A DNA stretch of 64,000 bases. It comes from Eledone cirrhosa (Eukaryota). Positions 1 to 64,000 of the stretch are shown here, in pieces (within the stretch, counting starts at the first letter, position 1; every line of letters begins with the position of its first letter). Position numbers and translations under genes: made by a program. Under the pieces are notes generated by a model. The model made no database searches. It was not told the origin of the DNA and saw only the letters and a list, made by a program, of their open reading frames with translations. The stretch is from NCBI GenBank assembly GCA_964016885.1, contig CAXHJY010000928.1, positions 248,001 to 312,000 on the forward strand, in the 5' to 3' direction.

Positions 1-160
1 TGGATTGACAACTGTGAAGTTTGATTCTCTGACCAAGCAATGTGTTGTATTCTTGAGCAAGATACTTTATTTCATGTTGCTCCAATTTACTCAGCTGTAG
101 AAATGAGTTGTGACATCACTGGTGCCAAGCTGTATCAGCCTTCACCTTTCCCTTGGACAT
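1..160 (+). mobile_element. CORE-type tRNA-derived SINE, truncated at the window edge
   Basis: TCTTGAGCAAGATACTTTATTTCATGTTGCTCCAATTTACTCAGCTGTAGAAATGAG matches the copies at 30931 and 55413 and resembles the MIR/CORE motif. Its 3' segment recurs at about 232-281 and 717-770. Confidence 0.7.
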
Positions 161-379
161 CATATATTGTAGATATATAGAGTTTATAGTGTATATATAG
201 CAGATATATAGAGTATATATACAGAATATGTTGTTATATCACTGGTGTCAGCTGTATCAGACTTTGCCTTTTCCTTGGACAATATCATATATAGTAGATA
301 CAAACTTAAACCTACAGTCAGTAGGTTAACCCAATATACACCCCACCTCATAACCCCTACTCCATCCTCCCACACCACC

Positions 380-697
380 CTTTCTCTGTAAAGTTACGTT
401 GGTACCACAGAACATCCAACCTACACTGTAAAGTGGTTGTGTAGGTGTCATGACAAAAAGCACCCAGTCCACACTGTAAAGTGGTCATGTAGGTGACACG
501 GTAAAAAGGCTCCTAGTCCATACTGTAAATGTGGTTAGTGTTAGGAAGGGCATCCAGCTGTAGAATTACTAGCCAGAAACATTTCTGTATGAGTGAGACA
601 TGGTCACCCAACCAATCTTGCCTCAAGTGGGACAAACCCATCTAACCCATTCTAGCGTGGAAGATAGACGTTAAACAATGGTGATGATGATGATGAT
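380..697 (+). mobile_element. RTE 3' UTR/tail fragment ending in (GAT)n
   Basis: CACACTGTAAAGTGG modules, GTTAGGAAGGGCATCCAGCTGTAGAA and AACCCAT...GACGTTAAAC(GAT)n are shared with the 3' ends of the RTE copies at 3781 and 61418. Confidence 0.8.
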
Positions 698-1033
698 ATA
701 TATATATATATATATTAGTTGCAACATCACTGGTGCCAAGCTGTATCAACCTTCACCTTTCCCTTGAACAACATCAGTGACATAGAGAAGGGTATGTACA
801 GGTGACTGCTGATCTTCCACACCTTGCCTGGGCATGTATGGGGAAATTTCTAGGTGCAAAATCCATTGTCATTTGTGACCGATGGGGTTCGTCAACCTTT
901 GGTCACTACACAGGACTGGACTATTGCCAACATTTAACCAATCAAACTATTTTTCAGTTGTTGTCCTATTAAGTCCATTAATCATGACATGTTCTTGTAT
1001 CTGCTTACTGTTGAATGTCATGTTGGAAAATAA

Positions 1034-1805
1034 GTGTGTGTGTGTATATATGTGTGTAGGAGTGTGGGTGTATGTGTGTATAGGAATGTTGGTAGGTGTG
1101 TTTGCGTATGTGTATAAGCAGGCGTGTGTATGTCTGTGTATAGAAGTGTGTGTGTGGGGGGGGGGGTCATATAAGCAGGTGTGTGTGTATAGGAGTGTGT
1201 AGGTGTTTGTGTATGTGTGTAGTGAGGTGTATGTGTATAGGCAGGTTTGTGTGTGTGTGTTTATATGTTTATATGTGTATGTATGTATGTGTATGTATAA
1301 GTGGATTTTGTGCATGTGTGTAATGATGTGCATATATGTATGTATGTGCATGTGTGGGTGTGTATCGGTGTGTTTATGTGTATAAATGTGTGCATCTGTG
1401 TGTGCATGTGTATGTGCAACTGTATGTATTAATGTATGAATGTGCATGTGTGTGTATATGAGTATGCACGTATGTATATGTAAGTGGATGTATGTGTATG
1501 AGTATATGTTTGTGTCTATGTATGTGCATATGTGCATGTATATGTATGTTCATGTATGCGTGTGTGTATGTGCGCATGTGCTTGTGTTTATGAATGTGTA
1601 TGTGCATGTGTGTATATGCGAGTGTGTGTGTGTGCATGTTCATGTGTGTATATGTATGTATGTGCACCTGTATATGTGAATGTATGTGCATGTGTGTGTG
1701 TGTATGAATGTGCATGCATGTATATGTATGTGCATATGTGTGTGTATGTATGTGTATATATGTATGTATTTGCAAGTGTGTGTATATGTGTGAATGTATG
1801 TGTAT
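1034..1805. repeat. Degenerate (TG/TA)n low-complexity tract
   Basis: Directly visible; the overlapping His/Thr/Val/Cys-rich ORFs are artefacts. Confidence 0.95.
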
Positions 1806-2079
1806 GATGGTTGTGGTGCTGTACAACAACCACAACTCAATGTAATTTTCCCACAACCATTAATGTAAAACACTAAAATAAACAATTTCGATTTTAATAA
1901 ATCTAATATTTGCATTTTATAGAAATTATTTCCTTCCCTTATTTTATAACTAACCCCGTGAAATACTTAAAGTCTGAGTCACTATTAAAGAACAGTTGGA
2001 ATTCCAATGTTTCAGATGGTGTGGTTATGTTTTAAAGAAATGTTCTTAATAATTCAGATGTTTAGAATGTATATATATA

Positions 2080-2118
<39 letters not shown>

Positions 2119-2214
2119 TTTAGTACAGCATTAATGAAACTTTAGATTGCGGCCAAGCTAATGAATGCAAATTTGATATGTAGCTTTAGCACTCGGATGG
2201 GGAAAAGAACCCCA

Positions 2215-3215
2215 GAGTAATAATAATACGTTTAGACAGCTTAGCAAATCAAATATAGCGATCGGCAGTCCAGCCGCATCACCAGAGCAACGAAAATACA
2301 GGACTCAGGAAAAGATATACAGGAGGTATACATCTGAGAGTGGTGACTAATCTCTCAGAGGCTGAGGTCACAAGAGCAGTTAAAGAGCTCAAATGTGGCA
2401 AAGCCACAGGGGAAGATGAAATCTGGCCTGAGATATTAAAAGCCTTAAATAGAGAAAGTATTCTCTGGTGTTGGGTGGCCTGGATCTCTGAAAGGGCACG
2501 TAACTAATGGCAATTGGGAGTGATAATCCCAATTTTCAAAAAGGGAGACAAGAAAGATTGTTCCAATTACAGAGGGATCTCATTATTAAGCCTTCCCAGT
2601 AAAGTCTATGTAAGTGTCTGGCAAAGATGCAGGGAGATTGTCGAGTGCAGACAAACAGTGTGGTTTTTGACAGAAGGTGGTCTTTGACTTGCACTTGATA
2701 AGTTTGATACTAAGTGCTGAATGACTTGAAAATCAATGCTGTGAAACCTAAGACACTTGTCCACTTAATGTGAATGGAGTTCCACTGAATCAGTTCAAGT
2801 ATCTTAGGACCATGTTCACGAGTGATGGAAGGTAGGAGACTGCTGCATTAATGTGCCATTCAGTAATCAGAAGAAGTGAGGTAAGTGTAAAAGCTAAACT
2901 TGCTGTCTTCAATTCATGCCAATCCTTACCTATGGTCATGAATTTTAGGCAATGACCAAAAGAATACGATCGTGAATACAAGCAGCCATAATAGAGTTCG
3001 TCCAAAGGGTGTTTAGAGTAACGTTACTCGATAGAGTACATAGCTCAGATATCAGAGAGTCACTCCAGGTAGAGTTGCTACTTCTCTGATTTGAGAATTT
3101 CTCAGGAAAGAATTGTAGGACAGATTTTATGGGCAAAACCAAGCGGCAGGAGAACCAGGGGTAGACCCCGAGCAAGATGGTTGGACAACATCCATGAGCT
3201 TGGCTGCTCTCACTG
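2215..3215 (+). mobile_element. Degraded RTE-clade LINE (family C), RT to 3' end, with internal deletions
   Basis: Reads CGKATGEDEI-PEILK, IPIFKKGDKKDCSNYRGISLL, FKYLG and GRPRARWLDNI; the same family occurs at 30140 and 35165. Confidence 0.75.
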
Positions 3216-3251
3216 AAAAGTTTTTATGAAATTTCCTTTTTTATAGGTTTT

Positions 3252-3312
3252 ACCGTCTGATGAGCTCAAGCTATCATAACTGATAGTCCTCAGCAAAATA
3301 TGTATAATAGAG
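3252..3312 (+). ncRNA. Degenerate minimal hammerhead ribozyme in a PLE pseudo-LTR remnant
   Basis: CTGATGA-GCT...CTATCA taac TGATAG...AGC-(A)AAA-TATGTATA; same stem III sequence as the 55966 motif, but GAAA is mutated to AAAA. Confidence 0.45.
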
Positions 3313-3635
3313 TTTTAAATAAACCTGAACTAACTGAATATGGCCTATCTTTTATTGATATATAATACTCTGGCTTGCACCTTTATACAGCTCGTTGAGT
3401 GCTTCCTTTTATCTACTTCACAACCGATAGACCTTAATGTGGTCCACACATCCCTGTTCTCTTAACTCCATACTATATGTGTGTGTGTGTGTGTGTAAAA
3501 TGGTGATGATGATGATGGTGATATATATATATATCATCATCACCATTTTACGTCCATTTCTCCACGCTAGCATGGGTTATATCTATATATATATACATGG
3601 GTTATATATACATACATATATATATACATACATAC

Positions 3636-3668
<33 letters not shown>

Positions 3669-3780
3669 CATGGGTTATATATACATATATATATATATAT
3701 ATATACATGGGCTATATATACATACATACATATATATATATCTGGTGATTCTATAGACATGTTTTATGATATATATATAT

Positions 3781-6700
3781 CATCATCATCGTTTAACGTC
3801 CATGTTCCACGCTTGCATGGGTTTGGACGGGAATTGTCCCACTTGAGGCAAGAGTGGTTGTCTTGCTCGCATAGGACCGTCTGGCAGGTTTTCTACAGCT
3901 GGGTGTCCTTCCTAACACCAACCACATTTACAGTGTGGGTCTGGGAGGTTTTTACCGTGTTGCCTACACGGCCACATTACAGTGTGGACTGTGTTTTTTT
4001 TTGTCGTGACACCTACACGACCTCATTTGTTTCGGCCTGGATGTTGTGGTACCAACATAACTTTACATTGAAAGGGGCGGTGTGGATGGGGGTGTGTGTG
4101 TGTGTGTGGGGGGGGGGGTTAGAGATGCCTACTGACTGTAGTAGCTTTTACTTTGTATTCAGGTAAGGCGGGTCTTCTCTATTACTGAGTACCGCCAAAG
4201 ATCTCGGTCCAGTGACATTGTCTTGGAGAGGTGTAAGTGTGTGAGGTCGGAATTTATCAGGTCGTCCCAGGTTTTTCTGGGTCTGCCTACTCCGTGGCTA
4301 CCGTCTATTTTTATTGCCCTGCACTTTGTTATACAGCTGTCGTCTTTCATGCGCATCACGTGTCCATACCAACGTAGCCTTCTCTCGAGTAAACAACATC
4401 TGATCCCTCTTATTTCTAATTTTTCCCTTAGTTCGTTTATGCTTTGCCGTTAGTGTATATTACTATTACACATCCAGCGGAGCATGCAAGCTTCGTTCCT
4501 CTCTAGTCTGCATATATCCTCTGCACACAATGCCCAGGTCTCACTGCCATGCAACATTGCTGTTCGTATGCAGGCATCATACAGCCTGCCTTTCATTTTT
4601 AGGGAGAACCCTTTAGCGGCTAATAGTGGTATAAGCTCTCTGAACTTTTTCCATCCAGTTCTGACTCTAGCTACTGTACTTTCAGAGCACCCTCCTCCAC
4701 TGCTGATTTTGTGACCCAGGTAACGGAAGCTGTCCACTATTTCTATAGAACCCTCTGCGCAATTGAAAGAGCTAGTATTTTGTGGGCACTTGCTGCTACT
4801 TATTGCACCAGAGCACCGGCCACATGTAAAATCTATGTTCTTAGTTAGCTTACATGTGATCCCACTACATCTTTTATGCACCCATACTTTGCATTTAGGA
4901 CATAAAATGGAGTTTCTACCTACGCCTTTCCTACACACTGAGCATGGCCATTTCCCGGAAGGGACCGGCGCCTTATTTTCTTTCCTACAAACTAGAACTT
5001 TAGTCTTAGTCAGGTTAATTTTAAGGCCTTTTGATTCTAGGCCGTGCTTCCATGTTTGGAATTTCTTCTCTAGCTCGGCCATTGATTCAGCTATGAGCGT
5101 TAGATCATCTGCGTATAGGAGTTCCCATGGGCAGCTGGTCTTGAACTCCACTGTTATAGCCTGTAGGGCAATAATAAATAGTAGGGGGCTAAGAACAGAG
5201 CCCTGATGAACACCAACTTTTACGCTAAACTCTTTACTATATTCGTTGTTAATTCTAACCTTGCTGACTGTTTCTTTATACATGGCTTGTATAGCTCTCA
5301 CAAGCCATTCATCAACACCTAGTTTTCTAAGATAATGGAACGGGGGATTCTGTCGAGGGCTTTCTCCAAGTCGACAAAAGCTAAGTATAGGGGTTTACTT
5401 TTAGCTAGGTACTTCTCCTGTAGTTGTACAATGAAAAGAGCGTCTGTGGTACTTTTGCCTGACACAAACCCGAACTGCATTTCATCTAGATCAATTCTCT
5501 CTCTGATCAGTTGCACTATTACTTTTTCCGTGACCTTCATGACCTGGTCGATTAATTTAATGTCTCTATAGTTACTCCTATCTAGGGCGTCTCCTTTACC
5601 CTTGTAACAGTTAATGATGATGCTGCTACGCCAGTCCTTCGGAACAACCCCATTCTGTATGACTTGGTTTACTATCCGGGTGACCATGGTGTGTCCCACC
5701 GTTCCAGAGGCTTTCAGCATCTCAGCAACTATTTCCGAAGGCCCAGCCGCCTTACCCGTCTTCATATCTTTGATTGCCTTACTTATTATACTACCTTCAA
5801 CTAACACTGCTGGTCCCTCTATTGGATCGATCTGGGGGAGACTATCCTTCTCCCATTTATTCTCCTCATTTAGTAGCCTTTCGTAGTGACACTTCCAAGC
5901 TACCTTCTTATCAGTGTCAGTGATGGCAAGTACGCCATCATCATTTAGTACACACTTCTCCCGGACAATATCACGGTTTTCCTTGACACATTGCCTAGCA
6001 CGTTTTGGTCCTGAACTTTCTTTCCTCTGCTTCCCTTCTTGCGAAGTACACTTGTCTCCTAGCTTCCCTCCTGGCCACTTGATAGTCTTCTCTACTTCCC
6101 CCATCCCGCCATACTTTCCAAGCCTGCTTTTTGGCCTTAATCGACTCCTCCACCTTACTGTTCCACCACCATGTTACTCTCCTCCTGCCTATAGGCCTGC
6201 TCCGGCCACAGACTTCGTCTGCTGCCATCAGCAGGTTTGCTTTCAGGAATTCCCACTGTTCCTCTATATTGTACGACTCTAAATGCTCTTCCTTACTGTC
6301 AAAAGCATCAAGTAATATGCTTTGAAATTTATTTCTGGCTGTGGGGTCCTTTAGCTTCCATATTTTTCTCCTGAGGATAATCCTCTTCTGCTGTTGGGTA
6401 CGTCTCGTCCTGACTATGAGGTCGCTAATTATCAGTCTATGTTGGGAGGTGCATTCTTCGTGGAGGAGGGATTTAGTGTTTACAACAGACACTCTGTCAC
6501 GTCTTCTGGTAAGGATATAATCTACCTGGCTGGTATGTTCCCCTGATCTGTAGGTGATCAAGTGATTGTCTCGTTTTTTGAAGTTAGTGTTACAGATTGT
6601 TAGGTTATTTGCGTCACAGAATTCCAGGATTCTGGAGCCTTCCTCATTTCTAGTACCAAACCCATAGCCTCCGTGGATTCCATCATAGCCGTCACAATGT

Positions 6701-7125
6701 TGTCCAACGTGACCATTTAGGTCACCAGCAATAATTATATAGTCACTGTCGGTTATTTGGAAGGTAGTGAGCATCAGTGTCTCATAGAAAGTGTCTTTTA
6801 TAGCGCCAGGCAGTCCGGATTGTGGCGCATACGCAGATATTATCGTCACAGTAGTTCTATTTAGAACAAGTCTTATTTTAATTATTCTGTCGTTTACTCT
6901 ATTTACGTCTATTATCTTATCCACCCATTTTTCTGCTAACATGATTCCTACCCCACCCAGCCCATTGTCATTTCCCACCCAGAAAAGCTTATAGCATCGT
7001 TTTTTACCCACAATGAATCTAGCAGACCCGCCCCTCCACCTGGTCTCTTGGATACAGCAGACATCAACCTCCTTACGTTCAAGCATTTCTACAACCTCGT
7101 TAGAGTGGCCTTTTAAGGTCCCTAC
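3781..7125 (-). mobile_element. RTE-clade LINE (subfamily A), near-complete ORF: APE endonuclease, RT and PHD finger; frameshifted
   Basis: ORFs 5995-7131 (IQETRW, GDLNGH, SQHR), 5319-6104 (YKGKGD, FVDLEKA) and 4450-5301 ([14 protein letters not shown]); (GAT)n tail at 3781. Confidence 0.95.
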
Positions 7126-7391
7126 ATACATGGGTTATATATACATACATACATATATATATATATATACATATTTTCTCCCTCTCCTTTTTTCCCCCAA
7201 TAACTTCCTTTGGTTATTGACTCACTGGAGCTAGACATATTGTCTTTAATGCGAAGAAATGTTCATGATCTCCAGCAGACAACTGATGATGGGAATGTCC
7301 CCGTTTGTGCTTTCCTCTTATTTCTAAATACACTTTATCAAGTAACCACACAGCTCCTTGTTTCTTCTCTCTCTCTCTCTCTCTCTCTCTA

Positions 7392-7765
7392 TCATCATCA
7401 TCGATTAACGTCTATCTTCAGATGGGTTAGATGGGTTTGTCCCATTTAGAGGCAAGTTCGATCAGGTGACTGTGTCTTGCTCATATAGGAGTGTTTCTGG
7501 CTGGGTATTTTACAACTAGATGCCCTTCCTAATGCCAACCATATTGACAGTGTGGACTGGGTGCTTCATGTTGTGACATCAACATGATCACTTTACAGAG
7601 TGGACTGGATGTTTTGTGTTACCAGCATAATATACCCTATTGCCAACCACATTTACCATGTCTGCTGGGTGCTTTTTGTCGTGTCTCCTACATGACCACA
7701 TAACAGTGTGGACTAGGCACTTTTTGTCATGACACCGACACGACCACTTTACAGTGGAGCCTGGG
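7392..7765 (-). mobile_element. RTE 3' UTR/tail fragment
   Basis: (CAT)n tail, TGCCCTTCCTAATGCCAACC and repeated CACTTTACAGTG modules. Confidence 0.75.
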
Positions 7766-7767
7766 CA

Positions 7768-8152
7768 AGGTATCATGTAACCTAGTACAATCTGTGCATG
7801 GTCGAGTCGTTGGCGACTTCCGGCAACCCCACCAAACTTGCTTGAGGAGGAGGAGGATTTTGGACACACTGTGGGATGAAGGGCGGAGGAATTCAGGAGA
7901 GTCAACGACCATCCAATAAAGTCTTTTTTTTTTGTGGAACGAGTGACTCCTAGTGTTCATTAAGACATCTCTCTAAGAGAAGGTAACTCTGATATAAAAC
8001 CTGTGACTTTGTTTGTATCCAATAATGTAGACCAGTTCTTCTTTATGGGTAAATACATTTGATGTTCAGAGAGTGGGATTGGCTCCTTGTAAATCTTTCC
8101 TCACTTAAAATAGCTTCAAGTGCAAATTTCTGCAATGCATGGCATTGCTGGC
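7768..8152 (+). repeat. Dispersed repeat, probably the 5' UTR of an RTE-type element or a non-autonomous derivative
   Basis: Homologous to 18350-18760 and 18870-19320 (GGTAACATGTAACCCAGTACAA...GGCAACCCCACCAA...TAAGAGAAGG-AACTCTGA...AAAACC...CAGAGAGTGGGATTGG). Confidence 0.6.
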
Positions 8153-8153
8153 A

Positions 8154-8581
8154 ATAGAGAAAAGGTGGAATTGGAAATAACACGGAAAATATATTTAAGG
8201 ATCTGCTTTTCTTTTTTTCTTCTTTGATTCGTCAAAGTGACATTATTGAAAAAGTAACAGGGACAATTCTTTTTAAAAAAAAGTTTTAAAATCTATATAA
8301 AATTTAACCGGTTAAACAGGACAACCCATGTAACCCATGTTCCGTGGAAGAATGGACGTAAAACGGTGATGATGATGATGTAATACTCAACATTTGATAA
8401 GATGGATTTCACTGATATATCGAAACCGGTTATATTTTATATAGATTTTTAAATTCTTTTTTTAAAAAGAATTGTCCCTCTCATTTTTTCAATAATGTCA
8501 CTTTGACAAATCAAAGAAGAAAAGAAAAACAGAACCTTAAATATATTTTCCGTGCTATTTCCAATTCCACCTTTTCTCTAT
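8154..8581. repeat. About 160-bp inverted repeat (8154-8313 / 8424-8581), probably inverted PLE pseudo-LTRs; an RTE tail lies in the spacer
   Basis: The arms are reverse complements by eye. The spacer ends in the hammerhead-like TTGATAA-GATGGAT..ATATATC-GAAA-CCGG-TT. Confidence 0.8.
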
Positions 8582-8855
8582 AACCCCTGTTTTGTATAGA
8601 ACCTTACTCCCTTTTCAAATACACACACGCACACACACACATATTTATTAAAATAACAGATTAAAGTTTAAGCAAAGAATCGCTGCTTTCACCCTTAACG
8701 GGATCTTCTGAAACTAAAAAAATCAATCTGTGAACGCAGAAGTAAATATTTCGAAAAACGTTACAACCGAAGGAAGACAGGAAGACGATTTATTTATTTC
8801 TATTTTACTTTCACTTCCACCTCTATTAGTATTCCTCTAGAGTTATATTAAAGTG

Positions 8856-11800
8856 TCATCATCATCATCATCACCGTTTTACGTCCATTCTTTCATGCTA
8901 GCATGGGTTAGACGGATTGTCCTGTTGTGGGCAATGTCTGGTCAGGTGACCTTATCTTGTTCTTACGGGAACTGATTCTGGCTTGATTTCTACAGCTGGA
9001 TGCCCTTCCTAACACCAACCTCATTTACAGTGACTGCTAGGTGTTTTTTTTCTCCGTGGCACCTACACGTCCACTTTACAGTGGGAAGGGATGGGGGCAT
9101 ATTGTCTATATGCTTCAGCTTCGGCTTGTACCCATGGGGGGGTCTTCTACATTACTGTGTGACGCCAGAGGTCACATTCGTGTGCCATCACCTTTGAAAG
9201 GTGTAGTTGGGTAAGGTCGGCTTTTATCACCTCATCCCAGGTCTTGGGTCGCCCCACTCCAAGGTTTCCATCGACTTCTAGTGTTCTGCACCTTTTTATG
9301 CAGCTGTCATCCTTCATACACATCACATGTCCATACCAACACAACCTCCTGCACACAGCATTTGATTCCTCTTATGCTCAGTCTCTCTTTCTCAATTCGT
9401 TTATGCTTTGCCGTTCGCGTATATTACTATTACACATCCATCGGAGCATGCAAGCTTCATTTCTTTCTAATCTCCGCAAGTCTTCTCCACACGATGCCCA
9501 GGTCTCACTAACATGTAACATTGCTGTTCGTATACACGCATCATACAGTCTGCCTTTCATTTTGAGGGAGAAGCCTTTTGCAGCTAGCAGTGGCAGTAGC
9601 TTCCTGAACTTCTTCCATCCTGTTCTTACCCTGGCTACTATACTTTCTGAACACCCACCTCCGCTGCTAATTCGGTCACCTAGGTAGCAGAAGCTGTCTA
9701 CTGTTTCTACAGAGCCCTCCCAGAGTTTGGTAGTGCTTGTTTCCTGCAGCTGTTTGCTGCTTACTGTCCCAGTGCAACTGCTATATCTAAAGCCTACTTT
9801 CTTAGCTAAACTTCCTGAGATCCCACTATATCTCTTGTGTACCCAAAGTTTGCATTTTGGGCAGAGGATGGAGTTCCTACCTATACCTTTCCTACATACT
9901 GAGTAAGGCCATTTTCCTGAAGGGATCAGGGCTCTGTTTTCTTGTCTAATTACATGGACCTTGGTCTTTGTCAGGTTGACTTTGAGACCCCTTCTTTCTA
10001 GGCCCTGCTTCCATGTTTGGAATTTCTTTAGTTCCACCATAGATTCAGCTATAAGTGTAAGATCATCCACATACAGGAGTTCCCATGGGCATCCTGTCTT
10101 AAACTTCTGTTATTGCCTGCAATACTATAATTAACAGGAGAGGGTTAAGAACAGAGCCCTGGTGGAGACCAACCTGTATGCTAAATTCCTCGCTATAGTC
10201 ATTGTTAACCCTAATTTTGCTGACTGCTCCCCTATACATGGCTTGTACAGCTTTCACAAGCCATTCATCTACTCACAGTTTTCTAAGAGCCCACCAGATT
10301 ATAGCACAGGGGACTCTGTCAAAGGCTTTCTCGAGATCGACAAATGCCAGGTAGAGTGGCTTACTTTTAGCTAGGTACTTTTCCTGTAACTGCCTCACAA
10401 GGAAGAGGGCATCAGTGGTGCCTCTTCCTGGTACAAACCCCAATTGCATCTCATCTAGTTTCACCCGGTCCCTAATCAACTGTGCTATAACTCTTTCTGT
10501 GACTTTCATGACCTGGTCCATCAGCTTTATACATCTATAGTTTCCTCTATCGAGTGCATCACTTTTACCTTTGTAGCAGTTGACAATGATGCTGCTGCAC
10601 CAATCCTTTGGTATGACACCTTCTAGTATTACTAGTTAACAATACATGTGGCTATGGTGTGACCTACCGACCCAGATGCCTTCAGCATCTCGGCAGCTAT
10701 TCCCAGTCACCATATCTTTAATTGCCTTACTTACTACACTGCTGCTGACTTGTACTGTTGGCCCCTCTATAGGGTCTACTTGGGGTAGGGTCTCTTTTTC
10801 CCATGCATTCTCTTCATTTAGAAATCTTTAATAATGGCTCTTCCACGCAGCTTTCTTCTCAGCACTTGTGAGGGTAAGCTCACCTTTATCATTCCAGACA
10901 CACTTCTCTCCAATGACATCACAATTCTCCCTGACACACTGCCTCCTGTTTCTGGTCCTCAGACTGCAAAATATGCTTGAATTTTCTATCCTCTGCTTCC
11001 CTCCTAGCTAAGTATACTTGTCACCTAGCTTCCCTCCTGGTCTCTATGTAATGTACCCTGTTTCCCCCGTTCCTCCATTCTTTCCATGCCTGTCTCTTGG
11101 CCTTAACTGCCTCATCTACCTTATTGTTCCACCACCAAGTCACTCTCCTCCTCCCCGTGGTCTTGCTCCTACTACAGATCTCATCCGTCGCCTTTAGTAA
11201 GTTATTTTTTAGGAACTCCCAGTGCTCTTCTACATTGAATGTCTCTATCTCTTCTTCCTTACTGTCATAGGCATCGAGTAGGATATCTTTAAATCTGTTC
11301 CTAGCTGAGGGGTCTTTCAGCTTCCAGATTTTTCTTCTCCGGGTTGCCTTCTATTTCCAGGTTTGTCTAGTTCTGACAATGAGGTCGCTGACAACTAAGT
11401 TATGTTGGGAGGTACATTCCTCACCAGGGAAGGCTTTTGTGTTTACAACCAACCATCTGTCACGTCCTCTGATGAGGATAAAATCTATCTGACTAGAATG
11501 CTCCCCTGATCTATAGGTGATCAGATGGTTGTCAGGTTTTCTGAAGTTTGTGTTACATATCGACATGTCATTGGCATTACAGAGCTCTAGATGCCTGAAC
11601 CCTTCTTCATTTCTTGTGCCAACCTCATGGACTCTATAGAAGCCGTCACAGTGTTTGCCTACATGTCTGTTAAAGTCCCCTGCAATGATTAAGAAGTCAT
11701 TATCGTTTGTTAGGGCAGTAGAGTGCATTAGGGACTCGCAAAACCTATCCTTAAGTTCGTCTGGCAACAGAGATTGGGGTGCATAAGCTGATATGATTGT

Positions 11801-12170
11801 AGCAATTGTTTTTATTCAGGACTAGTCTGAGTTTAATGATTCTTGCGTTCACCCTGTTTACTGAGATTACCTTATCTACCCATTTGTCAACTAATAGTAT
11901 ACCTACACCACCCATCTCGTAATTTCCCACCCAGAAAAATTCATAGCACTGATTTTTGGCTACAAGCACTCTAGCGGACTCGCCTCTCCATCTAGTTTCT
12001 TGCACACAACATACATCAATTTCATTTCACTCTAACATCTCTACGTTTTCTCCTGCTCCTACTTTCATTGTGCTTACGTTGATAGTTCAAACTCAGAGTT
12101 TTAGGCATTTGCCATCACTCATGGGAGAGGTGGAATTTTTGTGGGGGAGTGTGTATCCTTCCTGTCTCTG
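8856..12170 (-). mobile_element. RTE-clade LINE (subfamily B), degraded, spanning APE, RT, PHD and tail
   Basis: ORFs 11751-12005 (QETRWRG), 11351-11767 (AGDFN, SQH), 10273-10521 (FVDLEKAFD), 9378-10070 and 9147-9356 (WYGHV, GRP); (GAT)n tail. Confidence 0.92.
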
Positions 12171-12290
12171 AAGTAAAGCTTTGAAAGGACGCTAGGTAAC
12201 TCGTGGATTTATATTCATTTATTTATTCGCGGTTGTTCCATTTATCCTCAGCTCATCCAAACATAACGGTAAACAAGAATACTTTAGTGC

Positions 12291-15200
12291 AGGGCGAGAA
12301 GGGCAGTAGTAGTAATGTCAGTGTTTGTTGGGGTTGGTAAGGGCTAGAAGGACAGTAGTAGAAATGGCAGAGTTTGTTGGGACTGGTAAGGGCTAGAAGG
12401 ACAGTAGTAGTAATGGCAGAGTTTGTTGGGGCTGGTAAGGGCTAGAAGGACAGTAGTAGAAATGTCAGTGTTTGTTGGGGTTGGTAAGGGCTAGAAGGAC
12501 AGTAGTAGTAATGTCAGTGTTTGTTGGGGTTGGTAAGGGCTAGAAGGACAGTAGTAGTAATGTCAGTGTTTGTTGGGATTGGTAAGGGCTAGAAGGACAG
12601 TAGTAGTAATGGCAGAGTTTGTTGGGGTTGGTAAGGGCTAGAAGGACAGTAGTAGTAATGGCAGAGTTTGTTGGGGTTGGTAAGGGCTAGAAGGACAGTA
12701 GTAGTAATGTCAGTGTTTGTTGGGGTTGGTAAGGGCTAGAAGGACAGTAGTAGAAATGGCAGTGTTTATTGGGGTTGGTAAGGGCTAGAAGGACAGTAGT
12801 AGTAATGTCAGTGTTTGTTGGGGTTGGTAAGGGCTAGAAGGACAGTAGTAGTAATGGCAGAGTTTGTTGGGGTTGGTAAGGGCTAGAAGGACAGTAGTAG
12901 AAATGGCAGAGTTTGTTGGGGTTGGTAAGGGCTAGAAGGACAGTAGTAGAAATGTCAGTGTTTGTTGGGGCTGGTAAGGTCTAGAAGGACAGTAGTAGTA
13001 ATGGCAGTGTTTGTTGGGGTTGGTAAGGGCTAGAAGGACAGTAGTAGAAATGTCAGTGTTTGTTGGGGCTGGTAAGGGCTAGAAGGACAGTAGTAGTAAT
13101 GTCAGTGTTTGTTGGGGTTGGTAAGGGCTAGAAGGACAGTAGTAGAAATGTCAGTGTTTGTTGGGGTTGGTAAGGGCTAGAAGGACAGTAGTAGTAATGT
13201 CAGTGTTTGTTGGGGATGGTAAGGGCTAGAAGGACAGTAGTAGTAATGGCAGAGTTTGTTGGGATTGGTAAGGGCTAGAAGGACAGTAGTAGTAATGGCA
13301 GTGTTTGTTGGGGTTGGTAAGGGCTAGAAGGACAGTAGTAGTAATGGCAGTGTTTGTTGGGGTTGGTAAGGGCTAGAAGGACAGTAGTAGAAATGGCAGA
13401 GTTTGTTGGGGTTGGTAAGGGCTAGAAGGACAGTAGTAGCAATGTCAGTGTTTGTTGGGGTTGGTAAGGGCTAGAAGGACAGTAGTAGAAATGTCAGTGT
13501 TTGTTGGGGTTGGTAAGGGCTAGAAGGACAGTAGTAGAAATGTCAGTGTTTGTTGGGGTTGGTAAGGGCTAGAAGGACAGTAGTAGTAATGTCAGTGTTT
13601 GTTGGGGATGGTAAGGGCTAGAAGGACAGTAGTAGTAATGTCAGTGTTTGTTGGGGTTGGTAAGGGCTAGAAGGACAGTAGTAGAAATGTCAGTGTTTGT
13701 TGGGGTTGGTAAGGGCTAGAAGGACAGTAGTAGTAATGTCAGTGTTTGTTGGGGCTGGTAAGGGCTAGAAGGACAGTAGTAGTAATGTCAGTGTTTGTTG
13801 GGGTTGGTAAGGGCTAGAAGGACAGTAGTAGAAATGTCAGTGTTTGTTGGGGTTGGTAAGGGCTAGAAGGACAGTAGTAGTAATGGCAGTGTTTGTTGGG
13901 GATGGTAAGGGCTAGAAGGACAGTAGTAGTAATGTCAGTGTTTGTTGGGGTTGGTAAGGGCTAGAAGGACAGTAGTAGTAATGTCAGTGTTTGTTGGGGT
14001 TGGTAAGGGCTAGAAGGACAGTAGTAGTAATGGCAGAGTTTGTTGGGACTGGTAAGGGCTAGAAGGACAGTAGTAGTAATGGCAGAGTTTGTTGGGACTG
14101 GTAAGGGCTAGAAGGACAGTAGTAGAAATGTCAGTGTTTGTTGGGGTTGGTAAGGGCTAGAAGGACAGTAGTAGTAATGTCAGTGTTTGTTGGGGTTGGT
14201 AAGGGCTAGAAGGACAGTAGTAGTAATGTCAGTGTTTGTTGGGGTTGGTAAGGGCTAGAAGGACAGTAGTAGTAATGGCAGAGTTTGTTGGGACTGGTAA
14301 GGGCTAGAAGGACAGTAGTAGTAATGGCAGAGTTTGTTGGGGTTGGTAAGGGCTAGAAGGACAGTAGTAGTAATGGCAGAGTTTGTTGGGACTGGTAAGG
14401 GCTAGAAGGACAGTAGTAGTAATGTCAGTGTTTGTTGGGGTTGGTAAGGGCTAGAAGGACAGTAGTAGAAATGGCAGTGTTTATTGGGGTTGGTAAGGGC
14501 TAGAAGGACAGTAGTAGTAATGTCAGTGTTTGTTGGGGTTGGTAAGGGCTAGAAGGACAGTAGTAGTAATGGCAGAGTTTGTTGGGGTTGGTAAGGGCTA
14601 GAAGGACAGTAGTAGAAATGGCAGAGTTTGTTGGGGTTGGTAAGGGCTAGAAGGACAGTAGTAGAAATGTCAGTGTTTGTTGGGGCTGGTAAGGTCTAGA
14701 AGGACAGTAGTAGTAATGGCAGTGTTTGTTGGGGTTGGTAAGGGCTAGAAGGACAGTAGTAGAAATGTCAGTGTTTGTTGGGGCTGGTAAGGGCTAGAAG
14801 GACAGTAGTAGTAATGTCAGTGTTTGTTGGGGTTGGTAAGGGCTAGAAGGACAGTAGTAGAAATGTCAGTGTTTGTTGGGGTTGGTAAGGGCTAGAAGGA
14901 CAGTAGTAGAAATGTCAGTGTTTGTTGGGGTTGGTAAGGGCTAGAAGGACAGTAGTAGAAATGGCAGAGTTTGTTGGGGCTGGTAAGGGCTAGAAGGACA
15001 GTAGTAGAAATGGCAGAGTTTGTTGGGGCTGGTAAGGGCTAGAAGGACAGTAGTAGAAATGGCAGAGTTTGTTGGGGCTGGTAAGGGCTAGAAGGAGAGT
15101 AGTAGTAATGGCAGAGTTTGTTGGGGCTGGTAAGGGCTAGAAGGACAGTAGTAGTAATGTCAGTGTTTGTTGGGGATGGTAAGGGCTAGAAGGACAGTAG

Positions 15201-18030
15201 TAGTAATGTCAGTGTTTGTTGGGGCTGGTAAGGGCTAGAAGGACAGTAGTAGTAATGGCAGAGTTTGTTGAGGCTGGTAAGGGCTAGAAGGACAGTAGTA
15301 GTAATGGCAGAGTTTGTTGGGGCTGGTAAGGGCTAGAAGGACAGTAGTAGCAATGGCAGTGTTTGTTGGGGCTGGTAAGGGCTAGAAGGACAGTAGTAGC
15401 AATGGCAGTGTTTGTTCGTGCTGTTAAGGGCTAGAAGAACAGTAGTAGCAATGGCAGAGTTTGTTGAGGCTGGTAAGGGCTAGAAGGACAGTAGTAGTAA
15501 TGGCAGAGTTTGTTGGGGTTGGTAAGGGCTAGAAGGGCAGTAGTAGTAATGTCAGTGTTTGTTGGGGTTGGTAAGGGCTAGAAGGAGAGTAGTAGTAATG
15601 GCAGAGTTTGTTGGGGTTGGTAAGGGCTAGAAGGACAGTAGTAGTAATGGCAGAGTTTGTTGGGGCTGGTAAGGCTAGAAGGTCAGAGGTAGTTATGGCA
15701 GAGTGTGATAGGGTTGTTAGGGTTAGAAGGACAGTAGTAATAATGGCAGAGTTTGTTGGGGTTGGTAAAGGCTAGAAGGACAGTAGTAGTAATGGCAGTT
15801 TGTTGGGGCTGGTAAAGGCTAGAAGGACAGTAGTAGTAATGGCAGTTTGTTGGGGCTGGTAAGGGCTAGAAGGACAGTAGTAGTAATGGCAGTTTGTTGG
15901 GGCTGGTAAAGGCTAGAAGGACAGTAGTAGTAATGGCAGTGTTTGTTGGGGCTGGTAAGGGCTAGAAGGACAGTAGTAGTAATGGCAGAGTGTGATAGGG
16001 CTGGTAAGGCTAGAAGGACAGTAGTAGTAATGGCAGAGTTTGTTGGGGCTGGTAAGGGCTAGAAGGATAGTAGTAATGGCAGAGTTTGTTGGGGCTGGTA
16101 AGGTCTAGGAGGACAGTAGTAGTAATGGCAGAGTTTGATGGGGCTGGTAAGGGCTAGAAGGACAGTAGTAGTAATGACAGAGTTTGTTGGGGATGGTAAG
16201 GGCTATAAGGACAGTAGTAGTAATGGCAGAGTTTGTTGGGGCTGGTAAGGCTAGAAGGACAGTAGTAGTAATGTCAGTGTTTGTTGGGGCTGGTAAGGTC
16301 TAGAAGGACAGTAGTAGTAATGGCAGAGTTTGTTGGGGCTGGTAAGGCTAGAAGGACAGTAGTAGTAATGGCAGAGTTTGTTGGGGCTGGTAAGGGCTAG
16401 AAGGACAGTAGTAGTAATGGCAGAGTTTGTTGGGGCTGGTAAGGCTAGAAGGACAGTAGTAGTGATGGCAGTGTTTGTTGGGGCTGGTAAGGGCTAGAAG
16501 GACAGTAGTAGTAATGGCAGAGTTTGTTGGGGCTGGTAAGGTCTAGAAGGACAGTAGTAGTAATGGCAGAGTTTGTTGGGGCTGGTAAGGGCTAGAAGGA
16601 CAGTAGTAGTAATGGCAGAGTTTATTGGGGTTGGTAAGGGCTCGAAGGACTGTAGTAGTAATTGCAGAGTTTGTTGGGGTTGGTAAGGGCTAGAAGGACA
16701 GTAGTAGTAATGTCAGAGTTTGTTGGGGCTGGTAAGGGCTAGAAGGACAGTAGTAGTAATGGCAGAGTTTATTGGGGTTGGTAAGGGCTCGAAGGACTGT
16801 AGTAGTAATTGCAGAGTTTGTTGGGGTTGGTAAGGGCTAGAAGGACAGTAGTAGTAATGGCAGAGGTTGTTGGAGCTGGTAAGGGCTAGAAGGACAGTAG
16901 TAGTAATGGCAGAGTTTGTTGGGGATGGTAAGGGCTAGAAGGACAGTAGTAGTAATGTCAGAGTTTGTTGGGGCTGGTAAGGGCTAGAAGGAGAGTAGTA
17001 GTAATGGCAGAGTTTGTTGGGGCTGGTAAGGGCTAGAAGGACAGTAGTAGTGATGGCAGAGTTTGTTGGGGATGGTAAGGGCTAGAAGGACAGTAGTAGT
17101 AATGGCAGAGTTTGTTGGGGATGGTAAGGGCTAGAGGGACAGTAGTAGTAATGGCAGAGGTTGTTAGAGCTGGTAAGGGCTAGAAGGACAGTAGTAGTAA
17201 TGGCAGAGTTTGTTGGGGATGGTAAGGGCTAGAGGGACAGTAGTAGTAATGGCAGAGGTTGTTAGAGCTGGTAAGGTCTAGAAGGACAGTAGTAGTAATG
17301 GCAGAGTTTGTTGGGGATTGTAAGGTCTAGAAGGGCAGTAGTAGTAATGGCAGAGTTTGTTGGGGTTGGTAAGGGCTAGAAGGACAGAGGTAGTAATGGC
17401 AGAGTTTGCTGGGGCTGGTAAGAGCTAGAAGGACAGTAGTAGTAATGACAGTTTGTTGGGGTTCGTAAGGGCTAGAAGGACAGTAGTAGTAATGGCAGAG
17501 TTTGTTGGGGCTGGTAAGGGCTAGAAGGAGAGTAGTAGTAATGGCAGTGTTTGTTGGGGCTGGTAAGGGCTAGAAGGACAGTAGTAGTAATGTCAGTGTT
17601 TGTTGGGGCTGGTAAGGGCTAGAAGGACAGTAGTAGTAATGGCAGAGTTTGCTGAGGCTGGTAAAGGCTAGAAGGGCAGTAGTGGTAGTAGTAGTAGTAA
17701 TGGCAGGGTTTGTTGGGGATGGTAAGGGCTAGAAGGACAGTAGTAGTAGTAGTTGTAGCAGTAATGGCAGAATTTGTTGGGGCTGGTAAGGGCTAGTAGG
17801 ACAGTAGTGGTAGTAGTAGTAATGGCAGGGTTTGTTGGGGATGGTAAGGGCTAGAAGGACAGTAGTGGTAGTAGTAGTAATGGCAGGGTTTGTTGGGGAT
17901 GGTAAGGGCTAGAAGGACAGTAGTAGTAGTAGTAGTAGTAGCAGTAATGGCAGAATTTGTTGGGGCTGGTAAGGGCTAGTAGGACAGTAGTGGTAGTAGT
18001 AGTAAGGGCAGGGTTTGTTGGGGCTTGTAA
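12291..18030. repeat. 49-bp tandem satellite, roughly 115 copies (GGTAAGGGCTAGAAGGACAGTAGTAGTAATGTCAGTGTTTGTTGGGGTT)
   Basis: Period measured from 12336 to 12385; homogeneous 5' half and more divergent 3' end with (GTA)n expansions. Confidence 0.97.
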
Positions 18031-18349
18031 TGGGTGAGGAGATGTTGTTGTGGTTTGATTGGTAAATAGCCTATGGTGGTGAGTGGGGGTGGGCAGGAGG
18101 GAAATTGTGAGATAGGTAGCCATCATGACATATATCATCACAGAAGATTCGGGGGAAACAAGCAGATACAAGTAGGAATATTGGACAAGGTAAATGTGCG
18201 AGAATTTCGAAGAAGGTTGAAGTATATACGTTGTGGAAACAAGCGAATCATAATAATAACAATGTAAACAAAACATTTTGTAGAAAAGAAATAATCTATG
18301 GATGGCTGGGATGTAAGTTGGAAATCTTTAAAAATGTATATATATATTG

Positions 18350-18760
18350 TCAGGTTGCTCTTGAGTGCTACTGGTAACATGTATCCCAGTACAAACTGTC
18401 TCATGGTCAGGTTGTCAGTGACTAAACCGACAACCCCACCAAGCAAGCTTGGGAGGGTCATATTTGGACACCCTGCGGGATGAAATACAAGACTTGGCGA
18501 AGGGCGGAGGAACTCAGCAGAGTCAACGGCCATCCTAATAGGACTTTTTTTTTCCCCTGGGAGTGAAAGGCCCCCAGTTGTTGTCACAACACCTTTCTAA
18601 GAGAAGGAAACTCTGAAAAAAAACCTGCGACTTCCGAAACATCCAATGATGTTGACCAGTTCTCTTTTTTTGGTAGTGTTTTCGATGCTCAGAGTGGGAT
18701 TGGTCGAGTGCAAGGCCTTTCCCCAATTAAAAAAAACCTTCAAAACACAGGCATTGCTTG
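18350..18760 (+). repeat. Dispersed repeat copy (RTE 5' UTR-like)
   Basis: Homologous to 7768-8152 and 18870-19320. Confidence 0.6.
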
Positions 18761-18869
18761 TTCAGGTTCGTGTGGCTGGCCATAGCCTAAATGTGCACCA
18801 TTTTCCATAATCTGATAAGCAATTGCAGTACTCTTTGCAGAGTTTTCAGCTACCATGTATGTATATATG

Positions 18870-19320
18870 GTCACTCTTGAGTGCTACAGGTAACATGTAA
18901 CCCAGTACAACCTGTTGCAAGGTCGGGTCATCGGCAACTAAACCGGCAACCCCACCAAGTTTACCTGGTGAGGAGGGTGATTTTGGACCTCGCTTCAGGA
19001 CAAAAAACAAAACCTGACAAAGAGTGAAAGAACTCATAAGAGTCAACAGCCATCCAAAAATGTGTAAATATGTATATACACATGTACCACGTGGTTAAAC
19101 CACTGGGAGTGAAGGACCCCTAGCCTTTGTCAGGGCATTCTTTTAGGAGAAGGCAACTCAGGAAACTGGGATAACTCCGATATAAAACCCGTGGCTCAGT
19201 AGTTACCGATGATGTTGATTGTTTCTTCTTTTCGGGTTATAGCTACTGTTGCTCAGAGAGTGGGATTGGCACAGTCTTTCCTCACTTTAAAAAATATCTT
19301 CACGCACAGGAATTGCACAA
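18870..19320 (+). repeat. Dispersed repeat copy (RTE 5' UTR-like)
   Basis: Homologous to 7768-8152 and 18350-18760. Confidence 0.6.
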
Positions 19321-19409
19321 TAGAATTAATTGATAATTATTAATAATGTTATATTGTGCAATGGCCATGCTCGATAACAAGGGGGCAGCCATCATATATA
19401 TATATATAT

Positions 19410-22108
19410 ATGACTTGATAGTAGTTGGGCTCTATAGGTCACCCCAAACACCCATACTGTCTTTAAAGAATACCTCAACAGCATTAAATGCTTTATTCAA
19501 CAGTGCCATTCTAGTAACATACTTATGATGGGAGTCTTTAATCTACCCTGTGTTGATTGGTCTACAAACAGTTTGAAACCAGGCATTCCCAACTCAACCA
19601 CTGACAAAGAAGCAGTCGAGTCACTTCTTGACTTTATGAATGAGCTTTTCTTGTTCTAACTTGTCCTTGTACCAACAAGGTATCAGAACATTTTGGACCT
19701 AGTGTTTAGTAACCACAATAACACTATACATAATATTACAGTAGAAAAAACCCTTCTCTCAGACTATGACATGGTTCTTTGTAACCTGAGATTCCACCAG
19801 CTGAAAGCTAATCCTAGTGACCTCTCTCCAGCCCACCCATTTGATAACATGGATCTCTACAATGCCAACTGGGATGCAATTATGAACAAACTATCACATG
19901 TCGACTGGTCTTTTACACTTCCACCAACATCAAAACATCTTGGCAGATCTTTGTAGACACTGTCACAAATATATGTACAAAACACACCCCACCAAAACCT
20001 GTGAACAAAACTAAGTGCAGTATCCCCCAAAACAGAAAAACAATTATCAGAAAAATAAAAAGAACAAACAAAAAAAATAACACACTAAAATACTGCCAAC
20101 AGCAACACACACATTCGATGGCTATCACCCTGCTTGAGTCAAATAAATATAACCTCCAACAATGCATGATGACCATCATCAATAATCAGAGAATAACTGA
20201 AGAGAGGTGAGCCATTGAGAAAACCACACTCAATCCCAAAGTGTTCTTCTCATTTGCTAAAAAACACAAGGTCACTGTCTCCACTGTTGGCCCCCTAGTT
20301 GATGAAAATGGCACTCACCAGGACAATGCCAAAACCATGGGCGAGATACTACAGAAACAATACTGCTCTGTTTTCAGCAACCCTGATATGGCTGATCTGG
20401 GCCGTATCAGTGATATTAACCCCCAACACACTATATTGGACATAACGTTTGGCGCCCCTGATGTCTTAGCGGCAATAAACGAAATTAAACACAATTCAGC
20501 AGTAGGCCCCGATAGGTTCCCTGCTTGTGTCCTGAAGGTGTGTCGACACCAACTTGCATCTCCTCTTGCTAATCTGTGGAGGAACTCACTGGACACTGGC
20601 TATATTCCTGAAAACTTTCTGTCCCAGTCTGTTGTCCCAGTCTTCAAAAAGGGAAATAAGTCCCTTGCAGTGAACTACCGTCCGATCTCACTCAACTCTC
20701 ATATTATCAAAGTATTTGAGAGAGTGGTAAGATCACGAATAACCCACTTTCTTGAAAGCAACGGCCTGCTGAACTCCAACCAACATGGGCTCCGTAATGG
20801 AAGAGACTGCCTAACGCAGCTCCTGCATCACTTTCATGATATTTTGAGAGCCTTGGGAGAGGGCTCCAACACTGATGTCATCTACCTTGATTTCAGCAAG
20901 GCATTCGACAGGGTTGATCATAAGATTCTACTGAAAAATCTATCCAATGTTGGTGTCTCTGGAAGGTTACTACAGTGGATCAAATGTTTCCTGACAGACA
21001 GAGCCCAGCATGTTGTAGTCGAAGGAGTAAAATCAAGCCCAGCCAAATTCAGCTGTGGCGTCCCACAAGGCACTGTGTTGGGCCCATTTCTTTTCATCAT
21101 CTACATTAATGACATTACTGACATCATCAAGCACAGCAACATAAGAATCTTTACAGATGATTCCAAGCTCCAGAAGATGATGTATTGAGGTGGGTGATCG
21201 GACATGCCTTCAGTCAGACCTACTGACTGTTATCCAATGGGCAGAAAAGAACAATATGATGTTGAATGAGGATAATTTTGAATTAATCCACTTTGGAAAA
21301 GAGGATGCCCTGAAACTACCATACTCTCTTCCTTCAGGTGACTCTCGTGGCCCCAACAATATCAGAGACTTGGGAGTTATTGTGGACAACAACATAAGCT
21401 GGGCCACTCATATAAACACCAAAGTTGACATGGCCTGCAGAATGTGTTCCTCAATTCTCAGAACTTTCCAGTCGAGAGATATCCACACTGTTATCCTTCT
21501 CTTCTCCACTTTTGGCCGACCCCACCTTGAATACTGTTGTCCACTGTGGTGTCCCCACACGAAACAAAGTATCATGAAAGTTGAAGTACCCCAAAGGTCA
21601 ATTACAAAAAAGATAGATGGCATGACAGGCCTTGACTATTGGAGTCGATTAGAAAAGCTCAACCTTTATTCTCTTCAACGTCGCCGTGAGCGCTACATTA
21701 TCTGCATGATGTGGAAAATATTCTATCAGCTTTGCCCAAATGATGTTGGCATCACCTTTAATGTACACCCAAGGCTTGGGACCCGTGCTATCCGCCCACG
21801 ACAAAAATCTTACTCGCATCTGATAACAACAATACAGCACAATCATTTCACCTCAATTGGCCCTGCATTATTTAACATTACACCAAAACACATCAAAACA
21901 GAAACAGACCCCATCAAGTTCAAGAAGTCTTTGGACAAATTCCTTCAAGAAATCCCGGATAAGCCTCCTACACCCGGATATGCCTCCGTAAACAATAACT
22001 CTCTGCTCGAGTGGGCCATGGTGTCCAAATCCTGATTTAAAAACTTCCCCAGGTGGGGCTATTAAGTTAGACATGGCCTAAGCCAATACTGGCTGAAACT
22101 TATTAAAG
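19410..22108 (+). mobile_element. CR1-group LINE, 5'-truncated (partial APE, RT and C-terminus), with stops and frameshifts
   Basis: LYRSP, LDLVF, SDYDMV; NYRPISL, YLDFSKAFD, GVPQGTVLGP, FTDD, DLGV, RPHLEYC and YSLQRRRER. Confidence 0.92.
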
Positions 22109-22109
22109 T

Positions 22110-22197
22110 TATATGTTTATATATACATGTATGTATATATATATATGTGTCTGTGTGTGTATATATGTATATGTATATATATATGTGTGTGTATATG

Positions 22198-22238
<41 letters not shown>

Positions 22239-22460
22239 ATATATATGTATATGTTTGTGTGTGTGTATATATGTATCATCATCTTCATCATTTTACGTGT
22301 ATATGTATGTATATATATATATATATATATATATTTGTGTATATATATATATATATGTGTATGTTTGTGTTTGTGTGTATATATATATATAAATATATGT
22401 GTGTGTGTGTGTATATATATATATAAATATATATGTGTGTGTGTGTGTATACATATATGC
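22110..22460. repeat. (TA/TG)n microsatellite mosaic
   Basis: Directly visible. Confidence 0.95.
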
Positions 22461-22514
22461 TTATATAAGAAAAGTCCCAAATATTTCTGTATAGAGTTTG
22501 TGGACGTATGATGA

Positions 22515-22999
22515 CGAAAAGCACCCAGGCCACACTGTAAAGTAGTCATGTAGGTGTAACAACAAAAGGTACCCAGCCCACTCTGTAAAGTGGTCATGTA
22601 GGTGTAACAACAAAAAGTACCCAGCCCACTCTGTAAAGTGGTCATGTAGGTGTAACAACAAAAGGTACCCAGCCCACTCTGTAAAGTGGTCATGTAGGTG
22701 TAACAACAAAAGGTACCCAGCCCACTCTGTAAAGTGGTCATGTAGGTGTCACAACAAAAAGTACCCAGTCCACACTGTAAAGTGGTCATGTACGTGTCAC
22801 AACAAAAAGTACCCAGTACTCACTGTAAATGAGGTTAGGAAGGGCTTCCAGCTGTAGAAACCAAGCCAAAATCAGTTCTGTATAAGCAAGACATGGTAAC
22901 CTGACCTGGCACTGCCCACAACAGGACAACCCACCTAACCCATGCTAACAATGAAGAATGGGCGTAAAACGGTGATGATGATGATGATGATGATGATGA
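22515..22999 (+). mobile_element. RTE 3' UTR/tail with about 6 tandem copies of a 48-bp module
   Basis: ACCCAGCCCACTCTGTAAAGTGGTCATGTAGGTGTAACAACAAAAGGT repeats, followed by the standard RTE tail and (GAT)n. Confidence 0.85.
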
Positions 23000-23759
23000 C
23001 ACTTTAATATAACTCTAGAGGAATACTAATAGAGGTGAAAGTAAAATAGAAATAAATACCAAATTATAGTGAAATAATCTGATTCTAACTAAACATATCC
23101 TAAATCAAACCAAATATTAGTCTTTCATAAATGTTCCTAAAACCAATATATAGATGTTTATAAAGAGATGAGACAGTATGTTAAGGTTTTTAGGCAACTT
23201 AAACAAACTGACACCGTTAAATAACGATAAAAAATTAGTTTTACTCTATAACCTGATTAGAAAACATAATAGGCAAATATATACAAATATTTTAAAAATA
23301 TGTGTGAAAATATTAACTCCATATATATAATTTTCTTCTATACCTGCTTGGGACTTTTGACTAACAAAAAAATCTAAATATTTTCAAATCTTTCTCTTAT
23401 AAATAACTGAACTCACTACCCTAAATTTGTAAGACATTTTTTCGACAGCCCCTACTGTCACCAATTCCTAGTTTTAACATATTTTTTCCTGAAAAAACAA
23501 AATAAAAAACACTGATAAAAACCTTATATAAGCTTATGCTAATTTTGAACTTGAAATTTTAACTTTTTCTTTTTTAATATAAAAGAAAATATATTTTCAA
23601 GATAGCTAAAATAAAAATATAATGATATAATACTTACAAAATAAAAACACAAACACATATAATATATACAAATATAAATGCAAAAAAGAGTGCTAAAAAA
23701 AAACATAAAAAGAAAAAAGGAGGGTCAATTCAGCACCAAGTGCGACACTCGGCCACACC

Positions 23760-24392
23760 TGACATCATAAGAGTTAACTAAGCGCTTTTGAGGCAAGCCA
23801 ACACACTTGCAACATTGCCATGGATGATAGTGAGGCTAAGGTGCTGAAACAACCAAGCAGCCTCACAAGCATGACACCTGACACCTCAGTAAGGTGAGCT
23901 GCCAGTGATAAGAACTTTGCTGTCAGTGGCCCAACTCCACCAAATGTCTTGAACGTCACAGGCTGGGAAAAATAATTACTGGATAAATGCCAGGTATTTT
24001 CAAAGTTTATTCCATTCTGCAACAGAAGCAGTGACCCCCCCCCCCCCCCCCAACATTTACTGTATCATCCATGATCTTGGAGGGAGCAAAAGAGTCACTG
24101 ACTGTGATTTCCCTAGATGAAACACCTACCTCTCACTCAGGGATAAAGGGTAAGGCCATCTGGTCTCTTCCCATCACTTCTGGATAAACCAGCCAGCTCC
24201 AGAACTGAGGAGATATTTACCCGAGCCAAGGCCCATTTGATGATCCGGTTGAACTCAGTGTGACGAGCAAAACGACCAGCATTCAAGCATTCGACTGTAG
24301 AGTCGAGGGACCTACCACAGTGGCATTTCAAACCCGCCCAGGTGTCGGCTCCCACTCGAAGTGCAATGGAGGTGGTAGCTCTGTTGTTAACA
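23760..24392 (-). mobile_element. Fragment of a restriction-like-endonuclease LINE (CRE-like), C-terminal Zn knuckle and RLE
   Basis: C-x-C-G...RH..N..I..AL...GLSRSDGKRPDGLTLYP, then downstream W-I-TV-DS and TFGGVGP. Confidence 0.7.
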
Positions 24393-24394
24393 AT

Positions 24395-24830
24395 TATAAG
24401 TGTTACAGACAGGTAAAGAAGGAGGTGCAGGTGAAACTCAGGGCCATACAAAATACCTGGTGGAGCAACAAAGCAGATGAAGTTGAAGCAGCATCTGGTG
24501 GTAACAATGTGAAACTGCTGCATTCTCTACTTAGAGAGGTGTATGGTCCTTTCAGCTCACCAGTGACACTGTTGAGATCAAAAGATGGCAAGCAGTTACT
24601 GCACAATCCAAAAGACATACTCGACAGATGGAGAGATCACTTTGATGAGCTCTTAAACCAGCCATCCCAGGTTGATGATGATTTCATTTGCTCCATTCCT
24701 ATTGAACCAGTGAAGCATGAGATGGCTGATGTACCTTCTCTTGTAGAGGTGACTTCTGCTGTACATGAGCTGAACTGTGGTAAGTCTCCTGGTGTGGATG
24801 TTCTGAATGCAGAGGTTTCAAAGTGCAGTC
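24395..24830 (+). mobile_element. Fragment of a different RTE (BovB-like) LINE, linker before the RT
   Basis: WWSNKADEV...EVYGP...SKDG...RWRDHFDELLN...PSLVEV..A...LNCGKSPGVD. Confidence 0.75.
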
Positions 24831-24879
24831 ATAAAAGTTTGTCCTGGAAAAAAAGGCCAACAGACACAAACATTTTATT

Positions 24880-26908
24880 CAACAGGAAATTCCTTATGAC
24901 AGGAAATTCCTTATGAGACAAAGAGAAAAGATCTCAAACCTGTTAAATGCACAACAGAACAACAAGAAGGAACCCTATTTGAAACGGGCTTTGCTTGAAA
25001 TTGAAACTACACTCAAACTTTCCCATGAGAAGAAAAGGGTAGAGAGAGAAACCAGGGTCATAAAAAATATTAAAACAAACCCTAAGGCCGTCTTTAAATT
25101 TACGAAAGAGACTGCCTCAGTACAGTGCAAGATTGGGCCACTTTTCCATAAAAATGGCTCATTGATCAAGGATCCTCAAGGGATAAGTGAAATACTGAAT
25201 GAACAGTACAAAAGGGGGTTCACACCCCCTTTGAGGGACTTGAAAATAACAAAGCCAGAGGATTTCTTTGATGCCACAACACTCCATGGAGGAAGATGTG
25301 ATATCCGTCTTATAAGAAACAAACTCAACTGCTGAACCTGATGGATTCCCAGCAGTGCTCCTAAAAACATGTAAATGTGCCTTAGCAAGACCACTGAAGA
25401 TCCTCTTCAGAAGTTCTCTGGTTAGTGGTAAACTACCCAGAGAGCTAAAAGAAGGCACAATATGCCCTATCCATAAAGGAGGTAGTAGAGCGGAGCCAAA
25501 AACTATAGGCCAGTCTCCCTGACGTCACATATCAGTAAGGTCATGGAGCGAATCATCATAAAGAAACTGATCACGATACTCGAAGAAATTGACCACCTGA
25601 CTAGCACGCAGCATGGATTTTGTCCAGGAAGAGGCTGCCTTACACAGCTGCTACATCACTACGACTGGGTACTGAGACAACTACTAGACAGCTCACATGT
25701 GGACGTGATATATCTTGACTTTGCGAAGGCCTTTGACAAGGTCGACCACAGAATGATATGTCACAAACTACACAGACTCGGCATAAGTGTAAAAGTAGGT
25801 GAGTGGCTGCATGACTTCTTAAAGGACAGAAGCCAGTCAGTCGCAGCAAATGGGGCCCTCTCAAAGGAAACATCAATAACAAGTGGGGTGCCTTAGGGCA
25901 CAGTCTTGGGACCACTAGTTTTTGGTGGCTCTCTCAAACATGCCCTCTGTAGTACATACAACATCCTTCACTAGCTATACTGATGACACAAAGGTATCAC
26001 AGGTAATCAAGAACCCTGCTGATGCTGCCCTTTTTCAAGATCTGGATGCCATATACAAATGGGCTGAGGACAACAACATGCAGTTTAATGATGGAAAATA
26101 TCAAGCCCTACAATACAAACCTGCAAACACAAATACAGTACACAGCTACACTGGGGGATTGAAATCCCTGTGTTGAAATCGATACGAGACCTGGGAAGAG
26201 ACATGAGCGATGATGCATTGTTTTATTCACACATGAAGATGGTAACAATTAGCAAACAACTCACTGGTTGGATCTTGAGGACTTTCAGAACAAGAGACTG
26301 AGAGACCATGTTGGTGCTATGGAGGACATTTGTCCTAAGCTGTCTAGGCTATTGTGCCCAACCGTATAGTATCAAACTAACCATGGAGCTTGAGGCAATC
26401 TAACAAAGCTACACCAAGAGGATTGTGACAATGAAGGAGATAAGCTACTGGGAGAGGCTGAAAGAACTGAAACTCTACTCCTTAGAACGAAGATGGGAGA
26501 GATACGCAGTGATGGAAGATCTTGGAAGGAGTACCACCAAACTTTGGCATTATGAGCTGGACCCACCTTTGAACAGGACGTCACTGTGTGGTGCCAAAGG
26601 TCCCATAATTCACATCTAGGCCTGGGTTCAAAGGTCCTCAACTCTTTAATAAGCTGCCAAGAAACTTGAGAGATCTATATGGTCTGAATGTAGATGTTTT
26701 CAAGAAACTTCTTGACCCTCTGTTATCCAAGATCCCAGATGAACCCACAGCATGTAATGAAGGTAATCTAAGGACAGCAGCAACAAACTCCTTCTTACAT
26801 CAATGGCCAGCCAATGCAGGCTGGGTATAGAAGTTGAAGTAGCAAGGGTGGTGCCCCAACATGGCCTCAGCTGGGTGGCTGAAACAAATAAAAGAATAAA
26901 AGAATATT
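24880..26908 (+). mobile_element. CR1-group LINE (second family), degraded, with 3' end
   Basis: QHGF, YLDFAKAFDKV, SGVP, YTDDTK and YSLERRWERY; ends GGTGCCCCAACATGGCC...GCTGAAACAAAT(AAAAGAAT)2. Confidence 0.88.
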
Positions 26909-27184
26909 TATTAAGTGACAATAAGAATTGCAGCTTTTTGTAAACTTTATTTCATATTACAATTGTTTGATCATGTGATCGGATCCTAACTTTTAATAGA
27001 AAACTTCTTCAGATATGAGAGTTTACTTGGGTAGTCCTGTCCAAACTGTTGACATATGTTGACATATCTGAAGAAGTGTCACTTTGTATACACTCTGCAA
27101 ACTGCAGCTGCCTTAAACCTGGAGCACAACCTAATGAGAGATGGACACAATAACAGTATTGAGTGCTTCGACCAGCGTTGCTGC

Positions 27185-27917
27185 TAATAACTACAAGTTA
27201 CCCACCTAATAACTATGTTACCCACCTAATAACTATGTTACCCACATAATAACTATGTTACCCACCTAATAACTATAAGTTACCCACCTAATAACTATAA
27301 GTTACCCACCTAATAACTATAAGTTACCCATCTAATAACTATGTTACCCACCTAATAACTATAAGTTACCCACCTAATAACTATAAGTTACCCACCTAAT
27401 AACTATAAGTTACCCACCTAATAACTATGTTACCCACCTAATAACTATGTTACCCACCTAATAACTATGTTACCCACCTAATAACTATAAGTTACTCACC
27501 TAATAACTATAAGTTACCCACCTAATAACTATGTTACCCACCTAATAACTATAAGTTACTCACCTAATAACTATAAGTTACCCACCTAATAACTATAAGT
27601 TACCCACCTAATAACTATGTTACCCACCTAATAACTATAAGTTACCCACCTAATAACTATGTTACCCACCTAATAACTATAAGTTACTCACCTAATAACT
27701 ATAAGTTACCCACCTAATAACTATAAGTTACCCACCTAATACCTATAAGTTACCCACCTAATACCTATAAGTTACCCACCTAATAACTATAAGTTACCCA
27801 CCTAATAACTACAAGTTACCCACCTAATAACAAGTTACCCACCTAATAACTACAAGTTACCCACCTAATAACTACAAGTTACCCACCTAATAACTACAAG
27901 TTTCCCACCTAATAACC
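27185..27917. repeat. 20/22-bp minisatellite CCCACCTAATAACTAT(AA)GTTA
   Basis: Directly visible; two length variants are interspersed. Confidence 0.95.
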
Positions 27918-28267
27918 TATATATATGTATAGGAATTTTTGGTAACGTTTATCTATTTTTTTCTTCAAACTTACATTTTAGACTTAGCTCCCTTTATTTA
28001 ATTATTTGTCAGGTTAATTTCTACGGACTAAAAGGAAAGATTAGGTAAATTTTATCTGACTGTTCCTCATAAAAGAATATCGATAACATTTATGTTATTT
28101 CTTCAAAGTTACAATTTAAACTTAGTTCCGTTTAAATTATTATTTATCTAGTTAATTTCTACGGACTAAGGAGAAATTGGATAAATTTTGTCTGACTGTT
28201 CTTTAAACTTATAATTATATATATATATATATATATATGGTAGATAGATATGTGTGTATGTCTTAAT

Positions 28268-28595
28268 CATCATCATCATCATCATCATTTAACGTCCATT
28301 TTCCACGCTAGCATGGGTTAGTCGGATTGTCTCATTAGAGGAAAGTTGGTTTGGGTCCCATGTCTTGCTCTTACAGAACTGTTTCTGGCTTGATTTCTAC
28401 GGCTGGATGCCCTTCCTAACACCAACCACGTTTACAGTGTGGGCTAGGTGCTTTTTACTGTGTCACCATCATGACCACTTTACAGTTGGACTGGGGGTTT
28501 CACTAGATGCATATTTCAGCCTGTACTCATGGAAATGTGTGGAAGGGTGGGCCATACTGTATATATGCTTCAGATTCGGCCTGTGCCCATGGGAA
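28268..28595 (-). mobile_element. RTE 3' UTR/tail fragment
   Basis: (CAT)n plus TTTAACGTCC...GCATGGGTT...GGATGCCCTTCCTAACACCAACC. Confidence 0.8.
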
Positions 28596-28640
28596 GTCAT
28601 ATATATAAGTATATATACATACATATATATATATATAAAC

Positions 28641-29543
28641 AGTAGACAGCTTCTGCTACCTAGGTGACCAAATTAGCAGCGGAGGTTGGGGTTCGGGAAG
28701 TACAATAACTAGAGTAAGAACGGGATGGAAGAAGTTCAGGGAGCTACTGCTACTGCTAGCTGCAAAAGGCTTTTCCCTCAAAATGAAAGGCAGACTGTAT
28801 GATGCATGTATACGAAGAGCAATGTTACATGGTAGTGAGACCTGGGTGCTGTCTGTGGAAGACTTGCGTAGATTAGAGAGAAACGAAGCCTGCATGCTCT
28901 GATGGATGTGTAATAGTAATATACGTGAATGGCAAAGCATAAATGAATTGAGAGAGAGACTGAGCATAAGAGGAATCAAATGCTGTGTGCAGGAGAGGCG
29001 GTCGCGTTGGTATGGACATGTGATGCGTATCAAGGATGACAGCTGCATAAAAAGGTGCAGAGCACTAGAAGTCAATGGAAACCGCGGAGTGGGGAGACCC
29101 AAGAAGACCTGGGATGAGGTGATAAAAGCCGACCTTACCCAATTGCACCTCTCAAGGGCGATTACACTGGACCGTGACCTCTGGCGTCACGCAGTAATAC
29201 AGAAGACCCGACCTCCCACGGGTACAAGCCGAAGATGAAGCATATAGATAATATGCCCCCACACCCTCCCACTGTAAAGTGGTCGTGGAGGTGTCATGAC
29301 AAAATAGCACCCAGCCCACACTGTAAAGTGGACGTGTAGGCACCACGGAAAAAAAATAGACCCAGCACTCACTGTAAATGAGGTTGGTGTTAGGAAGGGC
29401 ATCCAGCTGTAGAAATCAAGCCAGAATCGGTTCCTGTATGAGCAAACAAGGTCAGCTGACTGGACACTGCCCACAACAGGACAACCCGTCTAACCCATGC
29501 TAGCATGGAAGAATGGACTTAAAATGGTGATGATGTTGATGAT
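28641..29543 (+). mobile_element. 5'-truncated RTE LINE (subfamily B)
   Basis: VDSFCYLGD...RWYGHVMR...GRPKKTWDE followed by the 3' UTR and (GAT)n; close to the 8856-9720 copy. Confidence 0.92.
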
Positions 29544-29989
29544 ATATAAAGTATAAATAGATAGTAACAATATTCCAGTTCAAAGCTCCTTTTTTGTATC
29601 CTGTGAAATATTTCAAACTATGTTCTTACTATAAAGGATCACGAGGACCCTTCAGTTGTGTGAAGGACATGACAACCTAGTGTTGGTGATTTATACCTCA
29701 AACACATCCACTACACTGTTGGTAATAGGCAGGGCAACCCACTGTAGAATGTTGTGAGGACTCTTCAGTTGTGTCAAAAACATGACAATCTCTCATTTTC
29801 CAGTACAATCAGTAGAGCGTGGGACTGTGCTTAAGTGAGAGGTCAGTAGCCCCACTTTAGCAGTGAATTTCTCTATGAAGACCCATCAAACCCTTGCTTG
29901 CAGGGAATGTGTACATTAAACTTTGGTTTCGATGATGATCTTACTATAATGGTATTTCCAATGAAAATACACTATTTGTGTGCTTCAAT

Positions 29990-30120
29990 AAATATTGATT
30001 TCTTATTTAGGCACAAGGTCAGCAACTTTAGTGGGGAATGGCAGGCAAAGTTGATTAAATCAACCCCAGTACTTGACTGGTATTTTATTTTATAAACTCC
30101 AAAAGGATGAAAAGCAATTT
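29990..30120 (-). mobile_element. tRNA-SINE family 2, 3' fragment
   Basis: GGCACAAGG...ACCCCAGT...ACTGGTA-TTTATTTTAT...AAAGGATGAAAAGCAA; homologous to 39460 and 52190. Confidence 0.65.
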
Positions 30121-30139
30121 ACATCTACATTTACTTTGC

Positions 30140-30708
30140 TCACTTATTCCTGAGAGGGTCATGGGAGCAAACTCCTCAAACATTCCTTCCAGTGGGTCCT
30201 GTGAGAAGCAGCCCTCTCCAAATGATCCGGCTGGATCCCCAAGCGAGACCAGTGAAGCTCATGGATGTTAATAAACCATCTTGCTCAGGGTCTACTGCTG
30301 GGTCTCCTACCTGTTGGTTTTGACTGTAAAATCTGTCCAGCAATTCTTTCCTGAGACATTCTAAACCACATGTCCATAGTATTAGAGCTGTGATCTCTCA
30401 ATTCAGAGAAATAGTGTCTCTACCTGGAGCAATTCTTTGATCTCTGAGCTACACATTCTATCAAGTAACGTTACTCCAAAGACCCTTCAGAAGAACCCTA
30501 TTTTGGCCACTTGTATTTGTAATTGTATTCTTTTGGTCATTACCCAAGATTCATGATAAGAGTTGGCATGAAGACCGAATTGAAGATAGCGAGTTTGGCT
30601 TTTACACCTACCTCTCTTCTTCTGATGACTGAATGCCAAAGGTGGCACATTGCTGCACCAGCTCCTGTAATTCTTGCGCTTAATTTAGCCTCCTGCCTTT
30701 CATCACTT
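30140..30708 (-). mobile_element. RTE family C 3' fragment
   Basis: Reverse complement is collinear with 2820-3215. Confidence 0.75.
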
Positions 30709-30930
30709 TTTTTTTTGCTTTCACCTGTTCAAAGCAAAAAATTGGATGTGTTAATGTTGTTGAGATGGGCCTTATTGAAGTTCAGGCATAGACCTAGTTA
30801 CTCAAATTAACTCCAAAAATCCGAGCAAAATCCCATAATGTGGTGTCAGAATGTAGAGTTATTTCAAGAAAAGTTCAAGGCTGGATCCTCAATGGGATCT
30901 GTGTTACTGAAATGGTTAGTTATGAAAAAA

Positions 30931-31279
30931 TGGAGGCACATGGTTTAGTGGTTAGAGCATTGACCTTGCAATCGAAAGGTTGTGAGTTCAATTCTCAGAC
31001 TGGGTGATGTGTTGTTTCCTTGAGCAAGACACTTTATTTCACATTGCTCCAGTTTACTCAGCTGTAGAAATGAGTTGATAGGGACTGGGGTCCCTATCAT
31101 TCCACTGCAAAGTGGTCGTGGAGGTGCCACGGCAAAAAAGCACCCAGCACTCACTGTAAATGAGGTTGGTGTTAGGAAGGGCATCCAGCTGTAGAAATCA
31201 AGCCAGAATCATTTCCCGTCCCACCCTTGCAAGCAGGGAAAAGCGGACGTAAAATGATGATGATGATGATGATGATGAT
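30931..31279 (+). mobile_element. Full-length CORE-SINE: tRNA-like head, CORE domain, RTE-derived tail, (GAT)n
   Basis: A box TGGTTTAGTGG, B box GAGTTCAATTC, CORE-like CCTTGAGCAAGACACTT...CAGTTTACTCAGCTGTAGAAATG, and RTE 3' UTR motifs. Confidence 0.88.
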
Positions 31280-32839
31280 TTGGTATTGAGGCTTTCATAT
31301 TTATTGTATATAAACATATTACATGTTTTCATATACATCCTTATTATGCTTAACGTTCTCTTAGTGCTACTGCCAATTAATTATAACCAGCCAAGTTTGC
31401 ACTATATGCAAATGAACATTTCCAGCCAATCTTTTCTATTTGTTATATGCAAATGAGCATTACCAGCAAATGTTTGATACACAAAATCTATATAGACTCC
31501 TCTTGTCTATTTTCATCTCAATATCAGTTGTCACTGATGAGAGATCAGCAAATCTTGAAACAGTTGTCTGGCATTCTCAACAGCGTAAGCACTCACATTT
31601 TCTACCCTTCCTTTTTTTTCTTAGAAACGCAATAATTTAAATTAGCATATATTCAAATTAGCAAATGTTTAAATTAGCAGATATTTAAATTAGTAGATCT
31701 TCAAATTAGCAGATTGTCAAGTTAGCATAACTTTTGATCATAACATAATAGAATCTGAATTTATTTTTATTTTTTCAGAAATTTTCTTTACTGTCTTGAA
31801 AAACCCAAATTTTGCACATTTTTCGACATAAAGTTTTACCCAATTTTCCCTTGTATGACAGTTTGTGTGTCTAGGGATGGGATCTGATAATACAATGACA
31901 ATCAACAGCTAAACTATTGTGTGTGTGTGAGGAAACACTTTAGCTTATCTCACCAGCAGTACTTCCAGTGGAATTTTAATCTCAGTTATTCAACTTCCAA
32001 CATATTATTATTATTATTATTATTATTTATTATTATTATTTTTTAAATTTTGTGTTTCTTTTACAAACACTCTTCAATCTTGCCTCATTCATCATCATCA
32101 TCATTTAACATCCTCTTTCCCTGCTAGCAAGTGTTGGACAGAGTCAGTAATGAAGTGGAGCTACTAACTTCCCAGACAGGCAGGTAGGTTTACATATGGT
32201 CCCACATACTACTAACTGCACTAGAGAGACTATCATGTCTTTGATACAACTGAAGAGTCCTCTTAACCTTTTGTTTGGCAACTATTGTTGTATGTACAGA
32301 GTGAATTGGGTTTGTTTATTGTGTAGATCACCAACACGAGGGAGGCTGTCATATTCTTAACGCAACAGAAGGGGGTCCTCCTGACCCTCTATTACTCTTT
32401 CTACTGTTGGATGACCTTCCTATCACCAACCACTTTACAAAGTGTACTGACTGTATTTTCTATGTAGATCACTAACTCTAGGTTGTCATGTCTTTGTCAC
32501 AACTGACGTGTTCTTTTGACCCTTTGTTGGGGAAGTTCTAGTACATGAAACATAATTCACATGTTCACATCTCTAAGATCAATATTAATGAAGACAATGA
32601 ATTATACGAGTATCAAAGATAAGCTGTGAAAGAGTTCATTGACTTATTGATCCAACAATAAAACTGAAAACTGGTTATTACAGCTGTTACTCATCCTAAA
32701 CTTGTTCCTATCAAATATAGTAGTGGGTGTATTTATCACTGCTACTAGGGAGGTTGCCTATGAACAGACCACCTGATCCTGTCTTTGGCAGGAGAAGAAA
32801 TTATGACTTCAGAATCGAAAGAGCTTAGAGTAAACTTGG

Positions 32840-34581
32840 TGTAGCGACTAGCGCCACCTTGCCCGGGGAGAAAAAACTAATTGGAGTTACTTCTCGTTGA
32901 ATTCTAGAAGATTCCTTGAACTTCCGGTCTAGGGATTATAAAGGAGGGAGAAAAGAGACATCTTAGCTTATTTGGCGACCGGCTCTCGGACAGTTCACTC
33001 ACGAGTGAGTTTGTTAACCTTATTATATCTGCATCGAATTTAATTAGTGGTTGGCCTGTAGTGGCATTTACCAAAGTAAATAAACCTGTGACCAATTCAC
33101 TAAAGTGATTTGAAGTGTCAGCACTCTAAGATTTATCGGCATGTCCGTGCTCCTCTTGGGAAATTCAGCCCGCCAGATGCACGTTTCCGTCATATTCACA
33201 TGGATATTGTTGGTCCATGGCCCGTTAGTCGTGGGTTCACATACATATTGACTTGTATCGATCGTTTCTCTCGGTGGCCTGAAGCCATACCCCTCATGGA
33301 CATAACAACAGAGTCCGTTGCCCAAGCTTTCATTTCCAATTGGATTGCTCGCTCTGCTGTTCCTACTAAAATAACTACGGATCGTGGATGCCAATTTGAA
33401 GCTTCCTTATTTCGTGAAATATCACGACTCTTGGGTGCTCATCACATTCATATGACCAGCTATCATCCAGCCTCCAATGGAATGGTCGAGAGGTTTCATA
33501 GACAGTTGAAAGCTGCACTTCGCGCTACTCCTGATCCGCAACGTTGAACCAAATTTTTGCCAATCGTGCTTCTTGGTTGTTGTTCTGCCATTAAGACAGA
33601 TTTAGGTTTTTCTTCTGCTGAACTTCTTTATGGTACCACATTGTCTCTTCCTGGACAAATGTTAGCACCAGTGGATTCATCACATCTTGACCCAGCATTA
33701 TATGTCACCAGGATTTTTATTTCTCGGATCTTCCACCAATGAACCCTCGTGACCAGTCTATTTCTTCTGCTGTCCCATCGGACATCTCTACGTGGACACA
33801 CATTTTCATACAGAATGATTCCGTCAAGGGACCTCTTATGTCACCCTACAATGGACCTTTTAGTGTGCTTTCGCACACACCAAAACACTTTACAGTGGCT
33901 GTCAATGGTCGAAAAGAGGTAATATCCGTTGACAGAGAAAAGAAGGCTTTCTCTGAAAGTCTCACATCATTGCCTGACATACCTCGCACATACACTCCCA
34001 CACAAACACCTTCACCTCCACCGCAAACACCACATACCACACAACCATATGTCACACGAAGTGGCAGGACAGTAATATGGCCACAGAAACTCTCAAAAAC
34101 AATATTCGTCTAACCCCTAGTAGCATTAACTATTTGACTTTGAAAAATTTTGAACTTATTTTGAGCACTATTTTCCTTGCTCCCTTGTACTGTTTTGAAT
34201 TGTATTGTTCCAGTTACATTTTTCTGCATGTTTATTTTCATACTTTGCTTCTGTTACAAACCATTGTAATTTATGTACCTTTTGTTTTGCTTGCTCCTTA
34301 TTCTACGGCTCCTCGCTACAATGACCTTACGGTTATTATCAACTATCGTCTGTAGCGACTAGCACCACCTTGCTCGAGGAGAAAAAACTAATTGGAGTTA
34401 CTTCCCTAGGGATTATAAAGGAGGGAGAAAAGAGACATCTTAGCTTATTTGGCGACCGGCTCTCAGACAGTTCACTCATGAGTGAGTTTGTTAACCTTAT
34501 TATATCTGCATCGAATTTAATTAGTGGTTGGCCTGTAGTGGCATTTACCAAAGTAAATAAACCTGTGACCAATTCACTAAA
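32840..34581 (+). mobile_element. Ty3/Gypsy LTR element, internally deleted (integrase region only); LTRs 32840-33104 and 34351-34581; TSD TTGG
   Basis: Direct repeats TGTAGCGACTAGC...CAATTCACTAAA; rve DDE motifs HMDIVGP, TTDRGCQF, NGMVER; Y-GPF motif; TTGG at 32836-32839 and 34582-34585. Confidence 0.92.
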
Positions 34582-34760
34582 TTGGGAAAAACTAAAGGTT
34601 TTGGTAAGCAGGAAAGAAGACATGACCCTGGTCCTGTTAGGTAAGTGGACCTGTTCAATATATAGAAATGGAGTAGAAATAATGTATGCAATGTAAATCT
34701 TGGGTACACAAGGAGTGTACTGGGGTAAATGGGAGACTAACAGGAAAGGTAAACTACTGT
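34582..34760 (+). mobile_element. Old RTE fragment (RT-PHD region) split by the Gypsy insertion; left part at about 32800-32839
   Basis: Removing the LTR element and one TSD restores ESKELRVNLGKTK..VSRKE...GKWTCS...CKSWVHKECTG. Confidence 0.8.
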
Positions 34761-35020
34761 CAATTGACATATACTGTTTCTTTTAATGTTTATTTATCCC
34801 TCCCCCTCTTTCTCTCTCTGCTTCTCACACACACCCTCACTTTTTGTCTGACTCTTTCACCCTGCCTCTCTTTCTCCGTCTCTCTTTCTCTCACTCTCTC
34901 TCTATGCCTGCCTCTCCCACACACTTTTACCCTGTCTCTTTCTGTCGGTCTGTTTGCTTTTCACTTACTCTCTAACTGTCTCTCTCTCCCTCTCTCTCTC
35001 ACACTCACCATATCTTTCAG
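34749..35020 (+). promoter_or_regulatory. 3' splice region: long pyrimidine tract, candidate branch point CTAAC (A at 34975), acceptor TTTCAG
   Basis: No AG dinucleotide seen between 34749 and the acceptor at 35019-35020. Confidence 0.65.
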
Positions 35021-35133
35021 AAAACAATCCAGCCTGTTTAAAAGACAAGGAAGACTTCAATGCTATCAAGACACTACATGATTTGATTGATGATGACAGG
35101 AATGGCAATGTTGATCAAACAGAAAGTGATGAG
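35021..35133 (+). CDS. STIM: Internal coding exon of a stromal interaction molecule (STIM) homolog, canonical EF-hand
   Basis: ttcag|..NNPACLKDKEDFNAIKTLHDLIDDDRNGNVDQTESDE|gtaaac aligns with human STIM1 [38 protein letters not shown]; canonical splice sites, phase 1 start and phase 0 end. Confidence 0.92.
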
Positions 35134-35164
35134 GTAAACATAATATCATCTTCTTAAACTACCA

Positions 35165-35773
35165 CTTAAGATCATGAGGGCAGCAGAGTCCTCAAACACT
35201 CTCTCCAGCAAGTCCTATCAGAAGCAATCCTCTCCCATAGATCCAGCTATATCCTCAAACGTTACCAGTCAAACTCATGCATGTTATCCAGTCATCTTGC
35301 TTGGCGTTTACCTCTGAGTCCCCTGCCAGTTGGTTTTGTTTGTAAAATGTGTTCAAAAATTATTTTCTGAGACATTCTAACCCATGTCTGTATTATCAGA
35401 GCTGTGATCTCTCAATTCAGAGAAGCAATAGCTCTACCTGGAGTGACTCTCCGATTGCAGAGCTACACACTCTATCAAGTAATGTTACTCCAAAGATCCT
35501 TCAGAGGAACCCTATTTCGGTCGCTTGTGTTCCCGATCATATTCTTTGTCATTACCCAAGATTCCTGACTATAGGTAAGGGTAGGCTTGAACACTGAAAT
35601 TAAGATAGTGAGTTTGGTTTTTACATCTACCTCACACTTTACATGTGAGTTGAATTCCACTGAAGCAAGTGGAGAAGTTCAAGTATGTTGGGGCTGTGGT
35701 CATGAGTGATGGAAGGTATGAGGCTGAATTAAGTGCAAGAATTGTAGGAGCTGGTGCAGTAATGTGACAGCTT
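35165..35773 (-). mobile_element. RTE family C insertion with an inverted 5' segment (about 35655-35773 on +)
   Basis: 35165-35640 is antisense family C; 35655-35773 is the immediately upstream element segment in sense orientation (compare 30600-30708). Confidence 0.75.
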
Positions 35774-35814
35774 CAACATTCATCTTTAGATGAACAAAAA
35801 ATGTAATAAATAAA

Positions 35815-38030
35815 AACCTTCCGCATAGAGGGTGTTGGCAGCAGATGGACCACCTCACCAAACTGCTCCTTCCACGAGTGAAGTGTCCATCTGCTCCAAT
35901 CTAGTAAGGTGGGACAAGGCACGATGGTTAGATGGTAGTAGATGATGGACATAATGTACACATTCATCACCTTTGTGCGACCTGTCAGGGATAGTTTCCT
36001 CTCAATCCATTTCTGGGTGAGAGTGGCCACTCTGCGTGTTACTTCATCAGAGTTCTTATCCACCTGGAGGTCTGATCCATACCAGACCTGAGTAACTTCA
36101 CCGATCTGTTTGTCCAGTGTTGGACAACATTGTTCAATGGCATAGATTTACCTCTCCAGGTGCCGAGCTGTGAACCCACTGACTTTTCCAGGTTCAGTTT
36201 TGCTCCCATCAACCTCATATTCTTCTAAGAAGGTGCTGACCACCTTGATTTCTGAGGTGTCTGACACCATCATGGTGATGTCATCCACATAAGCCGACAC
36301 AGCCTTTCTGCATCCCAGTTCGAGCAGGATGCCCTGCAACAGTTCCTCCTTCCACAGTAAAGTCTTGAGAGTCAATATGTACAGAAGGGAGGAGAGAGGG
36401 CACCCTTGATGGACCGATCGGGAGATCTGAAACAGTTCGAAAAGTTTGCCATTAATTTTGTTCAGTGAGCAGTTGCCGCTGTGCATTGCAGCAATCCAGC
36501 CTCTGAAGGTGGGACCGAAGCCAGCTGCCTTGAGGACAGCCTTCAGGTATCAATGGTTGATCCTATCGAATGCTTTCGATTGATCTAAATTGATTAGAGT
36601 TTCACCGAAGCTGGGTTTACACCATACCCTCTCTATGATGTATCACATGAGGTGGAGGTTGCCGTGTATGGATCTGGTCGGGATTGCGCAAGTTTGCAGC
36701 TCCCCTACCAAACCCTCAATGACAAGCCCCAACCTCTTCACTAACACCTTGGCCAAAATCCTGTGTTTAGCAGAGTTATGGGTCTAAAGTTGTCTAAGGT
36801 ATCCCTCTTGTTTTCATCTTTCTTCATCAGTGTTACTAGGCGCTGGGAGTAATCCCATTCTGCTGCCAGTTGCAGTAGAGCGCTTTGAGATTGGAGAACA
36901 AATCTGGCATATTTACGTAAAGCTCGTAGGGCAGACCATCCAAACCGGGTGACTTGCGCCTCATGCAGCTGACTAGGGCATCCCGAATCTTGGCTGATGT
37001 TATTGGCTTGTCACAGCACCCAGGGCCGGCTGGGGAGAGTCGCAGGAGGCCTTCAAGGAAGGAACTGAAATCTGCCATCATTTCCAAACCTCGACCCTCC
37101 CTGAACAGTTGAGCAAAGTTCTAGCAAAAGGCCTCACACATCCGCCTGGAATCTCTCAGCTCGTGTCCATCTCAGTCCATCAAAGACCGGATCGTGGTTT
37201 TATTACCACGCTGAACCTCTGCCACACGGGCCCATCGTTTCTCAGCGCATGCGCCTTAGCTCTGACAATCCAACCTTCGTGTTTCATATTGAAGAAATGA
37301 TCTAATGCCATTCTCGCCGCTAGCACGTCAGTTGCAATGCCACTACAAATAGCCTCGTCTAACTTATCTACCAACTCCCCCACCTTTCTATTTTTCTCTA
37401 ACACTAGCTCTTTGCTGAACTCTATCGAAGTTACTCTAATCTCTCTTTTGAGAGCCCCCGCCACCATCTGTTGTTGACTCCCACTATCAACTTACACTTA
37501 ACTAAAGTGGTGACCCAGTCCTTGTAAGCTGTACATGCTGCGACTGACATGTTGAGTTTCCAGTAACCAGGTCCTAACCTGCGCATCTTATCTAGCTTGA
37601 CCATTCAGATCACAAACTTGTGATCTGAATAGGCGACTGTTTGAAAAAGTGGACAACCTATACTATCCCTATCTACTGTCCTAATAAACAACCTATCTAC
37701 ATACAATCTAGATGGCCCTACGTGGTTGGTCCAGGTCCACACTGGCGCATTAGGGAAATCTAGTTGACGTGTGTCCAAGATGCTGTTCCAGCCCCCAGCC
37801 CCCCCCCAATGGTAAAGGGTGAGACGCTCCTAGAAAGGCTTCCAGGCACCTAAAGAAATCCAGCTGTCCAGCCCCGGTCAGGCAGAAGATAGCCACCAGT
37901 CTGACGACACCACCTTTGCTATTGTTCACGTCCAGGACCACCAATTTACCAGGTCCAGGAAGATCATCTTTACCTCAAGACTCAGGCCTTTCCTAAACAA
38001 CACTGCCGCTCCACCTCTTATTCCTGGCTG
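35815..38030 (-). mobile_element. L1/Tx1-clade LINE, degraded (partial APE and RT)
   Basis: KSPGLDGLPYE, DQSKAFDR, VHQGCPLS, AYVDD and RKLSLTGR; same family as 49645-52174. Confidence 0.85.
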
Positions 38031-38077
38031 ACTGTTAATCAACTTTTTCTTCTTTTCCTTTTTTCTTACACTGTTAG

Positions 38078-38465
<388 letters not shown>

Positions 38466-38484
38466 TGCACTGCTACTTCATGGG

Positions 38485-38776
38485 ACACACATACAGACAA
38501 AGACACACACATGTATGTGTGATACACATACACACACACACACACTTATGTATGTGCACATACAGAAACACACATGTATATATGAACACACACACACACA
38601 TGTATGTATGAACACACACACACACACATATATGTATGAACACACACACACATGTATGTATAAACACACACTCACATGTAAGAACACACACACACGTATG
38701 TATGAACACACACACACACGTATGTATAAACACACACACACGTATGTATAAACACACACACACACACGTATGTATG

Positions 38777-38818
<42 letters not shown>

Positions 38819-38910
38819 TGTATGAACAAACACATACACAAGTATGTATGAACACACACACACACAAGTATGTATGAACACACACACACACACATGTATG
38901 TATGAACAGA
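38485..38910. repeat. (CA)n-TGTATGTATGAA composite minisatellite
   Basis: Directly visible. Confidence 0.9.
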
Positions 38911-39459
38911 TAATCTCTGGTCCCAAATAATAGGGGGGGGGGGCGAACAAGTGGGGTGGTGGACATTTGTTTAAATAATTATAAGGGGGAGGGGGGGAAT
39001 CTGTAATTGTATAGTGTATGTTTGTAAATATGTGATTTCTTTTAATGTTGTTTCTTTGTCATATATATCATGTTCTTTTAACCTTCAGCACACTGTTGGC
39101 AGCAAATTGTGACAAGAGAGTAATCTCCCCTTAGTACATAATGTAGTGTCAAGGGAAGCAATTCATTAAAAACATTCAGTGTCCTAAATGTTAATGTAAA
39201 ATGAAATAATTACTAGATTCTTCAGCTGTTGTATCAATATAAGTCACAATAAAATTTGGCTGGAGATTGATTAGCAATATTTAATAAGTGTGTGTGTGGG
39301 GGGGGGGGGGTAAATCAGGGAGTTGGAAATAATCTGATGAAAAATTAAGAGGGGGGAGGGGGTTATTGAAGATCTGATGAAGCTGACAGTAGATGACAGA
39401 GGACTGTGGTGAGAGATGCTGTCCAATCCAAGCAGTGGTGACGGTAATGACAACTGTTA

Positions 39460-39660
39460 GATAACTGTTTCTACTATTGGCACAAGGCTAGCAATTACCC
39501 AGTGTATTACTGGTACTTTATTTTATCTACCCCGTAGGGATGAAAGGCAAAGTTAACCTCGGCGGGATTTGAACTCAGAATGGAAAGGGACGTAACTCTT
39601 TGCGTCAAATCATGGCGTCCAACGCTCTACCGATACTGTCAATCCACCGCCTTCCAACTG
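39460..39660 (-). mobile_element. tRNA-SINE family 2, near full length
   Basis: Reverse strand shows a B box GAGTTCAAATCC followed by the conserved central motif GAGGTTAACTTTGCCTTTCATCCC-ACGGGGTAGATAAAATAAAGTACCAGT. Confidence 0.75.
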
Positions 39661-39847
39661 TTAGACATATGAGATAATTGGTTGTTCGTTCAAGTGTTTG
39701 TGATGATCTGTGACAAGGGCTAAAGTGGGAGTGAGGGAGAGAGACAATGTAAGAGTTAAAGAGAAAGAGGGAGAGTGAAAGATGCAGAGAGAGTGAGTGT
39801 GGGAAAGAAAGTGAGTATAAGGGGGAGCGAGAGAGAGTATGTAAGAG

Positions 39848-42800
39848 AGGAAGTAAGAGGGTGGTGGTAGTGATGACATCACACTAAGGTAGTAAGAGGG
39901 AGGTGGTAGTGATGACATCACACTAAGGAAGTAAGAGGGAGGTGGTAGTGATGACATCACACTAAGGTAGTAAGAGGGAGGTGGTAGTGATGACATCACA
40001 CTAAGGTAGTAAGAGGGAGGTGGTAGTGATGACATCACACTAAGGAAGTAAGAGGGAGGTGGTAGTGATGACATCACACTAAGGTAGTAAGAGGGAGGTG
40101 GTAGTGATGACATCACACTAAGGTAGTAAGAGGGAGGTGGTAGTGATGACATCACACTAAGGTAGTAAGAGGGAGGTGGTAGTGATGACATCACACTAAG
40201 GTAGTAAGAGGGAGGTGGTAGTGATGACATCACACTAAGGAAGTAAGAGGGAGGTGGTAGTGATGACATCACACTAAGGAAGTAAGAGGGAGGTGGTAGT
40301 GATGACATCACACTAAGGTAGTAAGAGGGAGGTGGTAGTGATGACATCACACTAAGGTAGTAAGAGGGAGGTGGTAGTGATGACATCACACTAAGGTAGT
40401 AAGAGGGAGGTGGTAGTGATGACATCACACTAAGGAAGTAAGAGGGAAGTGGTAGTGATGACATCACACTAAGGAAGTAAGAGGGAGGTGGTAGTGATGA
40501 CATCACACTAAGGTAGTAAGAGGGAAGTGGTAGTGATGACATCACACTAAGGTAGTAAGAGGGAGGTGGTAGTGATGACATCACACTAAGGAAGTAAGAG
40601 GGAGGTGGTAGTGATGACATCACACTAAGGAAGAGGGAGGTGGTAGTGATGAGATCACACTAAGGTAGTAAGAGGGAGGTGGTAGTGATGACATCACACT
40701 AAGGAAGTAAGAGGGAGGTGGTAGTGATGACATCACACTAAGGTAGTAAGAGGGAGGTGGTAGTGATGACATGACACTAAGGTAGTAAGAGGGAGGTGGT
40801 AGTGATGACATGACACTAAGGTAGTAAGAGGGAGGTGGTAGTGATGACATCACACTAAGGTAGTAAGAGGGAGGTGGTAGTGATGACATCACACTAAGGT
40901 AGTAAGAGGGAGGTGGTAGTGATGACATCACACTAAGGTAGTAAGAGGGAGGTGGTAGTGATGACATCACACTAAGGTAGTAAGAGGGAGGTGGTAGTGA
41001 TGACATCACACTAAGGAAGAGGGAGGTGATAGTGATGACATCACACTTAGGTAGTAAGAGGGAGGTGGTAGTGATGACATCACACTAAGGAAGTAAGAGG
41101 GAGGTGGTAGTGATGACATCACACTAAGGTAGAGGGAGGTGGTAGTGATGACATCACACTAAGGTAGAGGGAGGTGGTAGTGATGACATCACACTAAGGT
41201 AGTAAGAGGGAGGTGGTAGTGATGACATCACACTAAGGTAGAGGGAGGTGGTAGTGATGACATCACACTAAGGTAGTAAGAGGGAGGTGGTAGTGATAAC
41301 ATCACCCTAAGGTAGTAAGAGGGTGGTGGTAGTGATGACATCACACTAAGGAAGTAAGAGGGAGGTGGTAGTGATGACATCACACTAAGGAAGTAAGAGG
41401 GAGGTGGTAGTGATGACATGACACTAAGGTAGTAAGAGGGAGGTGGTAGTGATGACATCACACTAAGGTAGTAAGAGGGAGGTGGTAGTGATGACGTGAC
41501 ACTAAGGAAGTAAGAGGGAGGTGGTAGTGATGACATCACACTGAGGTAGTAAGAGGGAGGTGGTAGTGATGACATCACACTAAGGTAGTAAGAGGGAGGT
41601 GGTAGTGATGACATCACACTAAGGAAGTAAGAGGGAGGTGGTAGTGATGACATCACACTAAGGAAGTAAGAGGGAGGTGGTAGTGATGACATCACACTAA
41701 GGTAGAGGGAGGTGGTAGTGATGACATCACACTAAGGTAGTAAGAGGGAGGTGGTAGTGATGACATCACACTAAGATAGTAAGAGGGAGGTGGTAGTGAT
41801 GACATCACACTAAGGTAGTAAGAGGGAGGTGGTAGTGATGACATCACACTAAGGTAGTAAGAGGGAGGTGGTAGTGATGACATCACACTAAGGAAGTAAG
41901 AGGGAGGTGGTAGTGATGACATCACACTAAGGTAGAGGGAGGTGGTAGTGATGACATCACACTAAGGTAGTAAGAGGGAGGTGGTAGTGATGACATCACA
42001 CTAAGGTAGTAAGAGGGGGGTGGTAGTGATGACATCACACTAAGGTAGTAAGAGGGTGGTGGTAGTGATGACATCACACTAAGGTAGTAAGAGGGAGGTG
42101 GTAGTGATAACATCACACTAAGGTAGTAAGAGGGTGGTGGTAGTGATGACATCACACTAAGGAAGTAAGAGGGAGGTGGTAGTGATGACATCACACTAAG
42201 GTAGTAAGAGGGAGGTGGTAGTGATGACATCACACTAAGGAAGTAAGAGGGAGGTGGTAGTGATGACATCACACTAAGGTAGTAAGAGGGAGGTGGTAGT
42301 GATGACATCACACTAAGGTAGTAAGAGGGAGGTGGTAATGATGACATCACACTAAGGTAGAGGGAGGTGGTAGTGATGACATCACACTAAGGAAGTAAGA
42401 GGGAGGTGGTAGTGATGACATCACACTAAGGTAGTAAGAGGGAGGTGGTAGTGATGACATGACACTAAGGTAGTAAGAGGGAGGTGGTAGTGATGACATC
42501 ACACTAAGGTAGTAAGAGGGAGGTGGTAGTGATGACATCACACTAAGGTAGTAAGAGGGAGGTGCTAGTGATGACATCACACTAAGGTAGTAAGAGGGAG
42601 GTGGTAGTGATGACATGACACTAAGGTAGTAAGAGGGAGGTGGTAGTGATGACATCACACTAAGGAAGTAAGAGGGAGGTGGTAGTGATGACATCACACT
42701 AAGGTAGTAAGAGGGAGTTGATAGTGATGACATCACACTAACGTAGTAAGAGGGAGGTGGTAGTGATGACATCACACTAAGGAAGTAAGAGGGAGGTGGT

Positions 42801-45800
42801 AGTGATGACATCACACTAAGGTAGTAAGAGGGAGGTGGTAGTGATGACATCACACTAAGATAGTAAGAGGGAGGTGGTAGTGATGACATCACACTAAGGT
42901 AGTAAGAGGGAGGTGATAGTGATGACATCACACTAAGGTAGAGGGAGGTGGTAGTGATGACATCACACTAAGGAAGTAAGAGGGAGGTGGTAGTGATGAC
43001 ATCACACTAAGGTAGTAAGAGGGAGGTGATAGTGATGACATCACACTAAGGTAGTAAGAGGGAGGTGGTAGTGATGACATCACACTAAGGAAGTAAGAGG
43101 GAGGTGGTAGTGATGACATCACACTAAGGTAGTAAGAGGGAGGTGGTAGTTATGACATCACACTAAGGTAGTAAGAGGGAGGTGGTAGTGATGACATCAC
43201 ACTAAGGTAGTAAGAGGGAGGTGGTAGTGATGACATGACACTAAGGTAGAGGGAGGTGGTAGTGATGACATCACACTAAGGTAGAGGGAGGTGGTAGTGA
43301 TGACATCACACTAAGGAAGTAAGAGGGAGGTGGTAGTGATGACATCACACTAAGGTAGTAAGAGGGAGGTGGTAGTGATGACATGACACTAAGGTAGTAA
43401 GAGGGAGGTGGTAGTGATGACATCACACTAAGGTAGTAAGAGGGAGGTGGTAGTGATGACATCACACTAAGGTAGTAAGAGGGAGGTGGTAGTGATGACA
43501 TCACACTAAGGTAGAGGGAGGTGGTAGTGATGACATCACACTAAGGTAGAGGGAGGTGGTAGTGATGACATCACACTAAGGAAGTAAGAGGGAGGTGGTA
43601 GTGATGACATCACACTAAGGAAGTAAGAGGGAGGTGGTAGTGATGACATCACACTAAGGTAGTAAGAGGGAGGTGGTAGTGATGACATCACACTAAGGTA
43701 GTAAGAGGGAGGTGGTAGTGATGACATCACACTAAGGTAGTAAGAGGGAGGTGGTAGTGATGACATCACACTAAGGTAGAGGGAGGTGGTAGTGATGACA
43801 TCACACTAAGGTAGAGGGAGGTGGTACTGATGACATCACACTAAGGAAGTAAGAGGGAGGTGGTAGTGATGACATCACACTAAGGTAGTAAGAGGGAGGT
43901 GGTAGTGATGACATCACACTAAGGTAGTAAGAGGGAGGTGGTAGTGATGACATCACACTAAGGTAGTAAGAGGGAGGTGGTAGTGATGACATCACACTAA
44001 GGTAGAGGGAGGTGGTAGTGATGACATCACACTAAGGTAGAGGGAGGTGGTAGTGATGACATCACACTAAGGAAGTAAGAGGGAGGTGGTAGTGATGACA
44101 TCACACTAAGGTAGTAAGAGGGAGGTGGTAGTGATGACATCACACTAAGGTAGTAAGAGGGAGGTGGTAGTGATGACATCACACTAAGGTAGTAAGAGGG
44201 AGGTGGTAGTGATGACATCACACTAAGGTTGTAAGAGGGAGGTGGTAGTGATGACATCACACTAAGGTAGTAAGAGGGAGGTGGTAGTGATGACATCACA
44301 CTAAGGTAGTAAGAGGGAGGTGGTAGTGATGACATCACACTAAGGAAGTAAGAGGGAGGTGGTAGTGATGACATCACACTAAGGTAGAGGGAGGTGGTAG
44401 TGATGACATCACACTAAGGTAGAGGGAGGTGGTAGTGATGACATCACACTAAGATAGTAAGAGGGAGGTGGTAGTGATGACATCACACTAAGATAGTAAG
44501 AGGGAGGTGGTAGTGATGACATCACACTAAGGAAGTAAGAGGGAAGTGGTAGTGATGACATCACACTAAGGTAGTAAGAGGGAGGTGGTAGTGATGACAT
44601 CACACTAAGGTAGAGGGAGGTGGTAGTGATGACATCACACTAAGGAAGTAAGAGGGAGGTGGTAGTGATGACATCACACTAAGGTAGAGGGAGTTGGTAG
44701 TGATGACATCACACTAAGGTAGTAAGAGGGAGGTGGTAGTGATGACATCACACTAAGGTAGTAAGAGGGGGGTGGTAGTGATGACATCACACTAAGGTAG
44801 TAAGAGGGTGGTGGTAGTGATGACATCACACTAAGGTAGTAAGAGGGAGGTGGTAGTGATAACATCACACTAAGGTAGTAAGAGGGTGGTGGTAGTGATG
44901 ACATCACACTAAGGAAGTAAGAGGGAGGTGGTAGTGATGACATCACACTAAGGTAGTAAGAGGGAGGTGGTAGTGATGACATCACACTAAGGAAGTAAGA
45001 GGGAGGTGGTAGTGATGACATCACACTAAGGTAGTAAGAGGGAGGTGGTAGTGATGACATCACACTAAGGTAGTAAGAGGGAGGTGGTAATGATGACATC
45101 ACACTAAGGTAGAGGGAGGTGGTAGTGATGACATCACACTAAGGAAGTAAGAGGGAGGTGGTAGTGATGACATCACACTAAGGTAGTAAGAGGGAGGTGG
45201 TAGTGATGACATGACACTAAGGTAGTAAGAGGGAGGTGGTAGTGATGACATCACACTAAGGTAGTAAGAGGGAGGTGGTAGTGATGACATCACACTAAGG
45301 TAGTAAGAGGGAGGTGCTAGTGATGACATCACACTAAGGTAGTAAGAGGGAGGTGGTAGTGATGACATGACACTAAGGTAGTAAGAGGGAGGTGGTAGTG
45401 ATGACATCACACTAAGGAAGTAAGAGGGAGGTGGTAGTGATGACATCACACTAAGGTAGTAAGAGGGAGTTGATAGTGATGACATCACACTAACGTAGTA
45501 AGAGGGAGGTGGTAGTGATGACATCACACTAAGGAAGTAAGAGGGAGGTGGTAGTGATGACATCACACTAAGGTAGTAAGAGGGAGGTGGTAGTGATGAC
45601 ATCACACTAAGATAGTAAGAGGGAGGTGGTAGTGATGACATCACACTAAGGTAGTAAGAGGGAGGTGATAGTGATGACATCACACTAAGGTAGAGGGAGG
45701 TGGTAGTGATGACATCACACTAAGGAAGTAAGAGGGAGGTGGTAGTGATGACATCACACTAAGGTAGTAAGAGGGAGGTGATAGTGATGACATCACACTA

Positions 45801-48193
45801 AGGTAGTAAGAGGGAGGTGGTAGTGATGACATCACACTAAGGAAGTAAGAGGGAGGTGGTAGTGATGACATCACACTAAGGTAGTAAGAGGGAGGTGGTA
45901 GTTATGACATCACACTAAGGTAGTAAGAGGGAGGTGGTAGTGATGACATCACACTAAGGTAGTAAGAGGGAGGTGGTAGTGATGACATGACACTAAGGTA
46001 GAGGGAGGTGGTAGTGATGCCATCACACTAAGGTAGAGGGAGGTGGTAGTGATGACATCACACTAAGGAAGTAAGAGGGAGGTGGTAGTGATGACATCAC
46101 ACTAAGCTAGTAAGAGGGATGTGGTAGTGATGACATGACACTAAGGTAGTAAGAGGGAGGTGGTAGTGATGACATCACACTAAGGTAGTAAGAGGGAGGT
46201 GGTAGTGATGACATCACACTAAGGTAGTAAGAGGGAGGTGGTAGTGATGACATCACACTAAGGTAGAGGGAGGTGGTAGTGATGACATCACACTAAGGTA
46301 GAGGGAGGTGGTAGTGATGACATCACACTAAGGAAGTAAGAGGGAGGTGGTAGTGATGACATCACACTAAGGAAGTAAGAGGGAGGTGGTAGTGATGACA
46401 TCACACTAAGGTAGTAAGAGGGAGGTGGTAGTGATGACATCACACTAAGGTAGTAAGAGGGAGGTGGTAGTGATGACATCACACTAAGGTAGTAAGAGGG
46501 AGGTGGTAGTGATGACATCACACTAAGGTAGAGGGAGGTGGTAGTGATGACATCACACTAAGGTAGAGGGAGGTGGTAGTGATGACATCACACTAAGGAA
46601 GTAAGAGGGAGGTGGTAGTGATGACATCACACTAAGGTAGTAAGAGGGAGGTGGTAGTGATGACATCACACTAAGGTAGTAAGAGGGAGGTGGTAGTGAT
46701 GACATCACACTAAGGTAGTAAGAGGGAGGTGGTAGTGATGACATCACACTAAGGTAGAGGGAGGTGGTAGTGATGACATCACACTAAGGTAGAGGGAGGT
46801 GGTAGTGATGACATCACACTAAGGAAGTAAGAGGGAGGTGGTAGTGATGACATCACACTAAGGTAGTAAGAGGGAGGTGATAGTGATGACATCACACTAA
46901 GGTAGTAAGAGGGAGGTGGTAGTGATGACATCACACTAAGGTAGTAAGAGGGAGGTGGTAGTGATGACATCACACTAAGGTTGTAAGAGGGAGGTGGTAG
47001 TGATGACATCACACTAAGGTAGTAAGAGGGAGGTGGTAGTGATGACATCACACTAAGGTAGTAAGAGGGAGGTGGTAGTGATGACATCACACTAAGGAAG
47101 TAAGAGGGAGGTGGTAGTGATGACATCACACTAAGGTAGAGGGAGGTGGTAGTGATGACATCACACTAAGGTAGAGGGAGGTGGTAGTGATGACATCACA
47201 CTAAGATAGTAAGAGGGAGGTGGTAGTGATGACATCACACTAAGATAGTAAGAGGGAGGTGGTAGTGATGACATCACACTAAGGAAGTAAGAGGGAAGTG
47301 GTAGTGATGACATCACACTAAGGTAGTAAGAGGGAGGTGGTAGTGATGACATCACACTAAGGTAGAGGGAGGTGGTAGTGATGACATCACACTAAGGTAG
47401 AGGGAGGTGGTAGTGATGACATCACACTAAGATAGTAAGAGGGAGGTGGTAGTGATGACATCACACTAAGGTAGTAAGAGGGAGGTGGTAGTGATGACAT
47501 CACACTAAGGAAGTAAGAGGGAAGTGGTAGTGATGACATCACACTAAGGTAGTAAGAGGGAGGTGGTCGTGATGACATCACACTAAGGTTGTAAGAGGGA
47601 GGTGGTAGTGATGACATCACACTAAGGTAGTAAGAGGGAGGTGGTAGTGATGACATCACACTAAGGTAGTAAGAGGGAGGTGGTAGTGATGACATGACAC
47701 TAAGGTAGTAAGGGGGAGGTGGTAGTGATGACATCACACTAAGGAAGTAAGAGGGAGGTGGTAGTGATGACATCACACTAAGGTAGAGGGAGGTGGTAGT
47801 GATGACATCACACTAAGGTAGAGGGAGGTGGTAGTGATGACATCACACTAAGGTAGTAAGAGGGAGGTGGTAGTGATGACATCACACTAAGGTAGTAAGA
47901 GGGAGGTGGTAGTGATGACATCACACTAAGGAAGTAAGAGAGAGGTGGTAGTGATGACATCACACTAAGGTAGAGGGAGGTGGTAGTGATGACATCACAC
48001 TAAGGTAGAGGGAGGTGGTAGTGATGACATCACACTAAGGTAGTAAGAGGGAGGTGGTAGTGATGACATCACACTAAGGTAGTAAGAGGGAGGTGGTAGT
48101 GATGACATCACACTAAGGTAGTAAGAGGGAGGTGGTAGTGATGACATCACACTAAGGTAGTAAGAGGGAGGTGGTAGTGATGACATCACACTA
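39848..48193. repeat. 39-bp tandem satellite, roughly 215 copies (CACTAAGGTAGTAAGAGGGAGGTGGTAGTGATGACATCA), with 35-bp deletion variants
   Basis: Directly visible; the 13-aa period in the antisense ORFs equals 39 bp. Confidence 0.97.
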
Positions 48194-48286
48194 CTGTTGT
48201 TTGCCTCACTCAACCATAATAACGCTATTTTCTCCCTCAGACCAAATATTTTCAAGTGTTTATCAGATTTCTTTCAAACAGGAAAT

Positions 48287-49618
48287 GTAGTAGCAATAGT
48301 AGTATTGGTGGTAGTGGTAGTGGTGGTAGTAGCAATAGTGGTGGTAGTAGCAATAGTAGTAGTGGTGGTAGTTGTAATGGTGGTAGTAGCAATAGTAGTA
48401 GTGGTGGTAGTGGTGGTAGTAGCAATAGTAGTAGTGGTGGTAGTGGTAGTAGTAGCAATAGTAGTGGTAGTGGTAGTGGTGGTAGTAGCAATAGTAGTGG
48501 TAGTGGTGGTAGTAGCAATAGTAGTAGTGGTGGTAGTTGTAGTGGTGGTGTTAGCAATAGTAGTAGTGGTGGTAGTGGTAGTGGAGGTAGTAGCAATAGT
48601 AGTGGTAGTGGCAGTGGTGGTAGTAGCAATAGTAGTAGTGGTGGTAGTAGCAATAGTAGTAGTGGTGGTAGTGGTAGTGATGGTAGTAGCAATAGTAGTA
48701 GTGGTGGTAGTGGTGGTAGTAGCAATAGTGGTAGTGGTGGTAGTGGTAGTGGTGATAGTAGCAATAGTAGTAGTGGTGGTAGTAGCAATAGTAGTAGTGG
48801 TGGTAGTGGTAGGGGTGGTAGTAGCAATAGTAGTAGTGGTGGTAGTGGTAGTGATGGTAGTAGCAATAGTAGTAGTGGTAGTGGTGATAGTAGCAATAGT
48901 AGTAGTGGTGGTAGTAGTAATAGTAGTAGTGGTGGTAGTAGCAATAGTAGTAGTCGTGGTAGTAGCAATAGTAGTAGTGTTGGCAGTAGCAATAGTAGTA
49001 GTGGTGGTAGTAGCAATAGTAGTAGTGGTGGTAGTAGCAATAATAGTAGTAGTGGTAGTGATGGTAGTAGCAATAGTAGTAGTTGTGGTAGTGGTAGTAG
49101 TGGTAGTGGTGGTAATAGCAATAGTAGTAGTGGTGGTAGTAGCAATAGTAGTAGTGGTGGTAGTAGCAATAGTAGTAGTGGTGGTAGTGGTGGTAGTAGT
49201 AGTGGTGGTAGTAGCAATAGTGGTGGTAGTAGCAATAGTAGTAGTGGTGGTAGTGCTAGTGGTGGTAGTAGCAATAGTAGTAGTGGTGGTAGTAGCAATA
49301 GTAGTAGTGCTGGTAGTAGCAATAGTAGTAGTGGTAGTGGTGGTAGTAGCAATAGTAGTAGTGGTGGTAGTGGTGGTAGTAGTAGTGGTGGTAGTTGTGG
49401 TGGTGGTAGTAGTGGTGGTAGTAGCAATAGTAGTAGTGGTGGTAGTAGCAATAGTAGTAGTGGTGGTAGTGCTAGTGGTGGTAGTAACAATAGTAGTAGT
49501 GGTGGTAGTAGTAGAAGTGGTAGTGGTGGTGGTAGTAGTAGTGGTGGCGGTGGTGGTAGTAGTAGTGGCGGTGTTGGTAGTAGTAGTAGTACTAGAGGTA
49601 GTGGTAGTAGTGGTTAGT
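48287..49618. repeat. (GTA/GTG)n trinucleotide-type low-complexity tract punctuated by AGCAAT
   Basis: Directly visible; the poly-Val and poly-Ser/Gly ORFs are artefacts. Confidence 0.95.
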
Positions 49619-49644
49619 AAATAATTTCTTTAACAATAATAATG

Positions 49645-52174
49645 CTTTCTTCATTAACTAACCACAAGGGTTTACATAAAGTAGACATTAAGGACAGTAC
49701 AGGACAATACAGGGCGGTACAAATGGGCATTTCTGCGTGTAAAAAAAACAAAAACAGAGGATGTAACAAAAAAAATAACAATGAAAAATTCCCCAATACG
49801 GGGGAGACTTCCGAGGGCCATCGTGGAGAAAGCCCATTAAAAAAAGCCACAGTGACCCTGACCACCAGGGCAAGTGCCCTCTCCCAGTTTTCCACCTTTA
49901 ATTTACAGACACATACTCAAAGTAGGCCCATTCACTCGGGCCATTCTTGCTTCTCTCACCCATCTTTCAACAAAATGCTGGGAATAGAGCACTTCCCTCT
50001 CTACCCTGATTTTCCTTTTCAAATGAAATTTGAAAAAGTCAATCAGGGCATCACCGAAGAGGTAAGTGCTCGTCTTCAGCCCTTTCAAACGTGTCCACCA
50101 TATTATCTCTTTCGCTATGGCCACCAGACAGATAAAAACTGCCTGCCCTTCCCGGCTAAAGGAAGAGGGCGGGGCAATCCTCACGATGGACTCAGCTGAT
50201 AGCCGATCCGTCCTACACGCGACAGCAGGTGTTTGACATAAACCCACAAGTCAGCAATGCTCGGACGCTGGACGAGTGCGCGCATCTCGGACATGCCCGG
50301 CTGACGGCACCTCCATGCCTGTAGAGTTTATCCCGAACTGGCAAAGCTCCTCGGTAGCACGGCCAGGCCAGGGATTTCTGGAAGTTGTCCATAGACCCCG
50401 GCCCGAAAGTTCTTCCGAAGAGATTGGCTAGTTGATTTTCGTCGACGCCTAGAGTTTCCCCAAGTACGTCGTCGCTCTTCCCCTCTACTAATCCTCTATG
50501 GAACGCCGAGGTGGAGTTTCCACCGATCACATTGCCCGATTGGTCGAGGGCTGTGAGCGCCTGAAGACATTCCAGTCTCCAAGCGCTCCTTCTCGGTCTT
50601 CGCTTGACCCAGGACTGAAGCTCCGTCAAGGAGACAAGCTGGGCAAAGACGCGTCAAGCAAACGACGACCATACCTGATCACCGTCGAGGAAGAGGTGGA
50701 GATGTCGTAGCCTGAGCGCATGTCTGCGCATCATCAGCCATGGCATGTCCAGCCCTCCATGTAGCGGGTGTTGACAGCAGACGGACCGCCTGGCCATCGG
50801 AGCGCGTCCCTTCCACAATAAGCGAAAGAGCAAACGCTCCAGTGCACTCAGGCGAGGCTTAGGACAAGGCACGATGGTCAGCCGGTAGTAGATGACGGAC
50901 GCGATGTACGCGTTAGCCACCTCCGCTCGACCTTTCAGAGATAGCTTCCTCTCCGCCCATTTCTGGGTGAGAGAAGCCACCCTGCTCGTCACCTCGTCCC
51001 AGTTTTTGTTCGTCTGGAGGTCTGGACAGAACCAAACCCCTAGCAATTTAACCGGTCCGTCAATCCAGCGCCCGACGACGCTGTGGACGGCATGGACCTG
51101 CCTCTCCAGGTGCCGAGCTGCAGGCCCACTGACTTTTCCTGGTTGATCATTGCTCCTGTCACCGCTTCGTATTCTCTTAGTGTAGTGCCGATCGCCTCGA
51201 TGTGTTTGGCGTTCGACACCACTACGGTGACATCGTCCGCATATGCTGACACGGATCTTCCGCATCCTAGTTCGCGCGGGACTCCCCTCAACGTCTCCAG
51301 TTTGTGCAGTAATGGCTCGAGAGTCAATACGTACAAGAGGGACGAGAGGGGATATCCTTGGCGGACCGAGCGCATGATGTTGAACGGTTCCGAAAGGTGA
51401 CCGTTCACTCTCACCACAGAGCAGATGTCGCTGTGCATGGCAGCGATCCAGCCTCTGAAGACGGGCCCAAAGCCAGCCGCCCTCAGGACTGCCGCCAGAT
51501 ACCGATGGTCGACCCTATCGAAAGCTTTCGACTGATCTAAATTGATCAAGGACCCACCCGTGCCAGGTTCCATAGCTACCCTCTCCACGATGTATTGCAG
51601 GAGGTGGAGGTTGTCGTGGATGGATCTGTCGGGAATGGCGCATGTCTGCGCCTCTCCCACTAGACCACCATCGACAAGCCCCAACCTCTTTGCTAGCACC
51701 TTGGCCAAAATCTTGAACTCTGTGTTTAGTAGAGTTATGGGCCTGAAATTATCTATGTTATCCCCATTGTTCGGATCCTTTCTCAGCAGTGCCACAGCTC
51801 CTCGGCTCACAGAGCTGGGAATTCTCCCGTTCTGTTGCCAGTTGCAGTAGACGTCCGCGAAGAGGCCTCCGAACAAGTCTGGCATTTGTACGTAAATTTC
51901 ATAGGGCAGACCATCCAAACCAGGCGATTTACCCCTTGTGCAGCCAGTCATTGCCTCCCGTACTTCAGCGGCTGTTATCGGCTTTTCGCAACACTCTGCC
52001 TCAGTGGCCGTGAGCTGCGGCAGTCCGTCGAGGTAGACACTAAAGTCCATTCCTCGATCCGGCCCGCCGCTGCCCCCGAACAGCTGTGCGAAGTGTCGCT
52101 GAAAATCTTCACACATTTTCCCGGGATCGAGTAGCATGCGCCCGTCGTGGTCCACCAAAGACCGGATCGTGGCT
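49645..52174 (-). mobile_element. 5'-truncated L1/Tx1-clade LINE with 20-bp flanking direct repeat
   Basis: ORF 51040-52158 (KSPGLDG, NFRPITLLN, LDQSKAFDRV, VRQG-PLS, AYADD), downstream RKLSLKGR, GGLDMP and CPRC; TTTCTTTAACAATAATAATG at 49625-49644 and 52175-52194. Confidence 0.92.
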
Positions 52175-52189
52175 TTTCTTTAACAATAA

Positions 52190-52380
52190 TAATGGTTTCT
52201 TATATAGACACAGCTAGTAATTTTTGGGGAAGGGAAAAGTCGATTAAATCGACACCAGTGTGTTACTGGTACTTTATCTTATCGACCCCGTAAGGATGAA
52301 AGGTAAAGCTAACCTCTGTGAGATTTGAATTCAGAACATAAGGAGTTGCAACTTTATGTCACAAAGCATGTTGTTTGATG
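52190..52380 (-). mobile_element. tRNA-SINE family 2
   Basis: GTCGATTAAATCGACACCAGT...ACTGGTACTTTATCTTATCGACCCCGTAAGGATGAAAGG. Confidence 0.75.
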
Positions 52381-52599
52381 CTTAATAATTAATTCTTTAT
52401 TGGCCAGAAGGGCCAAAATATGCAGGACTTTATAAAAGACAGGAACAATGATACAGAAAGATGAAATAATTCATTATAACCAATAAAACATCGCCAATAG
52501 GAGCCTCGGGTCACTTGGGACCCCCACACATCCTAAACCAGAACTGAAATATACTATATTAGAAAAAATGCCTTAGTTTAGTATGGAATGTTATTTATA

Positions 52600-53870
52600 G
52601 ATGGATTTCACAAACCTGCATCTGTCACCACATTAGCACTGCAACCACACCTGCCACCTACTGATGCTTATCAGTGTCTTAGTCCAAATAAATGTCAACA
52701 CCCAGATTGCTGAACAGTGCTCCAGGCCCCATCCCTACAGGGAGTTATCTGCAGCACATGCACCACAATCAACCGACAGGCCGAAACTGTTCAGTGTGCA
52801 ACAGTTTCCATCATCTCTCTCTTGCGTTGGCTTGACACGGCAGGCCGTGAATATGTCCTCAATGTGGATATGCAGCAGCTGCCACTTCTTGCCTCTGTAG
52901 CTGTGGTCACCCACTACACCCCCAAACGATACAGTGGGCTTGCCCGACTCCCAACCCTCACTTGTCAACATCATTCAGCTCAGGCAATTTCGGGAGATCC
53001 TTCTTAAGATCTCCAAAATAGCCCAGGTGCAGATGGTCTGTCTTTTCCTGCCAGCAGCAGAACAGGTGCCGATGGTCTCTACCTGGCCACCGCAAAGAAT
53101 TGGTCCCCCACCTCACTGCTGAAGCCAGGCGCTGTCGACCTCATTAACAAGTTCCTTCACAACATCCTGGACCCTCATTCTCGAGGCCTGTGGACAAGGT
53201 TCTCGAGGCCTGTGGACAAGGTTCTCGAGGCCTGTGGACAAGGTCATGACTTTACCTGGCGTCAAACAGGATCATTCATTGGTCCCCTCCTCACCACTCT
53301 CGGATAGACAATGCTGTATGACAAGCTGCCCTCAACATCTGGTAGGTGGTCCCACAGAGAGTGTCTGCCCTCAACATCTGGTAGGTGGTCCCACAGAGAG
53401 TGTCTGCCCTCAACATCTGGTAGGTGGTCCCACAGAGAGTGTCTGCCCTCAACATCTGGTAGGTGGTCCCACAGAGAGTTTCTGTCATCATCTCCACTCA
53501 GTGGTTCCCGCTTTGGCGAGGATCAACTCATTCATGTCAGAAGTCCTGAATATCAATTACGACGTGGAGAGTTTCGCAACCCCCATCTCAGACGGTGCAA
53601 GTGACCCCTAAAAATCCTCGTACTTGTTCTCTGTTCACCAATCCTCCCATTTGCTCTACCCTCCGGTCCAAGCTTCGCCAGCTAGAAACTCTGGCTAGCA
53701 GGCTAAACATGATTGACCCGGCACTCTTCCTGTTAAGGAACTGCTTCGCCATGCCAGACGTTCTATACACCTTCCACCGTAGCTCCTGCTACAAGCAATG
53801 ATAACAGATATCGATGCCTTCATCAGACGGGCTGCTGGGGAGATATGCAACGTCTCGTTTGATGATACCT
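52600..53870 (+). mobile_element. Degraded, internally deleted CRE-like LINE fragments containing 22-bp x3 (53178-53243) and 39-bp x4 (about 53326-53479) tandem repeats
   Basis: RLNMIDPALFLLRNCFAMP-VLY---SSC resembles the post-RT region of RLE-type LINEs; the tandem repeats are directly visible. Confidence 0.5.
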
Positions 53871-54744
53871 TAACTTGCTACTGGCACTCAGCTGGACATC
53901 GGTGTTTCCCTGAGGTGCGAGCGCCGAGAATTACTAAGAGGTTGTTTCATTTATAGTGGTGGCGTGTGGGTTTGATTTACTTTCATAAACATACGTAAAC
54001 ACATATGTACAAACGTTTGATGTACAAGAATTCAGTGACATCGTGGCAATGTACGAAATATATATTACAACCTTAAGTTAACGTTTTAATTTAAATTTGG
54101 TAGTAGATTAATTGTTAACTTTCCTTATTTACACAAAGAAAAACTCAAAAGTGTCCGCTGCCCATCGTAGATCGTCGACAAATATTAAATAGATACTGCA
54201 TGTACTTTAAGTCTTCCCTATACTCGTCATCTGATTTTAGCCATGAAAATACATTTGCATGCCGAAATAAATATCTATGTGAATTTAAGAACCCACGTTT
54301 GGACATTTCACGACCGAAGAGACATTTAGAACAATTAAACCTTGTTAGAAATGAGATTCAGCAGAAAAAAAACTAGAAATTTTAATAGTACGTCACGGCA
54401 TAAGGGAGATAACTCGTACTCAGAATAATAGGTGATATTGTGACGCGAAATTATAAATTATCTTTAATAAATTGCAAAACGTGTGTGTGCGTGTGTGTGC
54501 ATATCCCGGGTTCAATCGGAGGTAACAACAGTAAGGTACTCAATACATAGGAGAGTTTATAAAGTGTTTAATATAGAAATGGCTTCTACAGGACTAGAAC
54601 TGTTTCATTCAAGGGAAATCATCAGAAAAGTGAGAGTATACATATAGACACTCACGCATTCACATATACATATATAGAGACATACATATATGCATATACA
54701 CACATATACATACATATACATATATGAGCGAGACACCGTCATCT

Positions 54745-54829
54745 GACCAACCTTGCCTCAAGTGGGTCAAATCCCGTCTAACCCATGCTAGAGTGGAAGA
54801 ACAGACGTAAAACGATGATGATGATGATA
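54745..54829 (+). mobile_element. RTE tail fragment, tail-to-tail with the next SINE
   Basis: CCCGTCTAACCCATGCTAG-GTGGAAGAACAGACGTAAAAC(GAT)n. Confidence 0.75.
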
Positions 54830-54830
54830 T

Positions 54831-55145
54831 ATCATCATCATCACCGTTTTACGTCTGTTCTTCCACGCTAGCATGGGTTAGACGGGTTGTCCTGTTGCGG
54901 ACAGTGTGCGGTCAGCTGACCTTCTCTTGCTCATATGGAAACTGATACTGGCTTGATTTCTACAGCTGGATGCCCTTCCTAACACCAACCTCATTTACAG
55001 TCAGTGCTGGGTGCTTTTTTGCTGTGGCACCTCTACGACCACTTTGCAGTGGAATGATAGGGACCCCAGTCCCTATCATCTCATTTCTACAGCTGAGTAA
55101 ACTGGAGCAATGTGAAATAAAGTGTCTTGCTCAAGGAAACAACAC
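54831..55145 (-). mobile_element. 5'-truncated CORE-SINE with RTE subfamily-B-type tail
   Basis: CORE segment is nearly identical to 55413-55745, but the 3' ~110 nt match the RTE-B tail. Confidence 0.85.
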
Positions 55146-55256
55146 ACATATATATATATATACTACATATTAACATTTTTAGTTATCCATCGATTTATAC
55201 ATTACATTCCATATACTGAAGGCTTCCTAACAAGTGTATATATTTCACTTTAGTCT

Positions 55257-55746
<490 letters not shown>

Positions 55747-55796
55747 ATAATATTAATTCAAAATATTAACAAAATAGACATTCTTGTGATCAAGTA

Positions 55797-55863
55797 TATT
55801 TTATTATACATATTTCAGAGGTACTGAGCTATCTTCAACAGTACGTCCTCGTCAGATAAAATA
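55797..55863 (-). ncRNA. Type-I minimal hammerhead ribozyme (CUGACGA core)
   Basis: Reverse strand: TATTTTAT-CTGACGA-GGACGTACTG..CAGTACCTCT-GAAA-TATGT-ATA-ATAAAATA. Confidence 0.75.
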
Positions 55864-55965
55864 AGATGATGCATGACATACCCTGACATGGTAGATGATT
55901 AAGATTCAGTCATGGTAGTCTGAATCTTAACCATCTACCATGTCAGGGTATGTCATGCATCATCT

Positions 55966-56032
55966 TATTTTATCTGATGAGGACGTACTGTTGAAGATAG
56001 CTCAGTACCTCTGAAATATGTATAATAAAATA
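55966..56032 (+). ncRNA. Type-I minimal hammerhead ribozyme (CUGAUGA core)
   Basis: Stem I TATTTTAT/ATAAAATA, core CTGATGA...GAAA, stem II GTACTG/CAGTAC, self-complementary stem III ATATGTAT, AUA cleavage triplet. Confidence 0.78.
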
Positions 56033-56170
56033 TACTTGATCACAAGAATGTCTATTTTTGTTGATATTTTGAATTAATATTAATAACTCTGGAAAACCAT
56101 TTACCTTGAGTGCTTCCAATCTATTGTAAAACTCATTCTTTGATTTATTCATTGAACCTTGTTTAACCTT

Positions 56171-56201
<31 letters not shown>

Positions 56202-56249
56202 CATCATCATCATCGTCTAACATCTATCTTCCACGCTAGCATGGGTTAC

Positions 56250-56985
56250 TCCCGTCCAACCCACATCGCTTGCCAACTACGTCACCACATTGCAAGACGC
56301 CAACATAAGCTTCTCCACACACTGGGATATTGTCAGTAGGGCTGCACCCTACAACTTCAGGGGGAAATGCCAGCTCTGCCTCATGGAGCTGTACTACATC
56401 ATAAGAACACCCCACAAGCTCATAAACAGCCGAGTAGAATCAGTTATTAATTGTAAACACCGGGTACAGGCGTCGTATTTTGCCTGGGAGTCGACTGTGA
56501 CATGAAAACTACGAACTGGGTCCTCCTGCCCGAACAACACCACCCCGGTGGGCAGGCTGTATGAACAAACATATGTGAACCTAATGTACACCGCAGACCA
56601 TACTCGAACAAACATTAGTGAAGCAACATCCACTAAATAATAAATGGACACTCCAGACCCGACCTGTACTGGCACTAGTGAAATAACACACATAATATAA
56701 AGATGCTAAACACCAGCATATGAACAGGCATTAAAATCCACATGGGACTGATTGCTTGAACACCGGCCAGAGTTACTCCCCCTGCTCTGTGATAATATAA
56801 ACTCATGCACAGAGAGGAAAATGAATGATGTTAATTTAACCGTAAATTCTCTCCTGGGTACTATATTGAACATTATTTTGCTTTCCATGCCCTGGATAAG
56901 CCCGCTCAGGGCGAAACGTATGTAGGTGCACAATTATATAAACATGTTTTAACGGTTTTAAACTCTTTGTATTTATTTCCTTTAT
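56250..56985 (+). mobile_element. Penelope-like element 3' fragment (C-terminal part of the GIY-YIG endonuclease, 3' UTR and pseudo-LTR)
   Basis: TSLANYV..LQD..I....W-IVSRA.PY....CQLCL.E.Y.I.....LINSR.E....CKHR is typical of the PLE endonuclease end; hammerhead-like motif at 56887-56930. Confidence 0.8.
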
Positions 56986-56996
56986 ATATATATATA

Positions 56997-57034
<38 letters not shown>

Positions 57035-57035
<1 letters not shown>

Positions 57036-58412
57036 CATCATCATCTTCATCATCATCATCGTTTAACGTCCATGTTCCACGCTTGCATGGGTTTGGACGG
57101 GGGTTTTCCCACTTGAGGCAAGAGTGGTTGTCTTGCTCGTATAGGACTGTCTGACATGTTTTCTACAGCTGGATGCCCTTCCTAACACCAACCACATTTA
57201 CAGTGTGGGGCTGGGAGGTTTTTACCGTGTTACCTACACGGCCACATTACAGCGTGGACTGTGTGTTTTTTTGTCGTGACACCTACACGATCTGATTTGT
57301 TTTGGACTGGATGTTGTGGTACCAACATAACTTTACATTGAAAGGGGTGGTGTAGATGGGGTGGGGGTGGTGGGACGCGGGTGTATTTTGTTAGAGATGC
57401 CTACTGGCTGTAGTAGGTTTCACTTTGTACTTAGGTAAGGCGGGTCTTCTCTATTACTGAGTACCGTCCAGTGACATTGTCTTGGAGAGGGGTAAGTGTG
57501 TGAGGTCGGAGTTTATCATGTCGTCCCAGGTTTTTCTGGGTCTGCCTATTGCGTGGCTACCGTCTATTTTTATTGCCCTGCACTTTTTTATACAGCTGTC
57601 GCCTTTCATGCGCATCACGTGACCATACCAACATAGTCTTCTCTCGAGTAAACAACATCTGATCCCTCTTATTTCTAATTTTTTCCTTAGTTCGTTTATG
57701 CTTTGCCGTTCACGTATATTACTTTTACACATCCAGCGGAGCATGCAAGCTTCGTTCCTCTCCAGTCTGCATATATCCTCTGCACACAATGCCCAGGTCT
57801 CACTGCCATGCAACATTGCTGTTTGTATGCGGGCATCATACAGCCTGCCTTTCATTTTTAGGGAGAACTCTTTAGCGGCTAATAGTGGTATAAGCTCTCT
57901 GAACTTTTTCTATCCAGTTCTGACTCTAGCTACTGTACTTTCAGAGCACCCTCCCCCACTGCTGATTTTGTCACCCAGGTAACGGAAGCTGTCCACTATT
58001 TCTATAGAACCTCTGCGTAATTGAAAGAGCTAGTATTTTGTGGGCACTTGCTGCTACTTATTGCACCAGAGCACTGGCCACATATAAAATCTATGTTCTT
58101 AGTTAGCTTACCTGTGATCCCACTACATCTTTTATGCACCCATACTTTGCATTTGGGACATAAAATGGAGTTTCTACCTACGCCTTTCCTACACACTGAG
58201 CATGGCCAATTTCCGGAAGGGACCGGCGCCTTATTTTCTTTCCTACAAACTAGAACTTTAGTCTTAGCCAGGTTAATTTTAAGGCCTTTTGATTCTAGGC
58301 CGTGCTTCCATGTTTGGAATTTTTTCTCTAGCTAGGCCATTGATTCAGCTATGAGCGTTAGATCATCTGCGTATAGGAGTTCCCATGGGCAGCCGGTCTT
58401 GAACTCCACTGT

Positions 58413-58414
<2 letters not shown>
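57035..58414 (-). mobile_element. 5'-truncated RTE LINE (subfamily A)
   Basis: Near identical to 3781-5160 and 60027-61418. Confidence 0.95.
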
Positions 58415-58445
<31 letters not shown>

Positions 58446-58450
58446 GTATG

Positions 58451-58495
<45 letters not shown>

Positions 58496-58546
58496 GTAAG
58501 ACGTAAATAAGAAAGTTATGAAAATTGACTTACTTACTAAAATTTC

Positions 58547-58627
58547 ACTCCAACTAATTAGTTTCTGTAAGGGGATAAATATAGTTACGTAATATAACCA
58601 TAGAGAAGCCTTACGTCATCAGGGAGT
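58547..58627 (-). ncRNA. Type-I hammerhead ribozyme, mirror copy
   Basis: Reverse complement of 59193-59273 with one substitution in the stem II loop region. Confidence 0.78.
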
Positions 58628-59192
58628 CTATTCTCAGCTAAGCTTCCAGGCAATGCGAGGACACTGGGAACTTATATAAAAATAATTCAGTGGATGGAAA
58701 AAAGCGAGCGGGGCTAGGTTCCAAGACATTGAAAAATTCACTGCCTACTTGTTCAAGTGGCAAATTCAAAAGAATCAATCACGTGACATTACGTCTTTCA
58801 TATAATTGTTCTGCATCCCCCTGCATAGAACCACAAAGTTACTAAGACAAAACATATATATTTGCTAGCATAGGTATGCATCTGTATACATATGTCGGTA
58901 GATATATTAATTCTTTATAATTATCTCCAAATTATTTGTTGAGCAAAATTTGCCGAAATTACTACTGTGACTGATAGTAGTGGCTAGGCTCTGTCTTAAT
59001 AGCACCCCCACTCCTGGCTGATTAATCTCAATGTCACGTGATTGATTCTTTTGAATTTGCCACTTGAACAAGTAGGCAGTGAATTTTTCAATGTCTTGGA
59101 ACCTAGTCCCGCTCGCTTTTTTCCATCCACTGAATTATTTTTATATAAGTTCCTAGTGTCCCCGCATTGCCTAGAAGCTTAGCTGAGAATAG

Positions 59193-59273
59193 ACTCCCTG
59201 ATGACGTAAGGCTTCTCTATGGTTATATTACATAACTATATTTATCCCCTTACAGAAACTAATTAGTTGGAGT
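59193..59273 (+). ncRNA. Type-I hammerhead ribozyme with palindromic stem III
   Basis: ACTCC-CTGATGA-C-GTAAGG...CCTTAC-A-GAAA-CTAATTAG-TT-GGAGT: stem I ACTCC/GGAGT, palindrome ACTAATTAGT, GUU triplet. Confidence 0.8.
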
Positions 59274-59439
59274 GAAATTTTAGTAAGTAAGTCAATTTTC
59301 ATAACTTTCTTATTTACGTCTTTCATATAATTGTTCTGCATCCCCCTGCATGGAACCACAAAGTTACTAAGACAAAACATATATATTTGCTAGCATAGGT
59401 ATGCATCTGTATACATATGTCGGTAGATATATTAATTCT

Positions 59440-59717
<278 letters not shown>

Positions 59718-61417
59718 AGTACCACAGACGCTCTTTTCATTGTACGACAACTACAGGAGAAGTACCTAGCTAAAAGTAAACCCCTATACTTAGCCTTTGT
59801 CGACTTGGAGAAAGCCTTCGACAGAGTCCCCCGTTCCATTATCTGGTGGGCTCTTAGAAAACTAGGTGTTGATGAATGGCTTGTGAGAGCTATACAAGCC
59901 ATGTATAAAGAAACAGTGAGCAAGGTTAGAATTAACACCAAATATAGTGAAGAGTTTAGCGTAAAAGTTGGTGTCCATCAGGGCTCTGTTCTTAGCCCCC
60001 TACTATTCATTATTGCTCTTCAGGCTATAACAGAGGAGTTCAAGACCGGCTGCCCATGGGAACTCCTATACGCAGATGACCTAACGCTCGTAGCTGAATC
60101 AATGGCCGAGCTAGAGAAGAAATTCCAAACATGGAAGCACGGCCTAGAATCAAAAGGCCTTAAAATTAACATGGCTAAGACTAAAGTTCTAGTTTGTAGG
60201 AAAGAAAATAAGGCACCGGTCCCTTCCGAGAAACGGCCATGCTCAGTGTGTAGGAAAGGCGTAGGTAGAAACTCCATTTTATGTCCCAAATGCAAAGTAT
60301 GGGTGCATAAAAGATGTAGTGGGATCACAGGTAAGCTAACTAAGAACACAGATTTTACATGTGGCCGGTGCTCTGGTGCAATAAGTAGCAGCAAGTGCCC
60401 AAAAAATACTAGCTCTTTCAACTGCGCAGAGGGTTCTATAGAAATAGTGGACAGCTTCCGTTACCTGGGTGACAAAATCAGCAGTGGGGGAGGGTGCTCC
60501 GAAAGTACAGTAGCTAGAGTCAGAACTGGATGGAAAAAGTTCAGAGAGCTTATACCACTATTAGCCGCTAAAGGGTTCTCCCTAAAAGTGAAAGGCAGGT
60601 TGTATGATGCCTGCATACGAACAGCAATGTTGCATGGCAGTGAGACCTGGGCATTGTGTGCAGAGGATATATGCAGACTAGAGAGGAACGAAGCTTGCAT
60701 GCTCCGCTGGATGTGCAATAGTAATATACGCGAACGGCAAAGCATAAACGAACTAAGGAAAAAATTAGAAATAAGAGGGATCAGATGTTGTTTACTCGAG
60801 AGAAGGCTACGTTGGTATGGTCACGTGATGCGCATGAAAGACGACAGCTGTATAACAAAGTGCAGGGCAATAAAGATAGATGGTAGCCACGGAGTAGGCA
60901 GACCCAGAAAAACCTGGGACGAGCTGATAAATTCCGACCTCACACACTTACACTTCTCCAAGACAATGTCACTGGACCGAGAGCTTTGGCGGTACACAGT
61001 AATAGAGAAGACCCGCGTTACCTAAATACAAAGTAAAACCTACTACAGTCAGTAGGCATCTCTAACAAAATACACCGCCGTTCCACCACCTCCACCCCAT
61101 CCACACCGCCCCTTTCAATGTAAAGTTATGTTGGTGCCACAAAATCCCGGCCAAAACAAATTAGATCGTGTAGGTGTCACGACAAAAAAACACAGTCCAC
61201 GCTGTAATGTGACCGTGTAGGCAACACGGTAAAAACGTCCCAGTCCCACACTGTAAATGTGGTTGGTGTTAGGAAGGGCATCCAGCTGTAGAAAACCTGC
61301 CAGACAGTCCTATGCGAGCAAGACAACCACTCTTGCCTCAAGTGGGAAAACTCCCGTCCAAACCCATGCAAGCATGGAACACGGACGTTAAACGGTGATG
61401 ATGATGATGATGATGAT
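59718..61417 (+). mobile_element. 5'-truncated RTE LINE (subfamily A) with an uninterrupted RT-PHD-C-terminal frame
   Basis: ORF 59805-61025 (406 aa; [15 protein letters not shown]4HC3 finger, FRYLG, RWYGHV, GRPRKTW), then 3' UTR and (GAT)n. Confidence 0.96.
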
Positions 61418-61631
61418 ATACAGCAATATATATATATATATATTCAGCAAAATATAGTTATAAGGTTTGTGATTTAAAACTCCAATCCAGAGATTTGATT
61501 CTGATCTGGTTTTTTTCTATTTAATTGCTTACCTGTAGATATTGTTCCCTGTACAGTAACGGTAAAATCACTTGTAATAATTCTTTACACACTTCTCACT
61601 GTGTAACACATTTCTCTTTGTGTAATATATA

Positions 61632-61634
<3 letters not shown>

Positions 61635-61708
<74 letters not shown>

Positions 61709-61787
61709 GTATATGTATATATATATGTATATGTATATGTATATATATATGTATATATATATGTATATGTATATATATATATGTATG

Positions 61788-61822
<35 letters not shown>

Positions 61823-61836
61823 ATGTCTATATATGT

Positions 61837-61868
<32 letters not shown>

Positions 61869-61884
61869 TTATATGTATATATGT

Positions 61885-61916
<32 letters not shown>

Positions 61917-62183
61917 TTATATGTATATATATATATATATGTATATGTATATATATATATATTTATATGTATATATATATATAGATGTATGTATATGTAT
62001 ATATATATATATATGTATATATATGTATATGTATATATGTATATATATGTATATATATGTATGTGTATATATATATGTATATGTATATATATATGTATAT
62101 ATATATGTATATATATATATGTATATGTATATATATATGTATATGTATATATATATGTATATATATATATATATATGTGTATA

Positions 62184-62226
<43 letters not shown>
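61635..62226. repeat. (TA)n/(TATG)n microsatellite
   Basis: Directly visible. Confidence 0.95.
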
Positions 62227-62229
<3 letters not shown>

Positions 62230-62230
<1 letters not shown>

Positions 62231-64000
62231 ATATTAAGGATACTATTTATAGCTATGTATATTTTAAACTATAAACAGAGAAGGTCAGTAATTAATTACT
62301 ACCTTATTACCAGTAAGATAAATAGCTCAATGTAAGAACATCAGTTGTTTTACAGAACAGTTATATTGAATTCACAAATCAAAGTTATGTTTAAAACATT
62401 TAATCACTGACAATTGTTTCTTCCAAACCTAGCCTTGGAGTCTTCGGAGCAATTTTAATGTTTGTACATATATAATTTACCTCCTACTCAACGTAAGAGA
62501 CATACAGATATATATATATATATTGATGTACAGTGTGGAGTTGATGTGACATATATCATATTATACTATAATTGTACAGTAATTCAAATTAAGATTAAAA
62601 TCAAAATTCAAAAACAAGATTAAAAGCATAGGTTGGAATACATGCGACAGATATTACAGATAATACAGGAAAATAGTCTAATAATCAAATTAAATAGATA
62701 TTATATGCGTTAGTCATATATAGAGGGATGGAACAAGCAAATGTATCATGTATATATGAGTACTGTATGGCAAGGCATTACATGAAATACAAGCACTTTA
62801 AGCGGGTGTGTAAGTGTATTATGGTGGTTGCAGTGTGAGGATATTTTCTGTATAGTTCAAAGTTGTATGTGTGCAGAAAAAGGAAGTTATAGGTTTTACA
62901 TCCATTACATAAGTTACGATGTATTTGTATTGAATGTTTGTTGTAGTAATGGATTGTAACGTATTGAAACTCAGTGTTATTAATCCATATTTATAGGTTA
63001 GGGTCTTTCGGTTGTGAGAATTAACAGCGGTTTAATATTCGGAAGTGGGTATGTAATTAAGGGGAGGTAACTAGCTCATTCTAATAATTAAATTCATTGC
63101 TCTAATAGACATTATATGGTGCCTCAATTGAGTCCCTTATATAAAAGGTTATATTTTTATATTTAATTTTAAATACAGTCTACTCTCTCATAATGTATTA
63201 AAGGTTTCGATAGGAAGTTGTCTACCCATTATTATATAGTGCCATAATTGAACTTCCCATACAAAGTGCTATATCTTTATATCTAATTACTCTTAAATAC
63301 AGTCTACTCTCAAAACATATTATAGGTCCAATTAGATTTTTGTCTACCCAACATTTGGTAAGCTATGGAACAGCGTACAGCTGTTTGCATGATAAATTAG
63401 ATACATCCCTCGAGTGAACAAATACATCCCCTATATACAATGTTATTAATCCATACATTTGATTATAAATGCATATATAATTCATTGCTCCATATTACAT
63501 ATAAGTTAGACAAATCCCCTATGTTAATAAATTAATCCTATATATCCACAATGCTATCAATTTATACATTTAATTACCAATGTATATATAGTTCATTGTT
63601 GCATCTAGTATTTAAAGTTTATATAAACTGTATTATATTTCAATCACAATACAATTATAAGTAATCTAAAGTAATTATATTAAAAGGTGGTGATTATAAG
63701 GATCTTTCTAGGGTATAAAGTTATGGATAAAATGATTTGTGTAGAGGAAAGGGTGGATCAGAGAGTGTGGTGTAGTGGTGGAAGGCATGACCTTGAGGTG
63801 AAGTGCTAGTAGTGGTGATGAGTTCAAATCTGACATTGTTATATACTAGGTTTAAAGCTTTGGAAGGAGTGTCAGAGTCGGTGTTGGCATGATGCAAGCA
63901 CTTCCGATTTTTTATTAAGGAGGTTAAGATTATAGTATGGGTCTCTAGTAGACAGAGGTTACAAAATTTATTAGGTGGTTTATACGATGCAGCCCTACCT
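62230..64000 (-). mobile_element. Penelope-like element 3' portion (endonuclease end at about 63870-64000, long AT-rich 3' UTR, pseudo-LTR at about 62230-62470)
   Basis: Reverse strand with frameshifts reads GRAASYKPPNK / CNLCLLETH / NLLNKKSEVLASCQHR, homologous to 56290-56505; hammerhead at 62402-62454 on the same strand. Confidence 0.7.
62402..62454 (-). ncRNA. Type-I minimal hammerhead ribozyme (core variant CCGAAGA)
   Basis: Reverse strand: AATTGCT-CCGAAGA-CTCCAA ggctaggt TTGGAA-GAAA-CAATTG-TC-AGTGATT; 7-bp stem I with wobbles, palindromic stem III, GUC triplet. Confidence 0.7.

What the first reader, a model, noticed from the sequence alone, without database searches (positions are those of the whole stretch)
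55748..56082. Foldback cassette carrying a hammerhead ribozyme on each strand
Seen: a near-perfect 335-bp hairpin whose arms each contain a complete type-I hammerhead (8-bp stem I, CUGANGA/GAAA core, self-complementary stem III). One of the few differences between arms falls on N7 (CUGAUGA vs CUGACGA), the freely variable core position. Established: Penelope-like element pseudo-LTRs carry minimal hammerheads that cleave as dimers through a palindromic stem III. Inference: a young non-coding PLE terminus. A read-through (STIM intronic) transcript would contain the ribozyme and its own antisense arm, which could mask cleavage, so this may be a self-silenced ribozyme or a dsRNA source.
Basis: partly seen in the sequence, partly recalled or inferred. 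Interest (0 to 1): 0.75.

Follow-up and report, generated by a model that had tools for sequence, protein, structure and literature searches.

The report
Penelope retrotransposon head-to-head insertion stub
This hairpin with a self-cutting RNA motif on each strand is one of hundreds of very short insertions of a known kind of jumping gene (a Penelope-like retrotransposon), likely made when the start of its RNA was copied onto both cut DNA strands, so it is ordinary debris that records how these elements insert rather than a gene switch.

Summary
In detail: a 335-bp hairpin with a type-I hammerhead on each arm, in a STIM intron. It is not a special cassette. The element runs 55750-56178 and is the terminus of an RT/endonuclease-coding Penelope-like element with Hydra-clade motifs; over 2,500 arms and at least 474 similar double-ribozyme hairpins occur in this genome. 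The layout (inverted pseudo-LTR, one-sided tail, TA target, ribozymes on opposite strands) is in print, and this scan has met it before on other DNA.

Sharp family-wide rules emerge. In 33 of 34 two-armed insertions one end has the tail and the other lacks it. 5' ends pile up at an initiator 31 nt below a TATA box (26 of 56) and not at the ribozyme cut (1). This window's left arm ends exactly on that initiator and the stub lacks the TATA box. Best reading: both target strands primed reverse transcription on uncleaved leader RNA at two start sites, and the short cDNAs were joined head to head (inferred). Folding predicts the ribozymes are masked in any read-through RNA, but as a by-product. Cleavage and transcription were not tested.

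The parts
55750..55919 (-). Left arm: inverted, tail-less copy of the pseudo-LTR; its 5' end (55919) is the predicted transcription start A(+1), its 3' end (55750) is the family's short end
55797..55863 (-). Type-I hammerhead of the left arm (core C3 at 55855, N7 = C at 55851, predicted cut after 55805)
55919..55920 (.). Head-to-head junction of the two 5'-truncated copies, no spacer
55920..56080 (+). Right arm: pseudo-LTR copy starting 10 positions below the predicted transcription start
55966..56032 (+). Type-I hammerhead of the right arm (8-bp stem I, core at 55974, G-U at the base of stem II, 8-nt palindromic stem III 56016-56023, predicted cut after A56024)
56081..56178 (+). Tail (~95 nt), on one arm only; in full-length elements it continues into the 5' leader and ORF
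56173..56199 (.). (TA)n target remnant at the long end; the left end abuts a short TA run after a (GAT)n repeat; no target-site duplication can be read
38075..38182 (+). Nearest upstream STIM exon found (EF-hand); with SOAR exons far downstream it places the element in a STIM intron

Best explanation
This is a very short insertion of an endonuclease-bearing Penelope-like retrotransposon with Hydra-clade motifs: two 5'-truncated copies of its ribozyme-containing terminus lie head to head at a TA-rich site, likely because each cut target strand primed reverse transcription on uncleaved leader RNA. Shown: family identity, two fixed 3' ends about 95 nt apart, one of each per insertion, and 5' ends piled at a TATA/initiator site. 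Inferred: one strand started at the short site and the other at the long site, both cDNAs ran through the intact ribozyme to or near the RNA's 5' end, and repair joined them. The ribozyme is under selection in the source elements; in this stub it is a promoterless passenger, predicted to be locked in the hairpin whichever strand is read.
For: The same terminus flanks RT and endonuclease frames in L035 and lies downstream of the endonuclease in 16 of 20 fetched ORF loci; in 10 of 20 a copy with tail also lies just upstream of the ORF. Motifs RWR, DKT, CxCX5C, CxxC-E-N-CxH and the (TA)n target fit the Hydra description. 3' ends: 57 short, 41 long, 2 other of 100 arms. Pairs: 33 long+short, 1 long+long, 2 unclassifiable of 36 (p = 2e-9 on 34); 13 of 15 in a second set. 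5' ends: 26 of 56 in a 14-nt window (p = 5e-13), 10 on one A, 1 near the ribozyme cut. TATAAA lies 31 nt above that A in 66 of 83 copies. In 11 of 33 pairs the long arm is tail only and shares no sequence with its partner. Poseidon protein extends both strands, starts at two internal sites bounding the tail and prefers uncleaved RNA in vitro (PMC11167929).
Against: No RNA data show the start site. The extra G before the start A (44 of the first 100 non-genomic junction bases) may be a cap copy but often fits template slippage. The Pfam RT match is weak (E = 0.0038, under cut-off) or absent, and no tree with reference Hydra elements was built. In vitro Poseidon showed no start-site difference between strands, so the one-of-each rule has no demonstrated cause. 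Exceptions exist (2 short+short and 1 long+long among 82 pairs). Arm-to-arm differences avoid the core and stem III (12 seen, 26.7 expected), which plain decay after insertion does not explain.
Confidence: 0.75

Rival explanations
1. Same element, but the second arm arises by fold-back: RT self-primes or switches onto its own nascent cDNA (or an antisense RNA), and the endonuclease trims the tail from one end.
For: Self-priming was proposed for palindromic junctions in rotifer Penelope elements (PMC3846280). Arms nearly always share sublineage alleles: 336 of 350 diagnostic sites against 0.635 for shuffled partners. Small fold-backs and duplications occur at junctions.
Against: 11 of 33 long+short pairs have no sequence in common, and either arm can be the longer. 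Three of 62 pairs differ at two or more diagnostic sites, and arm differences avoid the core.
Confidence: 0.14
2. A host-selected self-silenced ribozyme or dsRNA source that regulates STIM.
For: It lies in a STIM intron. The antisense arm comes first on either strand, and ribozyme stems have near-zero predicted probability in the hairpin. Both cores are intact; arm differences avoid the core family-wide.
Against: At least 474 similar hairpins follow from the insertion mechanism alone. Arm divergence here (3 of 160) lies within the family's range of 0-7.5%. 192 of 221 sampled arms have an intact core, so intactness is unremarkable.
Confidence: 0.05
3. A non-autonomous foldback element (MITE-like or retrozyme-like) that moves as a fixed unit.
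For: High copy number and many short hairpins of similar size.
Against: Junctions and arm lengths differ from copy to copy, from tens of bases to several kb. No same-strand tandem pair within 5 kb among the first 100 matches. The stub lacks the TATA box. The similar sizes follow from the shared run-off point.
Confidence: 0.04
4. An assembly artefact from fold-back reads.
For: Long palindromes can be artefacts; no public contig laid here spans the stretch.
Against: The arms differ at four places, only one has the tail, and both ends fall on family-wide end points.
Confidence: 0.01

Closest known systems
EN+ Penelope-like insertions with inverted 5'-truncated pLTR and one-sided tail (PMC3846280, PMC8557442; passages read)
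   Same: Head-to-head inverted copy, tail at one end, microsatellite target, hammerhead in the pLTR.
   Different: Both copies are cut down to the terminus. The tail is ~95 nt, not 30-40. The one-tail rule and the pile-up at the initiator are quantified here.
Hydra clade of PLEs (PMC8557442 section 11 and part 2 of the supplement)
   Same: DKT, CxCX5C linker, CxxC and CxH around E and N, (TA)n target, canonical hammerhead. Penelope-13_HM is listed with a hammerhead on both strands through an inverted copy.
   Different: RWR instead of RWK. About 4.8 kb with a long AT-rich 3' region (L086) against <3 kb. Its hammerhead differs from that listed for Hydra-1_Obim, so it is another family.
PLE hammerheads of Cervera and de la Pena 2014 (PMC4209133, parts 1-2 of 4 read)
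   Same: Type I, long stem II, palindromic stem III predicted to need a dimer. Dual motifs 100-700 bp apart on opposite strands were reported in Schistosoma mansoni.
   Different: Stem I is 8 bp, stem III 8 nt, and the base of stem II is G-U, not the usual G-C.
Poseidon of Anolis carolinensis in vitro (PMC11167929, parts 1-2 of 4 read)
   Same: Two internal RT start sites bounding the tail, both strands extended, uncleaved RNA as template.
   Different: Different clade; no coupling of start site to strand was seen in vitro.
Animal non-LTR retrozymes (bioRxiv 10.64898/2026.07.22.740005, part 1 of 5 read)
   Same: Type-I hammerhead repeats derived from PLE pLTRs.
   Different: Retrozymes are same-strand tandem units; this is an inverted pair.

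Membership tests
EN+ Penelope-like element | Terminus linked to an ORF with RT and C-terminal GIY-YIG-type endonuclease | tested here: met
   L035 and 16 of 20 ORF loci; 750-aa frame in L085. RT and endonuclease read from motifs; Pfam RVT_1 weak, absent. 189 homologs, mostly ~700 aa.
EN+ Penelope-like element | pLTR in direct and inverted orientation, partial tandem before the ORF | tested here: met
   direct upstream copy in 10 of 20; inverted copies common.
EN+ Penelope-like element | Optional tail at one end | tested here: met
   two end points; 33 of 34 pairs have one of each.
EN+ Penelope-like element | Type-I hammerhead in the pLTR | tested here: met
Hydra clade | DKT, RWK, CxCX5C linker, CxxC and CxH around E and N | tested here: met
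   By inspection of L035, L085, L086, L088; RWR stands for RWK.
Hydra clade | (TA)n target | tested here: met
   Flanks listed.
Hydra clade | Generally short (<3 kb) | tested here: not met
   L086 spans about 4.8 kb from upstream to downstream terminus. The paper gives this as a tendency, not a rule.
Hydra clade | RT phylogeny with reference Hydra elements | not tested
   No reference sequences were aligned.
Active hammerhead ribozyme | Core, three stems and NUH site; core conserved over flanks | tested here: met
   Core substitutions 10 against 23-29 expected in 127 arms. 42 of 43 sister-family motifs keep a self-complementary stem III, in four different sequences.
Active hammerhead ribozyme | Self-cleavage as monomer or dimer | not testable with these tools
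   Monomer stem III is unfavourable; its self-duplex is only -2.2 kcal/mol; an unconstrained two-copy fold did not give the active dimer.
Non-LTR retrozyme | Same-strand tandem hammerhead units | tested here: not met
MITE-like foldback element | Fixed unit with matching termini and uniform internal structure | tested here: not met
   Unequal ends and variable junctions.

The most novel reading that the evidence does not exclude
Two leader RNAs are held in one dimeric particle, possibly through the palindromic stem III of their uncleaved hammerheads, and prime the two target strands in a coupled way, one at each start site. The ribozyme would then be kept as a pairing device as much as a cutter. 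This would account for the one-tail rule, the run-off at the transcription start with no pile-up at the cut site, and arm-to-arm differences that avoid the core and stem III.
Probability: 0.15. Interest if true: 0.7.

Novelty: new member of a known kind. Interest (0 to 1): 0.35.

Why it matters
The locus itself is ordinary debris. The family statistics bear on an open question: how Penelope-like elements form inverted ends with a one-sided tail, and what their hammerheads do. They give three predictions for the existing in vitro system: the RNA starts at a named A, templates are uncleaved, and the two target strands use different start sites. Hundreds of near-perfect hairpins are also potential dsRNA substrates where they fall in transcribed introns (inference, untested).

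Tried and rejected
Rfam scan: no hammerhead model matched; miRNA hits are generic hairpin matches. Search for RNA runs: no RNA holder listed, which says nothing about expression. Contigs of four runs laid on the locus were swamped by other copies and none spanned it. A pattern for read-through past the long end found only two microsatellite-flanked copies; parents came from widely spaced inverted pairs. PDB gave nothing under E = 0.01; Pfam gave no useful hit for three ORF pieces. The mismatch list is out of register because of the indel and was replaced. The sister-family count included own-family mutants and was replaced. Piles of 5' ends at -239, -289 and -1363 are probably alignment limits of the reference copy and were ignored. 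Cleaved RNA as main template was rejected: 1 end near the cut, 2.6 expected. The extra G is not taken as proof of capping. Recurrent alleles among arm differences are only modestly enriched (42 against 29) and could be mutation hot spots. Four paper searches listed no paper whose title or abstract start reports a one-tail count, an initiator pile-up or this family; subscription papers (older Penelope work) and most of the 59-part supplement of PMC8557442 were not seen.

Full report
Coordinates. Positions q count along the element: q1 = window 55920, q105 = the predicted cut (56024), q161 = 56080, q256 = 56175.

Observation. 55748-56082 folds into one hairpin (-265.3 kcal/mol, z = -43.6). The arms differ by three substitutions, one at N7, and one indel. 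A descriptor scan found a type-I hammerhead on each arm, with an 8-bp stem I, a stem II of 3+6 bp, and an 8-nt self-complementary stem III. Rfam has no matching hammerhead model at E<=1. STIM EF-hand exons lie upstream in the window and SOAR exons about 420 kb downstream on the same contig and strand; these were the only matches for both families in the genome, so the element is intronic. The 3.0-Gb genome looks like an octopus; that is my inference and was not checked.

It is a repeat terminus. The arm has 666 candidate matches (40 scored, 93-100% identity). Exact words occur 2,148 times (18-mer) and 2,573 times (21-mer). A pattern for two ribozyme words head to head 110-140 nt apart gives 474 sites; 11 of the 15 fetched belong to a sister subfamily 75-80% alike. 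The right arm continues for ~95 nt beyond the hairpin to a (TA)n run, so the element ends at 56178.

The parent. Widely spaced inverted pairs enclosed RT and endonuclease frames (L035, L037). Of 20 loci fetched around RT matches, 16 have the terminus downstream of the endonuclease, 14 of them ending at or near q161. Ten have a direct copy with tail just upstream of the ORF, and the tail runs on into the leader and ORF. The protein shows RWR, DKT, CxCX5C and CxxC-E-N-CxH, matching the Hydra clade description. Pfam support is weak. Homologs are mostly ~700-aa proteins; the few named ones come from marine invertebrates or metagenomes. No tree was built.

End rules. The sample is the loci around the first 100 matches on contig C1, chosen by a word at q110-130; arms under 88% identity were dropped. 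Of 100 arms, 57 end at the short site, 41 at the long site and 2 elsewhere. Of 36 head-to-head pairs lying within one fetched stretch, 33 are long+short, 1 long+long and 2 unclassifiable. Three pairs split over separate stretches were not counted; one of them looks short+short. Over all loci then held: 60 long+short, 2 short+short, 1 long+long, 19 with an unclassifiable end. A second set gave 13 of 15, three of them seen before. In 11 of the 33 pairs the long arm is tail only.

5' ends. Of 56 ends between q-41 and q110, 26 fall in q-14 to q-1 (5.2 expected, p = 5e-13), ten on the A at q-9; one falls near the ribozyme cut (2.6 expected). That A sits in a TCACT initiator-like motif with TATAAA 31 nt upstream in 66 of 83 copies; this spacing is typical of TATA/initiator promoters (my knowledge). 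410 copies have a non-genomic base just before this A; of the first 100 listed I counted 44 G, 48 T and 8 A. The G may be a cap copy, but many cases fit slippage. Sister families also show copies cut at the equivalent A. The window's left arm ends exactly on this A (55919); the right arm starts at q1; neither holds the TATA box.

Ribozyme. Core substitutions are 0.34-0.43 of the base-matched expectation in 127 arms. Changes shared by both arms, hence present in the source, avoid the ribozyme (12 against 46) and gather in loop II (45 against 10). In sister families 42 of 43 motifs keep a self-complementary stem III in four different sequences, while stem II differs and N7 varies (the search fixed stem I's 5' strand and the core, not stem III). 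In the full element, forcing the ribozyme stems costs about 100 kcal/mol, and the antisense arm is made first on either strand. Cleavage was not tested, and an unconstrained two-copy fold did not give the active dimer.

One or two templates. Arms of one insertion share sublineage alleles at 336 of 350 sites against 0.635 for shuffled partners; 3 of 62 pairs differ at two or more. Arm-to-arm differences avoid core and stem III (12 against 26.7 in 93 pairs; 2 against 8.3 in 37 pairs of the C1 sample) and are modestly enriched in alleles seen elsewhere (42 against 29). Neutral decay does not predict this. Two related functional templates would; context-dependent mutation or sampling could also. 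This is left open.

Mechanism. Shown: two end points, one of each per insertion, TA targets, pile-up at the initiator. From the literature: a Poseidon protein nicks and extends both strands, starts at two internal sites bounding the tail, and uses uncleaved RNA (PMC11167929). Inferred: here both strands were primed on leader RNA, one cDNA from q161 to the 5' end and one from q256 to q1, and were joined head to head. The double ribozyme and its masking are by-products.

What is known. Inverted truncated copies with a one-sided tail are standard for these elements (PMC3846280, PMC8557442; passages). Hammerhead pairs 100-700 bp apart on opposite strands were reported in 2014 (PMC4209133), and the Hydra element Penelope-13_HM is listed with one on each strand (supplement part 2). 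Earlier notes of this scan describe the same kind of stub in this and other genomes; my reading was recorded before I saw them. Four searches did not show the counts given here in print, but older subscription papers were out of reach.

Verdict. Real, explained, a new family member of a known kind; the interest lies in the family statistics. Interest 0.35.

Noticed in passing
window 56250-56983 (+): A separate Penelope-like remnant: endonuclease C-terminus (56221-56502) and a hammerhead of the U3-A8 type near 56890-56930 with a palindromic stem III. 606 candidate copies, some head to head; this copy has G where five relatives have T at core position 4.
   Followed up: partly
window 54937-55146 and 55482-55691: A second inverted repeat (210 nt, 96%) just upstream, enclosing microsatellites and a tRNA-like head at 55415-55472.
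   Followed up: no
window 31529-31573 (+): Another type-I hammerhead-like motif with a 5-bp stem I and 8-nt palindromic stem III.
   Followed up: no
L002, L022, L028, L057, L115, L148 and others: Several sister families share stem I, core and stem III length but have unrelated stem II sequences, with like end points and tails.
   Followed up: partly
L086:2577-2620 and 2667-2715; L056, L071: Both end points are followed after a few bases by a similar weak bulged hairpin (-3 to -7 kcal/mol), a candidate start signal for RT.
   Followed up: partly
L157, L167: Two insertions contain pieces that run from the tail or leader into the ORF start, i.e. ends at other sites than the two usual ones.
   Followed up: no
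window 12001-18000 and 40001-50000: Long simple-repeat tracts with strong GC skew (0.54-0.69) in STIM introns.
   Followed up: no
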